Shown here: positions 1 through 64,000 of the stretch, in pieces
Layout of the letters: every line of letters starts with the position of its first letter
Numbering within the stretch: position 1 is the first letter of the stretch
Assembly (NCBI GenBank): GCA_963703315.1
Contig: OY969811.1
Coordinates: 1,472,001-1,536,000 of the forward strand
DNA length: 64,000 bases
Direction: 5' to 3'
Source of the DNA: an uncultured cyanobacterium
GTDB taxonomy: Bacteria > Cyanobacteriota > Cyanobacteriia > Pseudanabaenales > Pseudanabaenaceae
Notes under the pieces: generated by a model
Told to the model about the DNA's origin: nothing
The model's database searches: none
The model's input: only the letters and a program-made list of their open reading frames with translations
Program-made: the position numbers and the translations under genes

Positions 1-428
1 GTTCTTCCTCAAGTCTTATTTGTAATATTCATGAACGGGTTTTAGTCTGCGTTTCCACCTATCCCAATTCGCTGCAATTACTGAGAAGAGGCGCAAGGAT
101 TGCCAACTATATGCACGCACAGCTTTATGTTCTGTTTGTCGATGATCCCGATCGCTTTTTGACGAAAGCTGAAAGTCTACATATCGAAACCTGCGAGAGG
201 CTTTGCAAGGAATTTGAAGGTACATTTATCCGAGTGCGTAATAGCCATGCTTTAGAAGCGATCGTTGATACTTCAAAAAACTATCGCATCACCCAAATCG
301 TGATGGGGGAAAGTCAAAAATCACGCTGGCAGATTTTTTTTAAAGGCTCACTTACCCAAAGAATTCTCAGGCTTCTCAAAAATGTAGATATCCATATCAT
401 TGCTACTAGTAAAAGTTCTGATTTGTAG
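1..428 (+). CDS. kdpD: KdpD-like osmosensitive K+ sensor protein, C-terminal USP domain (5' end outside window)
   Basis: Frame is open from base 3 upstream of the listed ORF: IHERVLVCVSTYPNSLQLLRRGARIANYM...ITQIVMGES...GSLTQRILR...VDIHII, typical of the short cyanobacterial KdpD. Confidence 0.8.
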   Translation, partial: SSSSLICNIHERVLVCVSTYPNSLQLLRRGARIANYMHAQLYVLFVDDPDRFLTKAESLHIETCERLCKEFEGTFIRVRNSHALEAIVDTSKNYRITQIVMGESQKSRWQIFFKGSLTQRILRLLKNVDIHIIATSKSSDL

Positions 429-483
429 AGTCAAGACATAAATAGCTGCGGCGCTAAGCGCCGCAGCTATTTATGTCTTGACT
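429..483. repeat. GC-core palindrome (26-bp perfect arms, TAA loop)
   Basis: AGTCAAGACATAAATAGCTGCGGCGC-TAA-GCGCCGCAGCTATTTATGTCTTGACT, between convergent genes. Confidence 0.9.
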
Positions 484-513
484 TGCTTGGCTATGGCAAA
501 AAACTTTGTCTAG

Positions 514-3441
514 CTAATTATTGAGTGATTTTCGATTACGCAGAAATAACTTGCGAATTTCTTCTGCGCCGATCAGAATAGGCGGACAGGCTAACAAAAT
601 TAACCAATGCCAATCTGCTAGCGAAGCTGTTCCAAACACTTGCCTGAAGGGAGGGAAATCGATGAATGCAAAGAGCGCAACACATTCCACACTAATTCCC
701 AACCAGAGCAAACCATTATTTGCTAAGGACTGACGGAATATGGAACTCCAAGAAGACCGACAGGCGAATAAATTGCCCACTTGACAAGCGACGATCGCGG
801 CTAGGGTCATAGTTGTAGCTTGGCGATAGATGGCTGTCACAGTAGGATCGGCTGTATGGTTGAGAATCATCGGTGTAACTTGTTGCAAGTCTGCCAAAGA
901 ATAGCCATAACTCCACCAAACTATAAAGAACCCTAACATTGAAAGAACTGACTCTATTACTCCCAGAAATAGATAGGCACGAAGTAGTAAGGGAACATTG
1001 AGCAGAAATTCTTTTTTGGGACGGGGCGGACGATCCATAATTCCTACTTCGGGATTTTCAGCACCGAGCGCAAGAGCAGGAACCATATCTGTACCCAGAT
1101 CTACAGCCAGAATTTGTAAGATAGTCAGTGCGGGAGGAATTTTAAAGGCAACCATTCCTAAAAAAGGCACGATTTCGGGAACGTTGGAAGCGAGAATATA
1201 GGTCATAAACTTACGAATATTCTGATAGATCGCCCGTCCTTGCTCGATCGCTACCACAATTGTCGCAAAGTTATCATCCGTCAACACAATATCTGCGGCT
1301 TCCCTTGCCACATCCGTTCCATTCTGTCCCATCGCAATCCCAATATTAGCGGCACGCAGGGCAGGAGCATCATTTACGCCATCTCCTGTAACTGCGACAA
1401 TTTCGCCGATATCTTTGTAGGCTTGTACTAATCGCAATTTATGTTCAGGAGACATTCTCGCAAACACTAAACCATAGCGATATTTCACTACCTGTCGTAG
1501 TTGGGCATCGGAGAGATGTCCCATGCCTTCACCTGTGACTACGCGCACTTTTTCGCTGACCAAGCCAATTTGACGGGCGATCGCTTCCGCAGTTAGTCCA
1601 TAGTCCCCTGTAACCATCGTGACTTTGATACCTGCTTGATGACATTGGGCGATCGCTTTGGGTACTTCTTCACGGGGTGGATCGAACATCGCCACTAACC
1701 CGATAAAGATTAAATCTTGTTCTAAATCCTGAGCCTTGAGATCGATTAATTCCTGTCCGCCTTGACGTGCTGCCAGTCCTAGCACCCGAAATCCTTGCCT
1801 TGCCAAATCATCATTAGTTTTGACAACTTCATCCCAATATTCATGGGTCAATTCCTGAGCTTGACCATCGCGCAAAAGCGAATGACAATGTTTGAGAACT
1901 TCCAATGGTGCGCCCTTGGTAAAAGCCAGATTGGGAAACTCACTAGACCATAGTTCTGAATCTTGCCACTTTAATACTACTGTCATCATCAGGCGGCGTG
2001 AGTCAAAGGGAAGTTCCCGTAAGCGTGGATACTGTTTTTGGAGTTCTTCTAAATTTAGTTCTGCCTTGCCCGCCGCTACCAATAGAGCCGCCTCAGTAGG
2101 GTCGCCAATTTCTTGCCAACGACTCGGCGCATTCAGATGAACTAATCGCGCATTAGAACAAAGGGCTGAGCCGATTAGCAAAACCTTCACTTTCCAAGCA
2201 ATTTCTGAATCTGTGGGAATATTCACCTTGCCACTGGTGGGATCGTAACCTGCCCCCGTGACTTCAATCAGCCTGTTATTTAGGACATCATGAGAATTAG
2301 AATCAGGATGCTGGGATGGTTCGAGTTCTGTCGGTAGCCAGAGATAACGCACCGTCATTTCATTCTTGGTCAAAGTGCCAGTTTTGTCGGTACAAATTAC
2401 TGTAGTTGCGCTCAGCGTTTCCACGGCTGACAGTCTCCTCACCAGAGCATTACGTCTTGCCATTCTCTTTACACCAAGGGCAAGAGCGAGGGTCACCGTC
2501 GGCAACAAACCTTCAGGGACATTGGCGACAATAATCCCGATCGCAAAGATAAAGCTCTCAGTAATATTCATGCCAATCAGCAAATAGCTGAGCGCAAATA
2601 CAGTCGCACCCATGCCAAGGGCGATCGCTGTAATCAGTCGCACAATCCGCGCCACTTGGATTTCTAGCGTACTCGGTTCACGCTTGACCACAGTAGTCAA
2701 ATGCGCTACTTGCCCAAATTCTGTCTGTGCGCCTGTGGCATAAACTACGGCTACGGCTCTGCCTGCGGCTACGGTTGAACCTGCTAGTACTAGATTCGCA
2801 ATTTCCGATGGATTTACCTTTTCCTGTAAAGGCTGTTCTCCCTGACGTTGCATAGGCTTACCACCACGCACCGAGACTGCCTCCCGTAACCTTACAGGAT
2901 AAGCATTTCTAGCTACAGGCAATGATTCTCCTGTCATTACCGATACATCCAGATATAAACTTTCTGATGAGATTAATCGCGCATCTGCGGAAATGCGATC
3001 GCCTTCTTCTAATTGCATCACATCACCACGCACCAGTTCTCGCGCAGGGATTTGCTTTAATTCTCCGTCTCGATAAACTTTCACTTGCATCGGCAAAACT
3101 TTTTTCAAAGCTGATAGTGCTTTCTCTGCTTGAAATTCTTGCCAAAAGCTAAAAATGGCATTAATCCAGATGACTGTCCAGACTGCCCAGCCTAGTTCAG
3201 GTGTGCGCGAAATAAAGGCAAGAATCCCTGCGACCCACAGCAGCAAAGCCATAAAGTGCGTCAATTGATCAATAAATCTTAGCCATAATGGACGATGGGC
3301 GGGTTCAGGTAATTCATTTGCGCCAAACTTCTCTAATCTGTCTATGGCTTCATCCTGAGACAATCCAGTGGCAGCAGTACTGAGAGATTCATAAACTTCT
3401 TCAAAGGATAACGCCCAGATCGGCTGGTGAAGTGATGCCAT
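514..3441 (-). CDS. Cation-transporting P-type ATPase, type II, with Na+/K+-ATPase (P2C)-like membrane motifs
   Basis: TGES, PEGL, DKTGT, KGAP, TGD and GDGVND motifs; 975 aa. Confidence 0.93.
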   Translation of the reverse strand: MASLHQPIWALSFEEVYESLSTAATGLSQDEAIDRLEKFGANELPEPAHRPLWLRFIDQLTHFMALLLWVAGILAFISRTPELGWAVWTVIWINAIFSFWQEFQAEKALSALKKVLPMQVKVYRDGELKQIPARELVRGDVMQLEEGDRISADARLISSESLYLDVSVMTGESLPVARNAYPVRLREAVSVRGGKPMQRQGEQPLQEKVNPSEIANLVLAGSTVAAGRAVAVVYATGAQTEFGQVAHLTTVVKREPSTLEIQVARIVRLITAIALGMGATVFALSYLLIGMNITESFIFAIGIIVANVPEGLLPTVTLALALGVKRMARRNALVRRLSAVETLSATTVICTDKTGTLTKNEMTVRYLWLPTELEPSQHPDSNSHDVLNNRLIEVTGAGYDPTSGKVNIPTDSEIAWKVKVLLIGSALCSNARLVHLNAPSRWQEIGDPTEAALLVAAGKAELNLEELQKQYPRLRELPFDSRRLMMTVVLKWQDSELWSSEFPNLAFTKGAPLEVLKHCHSLLRDGQAQELTHEYWDEVVKTNDDLARQGFRVLGLAARQGGQELIDLKAQDLEQDLIFIGLVAMFDPPREEVPKAIAQCHQAGIKVTMVTGDYGLTAEAIARQIGLVSEKVRVVTGEGMGHLSDAQLRQVVKYRYGLVFARMSPEHKLRLVQAYKDIGEIVAVTGDGVNDAPALRAANIGIAMGQNGTDVAREAADIVLTDDNFATIVVAIEQGRAIYQNIRKFMTYILASNVPEIVPFLGMVAFKIPPALTILQILAVDLGTDMVPALALGAENPEVGIMDRPPRPKKEFLLNVPLLLRAYLFLGVIESVLSMLGFFIVWWSYGYSLADLQQVTPMILNHTADPTVTAIYRQATTMTLAAIVACQVGNLFACRSSWSSIFRQSLANNGLLWLGISVECVALFAFIDFPPFRQVFGTASLADWHWLILLACPPILIGAEEIRKLFLRNRKSLNN

Positions 3442-3504
3442 GTTCGTTTACTCCTTAGATTTCTTACATTGCAAAAAGAAATTCTGTGCTTTATAGCTGC
3501 CCCT

Positions 3505-3547
3505 ATTTGAGTGAGTTGCGGCGCAAAGCGCCGCAACTCACTCAAAT
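3505..3547. repeat. GC-core palindrome within a TATAGC...GCTATA-bounded element (about 3492-3570)
   Basis: ATTTGAGTGAGTTGCGGCGC-AAA-GCGCCGCAACTCACTCAAAT. Confidence 0.85.
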
Positions 3548-3611
3548 GGTTTTAGGCTAGCGATAGCTATAACAGTCAAATTGGGAAAACCAAGTAATCT
3601 CAAATCCGATT

Positions 3612-3715
3612 TAAGTAGCTGGGCATAATTAAAAACCAGAACCAAAACCTGTGGCGCACGCGCAGCGTGCGCCACAGGTTTTGGGGTTTTATATTTAATT
3701 GCGCCCAGCTACTTA
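3612..3715. mobile_element. MITE-like element, family A (TAAGTAGCT...AGCTACTTA ends, central GTGGCGCACGC-N3-GCGTGCGCCAC hairpin)
   Basis: About 104 bp with terminal inverted repeats and TA at both ends; near-identical copies at 5402, 14732, 15816 and 48754. Confidence 0.8.
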
Positions 3716-3716
3716 G

Positions 3717-3759
3717 ATAGTTTAGAGTGGCGGTGCAAAGCGTCGTCACTCTAAACTAT
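3717..3759. repeat. GC-core palindrome (degenerate core)
   Basis: ATAGTTTAGAGTGGCGGTGC-AAA-GCGTCGTCACTCTAAACTAT. Confidence 0.8.
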
Positions 3760-3791
3760 TTTTATTTACAATCTGGATATTTACGAGATGC

Positions 3792-3872
3792 TATAGCAGT
3801 GTAGGTTTTGCTTATGCCATAAACCCAAGAAGCGAGTGGCGACGTGAAACGCCGCCACTCGCTTCTTGGGTT
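3792..3872. repeat. Family C element fragment: TATAGC end plus palindrome overlapping the aat stop codon
   Basis: AACCCAAGAAGCGAGTGGCG...CGCCACTCGCTTCTTGGGTT (3822-3872); same arms at 12488 and 45604. Confidence 0.8.
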
Positions 3873-4464
3873 AGAGTTTAAAACTGCAAGTTTTTGTTAG
3901 AGATTGCTGCAACATCTTTTGATAGCTATCATCATCAATTTCATACGCCCCAAATCTCTCAAGGTGTGGGTTCATTAGCTGAGCATCAAATAAACCATAT
4001 CCCCGCGATCGCAAATGATCTACGAGCTTAACCATCGCTACTTTGGAACCTTCAGGAATTTTAAAAAACATTGACTCGCCGATAAAAACGCCCCGAATGG
4101 CAAGCCCTAAAATTCCACCAGCTAATTGATCACCTTGCCATGTCTCAAAGCTATGCGCCCAACCTGCTTGATGCAAATTAAAATATAGCGATCGCATTTC
4201 TTTGGAAATCCATGTCGTTTCGCGATCGGCACAACCCGATACAACCTGCTCAAAGGCACTATCGATCTTCACTTCAAAGCGATTTTGATTAATGACACGC
4301 TGCAAAGATTTGGGATATCGAAAGTATCGAAAGTGCTGATCGAGGGGAATCAAGGTACGTGCATTGGTGTAATACCACTCAATCGGCTGTCCATCGCCTT
4401 CGGACATCAAAAAGTAGCCTTGGGAATAACCATCAATAATGCTGCGGATATCAAACCTTTCCAC
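3871..4464 (-). CDS. aat: Leucyl/phenylalanyl-tRNA--protein transferase
   Basis: GY..GYFLM, TWI, AHSFETW, LAGGILG, FIGESMF, SKVAMVKL, LFDAQL.NPHL motifs. Confidence 0.93.
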   Translation of the reverse strand: MERFDIRSIIDGYSQGYFLMSEGDGQPIEWYYTNARTLIPLDQHFRYFRYPKSLQRVINQNRFEVKIDSAFEQVVSGCADRETTWISKEMRSLYFNLHQAGWAHSFETWQGDQLAGGILGLAIRGVFIGESMFFKIPEGSKVAMVKLVDHLRSRGYGLFDAQLMNPHLERFGAYEIDDDSYQKMLQQSLTKTCSFKL

Positions 4465-4647
4465 AAATTTCCAACTCGCGAGTAGAGAATTTAATGCTGT
4501 AACTTATTTTAAAGTCTCTTTACAAATCAACATAGTTATTCGTGTGATTCCAGATGGTCAAATCAGACAATTAAATGAAAAATCGCGCAGTATTTACATC
4601 GATTAACTTTCAACAACATCGAACTTTTAACAACATTCCAAAAGCTT

Positions 4648-4776
4648 AAAAAAATAAATGGCTCACTCGATTTAAGTAAAATTACTTATCTAGAGTGAAC
4701 CATTTATTTATATAAATTGTTCTTAAATTTGGTATTGAAGTTCAGAATCTTTAAATGAGCCGATTCCGTTTGAATG
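4648..4776 (-). ncRNA. Candidate sRNA, copy 1 (about 129 nt)
   Basis: Starts near CAUUCAAACGGA; 5' stem CGGAAUC/GAUUCUG; 3' terminator stem with U-tract; paralogous unit 345 bp away shows compensatory changes. Confidence 0.6.
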
Positions 4777-4814
4777 ATTATATTTTGCAAGATCTTGATC
4801 AAAAACTGGGATCG

Positions 4815-4831
4815 CTTAATATTTTCTTTAT
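4815..4831 (-). promoter_or_regulatory. Upstream motif of sRNA copy 1 (ATAAAGAAAATATTAAG on - strand)
   Basis: Conserved at an identical offset in copy 2 (5160-5176). Confidence 0.5.
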
Positions 4832-4991
4832 AATTCTAGTCGGCAATTTTACTTGAGTTTAAATACTTACATCAAAAGTCTTGATGGCTCTAAATCCCAT
4901 ATCTCTGAGTAAAAATACTTAGATTTTGTGTGTGGTTATCCCTAATTGACAAAATTAGCCGCGATTAAAACGAAATTATTAAGAATTCCTA

Positions 4992-5121
4992 TAAAAATAA
5001 GTGGCTTCTTGGAGCTAGGTAAAAATTACCATTTGCCTTAAGAAACCACTTATTTTGTTATTTGTTTATTAAGTTTGTATTTAAATTCAGAGCCTATATA
5101 TAAGCTGGCTCCGTTTGAATG
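4992..5121 (-). ncRNA. Candidate sRNA, copy 2 (about 130 nt)
   Basis: Starts near CAUUCAAACGGA; 5' stem CGGAGCC/GGCUCUG; terminator AAAAUAAGUGGUUUCUU...AAGAAGCCACUUAUUUUU. Confidence 0.6.
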
Positions 5122-5159
5122 TCTCTATTTTGATCGAAAATTTGTCACTTTGGGGATCA

Positions 5160-5176
5160 CTTAATATTTTCTTTAC
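5160..5176 (-). promoter_or_regulatory. Upstream motif of sRNA copy 2 (GTAAAGAAAATATTAAG on - strand)
   Basis: Same motif and spacing as copy 1; 27 nt upstream of a shared CAAAAT -10-like hexamer. Confidence 0.5.
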
Positions 5177-5401
5177 AGTTAATTTTCTAACTTTAAAGCT
5201 TGAGTATTTGTACTTATTCTTTTAGCTATTCTAAAACGTGTTTTTGACGATATTAGCTAGCATATTTATTGATTTGGACACCTATCTAATATTGATTTTT
5301 TTATTAAATTTACTGATTCTTTAATATTGACTTTTATATAGATTTATCTCTTTTTATATCGATACATATCATTTGCGTAACAAAGTTTCCCAAAAGCTGC
5401 A

Positions 5402-5506
5402 TAAGTAGCTGGGCGCAATTAAATATAAAACCCCAAAACCTGTGGCGCACGCTGCGCGTGCGCCACAGGTTTTTGCTCTGGTTTTTTAATTATGCCTAGC
5501 TACTTA
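5402..5506. mobile_element. MITE-like element, family A (opposite orientation to the 3612 copy)
   Basis: TAAGTAGCTGGGCGCAATTAAAT...TTAATTATGCCTAGCTACTTA. Confidence 0.8.
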
Positions 5507-5507
5507 G

Positions 5508-5523
5508 GTACGGAAACACGCAC
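5508..5523 (+). promoter_or_regulatory. K-box-like heat-shock element upstream of clpB
   Basis: GTACGG-AAAC-ACGCAC versus the recalled K-box GTTCGG-NNAN-CCNNAC of cyanobacterial chaperone promoters. Confidence 0.4.
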
Positions 5524-5609
5524 TCTTTATCAAGGTAGAACCGATCCAGCTAAAAATCTAGACACTCTAAGATATTCACAGATGTTTAAACCATAGGAGG
5601 TAACTCGCG

Positions 5610-8228
5610 ATGCAACCAACTAATCCTAATCAATTTACTGAAAAAGCATGGGCGGCGATCGCAAGAACACCCGACGTGGTGAAAGCAGCCCAACAACAAC
5701 AAATCGAACCAGAACATTTGCTAAAAGCTTTGCTAGAGGAAGAAGGACTAGCAGCAAGTATTTTTAGCAAAGCGGGGATCAATATTCAACGGTTGCGCGA
5801 TCGCACCGATGAGTTTATTAATCGACAGCCCAAAGTATCGAGTTCTAATAGTGCAGTCTACTTAGGCAAAAATTTAGATGTATTACTAGATCGTGCCGAC
5901 AAGGAACGTAAAAGTTTTGGTGATGAGTTTATCTCCATTGAGCATATTCTGCTGCCCTACTGCAAAGACGATCGCTTTGGGAAGACCTTATATCAAGAAA
6001 TGGGACTTGATGAAGCTAAGCTCCGTAACATCATTCAGCAAGTCCGAGGCAATCAAAAAGTGACTGACCAAAATCCCGAAAATAAATATGAAGCGTTGAC
6101 CAAATATGGTCGCGATCTCACCGAACTGGCACGTGAGGGCAAGCTTGATCCTGTGATTGGGCGTGATGATGAAATTCGCCGCACGATCCAGATTTTGTCA
6201 CGCCGTACTAAAAATAATCCTGTCTTAATTGGTGAACCAGGAGTTGGTAAAACGGCGATCGCTGAAGGTTTGGCTCAACGCATTCTTAGTGGTGATGTGC
6301 CTGAATCGCTGCAAGGTCGTAAGCTGATTGCCCTTGATATGGGTGGACTGATTGCGGGTGCAAAGTATCGTGGTGAATTTGAGGAAAGACTAAAGGCAGT
6401 TCTTAAGGAAGTTACCGAGTCTAACGGTCAATTCATTCTATTTATCGATGAAATTCACACCGTCGTTGGTGCGGGCGCGACACAGGGCGCAATGGATGCG
6501 GGTAACTTACTGAAGCCCATGTTGGCACGGGGTGAGTTGCGCTGTATCGGTGCAACGACTTTGGATGAATATCGTAAATATATCGAGAAAGATGCCGCCC
6601 TTGAGCGTCGTTTCCAACAGGTATATGTCGATCAGCCGAATGTCGAAGATACAATCTCGATCCTACGTGGCTTGCGCGATCGCTACGAGTTACATCATGG
6701 TGTAAAAATCTCCGACACCGCACTAGTAGCCGCCGCCACTTTGTCGAATCGCTATATTAGCGATCGCTTTTTACCAGACAAGGCGATCGATCTGGTCGAT
6801 GAGTCTGCCGCCAAGCTGAAAATGGAAATTACTTCCCAACCTGAAGCCCTTGATGAAATCAATCGTAAGGTGATTCAGCTTGAGATGGAATGTCTGTCTC
6901 TGAAAAAGGAAACTGACCGCGAATCCCTAGATCGTCTGGAAAAACTGAATAAAGAATTAGGTGATCTCAAAGAAGAGCAAACCACCCTCAAAGCTCAATG
7001 GGAAGCCGAAAAGCAAGTCATTGATAACATCCGTAAGCTCAAGGAAGAGATTGAACACGTCAATGTGGAAATTCAGCAATATGAGCGCGATTACGATCTC
7101 AATAAAGCTGCGGAACTCAAGTATGGCAAGCTGACGGATTTACAGCGTCAATTAGAAGTTGGTGAGGTCAATCTTAAGGAAGCACAAACCTCTGGGCGAT
7201 CGCTCTTACGTCAAGAAGTTACTGAAGAAGACATTGCCGAAATCATTTCTAAATGGTCAGGTATTCCTGTCAGCAAGTTAGTTGAGTCTGAGAAAGAAAA
7301 ACTGTTACAACTCGAAGATGTACTGCATAATCGCGTAGTTGGTCAAGAGGAGGCAGTAACAGCGATCGCCGATGCGATTCAACGTTCTCGCGCAGGACTT
7401 GCTGATCCCAATCGCCCGATCGCCAGCTTCATTTTCTTAGGACCAACGGGTGTTGGTAAAACGGAACTGGCTAAAGCCCTTGCCGCTTATCTCTTCGACA
7501 CTGAAGAGTCAATGGTACGCATCGATATGTCCGAATATATGGAGAAACACAGCGTTTCCCGTCTAGTCGGCGCACCTCCTGGGTATGTCGGTTATGAAGA
7601 AGGTGGGCAACTTACGGAAGCTGTGCGTCGTCGCCCTTATGCTGTAATTCTCTTTGATGAAATCGAGAAAGCCCATCCCGATGTGTTTAACATCATGTTG
7701 CAAATCCTTGATGATGGACGTGTGACAGATTCTCAAGGTCGCACCGTTGACTTTAAGAATTCGATTATTATCATGACCAGTAACGTTGGTTCACAATTTA
7801 TTCTCGATATTGCAGGCGATGATTCTAAGTATGAAGAAATGCGCGATCGCGTGATGGAGTCGATGCGCTCTAGTTTCCGTCCCGAATTCCTCAATCGTAT
7901 TGATGAAATTGTGATCTTCCATGCTTTACGCCGCGAAGAGTTACGCCGTATCGTCAAGCTCCAAGTTCAACGTTTAGAGAAGAGACTAGGCGATCGCCGC
8001 ATGACGCTCAAACTTGCGGATGCTGCCCTAGACTTCATTGCGGAAGTTGGCTATGACCCTGTATACGGAGCGCGTCCATTAAAACGCATTATTCAGCGTC
8101 AATTGGAAACTCAAATCGCGAAGGGCATTTTACGTGGAGACTTCAGTGATGGCGACACAATTTTTGTGGACATTGAAAATGAACGTCTTGCCTTCAAACG
8201 GCTGTCCGCAGGTTTAGTTAGCGTTTGA
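5610..8228 (+). CDS. clpB: ATP-dependent chaperone ClpB
   Basis: N-terminus [14 protein letters not shown]; two Walker A motifs ([16 protein letters not shown]); coiled-coil middle domain; RBS AGGAGG. Confidence 0.97.
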
Positions 8229-8229
8229 T

Positions 8230-8268
8230 GTTAAAGAGTGGCAGTGCAAAGCATCGTCACTCTTTAAC
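8230..8268. repeat. GC-core palindrome, probable bidirectional terminator
   Basis: GTTAAAGAGTGGCAGTGC-AAA-GCATCGTCACTCTTTAAC fills the gap between clpB and the convergent gene. Confidence 0.75.
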
Positions 8269-9468
8269 TTAGGCAAACCAACTTTGAAAATCCTCTAGGG
8301 GGACAATCACAAAAGGATTATCTTTTAAGAGATTAATTACACTCTGATTTGAGGGATTAAGCGCCTCCAATAGACGCTCTCTAAAAGCTGAATTTTCTCT
8401 TGCCTGATAACGAAGTTCTAATTTAAACAGAGTTTGGCGATCGCTTTCAGTAGCGTCAATATAGCGGTTAGAATACTCCTCGGATAACTGTTCAAAGATT
8501 AAACGAAGTTCTTCAATGAGAATTTGCTCCTGTAAAATTTCTGAGCCTCGTTGTTCTAATTCTGAAACCGCAGTTCCCTTTTTTACCAATTTTACAAAAT
8601 CTCCCTCAGCAAATGTTGCTTTGGGATTGAAGGGACGGCGATCTTTATACCTTCTGAGAATATAATCGGGTAAGACGTTAAGAATATGATTTAAATAGAT
8701 AGAATCACAAACTACTTGATCAAAATTTGTGTCGGCATCAATTAGCCAGTCTTGGATACAAGCATCAGTGAAGGTTGCAGCACTAAAGTTGGTATCTAAA
8801 GCTTTAACTCGAAATAAATCTGCACCACCAAGATTTGCACCAGTTAAATTTGCTTTGCTTAAGTTAACGCCAAATAGTTTAGCTTTACTCAGGTTCGCTC
8901 TAGCAAGATTTGCCTCAAACAAGTTGGCAAAATCAAGATTTGCTTCACTGAGATTGGTATCACTGAGATTCGCTCCTTTGAGATTTGTCTGATTGATAAT
9001 TACAGAAGGAACTGTACTGTTGAGCAAAAGAGATTGAATATTTTTTGCTTTGACAAATTCAGGAATACCGAGACTCAGATTAGCTCTGTAAAGATTCGCA
9101 TGACTAAGATCTGCACCAGTAAGATTAGCTTCACAAAGAATTGCTTCAGTTAAAACTGCTCTTTGCAGAGTTGCATCTTGAAGTTCTGCACCACTAAGCA
9201 GGGCGACGCTAAGATTTGCATCGTTAAGATTGGCTCCACTTAGTTTCGCCCCAAATAATGTAGCTTCGCTGAGATTTGCGCCACTGAGATTTGCTTCGCT
9301 AAGGTTTGCGCCACTGAAGTTGACTTTACTCAGATTAGCTTGACTGAGATCGATCTTTTCAAAATTTGCGCCAGCCGCACTAAATCTTTGACCATTCTCT
9401 CCATGACTATCCAACCATAGCTTATGTTTGGCTAAGCTTTCTTTGAGAGACATTTTAAAAATTGCCAT
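8269..9468 (-). CDS. Pentapeptide repeat protein
   Basis: Long A(N/D)Lxx pentapeptide tracts; N-terminal H.LWL...G.NGQR motif. Confidence 0.9.
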   Translation of the reverse strand: MAIFKMSLKESLAKHKLWLDSHGENGQRFSAAGANFEKIDLSQANLSKVNFSGANLSEANLSGANLSEATLFGAKLSGANLNDANLSVALLSGAELQDATLQRAVLTEAILCEANLTGADLSHANLYRANLSLGIPEFVKAKNIQSLLLNSTVPSVIINQTNLKGANLSDTNLSEANLDFANLFEANLARANLSKAKLFGVNLSKANLTGANLGGADLFRVKALDTNFSAATFTDACIQDWLIDADTNFDQVVCDSIYLNHILNVLPDYILRRYKDRRPFNPKATFAEGDFVKLVKKGTAVSELEQRGSEILQEQILIEELRLIFEQLSEEYSNRYIDATESDRQTLFKLELRYQARENSAFRERLLEALNPSNQSVINLLKDNPFVIVPLEDFQSWFA

Positions 9469-9515
9469 GCTAGCTCCCTCTAAATTAACTTGATAAAATG
9501 GATGCTGAATAGGCT

Positions 9516-10235
9516 TTAGGTAAGATGGCGATAGGCATTAAAAGGAATCCCAGTGCGTCTTTTGATATCCATAATTGATTTGAATTCACCTCGAAGCTGA
9601 CGTTCTTCAGCGATCGCTTTAGCGGCGTTTGGTTCTATTCCTAAGCCAATCAAATCATCGACATTCATGGAGTTAATCCGTTTCCATGAGTAACCTGCTT
9701 CTTGGCGATAGTCATAACTAAAAACCACCATCGGCTCGATTTTTTTGAGAGTAGTATTAGGAATTTCGAGGATGTCATGAAGTTCTTCAAGGCTAGTAAA
9801 AATATGACCTTCATCGCGCAGGGAGTCAATATCATTGGCATAGACAATTGGTAAGCCCAAAACATTTACCAAGTCATTTTTAGAACAGGCATTAATATCA
9901 ACTTTGGGACGATGGGCAGCGATCGCCGTAAATAGTTTCGGATCTTCAGGTAATGCTAAATGCTTGGGGTAGGTTTTGACTAGGTAATCGCGTTTAATGG
10001 CAAAAGCTGTAGCAACTTGAGCAATCCAGACAAGGGTAAAAAAGTTAGACAGAATTGTTACTGAAGAGAAAACGGTCGCTACAGCAACAAATCCAGCACC
10101 AATGCCAATCCAAGTTTTCGAGTCAGATTTGACACCAGCATAGGCGATCGCACCACCACCTAATACGGGAATACAAGACCACCAAACCCAATTGGGTGTT
10201 TGATCAAACCATGAGGGTTGAGACATAGTAATCAA
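9516..10235 (-). CDS. Membrane-anchored ComEA-like helix-hairpin-helix protein
   Basis: Three N-terminal hydrophobic segments; VDINACSKNDLVNVLGL...FTSLEEL and RINS...LIGLGI...AKAIAEERQLRGEFKSIMDI HhH modules. Confidence 0.8.
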   Translation of the reverse strand: MITMSQPSWFDQTPNWVWWSCIPVLGGGAIAYAGVKSDSKTWIGIGAGFVAVATVFSSVTILSNFFTLVWIAQVATAFAIKRDYLVKTYPKHLALPEDPKLFTAIAAHRPKVDINACSKNDLVNVLGLPIVYANDIDSLRDEGHIFTSLEELHDILEIPNTTLKKIEPMVVFSYDYRQEAGYSWKRINSMNVDDLIGLGIEPNAAKAIAEERQLRGEFKSIMDIKRRTGIPFNAYRHLT

Positions 10236-10293
10236 ATTTATGACTGGTTATTGACTATTAAACCCTAAAAACTAATGGCTTAATAGTTAAAAG

Positions 10294-10635
10294 CTAAATA
10301 TTCTTCAGTAACTTCTTCCGCTTTTCTTCATATTCTTCAGCAGTAATTACACCTTCATCATAAAGTTTTTTAAGATCGCTGAGTGCGGCTGTAGAGTCTC
10401 TGACAGAAGCTGTAGATTGAAATGCACCACCATTAAACTTGCGATTAAACTCACTATCAGACATCACCAGTAACATGATGAACTCGATAAATGCAGCTAT
10501 GGATGGAATACCAGTCCAGAAGAATAATAAATAGAGTAATCCCAATCCACTTTGCCCCAGATAAAATTTATGCGCCCCAAAAGATCCTAAAAAAAAGCAC
10601 CAAAGAATTGCTGTAGTTCTACTCTTCATCACCAC
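10294..10635 (-). CDS. TM2/NINE domain protein with C-terminal SHOCT
   Basis: KSRTTAILWCFFLGSFGAHKFYLGQ (TM2); LSDLKKLYDEGVITAEEYEEKRKKLL (SHOCT). Confidence 0.88.
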   Translation of the reverse strand: MVMKSRTTAILWCFFLGSFGAHKFYLGQSGLGLLYLLFFWTGIPSIAAFIEFIMLLVMSDSEFNRKFNGGAFQSTASVRDSTAALSDLKKLYDEGVITAEEYEEKRKKLLKNI

Positions 10636-10709
10636 TTACCTCGTTTTTGTTTTCAAATTTTGAAAATGTCAAAGAAACTATATCCTCCTAAAGGACACTA
10701 GTTTAAATA

Positions 10710-10940
10710 TCACTTTACAAAATGCTTGTTTTTACTATTCTTTTCCAGTTTCTTGCTCAATAAATATACTAAGACTATACCTAGTTTGGCTTCAAGTAGA
10801 GTTATGTAAATTTGGAAGTAAGGATGGCTATCAGGATTAGCATTTAATGCAAATACTCCAATTCCCACAAGAGCGTAGGGTAGAAACCGCAGTTTCTTGG
10901 CTATGTTTGTTGCTGTCAAATGCTTAATGCCAGACATCAT
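10710..10940 (-). CDS. Small hypothetical membrane protein
   Basis: 76-aa ORF with two hydrophobic segments and a basic tail, co-oriented with its neighbours. Confidence 0.5.
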   Translation of the reverse strand: MMSGIKHLTATNIAKKLRFLPYALVGIGVFALNANPDSHPYFQIYITLLEAKLGIVLVYLLSKKLEKNSKNKHFVK

Positions 10941-10988
10941 TTTTTCTTTTCAGCAAGAGCGATCTCTAAGATAATGCCCTATTTATAC

Positions 10989-11018
10989 TCAAAACTCAAT
11001 GTTGCGGTAGATTTCAGC
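10989..11018 (-). repeat. Orphan copy of the last 30 nt of the Uma2 gene (direct repeat of 11865-11894)
   Basis: TCAAAACTCAATGTT(G/A)CGGTAGATTTCAGC, 29/30 identical; encodes AEIYRNIEF-stop. Confidence 0.9.
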
Positions 11019-11059
11019 TACCTAAGTCGAGTTACTCTCTGACTGTATCAACTTGCATC

Positions 11060-11278
11060 CACTATCGATAGATTAATAGATTGCTCAGAATCTTCGCGTT
11101 GATTTTGGACTTGGTTAAAAATATCTTCAACTATGAACTGAATCTAGCCATTGATACCGATCCTTACTGTAGTTGCCATAACCTAGCTCAAATTGCCGTA
11201 AAATCTGATCATGCCATCAAATCAAAGAGAATCAGTCAATGCTTGATAGCTCAAGCGATTAATTTCTAAAGGTGTCAT
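11060..11278 (-). pseudogene. Decayed small antitoxin-like gene
   Basis: Manual translation MTPLEINRLSYQALTDSL*FDGMIRF/RQFELGYGNYSKDRYQWLDSV/IVEDIFNQVQ with one stop and two frameshifts; resembles small proteins paired with PIN toxins. Confidence 0.55.
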
Positions 11279-11320
11279 TATGATTTTAATCGCCTTAAAT
11301 TTCACTAAACTAATACTAAT

Positions 11321-11578
11321 CTAGTAATGAAATTTACAAGACACAATAACAATTTCTTCATCTGTAACCGAATATACCAAGCGATGTTCATCAGTGATTC
11401 GTCTCGACCATAAGCCTGATAGTTCGTGTTTTAATGCTTCAGGCTTGCCCAAACCAGAAATAGGATCACGGTGAATATCTTTGATTAGAGTGACGATTTT
11501 GTTATAAATCTTCTTGTCCTGTATTGCCCAGTAGTTAAATTCATCAAATCCACGCGCTAAAAATGCAACTTTTCTCAT
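11321..11578 (-). CDS. yoeB: Txe/YoeB family toxin
   Basis: GLGKPEALKHELSGLWSRRITDEHRLVY...SCKFHY. Confidence 0.93.
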   Translation of the reverse strand: MRKVAFLARGFDEFNYWAIQDKKIYNKIVTLIKDIHRDPISGLGKPEALKHELSGLWSRRITDEHRLVYSVTDEEIVIVSCKFHY

Positions 11579-11814
11579 AATGTAGCAATATCAACGTAAA
11601 CATATTTTTCTGGTTGCTTTAATTCTTCTAATCCCTCCAATAAATTGCGGCGATTGGCTTCTGTTGAGAGCAAGTATGCTGTTTCGTCAGTTTCTATTTG
11701 TGTTGTTTGTTCGACTAACAGGATTGCTTCGACAATAGTTCCTTCAGGAAGATTGACTAGCGGCATTTCGAGTCTGCCATTTTTGACTATGGCTCTGTAT
11801 TTGATTGCGTTCAT
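11575..11814 (-). CDS. Putative antitoxin of YoeB
   Basis: Overlaps the toxin start by 4 nt; C-terminal ETAYLLSTEANRRNLLEGLEEL resembles the YefM toxin-binding segment. Confidence 0.8.
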   Translation of the reverse strand: MNAIKYRAIVKNGRLEMPLVNLPEGTIVEAILLVEQTTQIETDETAYLLSTEANRRNLLEGLEELKQPEKYVYVDIATL

Positions 11815-11864
11815 AGCGTTTAGTTAGAGCAATTATATTTGCATTGTATGTCGTAATTGTTGTT

Positions 11865-12458
11865 TCAAAACTCAATGTTACGGTAGATTTCAGCGATCGC
11901 TAGTTCAATATTTACAGAATCCAATAAAATCGACTGATCTAAACTATCAAAATCGCTATATGTCCAAATTTCCCCTTGTTTGCTATAGCGCTCTACAAAA
12001 ACTTTGTTTTGGCGAATTAGAAGATATTCACAAAAACTAGGAATGGAACGATACATCCGAAACTTATCGGTGCGATCATATTCTTCCGTTGACGGTGAAA
12101 GCACTTCTACAATTAGAACTGGGTTTAAAACTTCATCTTTGTGATCGCCATTAAACTGCAACGCCCCATCAAAAACCATCGCATCTGGATATACACCGCG
12201 ACGATAGTCAGGAATCCATAGTCGTAAATCATTGTTAATTGCCTCAAAATTCGTGTCTCTCAATAGAAATTTGAGAAAAGCGAAAATATTTCCACCAATA
12301 CGGCTATGGTTAACGGTTCCACCAGTCATTGTAATGATTACTCCATCATGATATTCACACTTTTCTTCAGAGATGTCGGCGATCGCGCGATATTCATCGA
12401 GACTATAACGACGCTCAGTAATGGTGGCAATCATGGAGTTGTGACTGAAAGACAACAC
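11865..12458 (-). CDS. Uma2 (DUF820) family putative endonuclease; likely start 12434
   Basis: YSLDEY...EYHDG..MTGGT..H, YPD, VLIVEVLSPST..YDR..KF..YRSIPS. Confidence 0.92.
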   Translation of the reverse strand: MLSFSHNSMIATITERRYSLDEYRAIADISEEKCEYHDGVIITMTGGTVNHSRIGGNIFAFLKFLLRDTNFEAINNDLRLWIPDYRRGVYPDAMVFDGALQFNGDHKDEVLNPVLIVEVLSPSTEEYDRTDKFRMYRSIPSFCEYLLIRQNKVFVERYSKQGEIWTYSDFDSLDQSILLDSVNIELAIAEIYRNIEF

Positions 12459-12487
12459 TTATATTTTAGCGCTAAAATTTTTATCAA

Positions 12488-12532
12488 CCAAGAAGCGAGT
12501 GGTGGCGCGAACCGCCACCACTCGCTTCTTGG
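12488..12532. repeat. GC-core palindrome
   Basis: CCAAGAAGCGAGTGGTGGCG-CGAAC-CGCCACCACTCGCTTCTTGG. Confidence 0.85.
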
Positions 12533-12553
12533 ATTTTCATCTAGCTGAAAGTC

Positions 12554-12656
12554 ATACCAATTCACGAAAGTGTTGCCACACTTTCGTGAATTAAAAACCA
12601 AACCCAGTAAGGGTTCTCAAAACTAAAAATGGCTACGCCATTTTTAGTTTTGGTAT
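12554..12656. mobile_element. MITE-like element, family D (ATACCAA...TTGGTAT ends, two internal hairpins)
   Basis: AATTCACGAAAGTGT/ACACTTTCGTGAATT and AAAACTAAAAATGGC-TAC-GCCATTTTTAGTTTT; related hairpins near 16187, 21813 and 43809. Confidence 0.65.
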
Positions 12657-12695
12657 CACGATAGAATAAGTTGTAGCTGAGCAAGAGTTATTTGT

Positions 12696-13970
12696 TTGCA
12701 GGAGTTGGTTTTGATTTCTTCAGCAGCACTTTCTAAGAGTTTAGAATCTGATCCTTTAGAGCGCGATCGCGAACTTGATTTGTTGGAGCATCGATCGCAT
12801 TTTCCTGCTTTAGGAGTTAAAAATCGTACTTACTTTAACTATGGTGGGCAAGGGGTATTATGTGGGGCAGCTCTAGAGTCGATTAGGAGAAATTTTCATC
12901 ATATTGAAGAGATGGCTCCTTTTTCCCATGCTTCAGGGGATTGGATGATGGCAGAGTATGACGCTACCAAGTTAGCGATCGCTCAAGAGTTTCAAGTGAG
13001 CCAGAATACAATTACGCTGACCGAAAACACGACTGTCGGCTGCAATATTGCAATGTGGGCGGTGGATTGGCAAAAAGGCGATCGCCTCTTACTGTCGGAC
13101 TGCGAACATCCTGGGATTATTGCTAGTGCTGTCCAAATCCAAAAACGCTTTGGTATAGAAATCGATTATTTCCCGTTGTTTAACACTCGCAATGTCAATA
13201 GTGATGATCACGAAACTGTTGTTGATCTGTTAGTACAACATTTGCAACCACGAACCCGCATGGTGATGCTCAGTCATATTTGCTGGAATACAGGTCAGGT
13301 TTTGCCATTACAGGCGATCGCTACAGCTTGCCATGCTCAGAATGTATTAGTTGCTGTTGATGCTGCACAATCGGTGGGTGTTCTGCCCCTTAACCTCTCA
13401 GAAATTGCCGCAGATTTCTACGCTTTTACTACCCATAAATGGTGGTGTGCGCCTCTCGGATTAGGAGCATTGTATATCCGTCCTGAAATCTTTGATCAAA
13501 TTGAACCTGTGTTTGTGGGTTGGCGCGGGTTGACTGGTAAAAATCCGATTCCTCAATGGAAGCAAGATGGTGCTAAGTTTGAGGTGGCTAGCTCAACCTA
13601 TACTCTCTATGAGGCTTTACGCATGGCGATCGCCCATGCCAATAGCTGGGGTACACAACAGCAACGCTATGAACGCATTTGTAAATTGAGCCAGATTTTA
13701 TGGCAAAGACTAAATTCTTTACCTCACATTGATTGTGTACGTCAACTGCCCCCAGATTCAGGATTAATTTCCTTTCAAATTAATCGAGAAATAGCTAAAA
13801 GTGCGATCGCACAAAAATCTCATGGCTTAATTGCGAGACAATTGGAAATTGAACAACAAATCTTGATCCGCGCCCTGCCTGAACCTGATTGCTTAAGAGC
13901 TTCGGTGCATTATCTAACTTCGCTTGAGGACATTGAGCATCTAGTTTCGGCGATCGGCAACCTAATCTAA
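12696..13970 (+). CDS. Class V PLP-dependent enzyme (cysteine/cystine lyase-like)
   Basis: YFNYGGQG, DCEHPG, VDAAQSVG, TTHKW (PLP lysine), RASVHY; true start probably slightly downstream. Confidence 0.88.
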   Translation: MQELVLISSAALSKSLESDPLERDRELDLLEHRSHFPALGVKNRTYFNYGGQGVLCGAALESIRRNFHHIEEMAPFSHASGDWMMAEYDATKLAIAQEFQVSQNTITLTENTTVGCNIAMWAVDWQKGDRLLLSDCEHPGIIASAVQIQKRFGIEIDYFPLFNTRNVNSDDHETVVDLLVQHLQPRTRMVMLSHICWNTGQVLPLQAIATACHAQNVLVAVDAAQSVGVLPLNLSEIAADFYAFTTHKWWCAPLGLGALYIRPEIFDQIEPVFVGWRGLTGKNPIPQWKQDGAKFEVASSTYTLYEALRMAIAHANSWGTQQQRYERICKLSQILWQRLNSLPHIDCVRQLPPDSGLISFQINREIAKSAIAQKSHGLIARQLEIEQQILIRALPEPDCLRASVHYLTSLEDIEHLVSAIGNLI

Positions 13971-14043
13971 GCGATGATGTACAATTTCTCACGATTTGCG
14001 AATCAATCCTTAAAATTAATAAAATACCTATAAAGTTCCTGTC

Positions 14044-14649
14044 ATGTCTCTATTTTCCCAATCTCCTCAACAAAATCAAGACAAAAAAAATGAGACATTA
14101 TCGCGATCGCAAGTTCTTATTGCTATGGCGGTTACCGCGATTATTTTTCTAGGAATTTCTAAGGGTTGGGTGTACTTAACAGGTATCCCAATGGTGTCGC
14201 TGTATTGGCAACCTGAACATGGAGCGATCGGTGTGGGTATTGGCGTGGGAGTAGCTTTGCTCAGTAGTTTAATTTATGAAATATGGGAAAGTTATCGCAT
14301 TGCGGCTCAAGAATATTTAGAAATGGTACTCAAGCCACTAGAACCAATTGATTTAATTTGGCTAGGTTTATTACCGGGATTAAGTGAAGAAATGCTTTTT
14401 CGTGGGGTGGCATTACCTGCACTCGGTATGAATGGAGTTGCTCTAATTATTACTAGTGTCGTATTTGGGGCGCTACACATGGCAAATGCCAAACATTTGT
14501 CATACACAGTTTGGGCGATCGCTGTGGGCATGATGCTCGGTGCTATCACCATGTACACAGGTAATCTTTTATCAGCGATCGTTGCCCATGTCCTCACCAA
14601 TTCTCTTTCAGGCATTATTTGGAAATTTAAGCAATCTAAAGCTGTATAA
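14044..14649 (+). CDS. CPBP (CAAX protease-like) intramembrane metalloprotease
   Basis: EEMLFRG, FGALH and H...N motifs. Confidence 0.9.
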   Translation: MSLFSQSPQQNQDKKNETLSRSQVLIAMAVTAIIFLGISKGWVYLTGIPMVSLYWQPEHGAIGVGIGVGVALLSSLIYEIWESYRIAAQEYLEMVLKPLEPIDLIWLGLLPGLSEEMLFRGVALPALGMNGVALIITSVVFGALHMANAKHLSYTVWAIAVGMMLGAITMYTGNLLSAIVAHVLTNSLSGIIWKFKQSKAV

Positions 14650-14651
14650 AT

Positions 14652-14702
14652 CCAAAAACAAGTGATTTGCGGCGCTTCGCGCCGCAACTCACTTGTTTTT
14701 GG
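14652..14702. repeat. GC-core palindrome (family C core)
   Basis: CCAAAAACAAGTGATTTGCGGCGC-TTC-GCGCCGCAACTCACTTGTTTTTGG. Confidence 0.85.
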
Positions 14703-14731
14703 GTTTGTCTTAAAACAAACAGCGAAATCTA

Positions 14732-14835
14732 TAAGTAAGTAGGCTTAATTGAATATAAAACCCTAAAACCTGTGGCGCACGCTGCGCGTGCGCCACAGGT
14801 TTTAGATCTGGGTTTTAATTATGCCGAGATACTTA
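14732..14835. mobile_element. MITE-like element, family A
   Basis: TAAGTA...CTAAAACCTGTGGCGCACGC-TGC-GCGTGCGCCACAGGTTTTAG...TACTTA. Confidence 0.8.
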
Positions 14836-14931
14836 ACTTAATAATTCTTACATTTTTTTATAGGATAATCATGGTAAAAACTAATATATATTTCGCATAT
14901 TTCAAGTTCATTTTTTTAGAGATTTAATTCT

Positions 14932-15795
14932 ATGAAAGCGCTCACGAAATTTTCGATCGCTACTGCTGCTATAGCCCTTTCCACATTAGCAAGCAGTGCT
15001 GCTCAAGCGATCTCAGTCACACAAACCAATGATCTTACTGCTCTCAAGAATGCCATAACAGCAGGCAATGGTGGTATTGTCATTAATTCAATCTCTATTT
15101 CAGGTCAACTGGGACAATTTGGAACTTACACCAACCTGAGTGGTACTTACGGTATTGGTAGTGGCATAGTCATCAGTACTGGTAATGTGAATGATTACAA
15201 CACTGGCGCTAACACATCGGCAGAAAAGACTACCGTTTATGGTATTGGTGGTACTCCTACTCAGCAGGCTCTTCTCTCACCAATCACAGGCAGCCTATCT
15301 CATTTTGATGTTGCCCAAATTGAGATTGATTTCGACTTGCAGAATGGTTTTGACACGATCTTTTTCAATACAGTATTTGGCTCTGAGGAGTTTCCTAAAT
15401 ACGTTAATCAATATGTCGATGGGTTTGGATTATTCGTCAATGGACAAAATATTGCATTTTCTGGTGGTCAGCCCGTCAATATCAATAATTCGAGTATGAC
15501 CCCTTTGGATGGCACAGAATTGAATGGTGTATTAGCTCCAAATAACAATCCTGTACTTACTTTCTCTAAAGTTTTAGGAAATGGGAGCAAAGGAAATAAA
15601 TTGACCTTTATCATTGCCGACACTAGAGACGCATCTTTAGATTCCACTGCCTATTTCTCAGCGCTTGGTGGTGCGGTTCCCCAGCCAGTCCCAGTCCCTC
15701 CAGCAGTGGCAGGAGTCATCTTGGCAGGAGGTTTGCTCTCTCGTAAATTGATCAAGCGCTCTTCCAAAAATAAGAAAGTAGAAATAGTCGCGTAG
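14932..15795 (+). CDS. Secreted choice-of-anchor L-like protein with PEP-CTERM-like sorting tail
   Basis: Signal peptide; GIVISTG, FGSEEFP.YV....DGF, F.IADTRD..LDS motifs; C-terminal VPVPP + TM + basic tail. Confidence 0.75.
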   Translation: MKALTKFSIATAAIALSTLASSAAQAISVTQTNDLTALKNAITAGNGGIVINSISISGQLGQFGTYTNLSGTYGIGSGIVISTGNVNDYNTGANTSAEKTTVYGIGGTPTQQALLSPITGSLSHFDVAQIEIDFDLQNGFDTIFFNTVFGSEEFPKYVNQYVDGFGLFVNGQNIAFSGGQPVNINNSSMTPLDGTELNGVLAPNNNPVLTFSKVLGNGSKGNKLTFIIADTRDASLDSTAYFSALGGAVPQPVPVPPAVAGVILAGGLLSRKLIKRSSKNKKVEIVA

Positions 15796-15815
15796 ATTAT
15801 TTGTGATTCTCAAAT

Positions 15816-16117
15816 AGAACCAAAAGCTGTGGCGCACGCTGCGCGTGCGCCACAGCTTTTGGGGTTTTATATTTAACCCACATTCCGCTCTTATTTTACT
15901 GAAAAAAATATTTAGAAAACAAATCCTTATACAGTAAGTATTTTGGGCTTTCGTCAGAAAAATAACACTATCTTAATATTGTCAATAATGACGTACTAAT
16001 AGGAGTCATTATCATTAATTTTCCAGAAAATCGCTGAAACCCTCATTGTCTCGTTGTAAATATTTTTAGGCCTCCATTACGAGCGGAATGTGGGATTTAA
16101 TTGTGCCTAGCTACTTA
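15816..16117. mobile_element. Family A element (left end missing) interrupted by a second MITE
   Basis: A-family core 15816-15876; the A-family right end resumes at 16095-16117. Confidence 0.75.
15877..16094. mobile_element. 218-bp MITE with 14-bp terminal inverted repeats and 6-bp target duplication (IS1634-like ends)
   Basis: CCCACATTCCGCTC...GAGCGGAATGTGGG flanked by ATTTAA on both sides (15871-15876, 16095-16100). Confidence 0.85.
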
Positions 16118-16119
16118 CT

Positions 16120-16182
16120 AATCAAAACCCAAGAAGTAAATGGCGGTGCGAAGCACCGCCATTTACTTCTTGGGTTTTGATT
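16120..16182. repeat. GC-core palindrome (30-bp perfect arms)
   Basis: AATCAAAACCCAAGAAGTAAATGGCGGTGC-GAA-GCACCGCCATTTACTTCTTGGGTTTTGATT. Confidence 0.9.
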
Positions 16183-16222
16183 TTAAAAGCACAAAATAGC
16201 GTAGCTATTTTGTGCTTTGGTA

Positions 16223-17386
16223 TTATTTGCCCATACCCAATTGTTGAGCCTTTTGGTAAACCTTACCTTCAGTTAATAGCGAAGGCGCAATTACTACTTC
16301 TACCTGTTGCATCTCGCGGATATTAGCTGCACCTAGAGTTCCCATGCTGGTTTTAAGTGCGCCCAAGAGGTTATGAGTGCCATCATCAAGCCCCGCAGGC
16401 CCGCGCAAAATTTGCTCTAGGGAACCTGTTGTCCCCACCTTGATTCTAGTACCGCGTGGCAATACTGGGCTAGGTGTTGCCATGCCCCAGTGGAAGCCAC
16501 GACCAGGAGCTTCTTTGGCTCTGGCAAAGGGAGAGCCAATCATGACGGCATCCGCACCACAGGCGATCGATTTACAAATGTCTCCCCCTGTAATCAAGCC
16601 ACCATCGGCAATGATTGGCACATATTTACCAGTTTCTTTGAAAAAGTCTTCACGGGCGGCGGCACAGTTGGCAACGGCGGTAGCTTGGGGAATACCTACA
16701 CCAAGTACACCTCTGGAGGTACAGGCAGCTCCAGGACCAATACCAACGAGTACACCTGCGGCTCCTGCTCTGAGCAATTCTAAGGTGACATCGTAGGTGA
16801 CACAGTTGCCCATAAGCACTGGGATGGGCATATCTTGGCAGAATTTAGCGAGATCGAGGGAAACGAGTCCTTCGGCAGCGATATGAGTGGTGGAGACAAC
16901 AGTGGATTGTAAGAAAAACAAATCACAACCTGCTTCGGCGGCGATTAAACCATATTTAAAAGCATTGACAGGAATGCTGCTAGCGCAAGCAATACCACCT
17001 TTCTCTTTGATTTCACGGATACGTTTTTGAATCAGTTCAGGCTTGACGGGTTCGGCGTAAAGCTGTTGCATAAGTGAGACAAATTCAGTAACTCCCACGG
17101 ATGCAATTTTTTCTAAGATGGGTTGGGGATCGTCGTAGCGAGTTTGGATACCATCAAGGTTGATTACCCCTAATGCACCTAACTCAGACAGTCTTACTGC
17201 TGCATCGACATCGACAACGCCATCCATAGCGCTAGCGATGATCGGAATTTCACGACGAATGCCCCCAACTTCCCAAAATGTATCGGCAACGTTGGGATCG
17301 AGGGTTCTGCCCCCTGGTACTAATGCAATTTCGTCGATGCCATAGGCTCTGCGAGCAGTTTTACCGCGCCCAATTTGAATGTCCAC
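16223..17386 (-). CDS. guaB: IMP dehydrogenase (GuaB3-type, cyanobacterial)
   Basis: MDIQIGRGKTARRAYG; catalytic loop VGIGPGAACTSR; IADGG. Confidence 0.93.
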   Translation of the reverse strand: MDIQIGRGKTARRAYGIDEIALVPGGRTLDPNVADTFWEVGGIRREIPIIASAMDGVVDVDAAVRLSELGALGVINLDGIQTRYDDPQPILEKIASVGVTEFVSLMQQLYAEPVKPELIQKRIREIKEKGGIACASSIPVNAFKYGLIAAEAGCDLFFLQSTVVSTTHIAAEGLVSLDLAKFCQDMPIPVLMGNCVTYDVTLELLRAGAAGVLVGIGPGAACTSRGVLGVGIPQATAVANCAAAREDFFKETGKYVPIIADGGLITGGDICKSIACGADAVMIGSPFARAKEAPGRGFHWGMATPSPVLPRGTRIKVGTTGSLEQILRGPAGLDDGTHNLLGALKTSMGTLGAANIREMQQVEVVIAPSLLTEGKVYQKAQQLGMGK

Positions 17387-17652
17387 TGTTTGTACTCTCT
17401 AGGATTTGATGTAGTAGTTGCTAAGGTTTGCGTAAAAATCTTGCATTTCAAGATCTACGCTAAGGGTGAATGTTTTAAACAGCGATCGCAGGATCATTGC
17501 TGCTTGAGTTGTGCTTTTTTTTACAGAAAATCTTAATATTTTCTTAAGATACTGTTGCTTATTGATTAATGATAGCTAATTAGTGCGATGGGAGGTTATT
17601 TTTTAAGAGGAGTGCTAATTATCCCTGTCTTCAAAAATAGCAAATCTAACCG

Positions 17653-18606
17653 ATGGCTGAATTTTTTAATACCTATGGCTTTCTAATTGTATCGGCAATT
17701 TTTGGTGCAATTCTAGGGATTTCTGTCTATTTACCATTGATGGCAGGGCAGTTATCATTGGCGACACCGGGGTTTTATGCCTTGGGTGGATATATCGCGG
17801 CGATCGCTTCTACTAAGATCTTAACGACCACTACTGGGAATGTACCAATTTGGTGGGTATTGCTAGAAATGTTGGCGGCAGGTGCAGTGTCAGGTTTATT
17901 GGCAGTGATTTTGGGGATTCCTGTGTTGCGCCTAAGGGGAATTTATCTAGCGATCGCCACGATTGCCTTTGTTGAGATTTTGCGCGTAGTTGCCTTGAAT
18001 TTGGAGATTACAGGCGGGGCAGTTGGTATTTTTGGAATTCCTCAGCCTTTTTCATCAACTTTAGAATATTTATGGATTGCTTTGCCATTATTAGGCTTGA
18101 GCATGGCATTTATGTATCGCCTCGAAAAAATTCGGGTGGGACGAGCTTTGATTGCCATTCGTGAGGATGAACTAGCTGCTGATTCGATGGGGATCAATCC
18201 CACCTATTACAAAGTATTAGCCTTTACCCTAGCTGCCATCTTGGCGGGTATCGTTGGAGCCGTGAGCGCCCATTTCCTGAATACATGGAACACTCGTCAG
18301 GGAACTTTTGATGCCAGTATTATCTTCTTAGCTTTTGTCTTGGTTGGTGGTTCTCGCACTTTTTTGGGACCTGTGGTTGGTGGCATTATTCTCACCGCTT
18401 TACCTGAAGCTTTGCGAGGACTTGCCAATACTGGAGTCCCATTATGGTTAGGACAATTCCTGAAAGATGGTCGCCTAATTATTTTTGGGGTGCTGATTGT
18501 AGTTGGCACAATCTTTTATCCCAAAGGCATCATTACGCCAGAGTTTTTAGTCTGGTGCAAGCGGAAAACTCAAAATGTATTTGCTAAATCTAAACAAGGG
18601 GCTTAA
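17653..18606 (+). CDS. livM: Branched-chain amino acid ABC transporter permease (LivM-like)
   Basis: GQLSLA, LRLRGIYLAIATIAF, GRALIAIREDELAA motifs. Confidence 0.88.
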   Translation: MAEFFNTYGFLIVSAIFGAILGISVYLPLMAGQLSLATPGFYALGGYIAAIASTKILTTTTGNVPIWWVLLEMLAAGAVSGLLAVILGIPVLRLRGIYLAIATIAFVEILRVVALNLEITGGAVGIFGIPQPFSSTLEYLWIALPLLGLSMAFMYRLEKIRVGRALIAIREDELAADSMGINPTYYKVLAFTLAAILAGIVGAVSAHFLNTWNTRQGTFDASIIFLAFVLVGGSRTFLGPVVGGIILTALPEALRGLANTGVPLWLGQFLKDGRLIIFGVLIVVGTIFYPKGIITPEFLVWCKRKTQNVFAKSKQGA

Positions 18607-18615
18607 GCCCTTTGT
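18594..18615. repeat. Short palindrome family AAGGGGCTTAAGCCCCTT; supplies the livM stop codon
   Basis: ACAAGGGGCTTAAGCCCTTTGT; other copies at 24985-25004 and 44034-44057. Confidence 0.75.
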
Positions 18616-18635
18616 CTCGGCGATAGGGAGTCAAT

Positions 18636-19286
18636 ATGTCACAAGGCAATATAGATAATCGGCGATCGCTCCGAATTGTTAGGTATCTTGCTTTAACTGC
18701 AAGCTTACTGGGGATCTATGCGATCGCTAGTCCTGCCTTTAGTAAGCTACCTTGCATCGTTAACTGTCAGACAGAAGCTGCTAATGAATTACTGAATAAG
18801 AATAAGGCGATCGCGAGTTTAATTAATCTCAAACAACTTGATAAAAAGGCGATCGCTTTAGTTATTGAAAAATCAAAATATAAACTCACGGTTTACTATC
18901 AGAAAAAGCCAATTAAGTCATACGCGATCGTTCTCGGCGCAAATCCGAGAGATGACAAACTACGCCAAGGTGACAAGCGCACTCCTGAAGGTATTTTTCG
19001 TGTCAAAGAGCTTTACTACCATTCGGAATGGTCAAAATTTATTTTGCTAGACTATCCCAATCAGGATTCATGGCGCAAGTTCTCACAGGCGAAGGCTAGA
19101 GGTGAAGTGAAAGCTAGCGATGATATTGGTGGCGAAATTGGGATTCACGGGGTCGAGAAAGGTCAAGACTGGCTAATTGATCGCAAAATTAACTGGACTT
19201 TGGGCTGTGTATCACTCAAGAATAAAGATGTGGATGAGATTTATCCGCTCTTACAACGCGGAACCACCATTGAAATCTTCCATTAA
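18636..19286 (+). CDS. L,D-transpeptidase (YkuD) family protein
   Basis: GDKRTPEG, LDYPN, IGIHG...WTLGCVSL (catalytic His/Cys). Confidence 0.9.
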   Translation: MSQGNIDNRRSLRIVRYLALTASLLGIYAIASPAFSKLPCIVNCQTEAANELLNKNKAIASLINLKQLDKKAIALVIEKSKYKLTVYYQKKPIKSYAIVLGANPRDDKLRQGDKRTPEGIFRVKELYYHSEWSKFILLDYPNQDSWRKFSQAKARGEVKASDDIGGEIGIHGVEKGQDWLIDRKINWTLGCVSLKNKDVDEIYPLLQRGTTIEIFH

Positions 19287-19332
19287 ACACCAAAAAAGAG
19301 GCGGCGCAAAGCGCCGCCTCTTTTTTGGTGTT
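19286..19332. repeat. GC-core palindrome
   Basis: AACACCAAAAAAGAGGCGGCGC-AAA-GCGCCGCCTCTTTTTTGGTGTT. Confidence 0.9.
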
Positions 19333-19420
19333 CTAAGCAAAACTTTCATTGCTACAATAACTTAAGAAAATCGAGATTTCCATAAACTAGATTAACAAGA
19401 TCAAGCATCAATAATTTCTT

Positions 19421-20200
19421 ATGGACGATCGCAGTAAGACAACCCTAGCCATTCAACAAGTAACTCGTCGCTTTGGGGGATTAGTGGCAGTTAATGAGGT
19501 GTCTTTTGATGTACAGGAAAATGAAATCTTTGGTGTGATTGGACCGAATGGTGCTGGCAAGACGACTCTATTCAATACGATTACAGGATTAATTGCGCCT
19601 AGTAGTGGTAAGGTTCTCTATGAGGGAACAGAAATTACTAATCGTCGTCCACATCAAATTGCGAAGTTCGGCATTGCGCGAACGTTTCAGAATATTCGCC
19701 TATTTAGTGAATTATCAGCATTAGAGAATGTGGCGATCGCTAGACATCTCAGCACCACTACAGGTATTTGGAATGGAGTTTTAGGGTTGCCACCAACCCA
19801 TCAAGAAGAAAAGCAAACCTACGATCGCGCTTTGGAATTATTGGAACTTGTAGGACTCAGCGATCGCCGTGATGTCAAAGCTAAAAACTTCTCCTATGGT
19901 GATCAACGCCGCCTTGAGATTGCTCGCGCCCTTGCTCTCCAACCCAAGTTATTACTACTAGATGAACCTGCCGCAGGAATGAATCCTAACGAGAAAGGAC
20001 AATTAAGCGACTTTATTCGCAGTTTACGCGATCGCTTTGCCCTGACAATTCTTTTAATCGAGCATCATGTTCCTTTAGTGATGGGACTATGCGATCGCAT
20101 TGCCGTTTTAGATTTTGGTCAACTAATTGCGATCGGTCAGCCTGAAATTGTCAAAAGCGATCGAGCAGTAATTGAGGCATATCTTGGTGATGAAGGTTAA
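19421..20200 (+). CDS. livG: Branched-chain amino acid ABC ATPase (LivG-like)
   Basis: GPNGAGKT, ARTFQNIRLF, LLLDEPAAG, VIEAYLG. Confidence 0.9.
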   Translation: MDDRSKTTLAIQQVTRRFGGLVAVNEVSFDVQENEIFGVIGPNGAGKTTLFNTITGLIAPSSGKVLYEGTEITNRRPHQIAKFGIARTFQNIRLFSELSALENVAIARHLSTTTGIWNGVLGLPPTHQEEKQTYDRALELLELVGLSDRRDVKAKNFSYGDQRRLEIARALALQPKLLLLDEPAAGMNPNEKGQLSDFIRSLRDRFALTILLIEHHVPLVMGLCDRIAVLDFGQLIAIGQPEIVKSDRAVIEAYLGDEG

Positions 20201-20274
20201 CAGCCTCATCACTTTTTGCTATCTCCAGAATTTCGCCAGTCGTGGCGATCGCTAATCACAAAACCTCTCTCTGA

Positions 20275-21795
20275 CTAAACTTTGCCTAAACTAATCCCAA
20301 ATAAATTATTGAGGCGATCGCGTACCCATGACAAAGCCGCATAGTGAGATCTCTGTAATTCCTCCTCATTCAGCAATCCGAGACTAATTAAAACCTGCTG
20401 ACGCTCTGATAATTTCAGAGCAATCTGTTCTCCTAAAGCTTTATGCTCATTTAAAAGTTTTTGCAACTGTTGACGTTCAACGACAAACAGAACTGTATCT
20501 GCCGTTAAGGCTTTAACACTTGCTGTGCGAGGTGTACCCGTTAAGAGGGAAATCTCACCAAAAAATTCTCCTTCCCCTAAGGTCGCGATCGTCTGATTAT
20601 TCTTTTCTGAAAAGACTTCTACAGCTCCAAATAAAATAATGTAGAACTCTTCACTGGGTTCATTTTCTTGGCAAATAATCTGTCCAATATCAAAATGCTT
20701 GCGATATCCCCTAGCAATTAGGGCAAATAATTCCACTTCGGTACATCGTTCAAAATAAGAAATCTTTCTCAGTAAATCGCGGAGATTTTTGCTATTGATT
20801 TCATGGGTAGTTGATGCGATCGCTAATTTGGGAATTTCACTAGCTTTCAAATTTTGTGATTGGGCATTAGCTTCTGGACTTTGTGGATAGAGAACCTGTT
20901 GCAACCCTTCAGGATTACGAACTATGATTTCTCTAGTGGGGAATGGGATACGAATGCCTTTGTCTCTAAATTCGTAAGCAATTCTAAAGTTGAGAGAACT
21001 ACGGATAGGTTCGTTGGCATCAGGATCAGTAATCCAAACAAGTAACTCAAACTCAAGAGATTCTTTACCAAATTGTTGAAACCAAACTTCTGGAGGTGGA
21101 TTGGACAATACACGCGGTTCGTGGCGAGCTGCGGTAAGTAGAGTTTCTGTTAAGACTAATAGATCAGTGTCATAGGCAACACTTACAGGAATATGAATGC
21201 GGCAAGTATGACCTGAATAGCTCCAGTTGACGGTGTTATTTTCGATGAAGCGTTGATTTGGCACGATCACAAATAAATCATCTTCAGTCCGAATAATTGT
21301 GGAGCGAATAGAAATTTTTTCAATTGTGCCTTTAAGTTCACCAATCTCAACGTAGTCACCAATTTTGATGGTTTGCTCAAAAAGTAAGACTAGCCCACTA
21401 ATAAAATTGCTGGCAATATTTTGTAAACCAAAGCCAATTCCAATTCCCACTACCCCTGCGATTACAGCTAGGGAACTGAGGTTAATCCCAGCCGTTTGTA
21501 AAATAATTACACTGCTAATCGTGATTAATACATATTTGATAAATATAGTAATAGCTTCTTGGAGTCCCCAATTAATGCGAAATCGGGTGAGAAGCGATCG
21601 CCGCAGGATTTCACTTACCAGTTTTGACACAAAAAATGCCAGAACAATCAGTCCTAGCAACATAGCGATCGAGGCGATCGAAAACTTAGCTCCTCCAATA
21701 TCTAAAATTTGGGCTGTGAAGATTTCATATAATTTTGTTAATACAACATCCATTTTGCGTTTATTTCTCCACAACCATGTCGTACTTTGTAGCAA
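20275..21795 (-). CDS. MscS mechanosensitive channel with C-terminal cyclic-nucleotide-binding domain
   Basis: GIGFGLQNIASNFISG (MscS TM3); GEFFGEISLL...RTASV (cNMP domain). Confidence 0.9.
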   Translation of the reverse strand: MLQSTTWLWRNKRKMDVVLTKLYEIFTAQILDIGGAKFSIASIAMLLGLIVLAFFVSKLVSEILRRSLLTRFRINWGLQEAITIFIKYVLITISSVIILQTAGINLSSLAVIAGVVGIGIGFGLQNIASNFISGLVLLFEQTIKIGDYVEIGELKGTIEKISIRSTIIRTEDDLFVIVPNQRFIENNTVNWSYSGHTCRIHIPVSVAYDTDLLVLTETLLTAARHEPRVLSNPPPEVWFQQFGKESLEFELLVWITDPDANEPIRSSLNFRIAYEFRDKGIRIPFPTREIIVRNPEGLQQVLYPQSPEANAQSQNLKASEIPKLAIASTTHEINSKNLRDLLRKISYFERCTEVELFALIARGYRKHFDIGQIICQENEPSEEFYIILFGAVEVFSEKNNQTIATLGEGEFFGEISLLTGTPRTASVKALTADTVLFVVERQQLQKLLNEHKALGEQIALKLSERQQVLISLGLLNEEELQRSHYAALSWVRDRLNNLFGISLGKV

Positions 21796-21902
21796 CCCAG
21801 TAAGTTTTTTTAATCAAAAAAAATGGCAATGCCATTTTTTTTGATTTTTCTTATATAGTTGCCTTTAACTTACTTGCTTGCAAAATGCTTTAGCTTCGTA
21901 AT

Positions 21903-22970
21903 CTACTTCTGTATTTTATAAACTACTGTAGCAGTTGCGTTGGGAATTTCTGATGTTTTGAGTTTGACATTGATTTTGCCTAAACCCTCCATAGTTCCAA
22001 TCCACACCTGTTGATCATGAACTAGCAAATTAATCACTGAGCTACTAGGTAAGTTATAGATGGATGATGTAATTGCTCCATTGTAAGTATTAGCAAGTAC
22101 CAAACCGTCTCTCATACCAATCCATAGTTCGCCATTTTTATTACTTGCTAGAGCTACAATGTCGCGACCTGTTACAGGATTAATCCGAGCGATCGCCTTA
22201 TTGTTTTTAGGATTAATTTCAATTACGTTGCGGGGTGTGCCTGCCCAGATTTTGCCTGACGGTTCAACAGCAAGGGCTTGGACAATTTGACCTGAAACAA
22301 AAGGAATCTGGGCAGTAATTTTGGCTGTCCCAGGATTAATTTTAATTAAGCCATTTAATGTCCCGACCCAAAGATTGCCAGCGAGATCAATTTGCATAAC
22401 ATTAGCGGCTGTCCCCGGAATATTAGGCAGTCGCGCATAGGTTTCGGAATTGAAAGGACTGATCCTTGTAATTCCTTGATCGGTTCCTACCCAAATAAAA
22501 CCTGCGCGATCGATCGCTAAACTCAAAATTCGACTGGAAGATAGTTGGATCGCAATATTTTCGATTTTGCCTGAGTCAGGGTCGATCTGGTACAAGCCTG
22601 AAGTTGTACCGACCCAGAAAAAGCCACGATTGTCTTCTAATAATGCGGTGATTGTGGAATTTGGTAATGACATGGAGGCGATCGCCGATCCTGTGCGTCG
22701 ATCCAGTTGAATCAATCCTTGCCAAGTCCCAACCCAAAATCTACCCTGACTATCAACTAAGGTGCAGCTAATCCGACCATCTAAACTCGTTGATGGTGTG
22801 CGGGCAATAAGACTATGAGCATTTGTGAACTGTGGCAAAACTTCCGCAGCGATCGCGCTGACCACAGGCAAGCTGGCTAGGGTACTAACCGCTAGACTTA
22901 GGGAAATTTTAGCTAATGAGCTTGATATTGAATTTGATCTAACTTTCGTTGTGAACATCCTTACCACCAT
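21903..22970 (-). CDS. Secreted beta-propeller protein (two-component regulator propeller repeats)
   Basis: Repeated D..G..WVGT..GL units after a signal-like N-terminus. Confidence 0.82.
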   Translation of the reverse strand: MVVRMFTTKVRSNSISSSLAKISLSLAVSTLASLPVVSAIAAEVLPQFTNAHSLIARTPSTSLDGRISCTLVDSQGRFWVGTWQGLIQLDRRTGSAIASMSLPNSTITALLEDNRGFFWVGTTSGLYQIDPDSGKIENIAIQLSSSRILSLAIDRAGFIWVGTDQGITRISPFNSETYARLPNIPGTAANVMQIDLAGNLWVGTLNGLIKINPGTAKITAQIPFVSGQIVQALAVEPSGKIWAGTPRNVIEINPKNNKAIARINPVTGRDIVALASNKNGELWIGMRDGLVLANTYNGAITSSIYNLPSSSVINLLVHDQQVWIGTMEGLGKINVKLKTSEIPNATATVVYKIQK

Positions 22971-23038
22971 AATCCAGATGCTTATGAACCCTTTTTAAGG
23001 GTCAGATATTAGCACAACATGAGTTAAATATGGTGACT

Positions 23039-24184
23039 TTAGGGTTTAGGTGCTGGTTGAGTGGGCGGCGGCACAGGTATCTCAGGTTGGACAGGCTGAG
23101 GTGGTGGCTCTAAGGGGGCAGGTTGTTGGGGCGGTGGCTCGATGGGAGTTGCTACAGGATTAGTAGTTATAGGTGCAGGTTCAACGACTTGGGTGGGGGC
23201 GCGTTGAGGTGTAACCGTCGTAGCAGCAGGAATAGGATCGTTTGACCTCGTAGAATTTGGCGATGTCGTTTCTGGTGCTTTCGCGGCAGTTGGCTCTTCC
23301 CGTCTAGGTTGTTCTACAGGTCTGTCGCGGCGATCGCTATCGGCAGAGCCTGAAGTGTAAGTTACTTTAGAATTGTTATTTTCTTTAGGAGTAGCTGGTA
23401 AGTCCGAACGACGGAACTGGATGGTACTTGCTTCCTTGACCGTTGAGGTTACCCCGAACTCTGAGGTGATTTGCGATAGGCTAGCCAACTGCGTGCTAAA
23501 TCCAAAAATTAGAGAATTATTAGCGATACGTTTATCAATGGTTTCTTTGTCAATGCGTTTTGGTGCAGAAGCTTTACCATCAGCTTTAATCCTAATTTCT
23601 TCGCCCTTACCGATGGTCACCACTTCTGAGGTACTTTTTAACAAAACGTTAACAGTGCCATCTAGAGCAATTACCCGCCGCTCTTCAGCAGCCTTGGCGG
23701 GTATTTCGAGATATACAGTGCCATCATTACTAGAAATTTCGCCAAAGGGAGTTTGGACTAAGGCTGGGGCTTTGCGATCGCTTGCTGCCCATGCGACTAA
23801 ACGCCCAGAAGTAAACTCAACTTGGTTTTGAGGTTTGAGGGTTAAGCTCGAATTGCCCCCAATTCTGATGATTGCCCCACTGCGTAAGGAGATTTGAGCG
23901 GTTGAAGATTCTTCAGTACTGACACTTTCATTAACCTTGAGCGGCACACCGACGGTTGCAGGTCTTGCGGATGCAGCATTCAAGTATCTCACTCGTACAG
24001 GATAGCTACGAATTTCACTAATTTCGGCGATCGCTTCTGTTGGTAAAGCCTCAGAGCTAAAGGGTTTAGCAGGCTGACTGATCGTACAACTAGGCAGCGT
24101 TATTGCTGTCAGAAATAAGATCAGAAGAGGCGCGTATTTTCCAAAAGAGCGCCCAGAGATTTTGAGTAACTGCCAAAGCTGCAT
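23039..24184 (-). CDS. FecR-like domain protein with Pro-rich C-terminus (possible lipoprotein)
   Basis: VST.ESSTAQI...GAIIRIGGNS.L, VQTP.G....DGT pattern; LPSC lipobox-like site. Confidence 0.7.
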   Translation of the reverse strand: MQLWQLLKISGRSFGKYAPLLILFLTAITLPSCTISQPAKPFSSEALPTEAIAEISEIRSYPVRVRYLNAASARPATVGVPLKVNESVSTEESSTAQISLRSGAIIRIGGNSSLTLKPQNQVEFTSGRLVAWAASDRKAPALVQTPFGEISSNDGTVYLEIPAKAAEERRVIALDGTVNVLLKSTSEVVTIGKGEEIRIKADGKASAPKRIDKETIDKRIANNSLIFGFSTQLASLSQITSEFGVTSTVKEASTIQFRRSDLPATPKENNNSKVTYTSGSADSDRRDRPVEQPRREEPTAAKAPETTSPNSTRSNDPIPAATTVTPQRAPTQVVEPAPITTNPVATPIEPPPQQPAPLEPPPQPVQPEIPVPPPTQPAPKP

Positions 24185-24341
24185 CGTAAATTTTTTGTAG
24201 AGTCTACAAATCCAGTTTTTTCGCTATACTAGAAAGTCTGGTTAAAACCGTAACTTCTAATGTATCTATATTAGTTCTAACATCGTTGTTTGACCATAGT
24301 TAGTAGTAATTCTCATAATGATTAATGAAAGTTTGCTGATT

Positions 24342-24439
24342 AGTAGCTCAGCATAAGTAAACTTAAAACCTAGAAGCTTGTGCCGCCCGCTACGCGGGCG
24401 GCACAAGCTCTGATTTTGGGTTGTAACTATGTTGAGCTA
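24342..24439. mobile_element. MITE-like element, family B (core GTGCCGCCCGC-TAC-GCGGGCGGCAC)
   Basis: AGTAGCTCAGCATA...TATGTTGAGCTA ends; same core at 28197 and 37432. Confidence 0.75.
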
Positions 24440-24495
24440 GGTAGTCTACTTTCATAGATCTCAATTATCTTTAAACGAGTAAGAGTCAAAAGCAC

Positions 24496-24957
24496 ATGGC
24501 AAAGAGTAATTTGCAGGTCATGCTGACCAAAAATGTTACAAAATTAGGTAAACTTGGCGATTTAGTATCCGTTGCGCCTGGTTATGCTCAAAATTTCCTC
24601 ATACCTCAAGGTATGGCTATCCGCGCCACCACAGGTGTTGTTAAAGAAGTTGAAAGACGTAAAGAAGTTGAGCGTCAACGCTTGATCGCGATTCGTCAAG
24701 AAGCTGAAAGCCGTAAGACTGCGCTTTCGACCATCGGCGGCTTTATTATTAAGAAAAAAGTCGGTGAAGGTAATGCGATTTTCGGTACTGTGACCGATCG
24801 CGAAGTTGCTCAATTGATTACCGCAAAGTCGATGTTAGAAATCGATCACCGCGACATTACGATTCCTGAAATTAATCAAACAGGTACTTATGATGTGTCG
24901 ATCAAGCTTCATGCTGAAGTTACGGCAACTATCAAAGTTCAAGTTATTCCTGAATAA
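24496..24957 (+). CDS. rplI: 50S ribosomal protein L9
   Basis: LGKLGDLVSVAPGYAQNFLIP, IFGTVT, LHAEV. Confidence 0.96.
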   Translation: MAKSNLQVMLTKNVTKLGKLGDLVSVAPGYAQNFLIPQGMAIRATTGVVKEVERRKEVERQRLIAIRQEAESRKTALSTIGGFIIKKKVGEGNAIFGTVTDREVAQLITAKSMLEIDHRDITIPEINQTGTYDVSIKLHAEVTATIKVQVIPE

Positions 24958-24961
24958 TTTC

Positions 24962-25004
24962 AAAAAAGCAGTGCTTTTTTATGGCAAGGGGCTTAAGCCC
25001 CTTG
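24962..25004. terminator. Hairpins between convergent rplI and pdxA
   Basis: AAAAAAGCA-G-TGCTTTTTT followed by the perfect palindrome CAAGGGGCTTAAGCCCCTTG. Confidence 0.6.
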
Positions 25005-25017
25005 TTTATTTTTTTCC

Positions 25018-26049
25018 TTATTTTGTTGTACTTTTGGCGAGTTCTACGGCTAAGGCGATCGCCTCGATCATACTGGCAGGATCAGCAATGCCCTTACCTG
25101 CAATATCAAAGGCAGTACCATGATCGGGGGATGTTCTGACAAAAGGTAGTCCAATCGTGGTATTCACAGCCCGATCAAAGGCTAACAGCTTGACGGGAAT
25201 TAACCCTTGATCGTGGTACATGGCGAGATAGGCATCATAGCCAAGCCCTACCCGATCGCGATCGCGCCAAGCCTTCGCAGGATTGACCCACATCGTATCG
25301 GGCGGGATCGGATTGGTAAGCTGCACATAAGGATGTTGTTGGCGATAGCGATCGATTAATGGTTGTAACCAATCAAGTTCTTCGCGTCCTAGTTGACCCT
25401 GTTCACCGCTATGGGGATTGATTCCTGCGATCGCAATTCGTGGATTACTAATCCCAAAATCCTCTAGTAGAGATCGGCGCAATAATTCTAATTTCTGCTC
25501 GATTAATGCAGGATTTAGCTGCTTCGTGACTTCACTTAAAGGGATATGCACCGTTGCTAGCAAAGCCCGTAACACCCAATCCGTATGGGGCGATTTGCCC
25601 ACAAATAACATTCCAAAATCATCAACTTGGCTACGCTCAGCTAACAATTCAGTTTGTCCTGCATAGTGATGTCCTGCTTGATGCCACAAGGATTTGGCGA
25701 TCGGACTCGTGACGATCGCCGCAAATTTCCCCTCTAATGTCTGAGCGATCGCGGTATCTAGGTAAGCAAAACTAGCGGCTCCACTGGCTTTATTGCCTGT
25801 ACCTAACATAATTTCGCTATTAGTGGGAATATCCACAATCTCTAACTTTTGGGGATCGGCAATTGGTAAGTTGCTATGCTGTTTTAATAAGCTATAAGTT
25901 TCCATAAGATATCGGTGATCGCCAAACACCGTAAACTCAGCATCTAAAGCAACTATAGCGGGATCGGCAAGAGACTTTAGAATGATTTCCGTCCCGATTC
26001 CTGTGGGATCACCTATAGTGAGAGCTATTCGATTTTTAGAATTGTTCAT
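25018..26049 (-). CDS. pdxA: 4-hydroxythreonine-4-phosphate dehydrogenase
   Basis: [41 protein letters not shown]. Confidence 0.96.
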
Positions 26050-26135
26050 TTTAAGTAATTTGCCAAATTCTCCAAAAGTTTAGTCCACGCGATAAGATCG
26101 TAATTCGCCTTTAGCCCTCTTGATCACAACCAACA

Positions 26136-27599
26136 ATGTCTGTTGATATTTCCTTAGAAACACTCTGGAATCAAGTCCTCGAACTTCTTGAAAGCCAACT
26201 TAGCCGCCCTACATACGAAGGATGGATCAAGACCGTTGTGGCTGATGAGCTTACGGCTGACCGCTTGACGATTCGCACGCCCTCAGTTTTTGCAAAAAAC
26301 TGGCTGCATAAATATTATGTTCAGAATATTACCGATGCCGTTACCGAAATTTTAGGCTATCCCGTAGAAATCCACATTGAGGCGGCTCCCAGTGCTGAGG
26401 TAACCAGTGGGCAACCTGAGTTAAATCTGGAGCTAGATAGCAATGAAGCTAGTCAAGATGGGATGTTAGAAACAGCGATCGCGGCTGAGGCTGTGCAAGC
26501 AATGGCGGCGGCAATCCCGACCAGCAATACTCAAAACCATACCGAAACCAATGGCACTGCACCGCGTCCTAGCAATCTCAATCCGAAGTACAATTTCAAT
26601 CGCTTTGTAGTTGGTTCGACAAATCGCATGGCTCATGCGGCAGCACTAGCAGTATCAGAGCTACCCGGTCGCGAGTTTAATCCTTTATTTTTATGCGGTG
26701 GTGTGGGCTTAGGTAAAACGCATCTGATGCAAGCGATCGCCCATTACCGTCTGGAAATCGAGCCAAAGGCACGCATTGCCTATGTTTCCACTGAGCAGTT
26801 TACCAATGATTTGATTTCGGCAATTCGCAAAGACAGTATGCAAAGATTTCGGGAGCTATATCGCGAAATCGATATGCTAATTGTTGATGATATTCAGTTT
26901 ATCGAGGGTAAGGAATATACCCAAGAAGAGTTTTTCCATACTTTTAATACGCTGTACGAAACAGGTAAACAAATCGTACTAGCAAGCGATCGCCCACCTG
27001 CTCAGATTCCCCGTTTACAAGAACGTCTTTGCTCGCGTTTCTCAATGGGATTGATTGCCGATATCCAAGTTCCTGATCTAGAAACCCGCATGGCAATTTT
27101 GCAAAAGAAAGCCGAATATGATCATCTGAAAATTCCTACTGATGTACTACATTACATTGCTGCCAGTTACACTTCCAATATTCGGGAATTGGAAGGAGCA
27201 TTAGTCAGAACCGTTGCCTATATCTCTATTTCAGGATTACCGATGACAGTAGAGAATGTCGCGCCCGTTCTCAATCCGCCCAAAGAACCAGTGGAAGTAT
27301 CGGCAGAGATGGTTTTGAGTGTGGTTACGGAAACACTGAATATTGATCTGGCGGATTTACTAGGCAATTCGCGCCGCAGAGAAATTAGCCAAGCCCGACA
27401 ATATGTGATGTATCTGATGCGTCAGCATACTAATCTCAGTTTGCCCAAAATCGGTGAAGCGGTAGGGGGCAAAGATCATACAACAGTGATGTATAGCTGC
27501 GAAAAGGTCGCGCAATTACAATCTACTGATGGTGATATTGCTCAGTTGTTGAGGCAATTAAGCGATCGCATCTACTTCATTGCTCAATCCAAAAACTAG
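26136..27599 (+). CDS. dnaA: Chromosomal replication initiator DnaA
   Basis: [41 protein letters not shown]. Confidence 0.97.
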
Positions 27600-27611
27600 C
27601 TAAAAATTAGT

Positions 27612-28142
27612 ATGGCTGCTCCCTTACCCATTGGCTTCCCATCTCCCACACCTCATGACATCATCGAAGTCAAGCAATATCCTGCCTATCGTTCAGGTAC
27701 ATACACCTATGAGGGGGATTTTAGTCAAGCAACTCGCTATTCCTTCAATCCTCTATTTCAACATATTAGTAGCAATAATATTGCCATGACTACACCTGTG
27801 GAGGCTCGTTATCCAGCTTCGACAATTGATCAACCAATGCAACAGGGAAAAGTAAAAGTCTCTTTTTTGTATAACAATAACGCCATCAGTCCACAGCAAA
27901 TATCACCAGACATTCAAGTAGAAGATCATGCACCAATGTTAGTTGTGAGTTTAGGAATACAGGGAGCTTATGGTTATGAGAGCTATCAAGGACATATTGA
28001 GAAGTTAAAGAATTGGCTAGCCAATCATCCCGAATATGAAATTGCAGGAGAGCCAAGAGAATTTCTCTACGATTCGCCTTATACTCCTGCACCATTAAAA
28101 CGCCGCGAAGTTCAGATTCCTATTCGTAAATCTAGCCAGTAG
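27612..28142 (+). CDS. SOUL heme-binding family protein
   Basis: IEVKQYPAYR, F.PLF.HI..N.IAMTTPV, YDSPYTP..LKRREVQIP. Confidence 0.85.
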   Translation: MAAPLPIGFPSPTPHDIIEVKQYPAYRSGTYTYEGDFSQATRYSFNPLFQHISSNNIAMTTPVEARYPASTIDQPMQQGKVKVSFLYNNNAISPQQISPDIQVEDHAPMLVVSLGIQGAYGYESYQGHIEKLKNWLANHPEYEIAGEPREFLYDSPYTPAPLKRREVQIPIRKSSQ

Positions 28143-28157
28143 TTGGGTAAGATCAAC

Positions 28158-28374
28158 TAAGTAGCTCAGCATAGTTAAAACCCAAAACCAGAGCTTGTGC
28201 CGCCCGCTACGCGGGCGGCACAAGTTTCTAGGTTTTAAGTTTACTTATATAGCTGTAGTCAGTTATGTTAGGACAAAACCAAAACCCAAAAGAGAGTTGC
28301 GGCGCGAAGCGCCGCAACTCTCTTTTGGGTTTTATGTCTTAACGTGCTTGGCTATGGCTATACCTAGCTACTTA
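28158..28374. mobile_element. Family B element with a nested family C element; its terminal TTA is the lysK stop codon
   Basis: TAAGTAGCTCAGC...TTTACTTA-[insert]-CCTAGCTACTTA. Confidence 0.8.
28248..28362. mobile_element. MITE-like element, family C (TATAGC...GCTATA, apparent TA duplication)
   Basis: TATAGCTGTAGTCA...AAAACCCAAAAGAGAGTTGCGGCGC-GAA-GCGCCGCAACTCTCTTTTGGGTTTT...TGGCTATGGCTATA. Confidence 0.8.
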
Positions 28375-29967
28375 GCTAACTACAAGATTTAAGGCGATCG
28401 CATCTTTAATACGCTGAATCACAAAATCTTTGTCTAAATAGGAAAGCAAACTACCAGCCTTAGGTCCACGCTCTTTATTTAAGAACGTGTAGTAGACTGC
28501 TGCAAAGGCATTCTTCTGAGAAATTTCCACTTGCTTGGAAGTACTAAACAATAGAGTTTGCAGTTCTTCACCTTCCCAATTAAGATCACCAGCGAGATTA
28601 GTTGCTAATGCTTTCAGATAAGTTACTTGCTCGGCGGTGAGGGTTTTTGCTTTTTCAGGAATCGAGTCGAGATAGAGAACTAGTTTTTCTTCTTCATCGG
28701 CATAGTCTTGCAGCCATTTCTTACCAACACGAATGCGATCGCGTACCACTTCCCAGTCGCGATCGCTGAGTGGATTCGCACTTCTAGCCACAATTTCGGC
28801 TTCAAGATCGAGGTGAGGGATTTGTAATAAAGAAATCAAGGTGCTGAAGTCAAAAGCTTGATAACCTTCCACTTTCTCATCCAGATTCAATTGCGAATAA
28901 ATGAGAGGTACTAATTCTTCTTGAGCCTTCTCATCTTTGACCGTATCTGCTTGATATTTATCAATCAAAGTGTCGTAGTCACGGAACAGGCGTGTCACTG
29001 TCTCATAGTTAGGCATGAAATTAATCACGCTACGAGGCTGTGTCCGCAACATCAAGAAGCGTAGTAATTCAGGTGGTAACAGATCCGCAATTTCTTTCGC
29101 ACTAGAACCAACACCTTTAGAAGAACTCATCTTGGTTCCATTTACCAAGATAAACTCGTAAGGTGCATGGGTGGGTGGATTCTTCTTCAAAACTTTGCGG
29201 CAAATGGAATTAGCGACATCACGGGAACCACCTTTTTGAGAGTGATCCTTACCAGCGAGTTCAATCGACACGCCAACAACTTCCCATTTAGCAACCCATT
29301 CCACTTTCCAAGGCAATTTACCATTACCATCAAAGGGTGACATCCAACCTGTATGACCGCAACCCTTGACATATTCCATTGCATTGGGTTGACAGGTGTA
29401 GAACACTTTGCCATCTTGGTAATCAGTGACAACTGTAGTTGCGATTTTGCCGCAGTTCTCGCAAATGGTTTGGAAAGGATACCAATTTGAGGGGCGATCG
29501 GCTTTGCTGATTTCTTTATAGGATTCGCGGACGAGATGAGCGTTATTTAAGAACAAATCAATGTATGAGTTCATTTTGCCAGAACGATAGAGATCGCGCA
29601 GGTAATAAATTTCGGGACGCACACCTAAATGCTCGAATACTTCCAGAAATTCGCCCATGAAGTATTTGGCGTAATCAGTGGCTACTGTCTCATCAGGTGA
29701 AGGAACATTGCAGAGAGGCTGTCCTAGATAGGGTGCAAATTTGGCTTGATCTAAATAATGGGGTACGGTGTCGAGTGCGTCATAGTCATCAACACCGTAG
29801 GTAAAGGTAACGGGTTTACCTGCGTGTTTGAGGGCGCGATAGATCGCATCGTGAATCACAACCCCGCGCAAAGAGCCGACATGGACGCGCCCAGAGGGGG
29901 TTTTGGAGTCGTTAACTATAATGCGATCGCCGCTTGCATCTGCTGCAAATTTATCCGCCCAAAACAT
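28372..29967 (-). CDS. lysK: Lysyl-tRNA synthetase, class I (LysRS1)
   Basis: Start MFWADK; TPSGRVHVGS (HIGH-like), DDYD, CxxC, GKLPWKVEW, GKDH, KMSSSKG (KMSKS-like), GPKAG. Confidence 0.93.
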   Translation of the reverse strand: MFWADKFAADASGDRIIVNDSKTPSGRVHVGSLRGVVIHDAIYRALKHAGKPVTFTYGVDDYDALDTVPHYLDQAKFAPYLGQPLCNVPSPDETVATDYAKYFMGEFLEVFEHLGVRPEIYYLRDLYRSGKMNSYIDLFLNNAHLVRESYKEISKADRPSNWYPFQTICENCGKIATTVVTDYQDGKVFYTCQPNAMEYVKGCGHTGWMSPFDGNGKLPWKVEWVAKWEVVGVSIELAGKDHSQKGGSRDVANSICRKVLKKNPPTHAPYEFILVNGTKMSSSKGVGSSAKEIADLLPPELLRFLMLRTQPRSVINFMPNYETVTRLFRDYDTLIDKYQADTVKDEKAQEELVPLIYSQLNLDEKVEGYQAFDFSTLISLLQIPHLDLEAEIVARSANPLSDRDWEVVRDRIRVGKKWLQDYADEEEKLVLYLDSIPEKAKTLTAEQVTYLKALATNLAGDLNWEGEELQTLLFSTSKQVEISQKNAFAAVYYTFLNKERGPKAGSLLSYLDKDFVIQRIKDAIALNLVVS

Positions 29968-30185
29968 AGTGGTAATTATCCGAAAGTCTTTCAAAAGTAT
30001 AAGTGTGGCGCGTAAATTTGCCTATTTAGAAAATTTTGCGCCTTATCTAGTCTAACAGGATTAAATTTTTTCTGACTCCAAATTTTTTCGATCTATAGCT
30101 TTTAAGAGTTGTGAGAGGCTCACAACTCATTTCGGATGGCTTTAGCCCACTGAGATATAATTTAAAGTAGTTCACTTGCTAAGAG

Positions 30186-30794
30186 TTGTATATGCTAGAC
30201 AAACGCGACTATACCCTGATCATCGATAAAAGTGGCAGTATGTCAAACACTGACAGAGGCACTAATAAAAGTCGATGGGAAACGGTCAAGGAATCTACGC
30301 TTGCCCTTGCTCGTAAATGCGATCAGCTAGATGCAGACGGGATTACAGTATATTTATTTTCAGGAAAATTCAAGCGTTATGATAATGTCTCGGCAACCAA
30401 AGTCGAGCAGATTTTCCAAGAAAACGATCCGATGGGTGGCACGAATTTGACCGCAGTTTTGCAAGATGCGATTAACAATTTCTTTCAACGTAAAAAAGCT
30501 GGTCAAATTAAATCAGGGGAAACAATTCTGGTGATTACGGATGGAGAGCCAGACGATCGCCGTTCTGTGTTTGAAGTCATTATCGAAGCTACGCGAAAGT
30601 TAAGTTCTGATGCGGAACTTGCTATCTCCTTCATTCAAGTTGGTTCTGATGCCAATGCTACTGATTTCCTCAAGGCTCTAGATGATAAGTTACAGAGTAT
30701 CGGTGCAAATTTTGATATTGTTGACACGATTACTTTGGGTGACATGGAAGATATGACGCTTTCAGAAGTGTTGTTGAGTGCAGTTAATGATTAG
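30186..30794 (+). CDS. VWA domain protein (likely start 30192)
   Basis: MIDAS DKSGSM, GGTNL, VITDGEP, SFIQVG. Confidence 0.9.
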   Translation: MYMLDKRDYTLIIDKSGSMSNTDRGTNKSRWETVKESTLALARKCDQLDADGITVYLFSGKFKRYDNVSATKVEQIFQENDPMGGTNLTAVLQDAINNFFQRKKAGQIKSGETILVITDGEPDDRRSVFEVIIEATRKLSSDAELAISFIQVGSDANATDFLKALDDKLQSIGANFDIVDTITLGDMEDMTLSEVLLSAVND

Positions 30795-30820
30795 GTTTTG
30801 ACTCTTTAGGAATCACTCAA

Positions 30821-30937
30821 TAGCCCTGTAATAAATTACGGGCTAACAGCTTAAACCCGTTGAAACGGGTTAATCATAGCAACTCTTTAGTCTGCTTTAG
30901 CCGACTTTAGCTTTGAGCCAAGAACTTTAGTTCTTGG
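30821..30937. repeat. REP-like four-hairpin cluster
   Basis: TAGCCCTGTAAT-AA-ATTACGGGCTA; AACCCGTT-GA-AACGGGTT; degenerate TAGTC...GACT; CCAAGAACT-TT-AGTTCTTGG. Confidence 0.65.
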
Positions 30938-30997
30938 AGTTGCGTAATTGCTATTTTTATAGAGTTGTCAATATTGAAGATGAGATAGATAAATTCA

Positions 30998-31432
30998 ATG
31001 GAATCTCTTGAGTCCATTCTTACGGATCTGCATGGTAAATACAAAGATCCTGATGAGGCTAAACCCAATGCTGCTAAGCCGAATGATGCTGAGCAGGTAA
31101 GCGCGAGTTTACCAAATCAACCGATCGCATTGTCTAGTCCTGCTTCTAGTTCTCTTGATCAGTTGTTAAATGATTTGCGGAGTGGTTCGCCAAGTTCTCC
31201 GCTTACCACTTCTGAAGTTATGCCCCAACAGTCAATACCTGCAATTAATCACGATTTACAACAGGTAGCGGAGCAACAAAAAGCCAAAGATCAACAGGCG
31301 ATCGCCAAACAAGCGACGGAATGGCTCAATCAACTTGATCTGCTAGGTGGTGAAGGTTTATGGTTTGAGGAATTTGCAAAAAATTATCCTTCTCGTTTAG
31401 AAGCCGCGATCGCCTTACTTCAGTCCCATTAA
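30998..31432 (+). CDS. Conserved cyanobacterial hypothetical protein (Slr1339-like)
   Basis: C-terminal A.EWL..LD...GEGLWFEEFA..YPSRLEAAI. Confidence 0.75.
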   Translation: MESLESILTDLHGKYKDPDEAKPNAAKPNDAEQVSASLPNQPIALSSPASSSLDQLLNDLRSGSPSSPLTTSEVMPQQSIPAINHDLQQVAEQQKAKDQQAIAKQATEWLNQLDLLGGEGLWFEEFAKNYPSRLEAAIALLQSH

Positions 31433-31498
31433 CCTTACACAAGTCTTGCAAAGCAAGGTTTTTGTGAGGTTTATACATTAATCAAATGACTAAATTTT

Positions 31499-32287
31499 AT
31501 GCATATCTATCGTCTAGCCGTTTTAAGTGATAACTACGTTTTTGTTCTCCATGATCCTGACAAAAATATCGCGGCAGTGGTTGATCCTGCGGTATCTGAG
31601 CCAGTCTTAGCAAAATTAGAAGAATTAGGTGCAGATTTAGTTGCAATTTTTAATACGCATCATCATAGCGATCATATTGGTGGTAACTCGGCATTGATTA
31701 AGAAATTCCCCAATGCGGTTGTCTATGGTGGTGAAAAGGATCGCGATCGCATTCCCCATCAGCAAGTATTTTTAAAAGGAGGCGATCGCGTGAGTTTTGG
31801 AGATCGGCAAGCTCAAGTATTTTTTGTTCCTGGTCACACCTACGCCCATATTGCCTATTATTTTGAGCCAGTTTCTGATCCAATGGGTGATCAAGGTGGT
31901 GAATTATTCTGTGGTGATACTTTGTTTGCAGGGGGCTGCGGTAGATTGTTTGAAGGTACGCCCGCGCAAATGCTCAACTCGATCGACCAATTGCGCCAAT
32001 TGCCAGATGATACCCGTGTTTGGTGCGCCCATGAGTACACTTTAGGTAATCTCAAATTTGCGTTGACTGTCGAAGCTGATAACCCTGACTTACAGGAACG
32101 GATGGTCACCGCTAGTGCGATGCGTCAAAGGGGCGAGGCGACAGTACCTACTACGATTGGTCTGGAAAAGCGGACAAATCCATTTATGCGCTGGGATGTG
32201 CCTGCGATTCAGAGATCGGCAGGTATTGATATTCCCGATCGCGTATTTGCTAAAATTCGCGGTCAGAAAGATAACTTTGCTGGTTAA
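31499..32287 (+). CDS. gloB: Hydroxyacylglutathione hydrolase (glyoxalase II)
   Basis: THHHSDH, PGHT, GDTLF.GGCG, CAHEYT, EK.TNPF. Confidence 0.95.
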   Translation: MHIYRLAVLSDNYVFVLHDPDKNIAAVVDPAVSEPVLAKLEELGADLVAIFNTHHHSDHIGGNSALIKKFPNAVVYGGEKDRDRIPHQQVFLKGGDRVSFGDRQAQVFFVPGHTYAHIAYYFEPVSDPMGDQGGELFCGDTLFAGGCGRLFEGTPAQMLNSIDQLRQLPDDTRVWCAHEYTLGNLKFALTVEADNPDLQERMVTASAMRQRGEATVPTTIGLEKRTNPFMRWDVPAIQRSAGIDIPDRVFAKIRGQKDNFAG

Positions 32288-32306
32288 TCACCTTAAAACG
32301 ATATTG

Positions 32307-32339
32307 AGCTAGTTGCGGCGCGATGCGCCGCAACTAGCT
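32307..32339. repeat. GC-core palindrome followed by a T-run (gloB terminator)
   Basis: AGCTAGTTGCGGCGC-GAT-GCGCCGCAACTAGCT-TTTTT. Confidence 0.8.
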
Positions 32340-32352
32340 TTTTTGGTTTTGC

Positions 32353-32393
32353 AATAAAAAAGATCCTCTTTTGCAAAGAGGATCTTTTTTATT
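32353..32393. terminator. Bidirectional intrinsic terminator downstream of tRNA-Gln
   Basis: AATAAAAAAGATCCTCTTT-TGC-AAAGAGGATCTTTTTTATT. Confidence 0.75.
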
Positions 32394-32403
32394 ATTTTAT
32401 TAA

Positions 32404-32475
32404 CTGGGGTGCAAGGATTCGAACCTCGGAATGTCTGGACCAAAACCAGATGCCTTACCACTTGGCGACACCCCA
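32404..32475 (-). tRNA. trnQ: tRNA-Gln (anticodon UUG)
   Basis: TGGGGTGTCGCCAAGTGGTAAGGCATCTGGTT-TTG-GTCCAGACATTCCGAGGTTCGAATCCTTGCACCCCAG; full cloverleaf, CCA not encoded. Confidence 0.96.
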
Positions 32476-32585
32476 ATTTGTTTGGGTGCGTTTTACAAAT
32501 CTCTTTGTTTGCGCGGTAATTACTATAGCAAAGGTAGGTGTGGTTTTGTCAACATATTTTTAAAAAATCTACCAAGAGCATCACA

Positions 32586-32624
32586 AGAACAGAAGGGCGG
32601 TGCTTTGCGCCGCCCTTCTGTTCT
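32586..32624. repeat. GC-core palindrome overlapping the neighbouring stop codon
   Basis: AGAACAGAAGGGCGGTGC-TTT-GCGCCGCCCTTCTGTTCT. Confidence 0.85.
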
Positions 32625-35181
32625 AATTGTCTAAAAGTACGGAATCTTTAGATAGGGCAATTTGCAACTTACAGAAGCCATCAATGTGACTAGAAACTTC
32701 TTGCAAATGATGCTCAGCCCATGCTTGACCATTACTCACGGGCGTGTCAAACCCATTGGTAAATATATGCACAAGGGGATCGCCAGCATCAGGTAAAACT
32801 AAAAACCAATCGCGATCGCTATAAAACACCTTCACGCCATCAATGAGTTCCATCTTTTCACTACCATAGGACTCAACCAAGTGGCGCATGAGTGTACCTT
32901 TGATGCTCCAAGGACAGCGCACAATCTGTCGGCGAAAATGACAACGGGGTAGGTGGGTGCGTACCTGCGATAGCGATCGCTTTTGCAAGGTGATCCATTC
33001 CATAATTTTGGCAATGCTAAACATGGCATCAAACCCAGGGTGCAATTGCGGAAAAATAAAGCCCATTTCCGCAGAGCCGCCCAATACTACGCCCTCATGA
33101 CTCAGGCAAGTCCCCATCAAAGCAGTGGGATTTGCCTTTGTGCGAATCACTTTACCACCGTGTTTTTCGGCAATCAGTTCGACCATACCTGAAGCTGAGA
33201 CAGGCACAACTACGGTTCCGCCTGTTTGGGAAGTCAGCACCATTTCTACCATCAGTCCCGTTAACACTTCATCACGAATCGGCTTTCCTAATTCATCGAT
33301 CAAGATAAATTTTTCGCCATTGGCATACACCTGTACGCCGAAATTGGCTCTGACCGCTTTGACCACATCGGTTAGTTGGGTCAACATTTTTTCGCGATCG
33401 ATAGGGGCTGGCGCAATCTCATTGAGACTGGCATTGAGAACGACAACATCAGTACTAAATTTGCCTAAAATTCTTGGTAAGACTGCCCCTGCGACTGCGT
33501 AGACATAATCAATGACAATTTTTTTGCAATCGCTAAACCTTATTGCTTCTACGTCAATATTTTTGGCAAAGCCGCTATTGTAATAATCGAGTACACGGGT
33601 GGGATAGCTAATTTCGCCAATTTCCTCAATGCGGGCGCGACGAAAGTCTTCTTTAAAGAATGTCCCTTCAATTTTTTTCTCAGTAGCCTTGTTGATGTTA
33701 ATGCCATTGGAGTCGAGAAACTCAATCATCACACAGTCATTGCGATCGGGGTGTACACGTACATGAATGCCACCGACCACACCAAGACTAGGGGCAATAA
33801 ATCGCGAGATCGGGATAGCTGTAGCTTCAAGGTTTTCGACATTGATCCCGACAGACATTAATCCTGAAATTAGCGATCGCGTCAGCATTCGACAAATCGT
33901 GCGCTGATCTCGCGAAACCATCACATGGGAGTTGGGACGGAGAGTTGCACCATAAGCGGCTCCTAATTTCACGGCAAACTCAGGCGTGATATCGACATTG
34001 GCTAAGCCCGATACGCTATGTTGCCCAAACAAATTACGGGAAGCCATTGCCCCCCAAATCAAGTTAGTGGTGAGCGTTGCCCCTGCTTCAACGTGCTTAC
34101 TGGGCCAAATGCGGACATTTGGAAAAACTCTAGCTTCTTCGCCAATAACTGAGTTGGAACCAACTACGGCTCCTTCCATGACATGAACGCGACGACTAAT
34201 GCGAGCATTGCGGGCGATCGTGCAAGCCCAGAGATGACATTCTTCGCTAATCATGGCACTATTGCCAATAATCGGGCGTTGCAGGTCGCAGTCAGTACCA
34301 ATGGTGACGCGATCGCCAATAATTGTACCTGCGGAAATTTTGGTGCGATCGCCAATCGAACAATTACTACCAATCAAGACAGGCGGCTCGATTTGGACAG
34401 TGGGTGAAATCACCGTATGCTTGCCAATCCATAGTCCTGTGCGTAGCTGCACATAGTCTAAGTCCAGATGGACGCGCCCCCTGATTGCGTCATACTGCGC
34501 TTGTCGATATGCTTCTAGAGAGCCAATGTCGCACCAGTAACCATTGGCAATATAGCCATACATCGGTATGCCCTTGGCTAATAAGAGTGGAAATAAATCG
34601 GTAGAAAAATCACTGGGTTCGTTAGCGGGCAGAAAATCTAAAACTTCAGGTTCCAGAATATAAATACCTGTGTTAACGGTATCGGAAAAAACTTCACTCG
34701 TGGATGGCTTTTCTAAAAATCTTTGAATGCGATCGTCCTCATCGGTAATCACCACCCCAAAAGCCATCGGATCGCTGACTCTCCTTAAAATTAGAGTCGC
34801 CTGAGATTTTTTAGCGCGATGGAATTTGATAGCCGCAGTCAGGTCAAAATCCGTAATGCTATCGCCACTAATGACCATAAATGTACTGTCTAACAGGCTT
34901 TCGACGTTTTTGACACAGCCTGCTGTCCCTAATGGTTGATCTTCTTCAACCACGTACATCATATTTACGCCAAAATCGGAACCATCCCCGAAATGTTCAC
35001 GAATGACATCGGGTAAGTAATGTAATGTCGCAATTACTTCACGAATGCCGTGACGCTTCAATAAATTAAGAATATGCTCAGTAATCGGACGATTTAGCAC
35101 CGATACCATCGGTTTTGGCAAATCACAGGTAAGAGGACGTAGCCGCGTTCCCGATCCGCCTGCCATCAACACTGCGCGCAT
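32623..35181 (-). CDS. Mannose-1-phosphate guanylyltransferase / phosphohexomutase-like bifunctional protein
   Basis: MRAVLMAGGSGTRLRPLT..LPKP, hexapeptide repeats, C-terminal PGM/PMM-like domains. Confidence 0.9.
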   Translation of the reverse strand: MRAVLMAGGSGTRLRPLTCDLPKPMVSVLNRPITEHILNLLKRHGIREVIATLHYLPDVIREHFGDGSDFGVNMMYVVEEDQPLGTAGCVKNVESLLDSTFMVISGDSITDFDLTAAIKFHRAKKSQATLILRRVSDPMAFGVVITDEDDRIQRFLEKPSTSEVFSDTVNTGIYILEPEVLDFLPANEPSDFSTDLFPLLLAKGIPMYGYIANGYWCDIGSLEAYRQAQYDAIRGRVHLDLDYVQLRTGLWIGKHTVISPTVQIEPPVLIGSNCSIGDRTKISAGTIIGDRVTIGTDCDLQRPIIGNSAMISEECHLWACTIARNARISRRVHVMEGAVVGSNSVIGEEARVFPNVRIWPSKHVEAGATLTTNLIWGAMASRNLFGQHSVSGLANVDITPEFAVKLGAAYGATLRPNSHVMVSRDQRTICRMLTRSLISGLMSVGINVENLEATAIPISRFIAPSLGVVGGIHVRVHPDRNDCVMIEFLDSNGININKATEKKIEGTFFKEDFRRARIEEIGEISYPTRVLDYYNSGFAKNIDVEAIRFSDCKKIVIDYVYAVAGAVLPRILGKFSTDVVVLNASLNEIAPAPIDREKMLTQLTDVVKAVRANFGVQVYANGEKFILIDELGKPIRDEVLTGLMVEMVLTSQTGGTVVVPVSASGMVELIAEKHGGKVIRTKANPTALMGTCLSHEGVVLGGSAEMGFIFPQLHPGFDAMFSIAKIMEWITLQKRSLSQVRTHLPRCHFRRQIVRCPWSIKGTLMRHLVESYGSEKMELIDGVKVFYSDRDWFLVLPDAGDPLVHIFTNGFDTPVSNGQAWAEHHLQEVSSHIDGFCKLQIALSKDSVLLDN

Positions 35182-35240
35182 AGATCCTCCGAACCGTAAT
35201 AAGATTAGGGACTAGTATCGTTCAAATTCGCGATAAAACA

Positions 35241-35966
35241 ATGAAAATAAACCTTAATACTGAGGCTGATCCCCAAACAAATTTGGCAGACCAACTTATT
35301 GTAGCTTTGGATTTCCCTTCAGCGAGTGAAGCTTTAGATCTATGCGATCGCTTACCCCAAGTTGGTTTCTGGAAAGTAGGTCTGGAGCTATTTATCGCTG
35401 ATGGTAGTACGGTTTTGCAGGAGTTAAAAGCTCGTCATAAAAAGGTTTTTCTGGATTTAAAGCTTCACGATATCCCTAATACCGTTGCTTCCGCGACTCG
35501 CGTTGCCACGAAATATGGTGCTGATTTCCTCACAATTCATGCTGCTGGAGGCAAGGCAATGATGCAAGCAGCACAAGCTGAAGTACAGGGATCATCCACC
35601 CAGCTTTTAGCAGTGTCGCTCTTAACGAGCATTTCGGCTATAGAATTAAAATCAGATTTGCAAGTCCCCCTCGCAGTTTCTGAATATGTCTCTAAATTAG
35701 TATTCTTAGCTCAAGAAAGTGGATTGAGTGGAGCAGTTTGTTCGCCCCATGAAGTTGCTAATTTGCGATCGCAGTTGGGGGATGATTTCTGTTTTGTGAC
35801 TCCGGGGGTACGTCCCGCAGGTGCTGCCCTCGGTGATCAGAGTCGAGTGATGACTCCACAACAGGCGATCGCCGCAGGTGCCAATTATTTAGTAATTGGT
35901 AGACCGATTAACGCTGCACCTGATCCCGTTGCGGCTTGGGAACAAATTTGCCGAGAACTCAATTAA
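35241..35966 (+). CDS. pyrF: Orotidine-5'-phosphate decarboxylase
   Basis: IVALD, FLDLKLHDIPNTV, VTPGVR, LVIGRPI. Confidence 0.96.
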   Translation: MKINLNTEADPQTNLADQLIVALDFPSASEALDLCDRLPQVGFWKVGLELFIADGSTVLQELKARHKKVFLDLKLHDIPNTVASATRVATKYGADFLTIHAAGGKAMMQAAQAEVQGSSTQLLAVSLLTSISAIELKSDLQVPLAVSEYVSKLVFLAQESGLSGAVCSPHEVANLRSQLGDDFCFVTPGVRPAGAALGDQSRVMTPQQAIAAGANYLVIGRPINAAPDPVAAWEQICRELN

Positions 35967-35986
35967 AAAAAGCTCGCAATGCAAGG

Positions 35987-36023
35987 ATTTAGAGTGGCGG
36001 CGCAAAGCGCCGCCACTCTAAAT
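35987..36023. repeat. GC-core palindrome
   Basis: ATTTAGAGTGGCGGCGC-AAA-GCGCCGCCACTCTAAAT. Confidence 0.9.
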
Positions 36024-36029
36024 ATTTTT

Positions 36030-36392
36030 TTAAATTGCGTGATTTTTGAGTTCATCCAGAGATACATACTTTAAAGCAGCTTCGTGAGTAGCAGCAAGAT
36101 CCACAGGTGGGGCAACTCCTGCATCCAAAGCTTCCTTCCATCGTGATGCACATAGACACCAGCGATCGCCCGATTTTAAGCCCACGAAATTAAACATTGG
36201 CGCAGGAGTCCTTAAATCATTACCTTGCGCTCTAGTGTAGTCCAGAAACTCATCCGTGACTTGGGCGCATACAACATGGACACCCAGATCTTGCGCTCCT
36301 GTTTGACAAAATCCATCCCGATAAAATCCTGTCACTGGCGAGGAACAACATAGCGCCAGATTTTCGCCTAAGACATTTTTGACTACTGCCAT
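36030..36392 (-). CDS. DUF2237 family protein
   Basis: NVLG..L..C...P.TGFYRDGFC, DRWCLCASRW.EA. Confidence 0.92.
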   Translation of the reverse strand: MAVVKNVLGENLALCCSSPVTGFYRDGFCQTGAQDLGVHVVCAQVTDEFLDYTRAQGNDLRTPAPMFNFVGLKSGDRWCLCASRWKEALDAGVAPPVDLAATHEAALKYVSLDELKNHAI

Positions 36393-36412
36393 AATTTTTA
36401 ATCTATTTTTGG

Positions 36413-36455
36413 ATAATTTAGAGGGGCAGCGCTTTGCGCTGCCCCTCTAAATTAT
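36413..36455. repeat. GC-core palindrome overlapping the def stop codon
   Basis: ATAATTTAGAGGGGCAGCGC-TTT-GCGCTGCCCCTCTAAATTAT. Confidence 0.9.
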
Positions 36456-37006
36456 TTATTGTTTAATTTATGGTACTCAGATTCTGTAACTAGATCTAAA
36501 TTGGTTTCCACACGATCCAAGAAGACTTTTCCTAGCAAATGATCGTATTCATGTTGAAAGATCCGCGCCACAAAATCAGTTAACTTTGTAATTTGGCGAT
36601 CGCCTTGACGATCTAGATATGCCACTTCGATTTCTCGGTAGCGTGGCACAAGTCCGCGAATCATTGGCACTGAGAGGCAACCTTCCCATCCCTTTTCGGT
36701 TTCCACTGAATGGGAAATGATTTCGGGATTAATCATCGCGGTTGGTTCCATTTGAGGAGCTTTGGGATAACGTTCATTAGGGTGAGACGCAATGATGATT
36801 AACTGAAGCGATCGCCCCACTTGAGGAGCCGCTAAACCTACGCCCTTACTTTGCTTGAGAGTAACTAGCATCTCATCAATTAACTTCTGAATTTGGCGAT
36901 CGCGCACATTCGCGATCGGCTGAGCCGTCTCCCGTAATGCAGAGTTACCAAGCTGATGAATAGTTAGTTTTTTGGTAAATATTTTGTCAATAGCTGAAAT
37001 CAACAT
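36452..37006 (-). CDS. def: Peptide deformylase
   Basis: GVGLAAPQVG, EGCLSV, QHEYDHL. Confidence 0.96.
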   Translation of the reverse strand: MLISAIDKIFTKKLTIHQLGNSALRETAQPIANVRDRQIQKLIDEMLVTLKQSKGVGLAAPQVGRSLQLIIIASHPNERYPKAPQMEPTAMINPEIISHSVETEKGWEGCLSVPMIRGLVPRYREIEVAYLDRQGDRQITKLTDFVARIFQHEYDHLLGKVFLDRVETNLDLVTESEYHKLNNK

Positions 37007-37087
37007 GAATACTTCTTCTTATATAGATTTTGGGGCAACCAGAGCTTATTGGCAAAAATCAGGAGAATTTGGACTCTCTACGACTCT

Positions 37088-37318
37088 TTACAAAGCTTTA
37101 GGATTAGCTTCGTAGGCAAGAATATCGATCAAAGCATCAGCTTCGGCAACGGCTAGACGAGCTTTTTGGTAATCATCTTCAAATTTTGTATTTGCGCTTG
37201 TATAGGCTTGCATGAGCAAAATTGCAAAGTATTCACGTTTAGTCAATCCTTCAACCAAACTATCAGTATCACGGTTATAACTTACAGGAAAGGCACTGTC
37301 AGTACGTCTAGTCGTCAT
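37088..37318 (-). CDS. Small hypothetical protein with a phage-like motif
   Basis: From ATG at 37318: MTTRRTDSAFP...GLTKREYFA...AVAEADALI. Confidence 0.65.
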   Translation of the reverse strand: MTTRRTDSAFPVSYNRDTDSLVEGLTKREYFAILLMQAYTSANTKFEDDYQKARLAVAEADALIDILAYEANPKAL

Positions 37319-37363
37319 AGATTGTTTTCCTAAAAATATCAAGGCACATTTTAACATCAACAT

Positions 37364-37497
37364 TAAGTACCTCGGCACATTAAAAAACAGATTTCAAACC
37401 TGTGGCGCACGCGCAGTGTACGCCAGAAGGTTGTGCCGCCCGCATAGTGGGCGGCACAACCTTCTGGTTTTGGGTTTTAACTATGCTCAGCTACTTA
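37364..37497. mobile_element. Chimeric family A/family B element
   Basis: Left half is family A up to GTACGCCA; right half is the family B core and right end. Confidence 0.75.
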
Positions 37498-37527
37498 ATA
37501 TATTAAAAATCTTATTTTTACTAACTA

Positions 37528-37917
37528 ATGTCAGATATTACTATTCCTCTGGCGATCGCATCAGGTGCAGTCCCCGGAGCCTTGTCGCGTTTTTACATTA
37601 CAGAATGGTCAAAGGCTAAATTTGGCACTAATTTTCCCTATGCCACCTTTGGAATTAACCTCACTGGTTGCTTAGCAATGGGCTTCTTTTTCACGATTTC
37701 TAAAGGAATCACAGGCTATCCCACCGAATTAGATTTATTAATTAGAACTGGATTTCTAGGTTCTTACACCACCTTCTCTACCTATGGCTTTGATACTTTG
37801 ACGCTATGTCGGAGCAAACAAACGGGTGCAACTGCTTTCTATTGGGCTGGAAGTGCAATTCTTGGTCTGTGTGCAGTGATTTTAGGAGTAGCGATCGCCA
37901 AACTTTTTGTCAAGTAA
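37528..37917 (+). CDS. crcB: Fluoride efflux channel Fluc/CrcB, copy 1
   Basis: GALSRF, FPYATF.IN, GFLGSYTTFST. Confidence 0.93.
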   Translation: MSDITIPLAIASGAVPGALSRFYITEWSKAKFGTNFPYATFGINLTGCLAMGFFFTISKGITGYPTELDLLIRTGFLGSYTTFSTYGFDTLTLCRSKQTGATAFYWAGSAILGLCAVILGVAIAKLFVK

Positions 37918-37927
37918 GCCAAACTTC

Positions 37928-37969
37928 AATTCGTAATTCGTAATTTGTAATTTGTAATTTATAATTCTC
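37928..37969 (+). repeat. Heptamer short tandem repeat (AATT(C/T)GT-like, about 6 units)
   Basis: AATTCGT AATTCGT AATTTGT AATTTGT AATTTAT AATTCTC. Confidence 0.8.
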
Positions 37970-37989
37970 AACTCTCAGGTCAAGTAACA

Positions 37990-38403
37990 ATGGATTTTTT
38001 AAAGGGACGTTTTCCGTTAGCGGTAGCGATCGGTGCAATTTTTGGAGCCTTGAGCCGTTTTTATGTGACTGAAGGGGCAAAGGCTATTTTTGGCAAGGAT
38101 TTCGGCTTTTACGGTACATTCTTCATTAACGTATCTGGCTGTTTATTGATCGCCTATATTCTCACCCTTGCCACCGAGAATCTTCGCATCATTTCACCTG
38201 AACTACGTTTGATGACGACAACGGGTTTTTGTGGCGCATACACTACCTTTTCTACATACGGATTGGAATCAAGAGGATTCTTAGATAAAGGGGATATCAC
38301 CACGCTATTAATTTATTTTGTGGGCAGTGCGATCGCAGGCATGATTGGTATCCAAATTGGAGTCTTATTGGCAAGAGCAAGCGATCGACAATCAGCATCT
38401 TAA
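37990..38403 (+). CDS. crcB: Fluoride efflux channel Fluc/CrcB, copy 2
   Basis: GALSRF, GTFFIN, GFCGAYTTFST. Confidence 0.93.
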   Translation: MDFLKGRFPLAVAIGAIFGALSRFYVTEGAKAIFGKDFGFYGTFFINVSGCLLIAYILTLATENLRIISPELRLMTTTGFCGAYTTFSTYGLESRGFLDKGDITTLLIYFVGSAIAGMIGIQIGVLLARASDRQSAS

Positions 38404-38407
38404 ATCG

Positions 38408-38637
38408 ATAGAAGTGTGTAAGTAAATAAGTTACACACTTCTATTGCGTTTCGCAGTCTAGTGAAGTACGGGATTGTTTCCCCGCCGAAGGCGGGGAAAC
38501 AATCCTCTATGGCTCGATTGCTTGAAAAGCGCTATATATTTACAGCCTAAAGTAGTACAGAGAGATTTTTGAAAGCGCGGCTTCGCCGCGCTTTCAAAAA
38601 TCTCTCTGGGTTTTAAGTCAGCACAAAACTCTGTAAA
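38408..38637. repeat. Stack of three palindromic elements
   Basis: ATAGAAGTGTGTAA/TTACACACTTCTAT (38408-38444); GGATTGTTTCCCCGCC-GAA-GGCGGGGAAACAATCC (38471-38505) in a GCTATA-ended element; CAGAGAGATTTTTGAAAGCGCGGC-TTC-GCCGCGCTTTCAAAAATCTCTCTG inside TTTACAG...CTGTAAA (38539-38637). Confidence 0.8.
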
Positions 38638-38699
38638 TAGAACAAGAGAATTTATCCCCTTGTTCTATAGTTAGTAGACGCAGTTTTTAAAATTACAAT

Positions 38700-39659
38700 A
38701 TGCCGAAAATAAAACACCGAAAAACAAAACACAAAAGTTGGTTTAAATTTGTCTTACAGATAAAAGGATCGGTGATCGTAGCTGTATATAAACACGTAAT
38801 CATCCTCGGTCTATTTGGGTTATTTGTTTCTCTACTATCCTATCTACAAATTCCTGTAGCACAGCCTGTTTTAGGAAGTATCATCCCCAGTATTGTCTTA
38901 GGTTTATTATTAGTTTTTAGAACTAATACTGCCTATGATCGCTTTTGGGAAGGTCGCAGATTATGGGGTAATCTAGTCAATGATTCGCGAACCTTAGCTT
39001 GGCAAATTGGAGTAATAATTAATGATGTTGAAACAGAAGATCTAGTCAAAAAGCAAGCAGCGATGAGGCTAATCCCTATTTTACTGGTAGCAATTAAAGC
39101 TCATCTTCGCTCAGAGTCTGACAATAATGAATTAGAAGAACTCATGTCTATTTCTCAGTCTAGCTCTCAATATCTACAGTTAAAGACTATTAAGAATAAA
39201 CCACTCCAAATTACTAAGTGGATTGCCAACTATATCCAACAACAGTATCAAAGAGGTAATGATTATCTTCATTACAACCACGTACCAATTCTGCAATCTA
39301 ATTTAAAAAGTATTATCGATTCAATAGGAGGATGTGAGAGGATTTTAAGAACACCTTTGCCTGTAGCGTATGTGATTCACCTCAAACAACTGGTGTTAAT
39401 TTACTGTATATTATTGCCTTTTCAACTAGTCAAAGATTTGGGATGGTGGACAGGTTTATTTGTGGGTTTAGTTAGTTTCGCTTTGCTTGGAATTGAAGAA
39501 ATCGGTGTTGAAATAGAAAATCCTTTCGGATATGATGAAAATGATTTACCCCTTGATACTATTTGTAACACAGTCAAGCAGGATATTGAGGAGTTGATTT
39601 CTAGTAATTATGCGATCGCGTCTGATGTCGCATCCAATGTAGACAAAGCTTATCTATAG
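38700..39659 (+). CDS. Bestrophin family ion channel (YneE-like)
   Basis: LLVFRTNTAYDRFWEGR, CERILRTP.P.AY, EIENPFG.D.NDLPL. Confidence 0.93.
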   Translation: MPKIKHRKTKHKSWFKFVLQIKGSVIVAVYKHVIILGLFGLFVSLLSYLQIPVAQPVLGSIIPSIVLGLLLVFRTNTAYDRFWEGRRLWGNLVNDSRTLAWQIGVIINDVETEDLVKKQAAMRLIPILLVAIKAHLRSESDNNELEELMSISQSSSQYLQLKTIKNKPLQITKWIANYIQQQYQRGNDYLHYNHVPILQSNLKSIIDSIGGCERILRTPLPVAYVIHLKQLVLIYCILLPFQLVKDLGWWTGLFVGLVSFALLGIEEIGVEIENPFGYDENDLPLDTICNTVKQDIEELISSNYAIASDVASNVDKAYL

Positions 39660-39738
39660 CAAAGCAAGTTTTGCTTAGGATAAAACCCCAGAAGTGAGTG
39701 GCGGCGCAAAGCACCGCCACTCACTTCTGGGGTTTTAT
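39655..39738. mobile_element. Family C element (partial); its TATAGC end contains the bestrophin stop codon
   Basis: TATAGCAAAGCAAG...ATAAAACCCCAGAAGTGAGTGGCGGCGC-AAA-GCACCGCCACTCACTTCTGGGGTTTTAT. Confidence 0.75.
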
Positions 39739-39887
39739 GAGCTACAAAGATGAAGTTAGATAAATTTGTGTTTTGATATTAAAGCATTGGTCAGCTAATC
39801 GGGGATGTGTAATAAACCGCCCATTTCATGGCAATAAAAGATGCGCAGATACGGCAATCACACTTTAACTGTCTAGTACCCTAATTT

Positions 39888-40622
39888 CTAAACGGCTAAG
39901 AATTTTTGGATGACTTCATTACTTAATTCCGAAGTCTTGCCAGAAGCAACAATACCGCCTTTTTGCATGGCATAGTACCAATCAGCTTGGCGCACGAAAT
40001 GCAAATGCTGTTCCACTAACAAGATCGAAATTCCTGTAGTTGCGATGATGTGTTTAACCGCCGATTCAATTTCTAAAATAATCGATGGCTGAATTCCTTC
40101 CGTTGGTTCGTCGAGAATTAATAATCGCGGTTGTCCCATCAAAGCACGGGCGATCGCTAATTGTTGTTGTTGACCGCCGCTAAGGTCGCCACCCATCCGA
40201 TTGAGCATTGATTTCAATACTGGAAATAGCTCATACACCATATCTAAAAGATGTTGGCGCACCGCAGGCGTAACGGGTCGAGATTCTAAACCCAGTAAAA
40301 GATTTTCCCTAACGGTCATACGCGGCATTACTTCACGACCTTGCGGCACATAACCCACACCCATTCTGGCGCGGCGATCGGGCGCAAGTTGAGTGATATC
40401 TTTCCCAAAAAAGGAAACATCTCCCTGTCTTGGTTTCAACAATCCCATAATTGTTTTTAATAGAGTCGTCTTACCAACACCATTACGACCAATCAGGCAA
40501 ACCATTTTGCCAGAAGCCACACCCATATCGACATTGCGGAGAATATGACTTTCACCGTAATAAACATTGAGATTATTAATTTGTAAAATCGGATCGTAAG
40601 TTTCTTCCATAGTTTCTTGCAT
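39888..40622 (-). CDS. urtE: Urea ABC transporter ATPase UrtE
   Basis: YGESHILR, GRNGVGKT, YVPQGRE, DEPTEGIQPS; last gene of the urt cluster. Confidence 0.94.
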   Translation of the reverse strand: MQETMEETYDPILQINNLNVYYGESHILRNVDMGVASGKMVCLIGRNGVGKTTLLKTIMGLLKPRQGDVSFFGKDITQLAPDRRARMGVGYVPQGREVMPRMTVRENLLLGLESRPVTPAVRQHLLDMVYELFPVLKSMLNRMGGDLSGGQQQQLAIARALMGQPRLLILDEPTEGIQPSIILEIESAVKHIIATTGISILLVEQHLHFVRQADWYYAMQKGGIVASGKTSELSNEVIQKFLAV

Positions 40623-41371
40623 TATTCTTCCTCCTGATGACCCAAATAAACTTCAATTACTCGTGGATCATTCTTGACTTCATCAAAGTCACCTTCGCAA
40701 AGGACGCTGCCTTGATGTAAAACCGTTACCTTACGAGCAATCTGGCGCACAAATTCCATATCATGCTCGATCACGATAATTGAATGGGATTCGGCTAAAG
40801 ACATCAATAGTTCGCCAGTTTTTTCGGTTTCTTCATCAGTCAATCCTGCAACGGGTTCATCCACTAACAATAGGTCGGGAGACTGAGCAATTAACATCCC
40901 AATTTCTAACCATTGCTTCTCGCCATGCGATAGAAATTCGGCTTTCATTTCTGACTTCGCAATCAACCCGATCACATTGAGAAGTTCATTCACTTTCTGC
41001 TTTTCGACTACCGATGGTGGTTTAAAAAGCGTAGAGAAGACATTTTTATTGGGATTGCTGGCTAGTTCTAGGTTCTCTCTAGGCGTGAGATTGAGATATA
41101 TGCGAGGAGTTTGGAACTTCCGTCCCACACCCATTCTGGCGATTTTATGCTCAGATAGCGATCGCGTATTTCTACCTTTAAATCGCACTTGTCCTTGAGT
41201 GGGTTTAGTTTTGCCCGTAATCACGTCTAAGAATGTGGTTTTACCCGCACCGTTAGGACCAATAATCACTCGTAATTCACCCTGCTCCATCTCAAAGTTT
41301 AAGTTATTAATCGCCTTAAACCCATCGAAGCTAACTGTGACATCTTCAATCTCTAAGATTCTGCCGCTCAC
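40622..41371 (-). CDS. urtD: Urea ABC transporter ATPase UrtD
   Basis: VSFDGFKA, GRKFQTP, SHGEKQWLEIGM. Confidence 0.94.
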   Translation of the reverse strand: MSGRILEIEDVTVSFDGFKAINNLNFEMEQGELRVIIGPNGAGKTTFLDVITGKTKPTQGQVRFKGRNTRSLSEHKIARMGVGRKFQTPRIYLNLTPRENLELASNPNKNVFSTLFKPPSVVEKQKVNELLNVIGLIAKSEMKAEFLSHGEKQWLEIGMLIAQSPDLLLVDEPVAGLTDEETEKTGELLMSLAESHSIIVIEHDMEFVRQIARKVTVLHQGSVLCEGDFDEVKNDPRVIEVYLGHQEEE

Positions 41372-42554
41372 TTTGTACCTCTGGATCTAACTCAAGACTG
41401 GGATATGTGACTGTTTGTCTACGTCTAAAAATTCGTTGGAATAGCAATACGCCACTAGTGCGGAACCAACCCACTAATCCATCGGGCAGTACCATCACCA
41501 CAATTAAGAACATCGCACCCTGAAAGAATAGCCAAATTTCGGGAAACTGTTCACTTAATAAGCTCTTAGCGAAGTTGACTAAAACGGCTCCGATCAATGC
41601 ACCTATCAGCGTGCCACGACCACCAACCGCTACCCAAATCACCATTTCAATGGACAATCCGATATCCATCGATTTTGGCGAAATGATCCCTGTTTGGGGA
41701 GTGAAGAGTGCGCCGCCGATGCCAGCTAGAACTGCGGAGATAGCGAATACGAGAACCTTAAAACCTGTGGGATCGTAACCAGAGAATCTGGCGCGGTTTT
41801 CGTCATCTCTGAGCGCAATTAATAATCTGCCAAATCTACCACTGGTGAGCCAACGACAGAGTGCATAGGCTAAGCCTAAGAAGAAAACAGTAAGAATATA
41901 GAAAACTCGCTGGGTTTCAGGTGCGTTAACATCATAACCAAACAGGGTTTTGAAGTCAGTAAGTCCATTGGTACCGTTGATATATTGCTGCTGACCGTTG
42001 AAGAAGTTGAAGAAAATAATCGTGGTGGCTTGGGTGAGAATTGAGAAATAAACACCACGAATGCGATTTCTAAATACTAAGTATCCTAAGATTGCACCAA
42101 CGATCGCAGGAATCAGCACGATCGCTAATAATGTAAATTCAAAGGAATAAAACGGCTCCCACAATGCAGGAAGTTTGGTAATGCCATAGAGAGGCATGAA
42201 GGAAGGTAATTTTTCCGTAGCATCGGCAGGGAATTGCAATTTTAAGTGCATCGCAAGGGCATAGCCGCCCAAGCCAAAAAATACGCCATGTCCTAAGCTG
42301 AGAAGCCCTGTATAGCCCCAGATCAAGTCAATTCCTAAAGCCACGATCGCTAAAGCCAGAAACCGACCTAACATGGTGATCCGAAAGGCTTGACCTGTGG
42401 CGGTGAAAATTGCGGGGATCACAAAAATTAGTAATAGGGCGATCGCGATCGCAATGCCAATTTCGATACCAAGCGATCGCCACTTATTTTTATCTAATTT
42501 AGGTTTAGATAGAGTCGGACTATCTTTAGAAATATCCTGAGAAATATCTTCCAT
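41346..42554 (-). CDS. urtC: Urea ABC transporter permease UrtC
   Basis: DLIWGYTGLLSLGHG, RGVYFSILTQA, NGTNGLTDF. Confidence 0.94.
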   Translation of the reverse strand: MEDISQDISKDSPTLSKPKLDKNKWRSLGIEIGIAIAIALLLIFVIPAIFTATGQAFRITMLGRFLALAIVALGIDLIWGYTGLLSLGHGVFFGLGGYALAMHLKLQFPADATEKLPSFMPLYGITKLPALWEPFYSFEFTLLAIVLIPAIVGAILGYLVFRNRIRGVYFSILTQATTIIFFNFFNGQQQYINGTNGLTDFKTLFGYDVNAPETQRVFYILTVFFLGLAYALCRWLTSGRFGRLLIALRDDENRARFSGYDPTGFKVLVFAISAVLAGIGGALFTPQTGIISPKSMDIGLSIEMVIWVAVGGRGTLIGALIGAVLVNFAKSLLSEQFPEIWLFFQGAMFLIVVMVLPDGLVGWFRTSGVLLFQRIFRRRQTVTYPSLELDPEVQSERQNLRD

Positions 42555-42589
42555 GCTTATTTATCCATACTCACTATTTACAACTCCAC

Positions 42590-43759
42590 TTACAACTCCA
42601 CTGAACGACCTTTTTGAGGAAACATTCCTGCGGGTTTGTACTGCAAGAAAGCAACAATCATCAGGAACAGCAATACTTTTGCCATGCTGGTCGTCCCGAA
42701 GAAGGTAAAAAATCCTGCGACAGGGCTTTGTGCGCCAAAGAGAGTTACAAAGGTCTGCGAGCCAAATAGATAACTAGTAACCCCGATCGCCATTGCTGCC
42801 GCGATACTGCCTACTAATTTACCTACGCCGCCAACGACCACCACCATGAAGGTATCGACGATGTAGTTCTGTCCAGTATTGGGACCTACTGATCCAAGGA
42901 AACTAACTGCACATCCAGCGATTCCTGCTAGTCCTGAACCGAGCGAGAACGTTAGAGCGTCAACGGTTTTGGTAGGAATCCCTAAACAAGAACTCATTTG
43001 GCGGTTTTGCATAACGGCGCGAATGCGTAAACCCCAAGGTGATTTTTCGAGGAATAAATAAATGCCAATCACACAGGCGATCGTCAAAACGATAATAAAC
43101 AAACGCACATAGGGTAATTGCAAACTCCCGATCGCAATGCCACCTCTCAGCCATTTGGGAGCCGTCACATCCACATTCTGAGCGCCAAACCAAGGTTGGG
43201 TCACCGCCATTGTGTAAGTCTGAGCGAGAAATACTGCCACTGCTCCTGAAATTGCCAGAGATAGGGGGAGCAGAATCGCGATCGCCCAAGACCGAATCGA
43301 TTCCCAATTTGGTCTTTTTTGCAAAATCCAAACGGCGACAAAATATAACAAGCTAAAAACTACGATCGCCGCAATAATCACCCAATTCACACTGCGAACA
43401 AACTGCTGCAAAATCAAGCTCACGCCCCAAGTTGCCAGAAGAGTCTCTAATGGTCGTCCATAAAGATAGCGAATCACTCCCTTTTCCAAGAGAAATCCCA
43501 TCCCTGCGGTCACCAGAAAAGCTGCAATCAGAGCCGCAAAAACATAAAAATCTAGCCAAGGTTCTCCCAACTTTTTGAAGCCATTCTGCACCACAAAAGT
43601 TGTATAGGCTCCTAACATCATTAATTCGCCATGAGCCATATTAATTACGCCCATCAGACCAAATACGATCGCTAGTCCCAATGCTGCCAACAACAACACA
43701 GAACCCGTACTAATACCATTAAATACTCCCTCTAGCAGGCGGAGAAGGTTCTCATTCAT
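42590..43759 (-). CDS. urtB: Urea ABC transporter permease UrtB
   Basis: FGLMGVINMAHGE, RPLETLLATWGVSL, YIVDTFMVVV.GG. Confidence 0.94.
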   Translation of the reverse strand: MNENLLRLLEGVFNGISTGSVLLLAALGLAIVFGLMGVINMAHGELMMLGAYTTFVVQNGFKKLGEPWLDFYVFAALIAAFLVTAGMGFLLEKGVIRYLYGRPLETLLATWGVSLILQQFVRSVNWVIIAAIVVFSLLYFVAVWILQKRPNWESIRSWAIAILLPLSLAISGAVAVFLAQTYTMAVTQPWFGAQNVDVTAPKWLRGGIAIGSLQLPYVRLFIIVLTIACVIGIYLFLEKSPWGLRIRAVMQNRQMSSCLGIPTKTVDALTFSLGSGLAGIAGCAVSFLGSVGPNTGQNYIVDTFMVVVVGGVGKLVGSIAAAMAIGVTSYLFGSQTFVTLFGAQSPVAGFFTFFGTTSMAKVLLFLMIVAFLQYKPAGMFPQKGRSVEL

Positions 43760-43808
43760 GACTCTATCTACATAAAAAATATGAGCAAATCTATTCGATA
43801 CTCAGTAA

Positions 43809-44057
43809 TACCAAAATTAAAAATGGCAACGCCATTTTTAATTTTGAAAATCCTTAATTGTTACAACGAACAGAATCAAAATAGTTTGCTGTGCAGACAT
43901 TGCCCACACAGCAAACTATTTCAAGATTAGATGTAGGATGCGTTAGTGCAACGTAACGCATCCATTATGTAGAAACGATGGGTTACGCGATCGCTAAACC
44001 ATCCTACGTTTAATTCCAACAACTTACTAAGTTAACAAGGAGCTTAAGCCCCTTGTT
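43809..44057. repeat. Four different hairpin elements between urtA and urtB, including a GTAG-type REP doublet (43933-44007)
   Basis: Family D end 43809-43846; AAATAGTTTGCTGTG/CACAGCAAACTATTT 43879-43921; GTAGGATGCGTTAG...GTAACGCATC and its inverted copy ending ATCCTAC; AACAAGGAGCTTAAGCCCCTTGTT 44034-44057. Confidence 0.8.
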
Positions 44058-44066
44058 TGTAGAAGT

Positions 44067-45410
44067 CTATGCTTTCTTGAACTTGCCGCCCTTCGCCTTA
44101 TCGGAGTAATCGCAAGCAAAGCCCTTCGTTTCTGCGACAAACTGGTTCCAAGGCAAGGGTTCAACGGCGGTCTTAGTTTCGTAAACCACCTTGAATTGAC
44201 CATCACCAGTTACTTCACCGATGCGGACAAACTTCGACAAGTGATGACTATTTTCCATAGTTACCTTGCCTTCAGGTGCATCAAAGGTTTGACCAAGAGC
44301 CGCCATTCTCACAGCTTCGAGATCCTCTGCTTTACCTGCCTTCTCAACCGCTTGCTTCCAAATGTTGACAGCAATATAGCCTGCTTCCATCGGGTCATTA
44401 GTGACACGATCTGCGCCATACTTAGCCTTGAAAGCTTCGACAAACTTCTTATTAACAGGATTGTCAACAGTCATGAAGTAGTTCCATGCAGCGTAGTGAC
44501 CCTTGAGGAATTCTGCACCGATCGCCTTGACTTCTTCTTCAGCGATACTAACGGACATCGAAGGATATTTGTCAGCAGTGAGACCAGCACCTTGCATCTG
44601 TTTGAAGAAAGCAACGTTACTATCACCATTCAAGGAGTTGTAGATTACACCACCATTGGGAAGTGCTTGCTTGATCTTAGTGATAATCGGTGTAACTTCA
44701 GAGTTGCCGAGGGGGAGATAGTCTTCGCCAACGACCTTACCACCTGAAGCTTCTAGTTGCGCCTTGATGATCGTATTTGCGGTACGAGGGAATACATAGT
44801 CAGAACCAACTAAGAAGAACTCCTTACCCTTGTTCTTGAGTAACCATTCGACAGAAGGTTCAATTTGTTGGTTAGGTGCGGCTCCAGTGTAGAAAATGTT
44901 CTTAGAACATTCTTGACCTTCGTACTGCACAGGATAGAAGAGTAGATGATCTTTGGCTTCAAATACTGGAAGTACAGCTTTGCGGCTAGCAGAAGTCCAG
45001 CAACCAAATACGACAACTACCTTGTCTTGATCGATTAATTTCTTGGCTTTTTCGGCAAAGGTTGGCCAGTCAGAGTTACCATCTTCAACGATCGCTTCGA
45101 TTTGTTTACCAAGCACACCGCCTTTCTTATTGATTTCTTCGATCGCAAGCTGGGTTGCATCTACGAGGCTCTTCTCACTGATTGCCATTGTGCCACTTAA
45201 AGAGTGGAGGATACCCACTTTAATCTTGCCACCACTAGCTGCTGCTGTCGCTTTCGCTGTAGGTGAGGCAGCAGTAGTTGCGGCTGTGGTTGCGGCTGTA
45301 GTGGTAGTAGCTGTAGGAGTAGCTGGAGCGCAAGCTTTGATTAAACTACTAACTCCAAGGGCGGCAGAGCCATAGACGATAAACTTACGACGATTCATTT
45401 TCTTGCTCAT
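44067..45410 (-). CDS. urtA: Urea ABC transporter substrate-binding protein UrtA
   Basis: Tat-like NRRKF and IKAC lipobox; [33 protein letters not shown]. Confidence 0.96.
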
Positions 45411-45555
45411 TAAACTTTAATGCCTCCAAACTTTTGAATTCTATTTGAGAACCTTGACATGAGAAACTTAGGATGGAGGTTGACCCTCACTCCTCTCACA
45501 CAAATCAATCAAAATTACATTTCCACAATCCTGATATAGTTAATCTCGATGAGTT

Positions 45556-45569
45556 GTATCACAGAATAC
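45556..45569 (-). promoter_or_regulatory. NtcA binding site upstream of urtA
   Basis: GTATTCTGTGATAC (GTA-N8-TAC) about 146 bp upstream of the start; imperfect -10 (CAGGAT) 22 nt downstream. Confidence 0.75.
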
Positions 45570-45603
45570 TTTTCTTCGACGTTGGCTTTGCAACAAGATT
45601 TGC

Positions 45604-45709
45604 AAACCCCAAGAAGCGAGTGGCGGCGCAAAGCGCCGCCACTCGCTTCTTGGGGTTTATCCCCTGACACAGTGTTTAGAGAGGTGGTGCTTTGCACCGC
45701 CTCTCTAAA
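45604..45709. repeat. Two GC-core palindromes
   Basis: AAACCCCAAGAAGCGAGTGGCGGCGC-AAA-GCGCCGCCACTCGCTTCTTGGGGTTT (45604-45658); TTTAGAGAGGTGGTGC-TTT-GCACCGCCTCTCTAAA (45675-45709). Confidence 0.88.
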
Positions 45710-45721
45710 TGATCTAGTTTG

Positions 45722-48679
45722 CTAGAGAGGATCTTGGAGAAATAAAGACAAGTTAAGATTTCTTAAAAGTGCCTCTACGGAATCTGGGAAAAGAGGCGTT
45801 GAGAATAGATAACCTTGACCAAATTGATAGCCAAGTTCTTGCAATCTTTCTAGTTGTTGTGCAGTTTCAATCCCTTCAGCGATCGTATTTAGTTCTAATT
45901 GTTCGCTGAGAGTAGCGATCGTTTTGACAATCTGATGGTTCTTAGTACCGTCATAGATTTCATTTACAAATGAGCGATCAACCTTCAGGTTATTGATCGG
46001 TAAGCGATGCAGATAACTGAGTGATGAATAGCCTGTTCCAAAATCATCAATACTAATTTGAATGCCCTTATTTTTTAATTTGGTAAGCGTCGTAATTGTT
46101 GATTCAATATCTTCAATCAGCATACTTTCAGTAATCTCTAAGGTCAGATATTGTGGCTCTAAATGGGTTTCGGATAGAATCATGTCGATCTCTTCCACCA
46201 GATCCGATCGCCTGAGATCTTGTACTGAGAGATTTACACTCATTTTCAAATTAGAACAATGAGGGAGGGCATTTTGCCATTTTACTAATTGCTTACAAGC
46301 AGATCTCAATGCCCAATAGGTGAGTCGGGTAATGAGTCCAATTTCCTCCATGATGGCGATAAAATCGTTGGGAAATATTAAGCCATGCTGGGGATGTTGC
46401 CAACGGACTAGGGCTTCAAATCCAACCAGATATCCTGTATCTAGCGCCACAATCGGTTGATAGTACAGTACAAATTCTTGACAGTTAATTGCTCGCCGCA
46501 AATCATTCTCTAGTTGCATCCGTCTAAGGGCTTGCCTGTGCATTTGCACATCAAATATTTCATACTTTGCCTTGCCACTTGTTTTTGCTCGATACATGGC
46601 AATGTCCGCATCTCGGAGTAAATGTGAAGCTTCCTCATAGTCTTTTGTACCAAAAACTACACCAATGCTAGCGGTGGTATACACTTCTCTTTCGGCAATG
46701 GCGATCGGAACTTGCAACGCTATAAAAATTCTTTCGGTGGCGTGAATTGCTTCTTGAATATCTTTGATTTCTTCTAGCAAGATCACAAACTCGTCACCTC
46801 CTAAACGCGCTACCAGATCGATTTCACGGAATGTGGCTTGCAGCCTTTGCGCGATCGCCAGCAGCAGTTGATCGCCCACTAGATGTCCTAAGCTGTCATT
46901 AATCACTTTAAAACGATCTAAATCGAGAAATAACACGGCGAACTGGTAGTTATCAAAACGTTTAGCTCGGTGAATCGACAAATCTAATCTTTCCATTAAG
47001 AGATGACGGTTGGGCAATCCTGTTAAGGTGTCGTGTAGTGCTGTATATCTTAATTTGGTCTGATCTTGAACCCGTTCGGTAACATCACGGGAGGTCGTTT
47101 GCAGTTTTATAATTTGCCCTTCGGCATCTCTAATCGGTTTAGTTAGGGTCTCAAACCAAATGTAGTTGCCAGATTTTTGCCGCATTCGATAGGTAATAGG
47201 AATAGGATTGCCATTGATTGCTGCTTCATGGGATTCCTGTCGAATGCGATCGCAATCATCGGGATGGAAAAATGTATAGGGATACTGCCCAATCATTTCA
47301 TAGTCATAGTAACCAAGCAAAGTCTCGCAGGAGGGACTGACATAGAGATATTGACTATCAAGACAATGTAAACAGACTAAATCGTTAATATTTTCTGCTA
47401 AGAGCCGATAACGCCCCTCGCTTTTGCGTAAATCTATTTCCGCCTGTTTCCGAGCCGTGATATCACGAATCAGAATTGTGGCTTCATTTTTACCACTAAC
47501 TACAGTCCTTGCCTCTTCATAATGTATGTCACCATCGATCACAATTTGGTATTCATGAAATTGAATTTCCCCAGTTTGAAATGCTTGCTCAATATAGTAC
47601 ATCCGCTTTTGAGCGATTTCTGGTTCAAGCACATCTAATATACTTTTACCAAGCATTTGGGCAGGTAAAACTGCAAGCTCAATTTCATCGGAGGGAATTG
47701 CATCTAAATAGAAACCATCACGGCTCACCCGTAAAATGAGATCGGGAATTGCATCGATTAAGGCTTGATTGGTGACAATAGCTTGGCGCAGATTTTCTTC
47801 AGTTTGTTTTTGTTCGCTCAGGTCAATATCTACGCAATAGAGTTCCTGCTCTCCGTCAGAGTTACTCAACATTACGTGACTAGAATAAACTGCTACTCTA
47901 AGCCCGTCTTTACGCACTAGTCTCAGTTCACCTGCTGGAATAGATTGCCCATTGATGAGCCAATTTTGAATCGCATCAATTACCCCTTGTCGCATCTCTG
48001 GAGGAATAATCAGATCCTCAAGTTGCTGACCGATCGCTTCAGCCTTGCTGTAACCATAAAGATATTCACTGGCATCATTCCAGTAGATTACTTGACGTTG
48101 ACGGTTATAACCTTGAACTGAGATTTTTGGGGTTGACTCAAATAAGCTCCGAAATCTCTGCTCACTTTTTTCTAATAGGGCTGCGGCTTGTTTGCGATCG
48201 CTAATATCCTGAAAAGTCGCGATCGCATAAATAACTTGTCCTTGTTGATCAAAAATAGGTGTAGCTGACACTTCTAAAGGAACTACACGATCAGGACGAT
48301 GGATTTCTAAATCACTAACTCGAATAGTTTCTCCTGTGAAGGCGCGACTACTGGGTAAGTCTTCAAATGGATAAGGTTCTTCAGTCCCAGCGCGATATAT
48401 TTGGAAAAATTCTGAAAGGCGATCGGGTTCAGCTTCGGAGTAGCGATTATTACCAAGTAGCGATCGCCCAATATTATTGATATAAATTAGTTGACCTGTT
48501 GAGTCATGGACAGCAATCCCGATCGGTGTCGCATCTAAAAATTGGATCAGACGGCTCTCACTGACCGACAAAGGCACATTGGCGACGAGTGACTCCACAA
48601 GACGCTTGACATTAGTTGGTGTGTTTTCCCAATCTTCTGGAGAAATCTGCTCAGACACTAAAGGAGACTGTTTTTCCAT
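45722..48679 (-). CDS. Multi-PAS GGDEF-EAL c-di-GMP signalling protein
   Basis: Four PAS/PAC-like units; REID..ARLGGDEF; FEALVRW; DDFGTGYSSL. Confidence 0.94.
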   Translation of the reverse strand: MEKQSPLVSEQISPEDWENTPTNVKRLVESLVANVPLSVSESRLIQFLDATPIGIAVHDSTGQLIYINNIGRSLLGNNRYSEAEPDRLSEFFQIYRAGTEEPYPFEDLPSSRAFTGETIRVSDLEIHRPDRVVPLEVSATPIFDQQGQVIYAIATFQDISDRKQAAALLEKSEQRFRSLFESTPKISVQGYNRQRQVIYWNDASEYLYGYSKAEAIGQQLEDLIIPPEMRQGVIDAIQNWLINGQSIPAGELRLVRKDGLRVAVYSSHVMLSNSDGEQELYCVDIDLSEQKQTEENLRQAIVTNQALIDAIPDLILRVSRDGFYLDAIPSDEIELAVLPAQMLGKSILDVLEPEIAQKRMYYIEQAFQTGEIQFHEYQIVIDGDIHYEEARTVVSGKNEATILIRDITARKQAEIDLRKSEGRYRLLAENINDLVCLHCLDSQYLYVSPSCETLLGYYDYEMIGQYPYTFFHPDDCDRIRQESHEAAINGNPIPITYRMRQKSGNYIWFETLTKPIRDAEGQIIKLQTTSRDVTERVQDQTKLRYTALHDTLTGLPNRHLLMERLDLSIHRAKRFDNYQFAVLFLDLDRFKVINDSLGHLVGDQLLLAIAQRLQATFREIDLVARLGGDEFVILLEEIKDIQEAIHATERIFIALQVPIAIAEREVYTTASIGVVFGTKDYEEASHLLRDADIAMYRAKTSGKAKYEIFDVQMHRQALRRMQLENDLRRAINCQEFVLYYQPIVALDTGYLVGFEALVRWQHPQHGLIFPNDFIAIMEEIGLITRLTYWALRSACKQLVKWQNALPHCSNLKMSVNLSVQDLRRSDLVEEIDMILSETHLEPQYLTLEITESMLIEDIESTITTLTKLKNKGIQISIDDFGTGYSSLSYLHRLPINNLKVDRSFVNEIYDGTKNHQIVKTIATLSEQLELNTIAEGIETAQQLERLQELGYQFGQGYLFSTPLFPDSVEALLRNLNLSLFLQDPL

Positions 48680-48753
48680 AACTACAACATAGACAAGCTT
48701 GTTTCAATTCATTGTATAGCTATGAACATAATTTCTAGCCTTCCTATTGCCAA

Positions 48754-48858
48754 TAAGTAGCTGAGCATAATTAAAAAAACAGATCCAAAACCTGTGGCGC
48801 ACGCACAGCGTGCGCCACAGGTTTTAGGGTTTTATATTTAATTGCACCCAGCTACTTA
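48754..48858. mobile_element. MITE-like element, family A
   Basis: TAAGTAGCTGAGCATAATT...AATTGCACCCAGCTACTTA. Confidence 0.8.
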
Positions 48859-48968
48859 CTTTGGACAGTTTTTAAAAGCTTGTATCGTTATGAAATTATT
48901 GGCTCCACAAATTACAGCCAAGTCGTTATTATATGAGTTATTGACAACAGAATTATCACTCTTTAACT

Positions 48969-51900
48969 ATGAAAAGGAAATCTATTCGCGATCGCCTATC
49001 TAGCACTTTCATTTACGGGTTAGCACTGATTTTAGGGGAAGCTACTCTTGGTTTAGCTTTGGCTGTAAATTCTGACTTACTAGAAAACGAGCAATTATTT
49101 ATTTCGATTAAGTCCAAACAATTTAAAAATAACTCGATAGAAGCGCAATTAATTCAAGCCGAAAAGCTATTTGATCAGGGAAAGTTTAAAGAATCTTTAC
49201 AAGAATATCAACAGGCTCTGGCTGTCTCCAAACAACAGGGCGATCGCTTACGAGAACTACAATCTCTAACGGGGATTGGTGCTGCCCAAGTTAGCTTAAG
49301 GCAAGAAAAACAGGCGATCTCCACTTTATTAGATGCAACTCAAATTTTGCAATCTCTACCTGTTCAATTAACTGCCACTGATAAGACTAACTATCGCAAA
49401 GCCGAAGGAGAAGTGACTTATCAATATGGACGAGCCTATCTGAATTTGGAACAGTTTGATAATGCTTTAAAACTGCTAGAAAATTCTTTAGCCATTCGGA
49501 AAGAAGTAGGCGATCGCTATCGTGAAGGCAAAACCCTTGCCAAGATTGGCATTGTCTATGTAAAAAAGTTTGAGTTTCCTAAATCTGTAGGCTACTTTGA
49601 GGAGGGGCTTAAACTAAGTCAAGCAGTTGGCAATCGCGCCTCTGAAGCCCAAACTCTATTTTATTTAGGTTCCATTTATAGCTTGTTGGGAAAAAAGGAA
49701 CAGGCGATCGCTTTCGCAAGACAAAGCGGTGCAGCCTATCAAGCGATCAAAAGTCCTTTGGGAGAGGCAACTGCTTTAAATTTAGAAGCAAATATCTACA
49801 GCATGGCTTTGGAATATGCTAAATCGATTGAGCTAAATCTCAAGGCTTTAGAATTGGTCAAGCAATCAGGCGATCGCTCCCGTGAAGCAGGAATGCTTAA
49901 TGTTGTTGCCACTTCCTATCGCAATCTTAATCAATATCCAAAAGCCATTGAATTCTATCAGCAAGGACAAAAGCTCTACCGTGAACTAGGCGATCGCGCC
50001 GAGGAAGGGCGCAATCTCAAAGATATTGCGGAATTGTATCTTGAGCAAGGGAAAACCCGTGAAGCCCTAGAAACTTACACTCAAGCTAAGGCGATTTATC
50101 TAGATTTAACCAAGGTTCCTAATCCTAAGCAGAGCGATAAATCAACCCTCGCTAGTATTCTTGTAGGAGAAGGAAGTCTGTATACCTCACTGAGTCAATA
50201 TCCTAAAGCCTTAAATAGTCTCCAAGAAGCGCGATCGCTTTATGAATCCGTAGGTGATAAGCAGGGAGAAGGTGTTGCTTCGATGTATTTGGCTGGGGTC
50301 TATCTGCAATTGGGTGAACCTAGCAAGGTTACGGAGATCCTGAAACAATTACCAGCACTCGCCAAAAATTCGCCCCAACTTCAAAAAATGGCGGAGTCCC
50401 TAATTGCGCTATTTAATACCAATTCCCCATCGGCTAACCCTCAAATCCAGTTGAAAACTGCTCAAGATTTACTGGAATTCTTTAGACAATCAGGCAGCCG
50501 TACATCAGAAGCCGCCATGCTTTCCCAAATCGGCGCTTTATATCTCGACCTCCAGCAACCTGAGAAGTCCATCACTTCCTATCAACAGGCACTAGAGATT
50601 TTTCGGGCTATAGGCGATCGCTCAGGTGTTGCCAATTCCTTTTACAATTTAGGTTTAGTCTATGCCCTATCGAATCAAAGCGATCGCGCTTTTGTGTCTT
50701 TCCAAGCAGCCTTGGCATATTCCCGTGAAGTGGGGAATCGCAATCAGGAAAGCAAATTGCTTGGTAATTTGGGAACGCTGATTAAAAGCCAATATCCGCA
50801 ACTAGCGATCGCCTTTTTAAAACAATCGGTAAATGTCACGGAGTCCATTCGCAAAGAATTGAAAGTACTTGCCCTAGAGCAGCAAAGGTCTTATCAACAG
50901 ACGATTTCCTACAACTATCGGATCTTGGCAGATTTGCTATTGCAACAGGGGCGGGTGATGGAAGCATTGCAGGTTCTAGATTTATTAAAGGTGCAAGAAC
51001 TGCAAGAATACTTACAAAATGTTAAAGGGAACGATCGCACGGCTCAAGGGCTGTATATTTTCCCTGAAGAGAACTTGCAAACGCAAGCGATCGCCGCACA
51101 ACCCTTTAAATCTCTGCAACCGCTCATCGATAGCAATCAAAAAATTACGCAACAATTACAACAAACTACACCAACAGAACTTAATCGTGTTCCCTCATAT
51201 CTCCAAAAACTGCCTCAGGGTCAGGCTCTGCTTTATCCCCTGATTTTAAGCGATCGCCTAGAGTTAATTCTCTTTATCCCTAATAAATTGCCAATCCGTC
51301 GCTCCGTTAAGATATCAGAACCGCAAATTTTGCAGTTAATTCAAGATTTTCAAGCAGGACTTCGAGATGCTAGTTCCCTTGATGTTCTTGAACCTGCCTC
51401 AAAGCTCTACGATCTTCTGATTAAGCCCATCGAAGCCGATCTCGCGCAAACTCATACGATTCTCTATGCTCCCGATGGACTGTTGCGCTATGTGCCGCTT
51501 ACAGCGCTCTATGATGGTAAACAGTGGCTAGTGGAGAAATATGGCATTAATAACTTAGTTGCCTATAGTCTGAGCGATTTTAGCCATAATTCATCAAAAA
51601 CTTTACGGATCGTGGCGGGAGCCTTTGGTGGACAGCCCAATAGTAAAAAATTTGGTCAAGTGGGCTTGCCTGCATCGTTAACGGAAGTACAGGCGATCGC
51701 CTCTGCTTTACCGAATACGACTAAGCTACTCAACAATGATTTCAGCCGCCAAGCCACTGAATCCTTAATGCGAAACAATAACATTGTCCATTTGGCTACC
51801 CATGCCGAATTTAACATTGGTAAGCCTGAAAATTCTTTTTTAATTTTTGGTAATGGCGATCGCATTTTGCTCAATGAAATGAAGGATTTGCCCATGTCCA

Positions 51901-52205
51901 ATGTTGATTTAATCGTTCTCAGTGCTTGCCAAACTGGGCTTGGTAAATTTGGCAATGGGATTGAAATTTTGGGCTTTGGCTATCAAGTGCAAAGGGCTGG
52001 TGCAAAAGCGGCAATTTCTTCGCTATGGCAAGTGAGTGATGAAGGAACAAAGGTATTGATGCAGGAGTTTTATCGCAATGTCAAAACAGGCGATCGGTCT
52101 AATGCAGAGTCATTACGCCAAGCTCAGATCGCCACAATTCGCTCTAAGGACTTTTCCCATCCTTTCTATTGGTCAGCCTTCATCATCATTGGTAATGGGT
52201 TGTAA
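48969..52205 (+). CDS. TPR-repeat CHAT-domain (caspase-like) protein
   Basis: Many GDR..EA..L..LG TPR units; VHLATHA and VLSACQT catalytic His/Cys; HPFYWSAF. Confidence 0.92.
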   Translation: MKRKSIRDRLSSTFIYGLALILGEATLGLALAVNSDLLENEQLFISIKSKQFKNNSIEAQLIQAEKLFDQGKFKESLQEYQQALAVSKQQGDRLRELQSLTGIGAAQVSLRQEKQAISTLLDATQILQSLPVQLTATDKTNYRKAEGEVTYQYGRAYLNLEQFDNALKLLENSLAIRKEVGDRYREGKTLAKIGIVYVKKFEFPKSVGYFEEGLKLSQAVGNRASEAQTLFYLGSIYSLLGKKEQAIAFARQSGAAYQAIKSPLGEATALNLEANIYSMALEYAKSIELNLKALELVKQSGDRSREAGMLNVVATSYRNLNQYPKAIEFYQQGQKLYRELGDRAEEGRNLKDIAELYLEQGKTREALETYTQAKAIYLDLTKVPNPKQSDKSTLASILVGEGSLYTSLSQYPKALNSLQEARSLYESVGDKQGEGVASMYLAGVYLQLGEPSKVTEILKQLPALAKNSPQLQKMAESLIALFNTNSPSANPQIQLKTAQDLLEFFRQSGSRTSEAAMLSQIGALYLDLQQPEKSITSYQQALEIFRAIGDRSGVANSFYNLGLVYALSNQSDRAFVSFQAALAYSREVGNRNQESKLLGNLGTLIKSQYPQLAIAFLKQSVNVTESIRKELKVLALEQQRSYQQTISYNYRILADLLLQQGRVMEALQVLDLLKVQELQEYLQNVKGNDRTAQGLYIFPEENLQTQAIAAQPFKSLQPLIDSNQKITQQLQQTTPTELNRVPSYLQKLPQGQALLYPLILSDRLELILFIPNKLPIRRSVKISEPQILQLIQDFQAGLRDASSLDVLEPASKLYDLLIKPIEADLAQTHTILYAPDGLLRYVPLTALYDGKQWLVEKYGINNLVAYSLSDFSHNSSKTLRIVAGAFGGQPNSKKFGQVGLPASLTEVQAIASALPNTTKLLNNDFSRQATESLMRNNNIVHLATHAEFNIGKPENSFLIFGNGDRILLNEMKDLPMSNVDLIVLSACQTGLGKFGNGIEILGFGYQVQRAGAKAAISSLWQVSDEGTKVLMQEFYRNVKTGDRSNAESLRQAQIATIRSKDFSHPFYWSAFIIIGNGL

Positions 52206-52409
52206 AAAAGTATCTTGGCTATCTAGTTATTGTTATAAAATATTCCAAGGCAATCAGGCGATCGCGAGGAATTTTATCAAGCCAATAGGTTTTATCTTCT
52301 GTATCTTCTTCGGTTAGATTTGTAACGCTAAAGACTTGATGATTAAACTGAAAGTTATCAAGTTTTTTATTGCTCATTTTTGTAAACCTATAGAGTAACT
52401 ATTAGATTG

Positions 52410-52715
52410 CTAACTGGTGACGATATCTTCTTTTTTGATTCCAGCTTCAATGAGTGCGTTAACTAATCCTTCCTCAAAGTTGTCTTCTTCAATGATGACT
52501 TGGCGATCGCTGCTATCTTTTTCGATAAGCCGCGCATGAAATAGTACAAAATCCATCCATTTTTGTTTGTCAAATCCTGTTGCAAGAACAACGAATTGAC
52601 CAGACTCAAGATCACAAACTGGATAAAGTTTGATTGCTTGTATGCTTGGTTGATGAATGGTTGCGTCCTTCACTACTTTCTTGAGAATTTCTGAATAGTC
52701 TATAGGTTTAGACAT
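52410..52715 (-). CDS. XisI family protein (no xisH partner adjacent)
   Basis: VCD..SGQF....TG......D.VLFH....IEED..EEG....LIEAGI.KEDIV; C-terminus short. Confidence 0.82.
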   Translation of the reverse strand: MSKPIDYSEILKKVVKDATIHQPSIQAIKLYPVCDLESGQFVVLATGFDKQKWMDFVLFHARLIEKDSSDRQVIIEEDNFEEGLVNALIEAGIKKEDIVTS

Positions 52716-52914
52716 TTCTCTCTCCTTGAAATAAGATCAAAAAACCTTCTTGGGTAAAGTGTTTATCGTGGGTCAAAATTTCTTTGATTTTGAGACGATC
52801 CATGATGATCATTGACATACAGTCGGTGAGACTATAGCCTTTGTCAAGACGATTTTCATAAAGATCTAGTCCCTTAATAAAGACTTCTCTGGTATGGTTT
52901 ATGACTTGATCGAT
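52708..52914 (-). pseudogene. vapC: VapC/PIN toxin, C-terminal half only
   Basis: Manual translation ...HTREVFIKGLDLYENRLDKGYSLTDCMSMIIMDRLKIKEILTHDKHFTQEGF...; N-terminal PIN half absent. Confidence 0.8.
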
Positions 52915-53291
52915 TGCTTGGGCGAACCGTACAAATAATGATCATGATTGACGGCTCCATCGGTGGGTAAGCGATCTAGGACTTCTGGCGGAATGGATTG
53001 AGCAAAGGTTGTAAAACTCTCCCAAATAGGAATTTCTGTATCTATTTCATGCGTTGATGAGTTGACTTGTGGTTCTGGTAAATCTTTATCTTTAGAAATT
53101 GATAGTAAGTTAAGTAACTCTTGGGCTGTTGTGTCAAGGATACGGGCAATGGTGAAGATAGATACTTGGGGCTGATTATTTAAGGTGATGATGCTGCTAG
53201 GTTGTTCGTTTTGCAGCCATGCCAAGAAATTATCTGGTGTTGTACCTAATACTTCGGCTGAGGTTTCTAAATCAAGGGTTAGTTTTGTCAT
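52899..53291 (-). CDS. Putative antitoxin-like protein (partner of the truncated VapC)
   Basis: C-terminal PIWE.......IP.E....LPTDGA.NHDHYLYG.PK motif, typical of genes preceding cyanobacterial PIN toxins. Confidence 0.65.
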   Translation of the reverse strand: MTKLTLDLETSAEVLGTTPDNFLAWLQNEQPSSIITLNNQPQVSIFTIARILDTTAQELLNLLSISKDKDLPEPQVNSSTHEIDTEIPIWESFTTFAQSIPPEVLDRLPTDGAVNHDHYLYGSPKQSIKS

Positions 53292-53321
53292 GGTTTTAGA
53301 GTTTGATTGACAATTGAATTT

Positions 53322-53528
53322 TTAAGCGGCAACCAATTTGCTTTGAGGTCGGGGAATCGGTCTTCCCAGTTCTGTCGCTGTTTGAATCCACTCATCTATG
53401 ATGATCTGGACATTGCTAAGGGCTTCAAAATAGGTTGCGCCGTCAGCCATACATCCTGCTAGTTATTGCACTTCGGCAATGTAGGCTTCATCTTCTGAAT
53501 TCCAATGTATAAGTATTTTATAATGCAT
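53322..53528 (-). pseudogene. hicB: HicB-family antitoxin with a premature stop
   Basis: MHYKILIHWNSEDEAYIAEVQ*LAGCMADGATYFEALSNVQIIIDEWIQTATELGRPIPRP; TAA at codon 22 (53463-53465). Confidence 0.85.
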
Positions 53529-53601
53529 TATCTCTTTTCCTTATTTACGCATAATTGTCTGCTATAACGAATAATATGTAATGATATTCTCTCACTCTCT
53601 A

Positions 53602-54648
53602 TTAATGACAATAAAGAATCTTTAGACAGAGTTTTTCTATCATATCTATAGGTAATGAATTCTCAGGAATATCCTCTCCATGAGCAATTTTATCGCGAAC
53701 CTTTTTAATTGATTTAAAAATTTCAATATCATTGTCATCAATATTATCCCAAATCAATATTGCACACCAATGAAAGCGTTGTGAAAGAGTTTTACTTTCT
53801 GCCTGACGTTCTAGAAAAAACTTTTCCCCCAATACCATAACTCTATCTGGAATTTGGTTTACGCAATTAACATAGTTCCGAAAGTCAATTTTTTTAAATG
53901 CCTGATGTGTATAAATTTCTAGTACAAAGAAAAAATTTAAAAATTTTTTAAGCCTATCATTTTCGTTAAGAGCTAAATGCAGAAATGAGCTTACTTTATG
54001 ATCTAATCTACTATACAGATTTAATGAATCCTGTATTTTCATTTTTATCTCGGCTAGACTAATCATTTTGGAACTAAAGAATGTTATTGACGTTTCTATG
54101 AAGACATCACGAATATTTTCTCCTGATTTTGTTTTTCCACAAATATCAGTAAGTATTGATTTGAATCGAATGGGTTGATGGAGCAAAGACAAATGAACTG
54201 ATAGAGATGAGATTATTTGAGGTGTAATCACCGAGCTTTTCATTATCAAAGATTCCTTGGCTTCTGAAAAACAGTTCCAAGTTAAAGTAACATTCTTATC
54301 CTTATCTTTTTTCCAATAGCCTGATTTACAAGTAAAAAACTTGTTTAAACTGACATCAAGAATTAGAAAAGGGGGCTTTGCTTTATTCTCTTCCAACCAT
54401 CTATTCTCATCTTCAACCAGATCTTCATTAAATAGATATTGATATATCTCATTTAGACTATTTCCAAATCCAAAGGAAAACTCGTTACTCTTATGACACA
54501 AGTCTGCAAAAGCCTTAGATTCAGATTCTTTAATAAGAATTCCTTCAACTTGATAGACTTTAACTAAGCTAAACGTAGCTTCAATTATCATTCCATTTGG
54601 AATTTCTTCAAAACCCATATGCTCAATCTCAGTTATAGTAATTGCCAT
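53602..54648 (-). CDS. Hypothetical protein with a C-terminal HEPN-like RxxxxH motif
   Basis: AT-rich 348-aa ORF; KFLNFFFVLE helix and KKVRDKIAHG near the C-terminus. Confidence 0.65.
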   Translation of the reverse strand: MAITITEIEHMGFEEIPNGMIIEATFSLVKVYQVEGILIKESESKAFADLCHKSNEFSFGFGNSLNEIYQYLFNEDLVEDENRWLEENKAKPPFLILDVSLNKFFTCKSGYWKKDKDKNVTLTWNCFSEAKESLIMKSSVITPQIISSLSVHLSLLHQPIRFKSILTDICGKTKSGENIRDVFIETSITFFSSKMISLAEIKMKIQDSLNLYSRLDHKVSSFLHLALNENDRLKKFLNFFFVLEIYTHQAFKKIDFRNYVNCVNQIPDRVMVLGEKFFLERQAESKTLSQRFHWCAILIWDNIDDNDIEIFKSIKKVRDKIAHGEDIPENSLPIDMIEKLCLKILYCH

Positions 54649-54796
54649 AAGAACTATGTTTCTTTTTATTAATTATTTTTATTGTAATTCCGTATTAGTG
54701 ATCTTTAGAATTACAGCTTGGCAAAATATTTTGCCCCACGATCGCATTAATGATTGTTGACTTACCCGCCTTCATGGGTGCAGCAATCTCCATCGG

Positions 54797-55501
54797 TTAT
54801 TCATCAACACCAAACGATCGCAACTTTGCCAATAATAACTCCACCTGTTCTTGAGCAATATCAGCCCGTTGTTTTTCGATATCAGCTTTTTCTTCGCTTG
54901 TGAGATAACGCTGACCTCTCTCATCAAACCAAGATAATATCTCACGCTCAAAGCGATCGCTAGGTAGTACAGCGCGTCCAATCCCTAAGCCGATTTCTGC
55001 CATCCACAATGGCTCACCAATCTGCAATTGATAATCACCATCAACTAATTTGTAAACCTCAAAGGGCAAATGTCCATCGCGCCGCCAAAACTTAGGATTG
55101 TAAATCACATAATATTTGACACCCAATTTGCGGTAAATATCTAATTTCTTTTCGTATTCATCGCCATAGCTATGGGATACAACCTCTAAGGTCAAAATTG
55201 GCGGTGTATAATCTTCTTCCCACATCACATAGCTACTACGCGATCCGCCATTTTTACGCCGTTCCACTCCCAAGCTCAAAAATCCATCAGGAATTACAGG
55301 AACTCTCGGACTTACGCCAGTGGTGTGATAGATGCCCATATCCACACCAAAGTACCAATCATCACGATTTTTCCAAATATATTCCAACAAAAATAACAGT
55401 AAATTCGGTACAAAATTCTGGTCTTCGTTATCCACAGGCGTATCGTCAGAATCGGGTAATTCGTCACTGGTGGGCAGATGTTTGAGATCGATTTGGAGCA
55501 T
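54797..55501 (-). CDS. Uma2 (DUF820) family putative endonuclease
   Basis: LPTSDELPDSDDTPVDNEDQ, VIPDGFLSLG, LEVVS....EY..KL..Y..LGV.YYVIYNP. Confidence 0.92.
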   Translation of the reverse strand: MLQIDLKHLPTSDELPDSDDTPVDNEDQNFVPNLLLFLLEYIWKNRDDWYFGVDMGIYHTTGVSPRVPVIPDGFLSLGVERRKNGGSRSSYVMWEEDYTPPILTLEVVSHSYGDEYEKKLDIYRKLGVKYYVIYNPKFWRRDGHLPFEVYKLVDGDYQLQIGEPLWMAEIGLGIGRAVLPSDRFEREILSWFDERGQRYLTSEEKADIEKQRADIAQEQVELLLAKLRSFGVDE

Positions 55502-55575
55502 CGGAATTACCTCAAAATTAGCTATCTAGTTGGTATTATAGGCGATCGCAAAATCCCTAAAACAGAACAGCAATT

Positions 55576-56169
55576 TTACATTCTTTTAATAATAAAATCA
55601 GTAATTACGCTTAAACCTTCTTGGGTTTTGAGATTACTAAAAACAAAAGGTTTTTCGCCACGCATTTTTTGAGCATCACGCTCCATTACGCCAAGATCTG
55701 CGCCCACGTAAGGAGCCAGATCAATTTTATTAATTACTAACAAATCAGATTTGGTAATCCCAGGTCCACCTTTGCGCGGAATTTTATCACCTGCGGCAAC
55801 ATCAATTACATAGATAGTTAAGTCCACCAGTTCAGGACTAAAGGTTGAGGCAAGATTATCGCCACCACTTTCCACAAAGATTAAATCTAAATCGGTGAAG
55901 CGAATTTCTAGTTGCTCGATCGCGGCTAAGTTCATCGATGCATCTTCACGAATCGCGGTATGGGGACAGCCGCCTGTTTCAACACCGACAATGCGATCGC
56001 GCTCTAAGGCTTGACTACGGACGAGAAACTGAGCATCTTCTTGAGTGTAAATATCATTGGTGACGACGGCAATCTGGAAATGCGATCGCATAGATTTACA
56101 GAGAGAATCGACAAGGGCAGTTTTTCCAGAACCAACAGGTCCCGCAACTCCGACACGAAATGGTGACAT
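55576..56169 (-). CDS. ureG: Urease accessory GTPase UreG
   Basis: [26 protein letters not shown]. Confidence 0.97.
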
Positions 56170-56237
56170 AGAGATTTATCTTTAATCTATACTGTTTAAG
56201 GGCAAAGCGCTATTTACCATAGTATAGATGAGTAACC

Positions 56238-56690
56238 ATGCACATTCTCACACAACGATTATCTTCGCAAGCGAAACAACTATTTAATTTAGAATCTTTG
56301 CTGACGCTAGCTCTAGTTGCCGAAGATCGCACCCGTAGCCGTCATCGCTTTATGACTGTGGAAGGAGAAGAAGTCAATCTCCAACTTCAGAGAGGTACTG
56401 TCTTGAGAGAAGGAGATATTCTTGCCGATGAGCATGGTCAGGCGATCGCCAAAGTTGTCGCTAAGCCTGAACCAGTCTTAACCGTTACTACCCACCATGC
56501 CCTTGATTTTCTGCGTGCTGCCTATCATTTAGGTAATCGCCATATTTCTTTAGAAATTACCGAAAACTATTTGCGTCTATCCCCTGATTCCGTGTTAGAA
56601 GATATGGTTCGCAAAATGGGATTAAATGTGATCGAAGAAATCCAGCCCTTTCAACCTGAAACTGGTGCTTATCATCACCATGACCATTAA
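56238..56690 (+). CDS. ureE: Urease accessory protein UreE
   Basis: AAYHLGNRH, FQPETGAY, His-rich tail. Confidence 0.95.
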   Translation: MHILTQRLSSQAKQLFNLESLLTLALVAEDRTRSRHRFMTVEGEEVNLQLQRGTVLREGDILADEHGQAIAKVVAKPEPVLTVTTHHALDFLRAAYHLGNRHISLEITENYLRLSPDSVLEDMVRKMGLNVIEEIQPFQPETGAYHHHDH

Positions 56691-57426
56691 TCAAGATCCT
56701 TTACAGTTATTGAGACTGTTACAAATTACGAGTCCTGCCTTGCCTGTTGGGGCTTACAGCTATTCTGAAGGGATTGAATATCTCTGCAATCAAGGCACGA
56801 TTGGCAATGAATTAGACTTAAGTAATTGGCTCAGGCGCGAGATGCAATTTGGGTTTATCTCTAATGAAGCAGCGATCGCGCTTCGTGCTTATCGGACAGC
56901 TAAATCTGGAAATCTCGATAATCTGCTGTATTGGAATCATTGGCTATCAGCAACAAGGGAAACGGAAGAAGTCCGTCTTGCTAGTTGGCAGATGGGACAA
57001 TCTCTAATCAAGTTGTGGTGTCAGTTACCTGATCATTCTGATCCTTTTGTCCCCAGTTATCTATCTTTACCAAAATCAGATGTTATCCAAATTTTGCCAA
57101 CTTCTAAAGATAACTCTACAGGTCAGGGTTGTAACTATGCGATCGCCTTTGGAGTTGTGGCAGCAAGCTTAGCAATTGATGAAGAAAATACTATAGTTGG
57201 CTATATCTATAGCTGGTTGTCAAACCTAGTTAGTGCCGCCGTGAGAGCAGTTCCTTTTGGGCAAACCACTGGACAGCAGATTATCTTTCGTCTTAGTTCA
57301 GATATTTTACATAGTTCTCAAGTGGCACTGCATCGTAGAGATAATGAATTAGAATGGTGTGGCTGGGGGGCAAATTTAGCCTGTGCTAATCATGAGACTC
57401 AATATTCTCGGCTATTTCGTAGTTAG
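56680..57426 (+). CDS. ureF: Urease accessory protein UreF (start probably MTINQ at 56680)
   Basis: SPALPVGAYSYSEG, HETQYSRLFRS. Confidence 0.95.
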   Translation: MTINQDPLQLLRLLQITSPALPVGAYSYSEGIEYLCNQGTIGNELDLSNWLRREMQFGFISNEAAIALRAYRTAKSGNLDNLLYWNHWLSATRETEEVRLASWQMGQSLIKLWCQLPDHSDPFVPSYLSLPKSDVIQILPTSKDNSTGQGCNYAIAFGVVAASLAIDEENTIVGYIYSWLSNLVSAAVRAVPFGQTTGQQIIFRLSSDILHSSQVALHRRDNELEWCGWGANLACANHETQYSRLFRS

Positions 57427-57483
57427 AGAGTAAAAGTGATGATTTGCTGAACACTTTAACCTCAACCAATATCTAAGAAAAGT

Positions 57484-58329
57484 ATGGAAACTGAAAACCC
57501 TAAATTAGTTACTACAGAACAACTTTTCTTGTCTACAGTTGAGAGTTTAGAGCAGGAAATTAAAGCTTTGAAACTTCAAAATACCAGCTTAAAAGATCAG
57601 TTAACTGCACAAACTCTACAAGAAGAACAACTATTACAGACAAATTATGGTCTGCAATCTGAAATTGAAGCTTGCCAAAAGACAGAATCATACCTGCGAT
57701 CGCTGTTAGATCGATTATTGAGAGAAAAAGCTGATCTAGAGATTATTCTTGATACAACCACTGTCCATAGCGACACGATTGAAGCTTTGTTGTACGACAA
57801 GAATTTATCCCTTGCCCGTGAAGTAACCATTGATGGTTTAACGCAGATTGCAAATCGCCGTGCTTTTGATCAGAGGCTCGCCGTTGAATGGCAACGTCTG
57901 GCAAGAGATCAGAGTTCTCTTTCATTGTTGTTGTGTGATATTGATTGTTTTAAGCGCTACAACGATCGCTATGGACATTCGGCGGGAGATGATTGTTTGC
58001 GATCGGTAGCTAAGACAATTGAGTCTTGTATTCGTCGTCCTGCGGATCTTGCTTGTCGCTATGGTGGTGAGGAATTTGCAGTAATTTTACCCAATACTAA
58101 TCAGGATGGTGCAACTTTTATTGCGGAGCAAATTTGCCAAGCGATTACTAATTTGCAGATCTTGCACGAAGGTTCCTTTGTAGGAGATTACGTCTCAGTT
58201 AGCATTGGTATTTCTACAATTATTCCTGAGCGGAAGATGAATTCTAGAGTTCTCATAGAAGCCGCAGATAAAGGATTATATATGGCTAAAAATCAAGGAC
58301 GCGATCGCGCAGTATTCAGTAGTAACTAA
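57484..58329 (+). CDS. Diguanylate cyclase with N-terminal coiled coil
   Basis: DGLTQIANRR, RPAD I-site, RYGGEEF. Confidence 0.93.
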   Translation: METENPKLVTTEQLFLSTVESLEQEIKALKLQNTSLKDQLTAQTLQEEQLLQTNYGLQSEIEACQKTESYLRSLLDRLLREKADLEIILDTTTVHSDTIEALLYDKNLSLAREVTIDGLTQIANRRAFDQRLAVEWQRLARDQSSLSLLLCDIDCFKRYNDRYGHSAGDDCLRSVAKTIESCIRRPADLACRYGGEEFAVILPNTNQDGATFIAEQICQAITNLQILHEGSFVGDYVSVSIGISTIIPERKMNSRVLIEAADKGLYMAKNQGRDRAVFSSN

Positions 58330-58355
58330 GCGAATGCACTTTGCACATTCGCTTA
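58327..58355. repeat. Degenerate palindrome starting at the GGDEF gene stop codon
   Basis: TAAGCGAATGCAC-TTT-GCACATTCGCTTA. Confidence 0.65.
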
Positions 58356-58359
58356 CCGT

Positions 58360-59373
58360 TTATTTGGAAGCGATCGCCTTTTCGATCTTGACCTCATTAA
58401 CACAAGTACGATTTTGCTCAAAATCTGTAATATTGGCAAGCGTAGTTTCCGCGATATTCGCTAAAGCATGACTGGTAAAAAATGCTTGATGTCCCGTCAC
58501 AATCACATTCGGGAACGTTAATAAACGTTGAAAAGTATCATCCTGAATCACTTCATTGGATAAATCCTCAAAAAACAAATCCGCTTCCTGCTCGTATACA
58601 TCAATACCGAGATAGCCGATCGCACCAGATTTCAAGCCATCGATCGCCGCCTGTGTATCAATCAAGCCACCACGACTGGTATTAATTAACATCGCCCCTG
58701 TTTTCAGTTGGGCGATCGCTTCCGCATTAATTAAATGATGAGAATCGGGTGTAAGCGGACAATGGAGGGAAATGATATCGGCATTAGCTAAGATTTCAGG
58801 AATTGATACATACTCCATTCCTAAATCTAAACAAGTAGGATTGTGATAGACATCATAGCCCAATAATTTGCAACCAAAGCCCCGCATAATTTGAGCAAAA
58901 ATTGCACCAATGCGCCCTGTTCCAATCACCCCAACCGTCGCACCATGCAGATCAAAACCCAATAATCCTTCAATTGAAAAATTTCCTTCTCTAACGCGGT
59001 TATAGGCACGATGTACGTTGCGATTGAGCGATAGAATCAGGGCAACGGCGTGTTCTGCAACGGCGTAGGGTGAATAGGCAGGAACGCGGACGATCATCAT
59101 GCCGAGTTTGGCGGCGGCAGCTAAGTCTACATGGTTGAAACCTGCCGATCGCAAAGCAATTAACTGCGTACCACCTTTAGCCAAAGTCTCTAACATTTCG
59201 GCATCTAAATAGTCATTGATAAATATACAAACTGCGGGAAACCCTACGGCAAGGGAAACCGTTTCATGGCTGAGGTGACATTCAAAAAAGACTACTTCAT
59301 GCTGATGTTGATCGTTAGCCGTATTAAAAGATTGGCGATCGTAGGATTTGGTATTAAAAAAGGCAACTTTCAT
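58360..59373 (-). CDS. ldhA: D-lactate dehydrogenase (2-hydroxyacid dehydrogenase)
   Basis: [38 protein letters not shown]. Confidence 0.9.
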
Positions 59374-59398
59374 AATTAACTTGATAGAAATTTTTCTC

Positions 59399-59437
59399 CA
59401 AATAATAAAGGCTCGCTTAGCGAGCCTTTATTATTTG
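59399..59437. terminator. Palindrome/terminator downstream of glgP
   Basis: CAAATAATAAAGGCTCGC-TTA-GCGAGCCTTTATTATTTG. Confidence 0.75.
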
Positions 59438-59448
59438 TGTTTTAACGA

Positions 59449-61983
59449 TTAAGCGTTAACATTAAGCGTAGCTTTAGCAGGATCATAGGGCTGTAGCTCT
59501 ACCTTGACAGGCTTAACGTGCCAGATCTCATCACAGTATTCCTTAATCGTGCGATCGGAAGAGAACTTGCCAGAACGCGCCACATTGAGAATACTCTTAG
59601 TTGTCCAAGTGTCAACATTTTTGTATGCTTCACTAACTTGAGTCTGAGCATCTGAGTATGCTTGGTAATCAGCCAATAGCAAATATTCATCATGATGCAG
59701 TAGCGAATCCACTAGAGGCTTAAACAAGTCCTTATCTCCAGGGGAGAAATATCCTAAAGCAAGGCGATCGAGAACATTGCGAAGTTCTTCATTCTTCTCG
59801 TAATAGGAGTAAGGATTGTAGCCGTCAGACTTGAGCTTCTCAACTTCGGCAGCAGTCAAGCCAAAGAGAAAGAAATTATCTTCACCAACTTCTTCACGAA
59901 TTTCGATATTAGCTCCATCGAGAGTACCAATAGTCAAGGCTCCATTCATCGTGAATTTCATGTTGCCAGTACCAGAAGCTTCCTTACCTGCGGTGGAGAT
60001 TTGCTCCGACAGGTCAGCCGCAGGATAAATCAATTGACCAAGAGAAGCACTAAAGTTAGCCAAAAAGACGACTTTAATCCGACCCTGTACGTCGGGATCA
60101 CGATTGACCACATCGGCAACAGCATTAATCGCCTTGATAATTAACTTCGCAGTGAAATACCCAGGGGCAGCCTTACCGCCAAAGATAAAGGTACGGGGAA
60201 CAATGTCAATGTTGGGATTTTGCTTAATGCGAAGGTAAAGCGCGATGATATGCAATAGATCAAGATGTTGACGCTTGTACTCATGGATACGCTTGACTTG
60301 AATATCAAAAATTGAGTTGACATCCACATCCACGCCATTGTGAGTACGGATGTAATCGGCAAGTCTTTGCTTGTTGGCGGTTTTAATCTGCCTCCAGCGA
60401 TCGCGAAAATCTTTGTCATCAATAAAGGCTTCTAGCTTCCGTAGTTCATCTAGATGCTTGAGCCAAGTGTCACCAATTTTTTCGGTGATTAAGCCAGACA
60501 AAGCAGGATTAGCCAGCAATACCCAACGGCGAGGTGTAACTCCATTAGTTTTGTTATTAAACTTCTCTGGAGAAAGCTTGTAGAAATCACTCAATACATC
60601 CTGCTTGAGCAGTTCGCTATGGAGTGCAGCAACGCCATTTACAGCGTGACTACCGATGGTTGCGAGGTTTGCCATGCGGACTTTGCGCTCACCACTTTCT
60701 TCAATAATCGATAGACGTGATAGCAAATCTTCATCATCAGGATACCAAGTCTGTACGTCTTGTAAAAAGCGATGATTGATTTCGTAAATGATTTCCAAAT
60801 GCCTTGGCAATAGGAGTTCAAATAGAGGCACACCCCATTTTTCTAGTGCTTCAGGCAGGAGAGTGTGGTTGGTATAGGCAAAGGTGCTTTGGGTAATGCG
60901 CCATGCTTCATCCCAGAACATATGATGATCATCTACCAACAAACGCATCATTTCGGCAATGCTGATGGCAGGGTGAGTGTCATTTAGCTGAACAGCGGCA
61001 TGATCAGCAAGGTTGTCTAAACGACCATACTTTTTGAGATGGCGACGAATGATGTCTTGCAGTGAGCAAGATACAAAGAAGAACTGCTGCTCTAGGCGCA
61101 ATTGACGACCTTGAGGGGTGTTGTCGTTGGGATAGAGAACCTTAGAAATGGTTTCCGATTTGATCTTAGTTGCTACCGCGCCGTCATAGTCACCAGAGTT
61201 GAAGGCTTGGAAGTTAAAGTCTTCGCCTGCTTCTGCTTTCCAGAGACGGAGGGTGTTAACAGTATTAGTCTGATATCCAGGGACTGGAGTATCGTGGGGA
61301 ATACCTTCAACGGTAAAGCTGGGAATCCAACGGGTATGGGGACGACCGCGATCATCGTTATAAATTTCTGTATGTCCACCAAATTTGACTTGGACAGTGG
61401 ACTCATAGCGCACCACTTCCCAAGGATTGCCACAACGTAGCCATTTGTCGGGGATCTCCACCTGCCAACCATGTTGAATCGACTGGTTGAAAATTCCAAA
61501 TTCGTAGCGAATACCGTAGCCCATCGCAGGAATTTCTAGAGTTGCAAGGGAATCAAGGAAACAAGCCGCTAAACGTCCTAAGCCGCCGTTACCTAAGCCG
61601 GGATCGGGTTCTTGCTCGAGGATTTCGGTGAGATCTAGTCCTGACTCTTTGACAGCTTGCGCGATCGCTTCGTACAAGTCCAAATTAATTAAGCTATTAC
61701 CTAAATGTCGCCCCATCAAAAATTCGGCGGAAAGGTAGTAAACGGTTTTGATATCTTCTTCGTGGTAGACCTTGAGTGTTTGTAGCCAACGTTGCAATAG
61801 GCGATCGCGTGTGGTGTACGACAGCGCCATGTAATAGTCGGTAAAGTTTGCAAGGATCGCAAGTTTGCCTTGTATGTAGAACAGGTTGTCAGCGAAAGCT
61901 CTCTTGAGAGTTTCGATACTTAAACCTGTGCGATCGTCTTCTACCGTAATATTGCTGGTTTGATTAGCAACATTTGTTTGCAT
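59449..61983 (-). CDS. glgP: Glycogen phosphorylase
   Basis: GLGNGGLGRLAACF, QLNDTHP, KRIHEYKRQ, EASGTGNMK (PLP lysine). Confidence 0.97.
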   Translation of the reverse strand: MQTNVANQTSNITVEDDRTGLSIETLKRAFADNLFYIQGKLAILANFTDYYMALSYTTRDRLLQRWLQTLKVYHEEDIKTVYYLSAEFLMGRHLGNSLINLDLYEAIAQAVKESGLDLTEILEQEPDPGLGNGGLGRLAACFLDSLATLEIPAMGYGIRYEFGIFNQSIQHGWQVEIPDKWLRCGNPWEVVRYESTVQVKFGGHTEIYNDDRGRPHTRWIPSFTVEGIPHDTPVPGYQTNTVNTLRLWKAEAGEDFNFQAFNSGDYDGAVATKIKSETISKVLYPNDNTPQGRQLRLEQQFFFVSCSLQDIIRRHLKKYGRLDNLADHAAVQLNDTHPAISIAEMMRLLVDDHHMFWDEAWRITQSTFAYTNHTLLPEALEKWGVPLFELLLPRHLEIIYEINHRFLQDVQTWYPDDEDLLSRLSIIEESGERKVRMANLATIGSHAVNGVAALHSELLKQDVLSDFYKLSPEKFNNKTNGVTPRRWVLLANPALSGLITEKIGDTWLKHLDELRKLEAFIDDKDFRDRWRQIKTANKQRLADYIRTHNGVDVDVNSIFDIQVKRIHEYKRQHLDLLHIIALYLRIKQNPNIDIVPRTFIFGGKAAPGYFTAKLIIKAINAVADVVNRDPDVQGRIKVVFLANFSASLGQLIYPAADLSEQISTAGKEASGTGNMKFTMNGALTIGTLDGANIEIREEVGEDNFFLFGLTAAEVEKLKSDGYNPYSYYEKNEELRNVLDRLALGYFSPGDKDLFKPLVDSLLHHDEYLLLADYQAYSDAQTQVSEAYKNVDTWTTKSILNVARSGKFSSDRTIKEYCDEIWHVKPVKVELQPYDPAKATLNVNA

Positions 61984-62241
61984 AGAATTATTCCTGAATA
62001 GTTACTTGGTCTTAATGCCGTTCTGCTGACCCTAAGGCTGAGGGTAATGCCCCTGTCCTATCCAAGCATAAACTTTGAGATGTTGGGTATTTATTAACTG
62101 ATAATTTATGTTTGCACAGGGAAATATTTATGGTTCCCTGACATTAGCTGTGATTTTCATGAAAAATTTGATACAATAAAGACTTTTTCATGAAAATTAC
62201 GATCGCACCTAAGTTTTTGTTGAGCCATAGTCCAAACTCAC

Positions 62242-62284
62242 CCCCGTTAAAGTTGCGCCCCTGCGGGGCGTAACTTTAACGGGG
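62242..62284. repeat. GC-core palindrome
   Basis: CCCCGTTAAAGTTGCGCCCC-TGC-GGGGCGTAACTTTAACGGGG. Confidence 0.85.
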
Positions 62285-62314
62285 TGGATAATTTATTTTG
62301 TGCAACTACGCTGA

Positions 62315-62420
62315 TATAGCAAAGCAATAGTTAACTAAAATCCAAGAAGAGAGTTGCGGCGCTCCGCGCCGCAACTCTCTTCTTGGATTTTGTGTCCTAA
62401 GCAAAACTTTTTTTGCTATA
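62315..62420. mobile_element. MITE-like element, family C (complete)
   Basis: TATAGCAAAG...AAAATCCAAGAAGAGAGTTGCGGCGC-TCC-GCGCCGCAACTCTCTTCTTGGATTTT...TTTGCTATA. Confidence 0.8.
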
Positions 62421-62552
62421 TCACGAGCGAAATGTGGTTTTAAGTAGGGTAAACAACTTTTCGCTAGATTTTGACTATTTTTAGTCATAAATGATGGATG
62501 ACAAAACTCTTTGAATAACGTACATTATTCAAAGAGTTTTTTGGTTTTCACT

Positions 62553-63134
62553 ATGACTCATCTTTCTGATGCTTCCGATCCCATCTTGTTGTTGTCAGCA
62601 TCTAAGGCTCGTTCGTTTGGTATTGCTACTCACAGCGAAGGCGATCGCCAAAATTATTCCGAGTTTTTTACAGTTTGGTTAATGCTCTGCTCAAGACTTG
62701 ATGCCTTGAGCCACGATTGGAAGGTGAGTTTTTCCGATCCTGTGGCGGTGTCGGACTACATCACGATGCGTTGTTCACTGACGATTGATCGGGTTACCCG
62801 TGAGGCGACAGGCAGTGATAAAGGCTGTTTGATTCAGGTGGGTGAGGCAACAATAGGAGTCCATGCTCCCGAAAGAGCCATGCTTAACTCGTTTTGTAAT
62901 GCTGCTGCTCAATTTGGTGTGCTTTTGCCCTTTGCAAGGCTACGCACCAAGAAACCTCCAGACAACCGCGAAGATTTGATGGAAGTGGTCAAGATCCTGC
63001 GTCAGATGCAGCGCAAGCACAAAAGCTTTACGGTATTTGGTTGGAATTTACAGCCCTTTATAAATAATTCTGCCAATACTTCAGTAAATGTCTCTGCTAA
63101 GGCTCAACGCGATCGCCACCTAAAGCAAACATAA
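62553..63134 (+). CDS. Divergent Rad52/Rad22-like (single-strand annealing fold) protein
   Basis: RLD.....W......C.LTI..VTREATG...A...A...F..AAAQFG pattern; start taken at ATG 62553. Confidence 0.55.
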   Translation: MTHLSDASDPILLLSASKARSFGIATHSEGDRQNYSEFFTVWLMLCSRLDALSHDWKVSFSDPVAVSDYITMRCSLTIDRVTREATGSDKGCLIQVGEATIGVHAPERAMLNSFCNAAAQFGVLLPFARLRTKKPPDNREDLMEVVKILRQMQRKHKSFTVFGWNLQPFINNSANTSVNVSAKAQRDRHLKQT

Positions 63135-63186
63135 AGATGAGGCTTAGCTACGCTTCATACTATTGAAATCATTGCAAATTGCTATA

Positions 63187-63227
63187 CAAAAGTAGAGAGC
63201 GGGACAGAGTGTCGCTCTCTACTTTTG
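63187..63227. repeat. Degenerate palindrome overlapping 11-bp direct repeats TTGCTATACAA at each end
   Basis: CAAAAGTAGAGAGCG...CGCTCTCTACTTTTG; TTGCTATACAA at 63179-63189 and 63225-63235. Confidence 0.6.
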
Positions 63228-63264
63228 CTATACAATTGCCATAGCAACAATATAAGAATTAAGT

Positions 63265-64000
63265 ATGGATACAGCAAGTCTCAATGCTCTACTCAATAGC
63301 GGCGCGATTTTGCCAGAACTAATTGTCATTGGGACATTGGTACTTGTATTGATCGTCGATCTGATTGCATCGGGACGCAAGTCTGCCAATGTCCTCCCCT
63401 ATATCGCGATCGCTGGTTTAGCCGTCTCCACTGCCGCCCTTGTATGGCAATGGACAGGCTTAGAAAATCCGATCGCTTTTTTAGGCAGTTTTAATAGTGA
63501 CAAACTCAGCATTATTTTTCGTGGCATTATTGCCCTATCGGCTCTATTTACAATTCTCGTTTCGGTACGTTATTTAGAGCAGTCGGGCGTAGTGGTTGGC
63601 GAATATCTCGTAATTTTGCTCAGTGCTACTCTCGGCGGGATGTTCCTCACTGGCTCCGATGAAATGGTGATGGTATTTGTCTCCCTTGAAACTCTGAGTA
63701 TTTCGTCATACTTGCTATCAGGTTATACCAAACGCGATCCACGCTCCAATGAAGCGGCGCTCAAATATTTATTAGTCGGTGCAGCAAGCTCGGCGATTTT
63801 CCTTTACGGGATGTCCTTGCTCTACGGACTCTCTGGTGGCGAAACTTCACTAGCGGCGATCGCCTCAAAGATTACCGTTAGCAACACAGCCCTAATTATC
63901 TCGATGGTATTTGTGATTGCAGGGGTTTCCTTCAAGCTCTCGGCAGTACCTTTTCACCAATGGACTCCTGACGTATACGAAGGATCACCAACACCTGTAG
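63265..64000 (+). CDS. ndhB: NAD(P)H-quinone oxidoreductase subunit 2 (runs off the window end)
   Basis: Manual translation [18 protein letters not shown]...[10 protein letters not shown]...[23 protein letters not shown]. Confidence 0.95.

Follow-up and report, generated by a model that had tools for sequence, protein, structure and literature searches.

The aat-clpB intergenic region

Between the aat gene and the divergently transcribed clpB gene of an uncultured member of the Pseudanabaenaceae is a spacer that contains two diverged sequence units, one following the other with a period of 345 bp. A preliminary description of the window (the whole stretch of 64,000 nucleotides analyzed) had regarded these as tandem genes for structured non-coding RNAs, and both the units and their period were recovered here (73% identity over 80 nt, 89% over 28 nt). 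The features of the region are listed below in window coordinates; covariance model R3 is described in a later section.

3871..4464, - strand: aat, leucyl/phenylalanyl-tRNA-protein transferase, downstream neighbour (TIGR00667, above cut-off)
4646..4715, - strand: unit A terminator hairpin and U run (inverted repeat I2; fold)
4648..4775, - strand: predicted sRNA A, ~128 nt (predicted start 4775; fold; model R3, 47.6 bits)
4743..4768, - strand: unit A 5′ hairpin, 7 bp with 12-nt loop (fold and covariation)
4782..4787, - strand: unit A predicted -10 element, CAAAAT (sequence and family conservation of the -10)
4816..4830, - strand: unit A upstream box, TAAA-N7-TTAA, placed as in unit B; ranks second in the genome for the box matrix
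4991..5120, - strand: predicted sRNA B, ~130 nt (predicted start 5120; fold; model R3, 56.7 bits)
4994..5056, - strand: unit B terminator hairpin, then U run (inverted repeat I4; compensatory pairs)
5088..5113, - strand: unit B 5′ hairpin, 7 bp with 12-nt loop (covariation)
5127..5132, - strand: unit B predicted -10 element, CAAAAT (family conservation of the -10)
5161..5175, - strand: unit B upstream box, TAAA-N7-TTAA, RpaA-type, at -55..-41 of the predicted start
5610..8228, + strand: clpB, divergent neighbour (TIGR03346, above cut-off)

Read on the - strand, each unit consists of TAAA-GAAAATA-TTAA, a G, a 27-nt spacer, CAAAAT, six bases and a leader, after which come the 5′ hairpin (7-bp stem, 12-nt loop), a linker rich in A and U and the long hairpin of the terminator. 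The box, the 27-nt spacer, CAAAAT and CATTCAAACGGA (4765-4776 and 5110-5121) are located where the preliminary description had placed them, and both stems of each unit fold as it had proposed. The start of sRNA B was placed by reference to the published 5′ ends of homologues. It had also been claimed that the units share no small ORF; none is common to both, and no ORF of more than 66 aa lies wholly within the spacer. Type I toxin-antitoxin repeats, in which each RNA would face a small hydrophobic ORF that is conserved, were rejected on the former ground. Folding z-scores for the two units are -6.8 and -6.5 on the - strand as against -4.8 and -4.9 on the + strand, and in none of the four unit/strand folds was any of 200 shuffles as stable as the native sequence. 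A covariance model search of the whole genome returned these two units alone, together with their own antisense shadows; two further exact 12-mer matches both lack the surrounding unit context.

A dispersed mini-repeat whose inverted arms are 51 nt long (5402-5506) lies in the same spacer, between the sRNA pair and clpB, and has similar ends near 3612-3712. Many contigs from RNA runs map to this element, and the contig of a relative skips 5384-5506. Upstream of clpB, the sequence GTACGG (5508-5513) resembles the Rre1 heat-shock box.

Conservation of the hairpins

Among 46 aligned sequences, 99.7% of cells in the 5′ hairpin are paired and five of its seven pairs show compensatory changes, whereas controls in which the hairpin was slid gave 20-52% pairing. 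A set of 35 sequences from outside the Pseudanabaenaceae gave 99.6% pairing and again compensatory changes in five of seven pairs, the two sets overlapping and the kin within each not being independent of one another. Invariant in both are the closing C-G and a G-U pair, the latter strand-specific and kept in 46/46 sequences. The letters of the stem vary freely, but the closing pair, the length of the loop and the end of the loop are kept. The CATTCAAACGGA segment at the 5′ end, which had been suggested to be an invariant seed, is the same in both units yet varies across the family, where the conserved element is the hairpin. A second, paired copy of this hairpin is found inside 28 of 119 RNAs by a search that demanded a WAAA loop end, with G-C in place of the G-U pair in 23 of the 28, and up to three hairpins are present in the RNA of one genome (G153). 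A terminal hairpin with a T run closes 108 of 117 family units.

Covariation, together with the published 5′ ends of homologues, supports the earlier proposal that the units are sibling sRNAs on the - strand, some 130 nt in length, with the predicted start and with promoters of their own. Four RNA runs (X1-X4), having 6-8% of words in common, provided contigs of relatives alone, which mostly match the mini-repeat; one contig of 287 nt spans unit B and extends 111 nt further upstream, through the promoter. That the units are relics at the DNA level, such as the ends of mobile elements or repeats, would accord with the mini-repeat in the same spacer, but is extremely improbable given the two copies per genome, the G-U pair retained in every sequence and the detection of homologues by Northern blot.

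Distribution and duplication

A DNA search matched 23/24 genomes of the same genus. Model R1, built from 30 units, has a match in 65/71 Pseudanabaenaceae genomes and in 12/12 genera; within the genus of the window it matches 44/48 genomes, 31 of them with a tandem pair and 13 with a single copy, these 13 being drafts in which some matches lie near contig ends. Genomes from other genera of the family hold exactly one copy in 21 of 23 cases. Across the class, R1 matched 45/141 genomes at E ≤ 0.05, the hairpin being present in all 20 loci inspected, and model R2, which covers the 5′ domain (46 sequences), matched 89/150 at E ≤ 0.1. The covariance search of related genomes that had been recommended in the preliminary description has therefore yielded covarying homologues at both levels.

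A scan for the exact pattern, with each species represented by one genome, gave at least 120 matches, and among the 80 matches listed all were cyanobacterial except for three unlabelled bins and one contig labelled Candidatus Gracilibacteria. The last (L214) carries a full unit with box and is probably a misbinned cyanobacterial contig. No model match was obtained in families f2 (0/12, then 0/7), f4 (0/11, 0/4) and f15 (0/5, 0/3) or in most of f8; the models do miss diverged members, since R2 missed SyR11 in a genome-wide search. Viral contigs contributed 71 loose matches, none with the box or leader context. A near-identical unit B is present in a named Pseudanabaena record, which makes Pseudanabaena the most likely genus of the window.

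A single branch of the tree separates the A-type from the B-type units (support 93/96), and an A and a B taken from one genome resemble each other no more closely than do A and B units of different genomes (5′ domain, 0.76 vs 0.76; spacer, 0.32 vs 0.34). The duplication is therefore old, and both copies have been kept without homogenization. In one locus (L021, G018:C144) unit B stops at the end of the linker, where unrelated sequence takes over, perhaps as the result of an insertion. In family f20 (L161, L162 and L163) another hairpin, sharing the stem but with a shorter loop, stands ahead of the RNA, and no clear upstream box can be made out.

The position of the pair raises the question of whether the units act in cis as a leader or attenuator of aat, through read-through of the actuaton type. 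At 13/20 loci in other Pseudanabaenaceae genera aat is the downstream gene and has the same orientation; outside the family, however, the neighbours differ, with yqeG often upstream and a downstream gene that varies in both kind and strand. The terminal hairpins described above and the occurrence of the Nostoc members (see below) as discrete RNAs also speak against a cis-acting leader, which is very unlikely.

Relationship to SyR11 and catalogued RNAs

The preliminary description could assign the units to no known family, but SyR11/Ncr1160 of Synechocystis 6803 belongs to the family defined here, as do three sRNAs catalogued in Nostoc. Clear members are found behind yqeG in two genomes of the genus Synechocystis (53.8 and 50.4 bits), and a diverged member occupies the same position in a third (G419), where it is the sole match to the core pattern. 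This member maps to TU2440/ncr1160 at a constant offset of 2174 (PMC4195498 Table S1), ncr1160 being SyR11 (PMC6693541), and it is matched exactly, at its first bases and at its terminator, by the SyR11 primers listed in the supplement of PMC5721685. The 5′ end of the SyR11 primer is the start predicted by the promoter rule, and the box begins there at -55, as in the window units. Model R2, built without SyR11, scores it at only 20.3 bits, and for this reason a reverse test was run with model R3, constructed from 35 sequences outside the Pseudanabaenaceae with SyR11 included. R3 recovered both window units with the scores listed above and nothing else in the genome, the next match scoring 16.9 bits.

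SyR11 resembles the window units in the closing pair of the 5′ hairpin, the UAAA loop end, the box at -55, the CAnnnT-type -10, the A-rich linker and the terminator. It differs in being ~90 nt in length, single copy and located behind yqeG, whereas the window genes are two paralogues of ~130 nt, flanked by clpB and aat, and their genome lacks sigE. The Nostoc sp. PCC 7120 members, 3754398f (97 nt), 4360388r (144 nt) and delta 26612r (81 nt), all contain the hairpin; in Table S3 of PMC4734099, two are marked as Northern-validated and no Pseudanabaena homologue is ticked. Unlike the window pair they are separate, unnamed entries, and 4360388r has two hairpins in one RNA. With these homologues, the window units are very probably small RNAs of the SyR11 family that act in trans and are paralogous to one another.

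Comparison with Rfam, including PsrR1, Yfr1, Yfr2/Cyano-1 and NsiR9, had been put forward as a check, and matched no family in the window or in nine homologous loci; the window gave weak microRNA-type hairpin matches only, and the nine loci tRNAs alone above threshold. PmgR1/Ncr0700, which is also a free-standing sRNA of cyanobacteria and whose 5′ stem looks superficially alike, was rejected. It differs in its separate locus, its tetraloop and the lack of a model match, R2 giving none at the PmgR1 locus (L136) with filters off, and genome G174 holds a PmgR1 homologue and a SyR11-family RNA apart from one another. The PmgR1 locus and genome G419 were found through published PmgR1 primers (PMC8682795 supplement). 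CsiR1 has been described as an slr1214 leader whose sequence is not conserved. In the literature searched, which misses most subscription journals and theses, no paper was found on a SyR11 family, its promoter or its mechanism, nor were the breadth of the family, the TAAA-N7-TTAA box at -55..-41, the second hairpin copy or the tandem pair; conservation of this RNA may already be listed in the supplements of PMC12873609 (409 predicted structures) and PMC6693541.

Promoter architecture

In the -10 element, -11 A and -7 T are invariant among 30 units, and an extended -10 of the form TGnNAnnnT is present in 94/117 family units compared with 28/480 controls. At least seven of the eight bases of TAAA-N7-TTAA occur at the expected place in 94 of 119 distinct units compared with 8/480 control windows further upstream, and the gap from box to core is fixed at 33 nt in all 31 aligned rows. 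RpaA binds such a sequence head-to-tail at the kaiBC promoter of Synechococcus elongatus, upstream of the -35, with a footprint of -58 to -36, within which the box at -55..-41 would fall (PMC12916501). There, RpaA binding has been demonstrated and an mRNA is driven, whereas the window boxes are predicted binding sites and would drive an sRNA. RpaA is encoded in the genome (E = 6.6e-136), as are the kai genes. The same box-plus--10 architecture is found at sigE in three Synechocystis-genus genomes, and for Synechocystis the rule puts the start of sigE at the published position, -202. In Synechocystis, sigE and PmgR1 are RpaA-dependent.

It thus appears that the weak extended -10 promoter of each unit would need an activator of the OmpR type at -55..-41, and the geometry of the box suggests that this activator is probably phosphorylated RpaA, the circadian output regulator. 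Against this, no strong box was found at the kai operon of the window's own genome, where the best scores are 6.1 and 4.0 bits, neither at promoter position, and a genome-wide scan for box plus -10 produced 20 matches against 7-18 in shifted controls. Were the box bound by another OmpR-type regulator (PhoB/SphR, RpaB or one linked to cold), the RNAs would be real but controlled by stress and not by the clock. The 11-bp period and TTAA core do resemble a Pho box, and the SyR11-containing unit TU2440 is highest at 15 °C (PMC4195498 Table S1), with the RNA more stable at 20 °C. However, a Pho box needs three tandem TTAA repeats where the family shows two half-sites, and TU2440 is not induced without phosphate in the same table (369 vs 1104 reads); the HLR1 repeats of the RpaB regulon have a 10-bp period rather than the 11 bp seen here. 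Control by one of these regulators is accordingly considered unlikely. Also counting against RpaA, TU2440 has its fewest reads (19) in the dark, although the start given for this unit is 88 nt upstream of the SyR11 5′ end (PMC4195498 Table S1).

The third-best box-plus--10 promoter in the genome precedes rbp, a gene for a glycine-rich RRM protein (G000:C1:691924-692446, L425). The best site is at the same position in 11/14 orthologues from the genus, reaching at least 8 bits in only three, and beyond the genus that score is attained in 0/16 best hits from the family and 1/29 from the class. A link between the RNA and this RRM protein is a weak lead, confined to the genus.

Mode of action

Unpublished evidence that SyR11 activates sigE is mentioned in PMC5721685; being unpublished, the suggestion was not taken to define the family. 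If the RNAs act by base-pairing, the 5′ leader and 5′ arm of the stem would open and pair with mRNA leaders, that of sigE in Synechocystis and those of other genes elsewhere. The sigE leader of Synechocystis can pair over 11 bp, at about -63..-48, with nucleotides 7-22 of SyR11 (z = -2.0), and the promoter shared with sigE in that genus also fits such a relationship. Against it, SigE is absent from the window's genome, which encodes SigA and one group 2 sigma factor only (G000:C1:549571-550581 and 3235404-3236666), and orthologues, called at ≥421 bits with the next at ≤307, occur in 23/36 RNA-bearing genomes, with none in 5/5 of those from Pseudanabaenaceae. Pairing between sRNA and sigE reached z ≤ -2 in 2/24 pairs (one of 25 was skipped, and start codons were chosen crudely). 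Target prediction, also proposed in the preliminary description, gave on a genome-wide scan no overlap of A and B above chance, the two top-100 lists having three genes in common where 2.5 are expected. Base-pairing is for these reasons a somewhat unlikely mode of action.

Four other Pseudanabaenaceae genomes have two sigma genes of this kind and one has three, compared with 3-7 elsewhere. In G174, a near-perfect 17-18-nt complement of the 5′ end of the G174 sRNA (L376) is found ~285 nt ahead of the sigE start; it sits inside the 3′ end of the upstream gene and is possibly due to chance.

Because sigE is absent here and its pairing is unconserved, a protein-binding hairpin is favoured, and the freely varying stem letters at fixed geometry, the second hairpin in some RNAs and the retention of duplicates also fit protein binding better. 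The working part would be the 5′ hairpin, with its 7-bp stem, closing C-G and loop of 10-13 nt that starts with a purine and ends in UAAA or UAUA; this may bind and titrate a putative RNA-binding protein, so that the fate of the protein's mRNA clients would be altered at a set time of day. Dosage would be raised by gene duplication in the genus of the window and, in other lineages, by repetition of the hairpin inside one RNA. The chances that the hairpin titrates a protein are judged to be about even.

The protein-sequestering RNAs CsrB and RsmZ offer an analogy in the way they work, with a repeated hairpin module, redundant copies and a response-regulator box upstream; the family differs from them in having no GGA loops and in that no copies of its hairpin were detected in mRNAs of the window's genome. 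In that genome, hairpin copies in mRNAs are not above controls (five intergenic matches, including the two units; controls 2-44), which argues against a mimic of the CsrB type, since this would predict mRNA-borne copies. Cyanobacteria lack a working CsrA according to a Grad-seq preprint (bioRxiv 2020.07.02.184192).

Significance

The pair is real and belongs to a known but uncharacterized kind of RNA, and its value lies in the view of the family that it affords, namely its conservation, its RpaA-type box, its repeatable hairpin and its persistence without sigE. This persistence means that sigE cannot be the sole reason for the existence of the RNA. In the literature searched, SyR11 is named and has been seen on Northern blots, but no mechanism has been published for it. 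Its membership of a wide family, marked by a defined hairpin and an RpaA-type box, opens its function to direct tests in model strains; three unnamed Nostoc RNAs are now tied to the same family. Two open questions, how the clock acts after transcription and which proteins are bound by cyanobacterial sRNAs, could be addressed through this RNA. Taken as a whole, it is tentatively proposed, at less than even odds, that the family, with SyR11 as its type member, is a so far unrecognized, near class-wide set of clock-output RNAs, turned on by RpaA, that sequester an RNA-binding protein through a repeatable hairpin and have been amplified independently, by doubling of the gene in the genus of the window and of the hairpin in other lineages. 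If this is true, a protein-sponge layer would lie between the Kai clock and the fate of mRNA in cyanobacteria.
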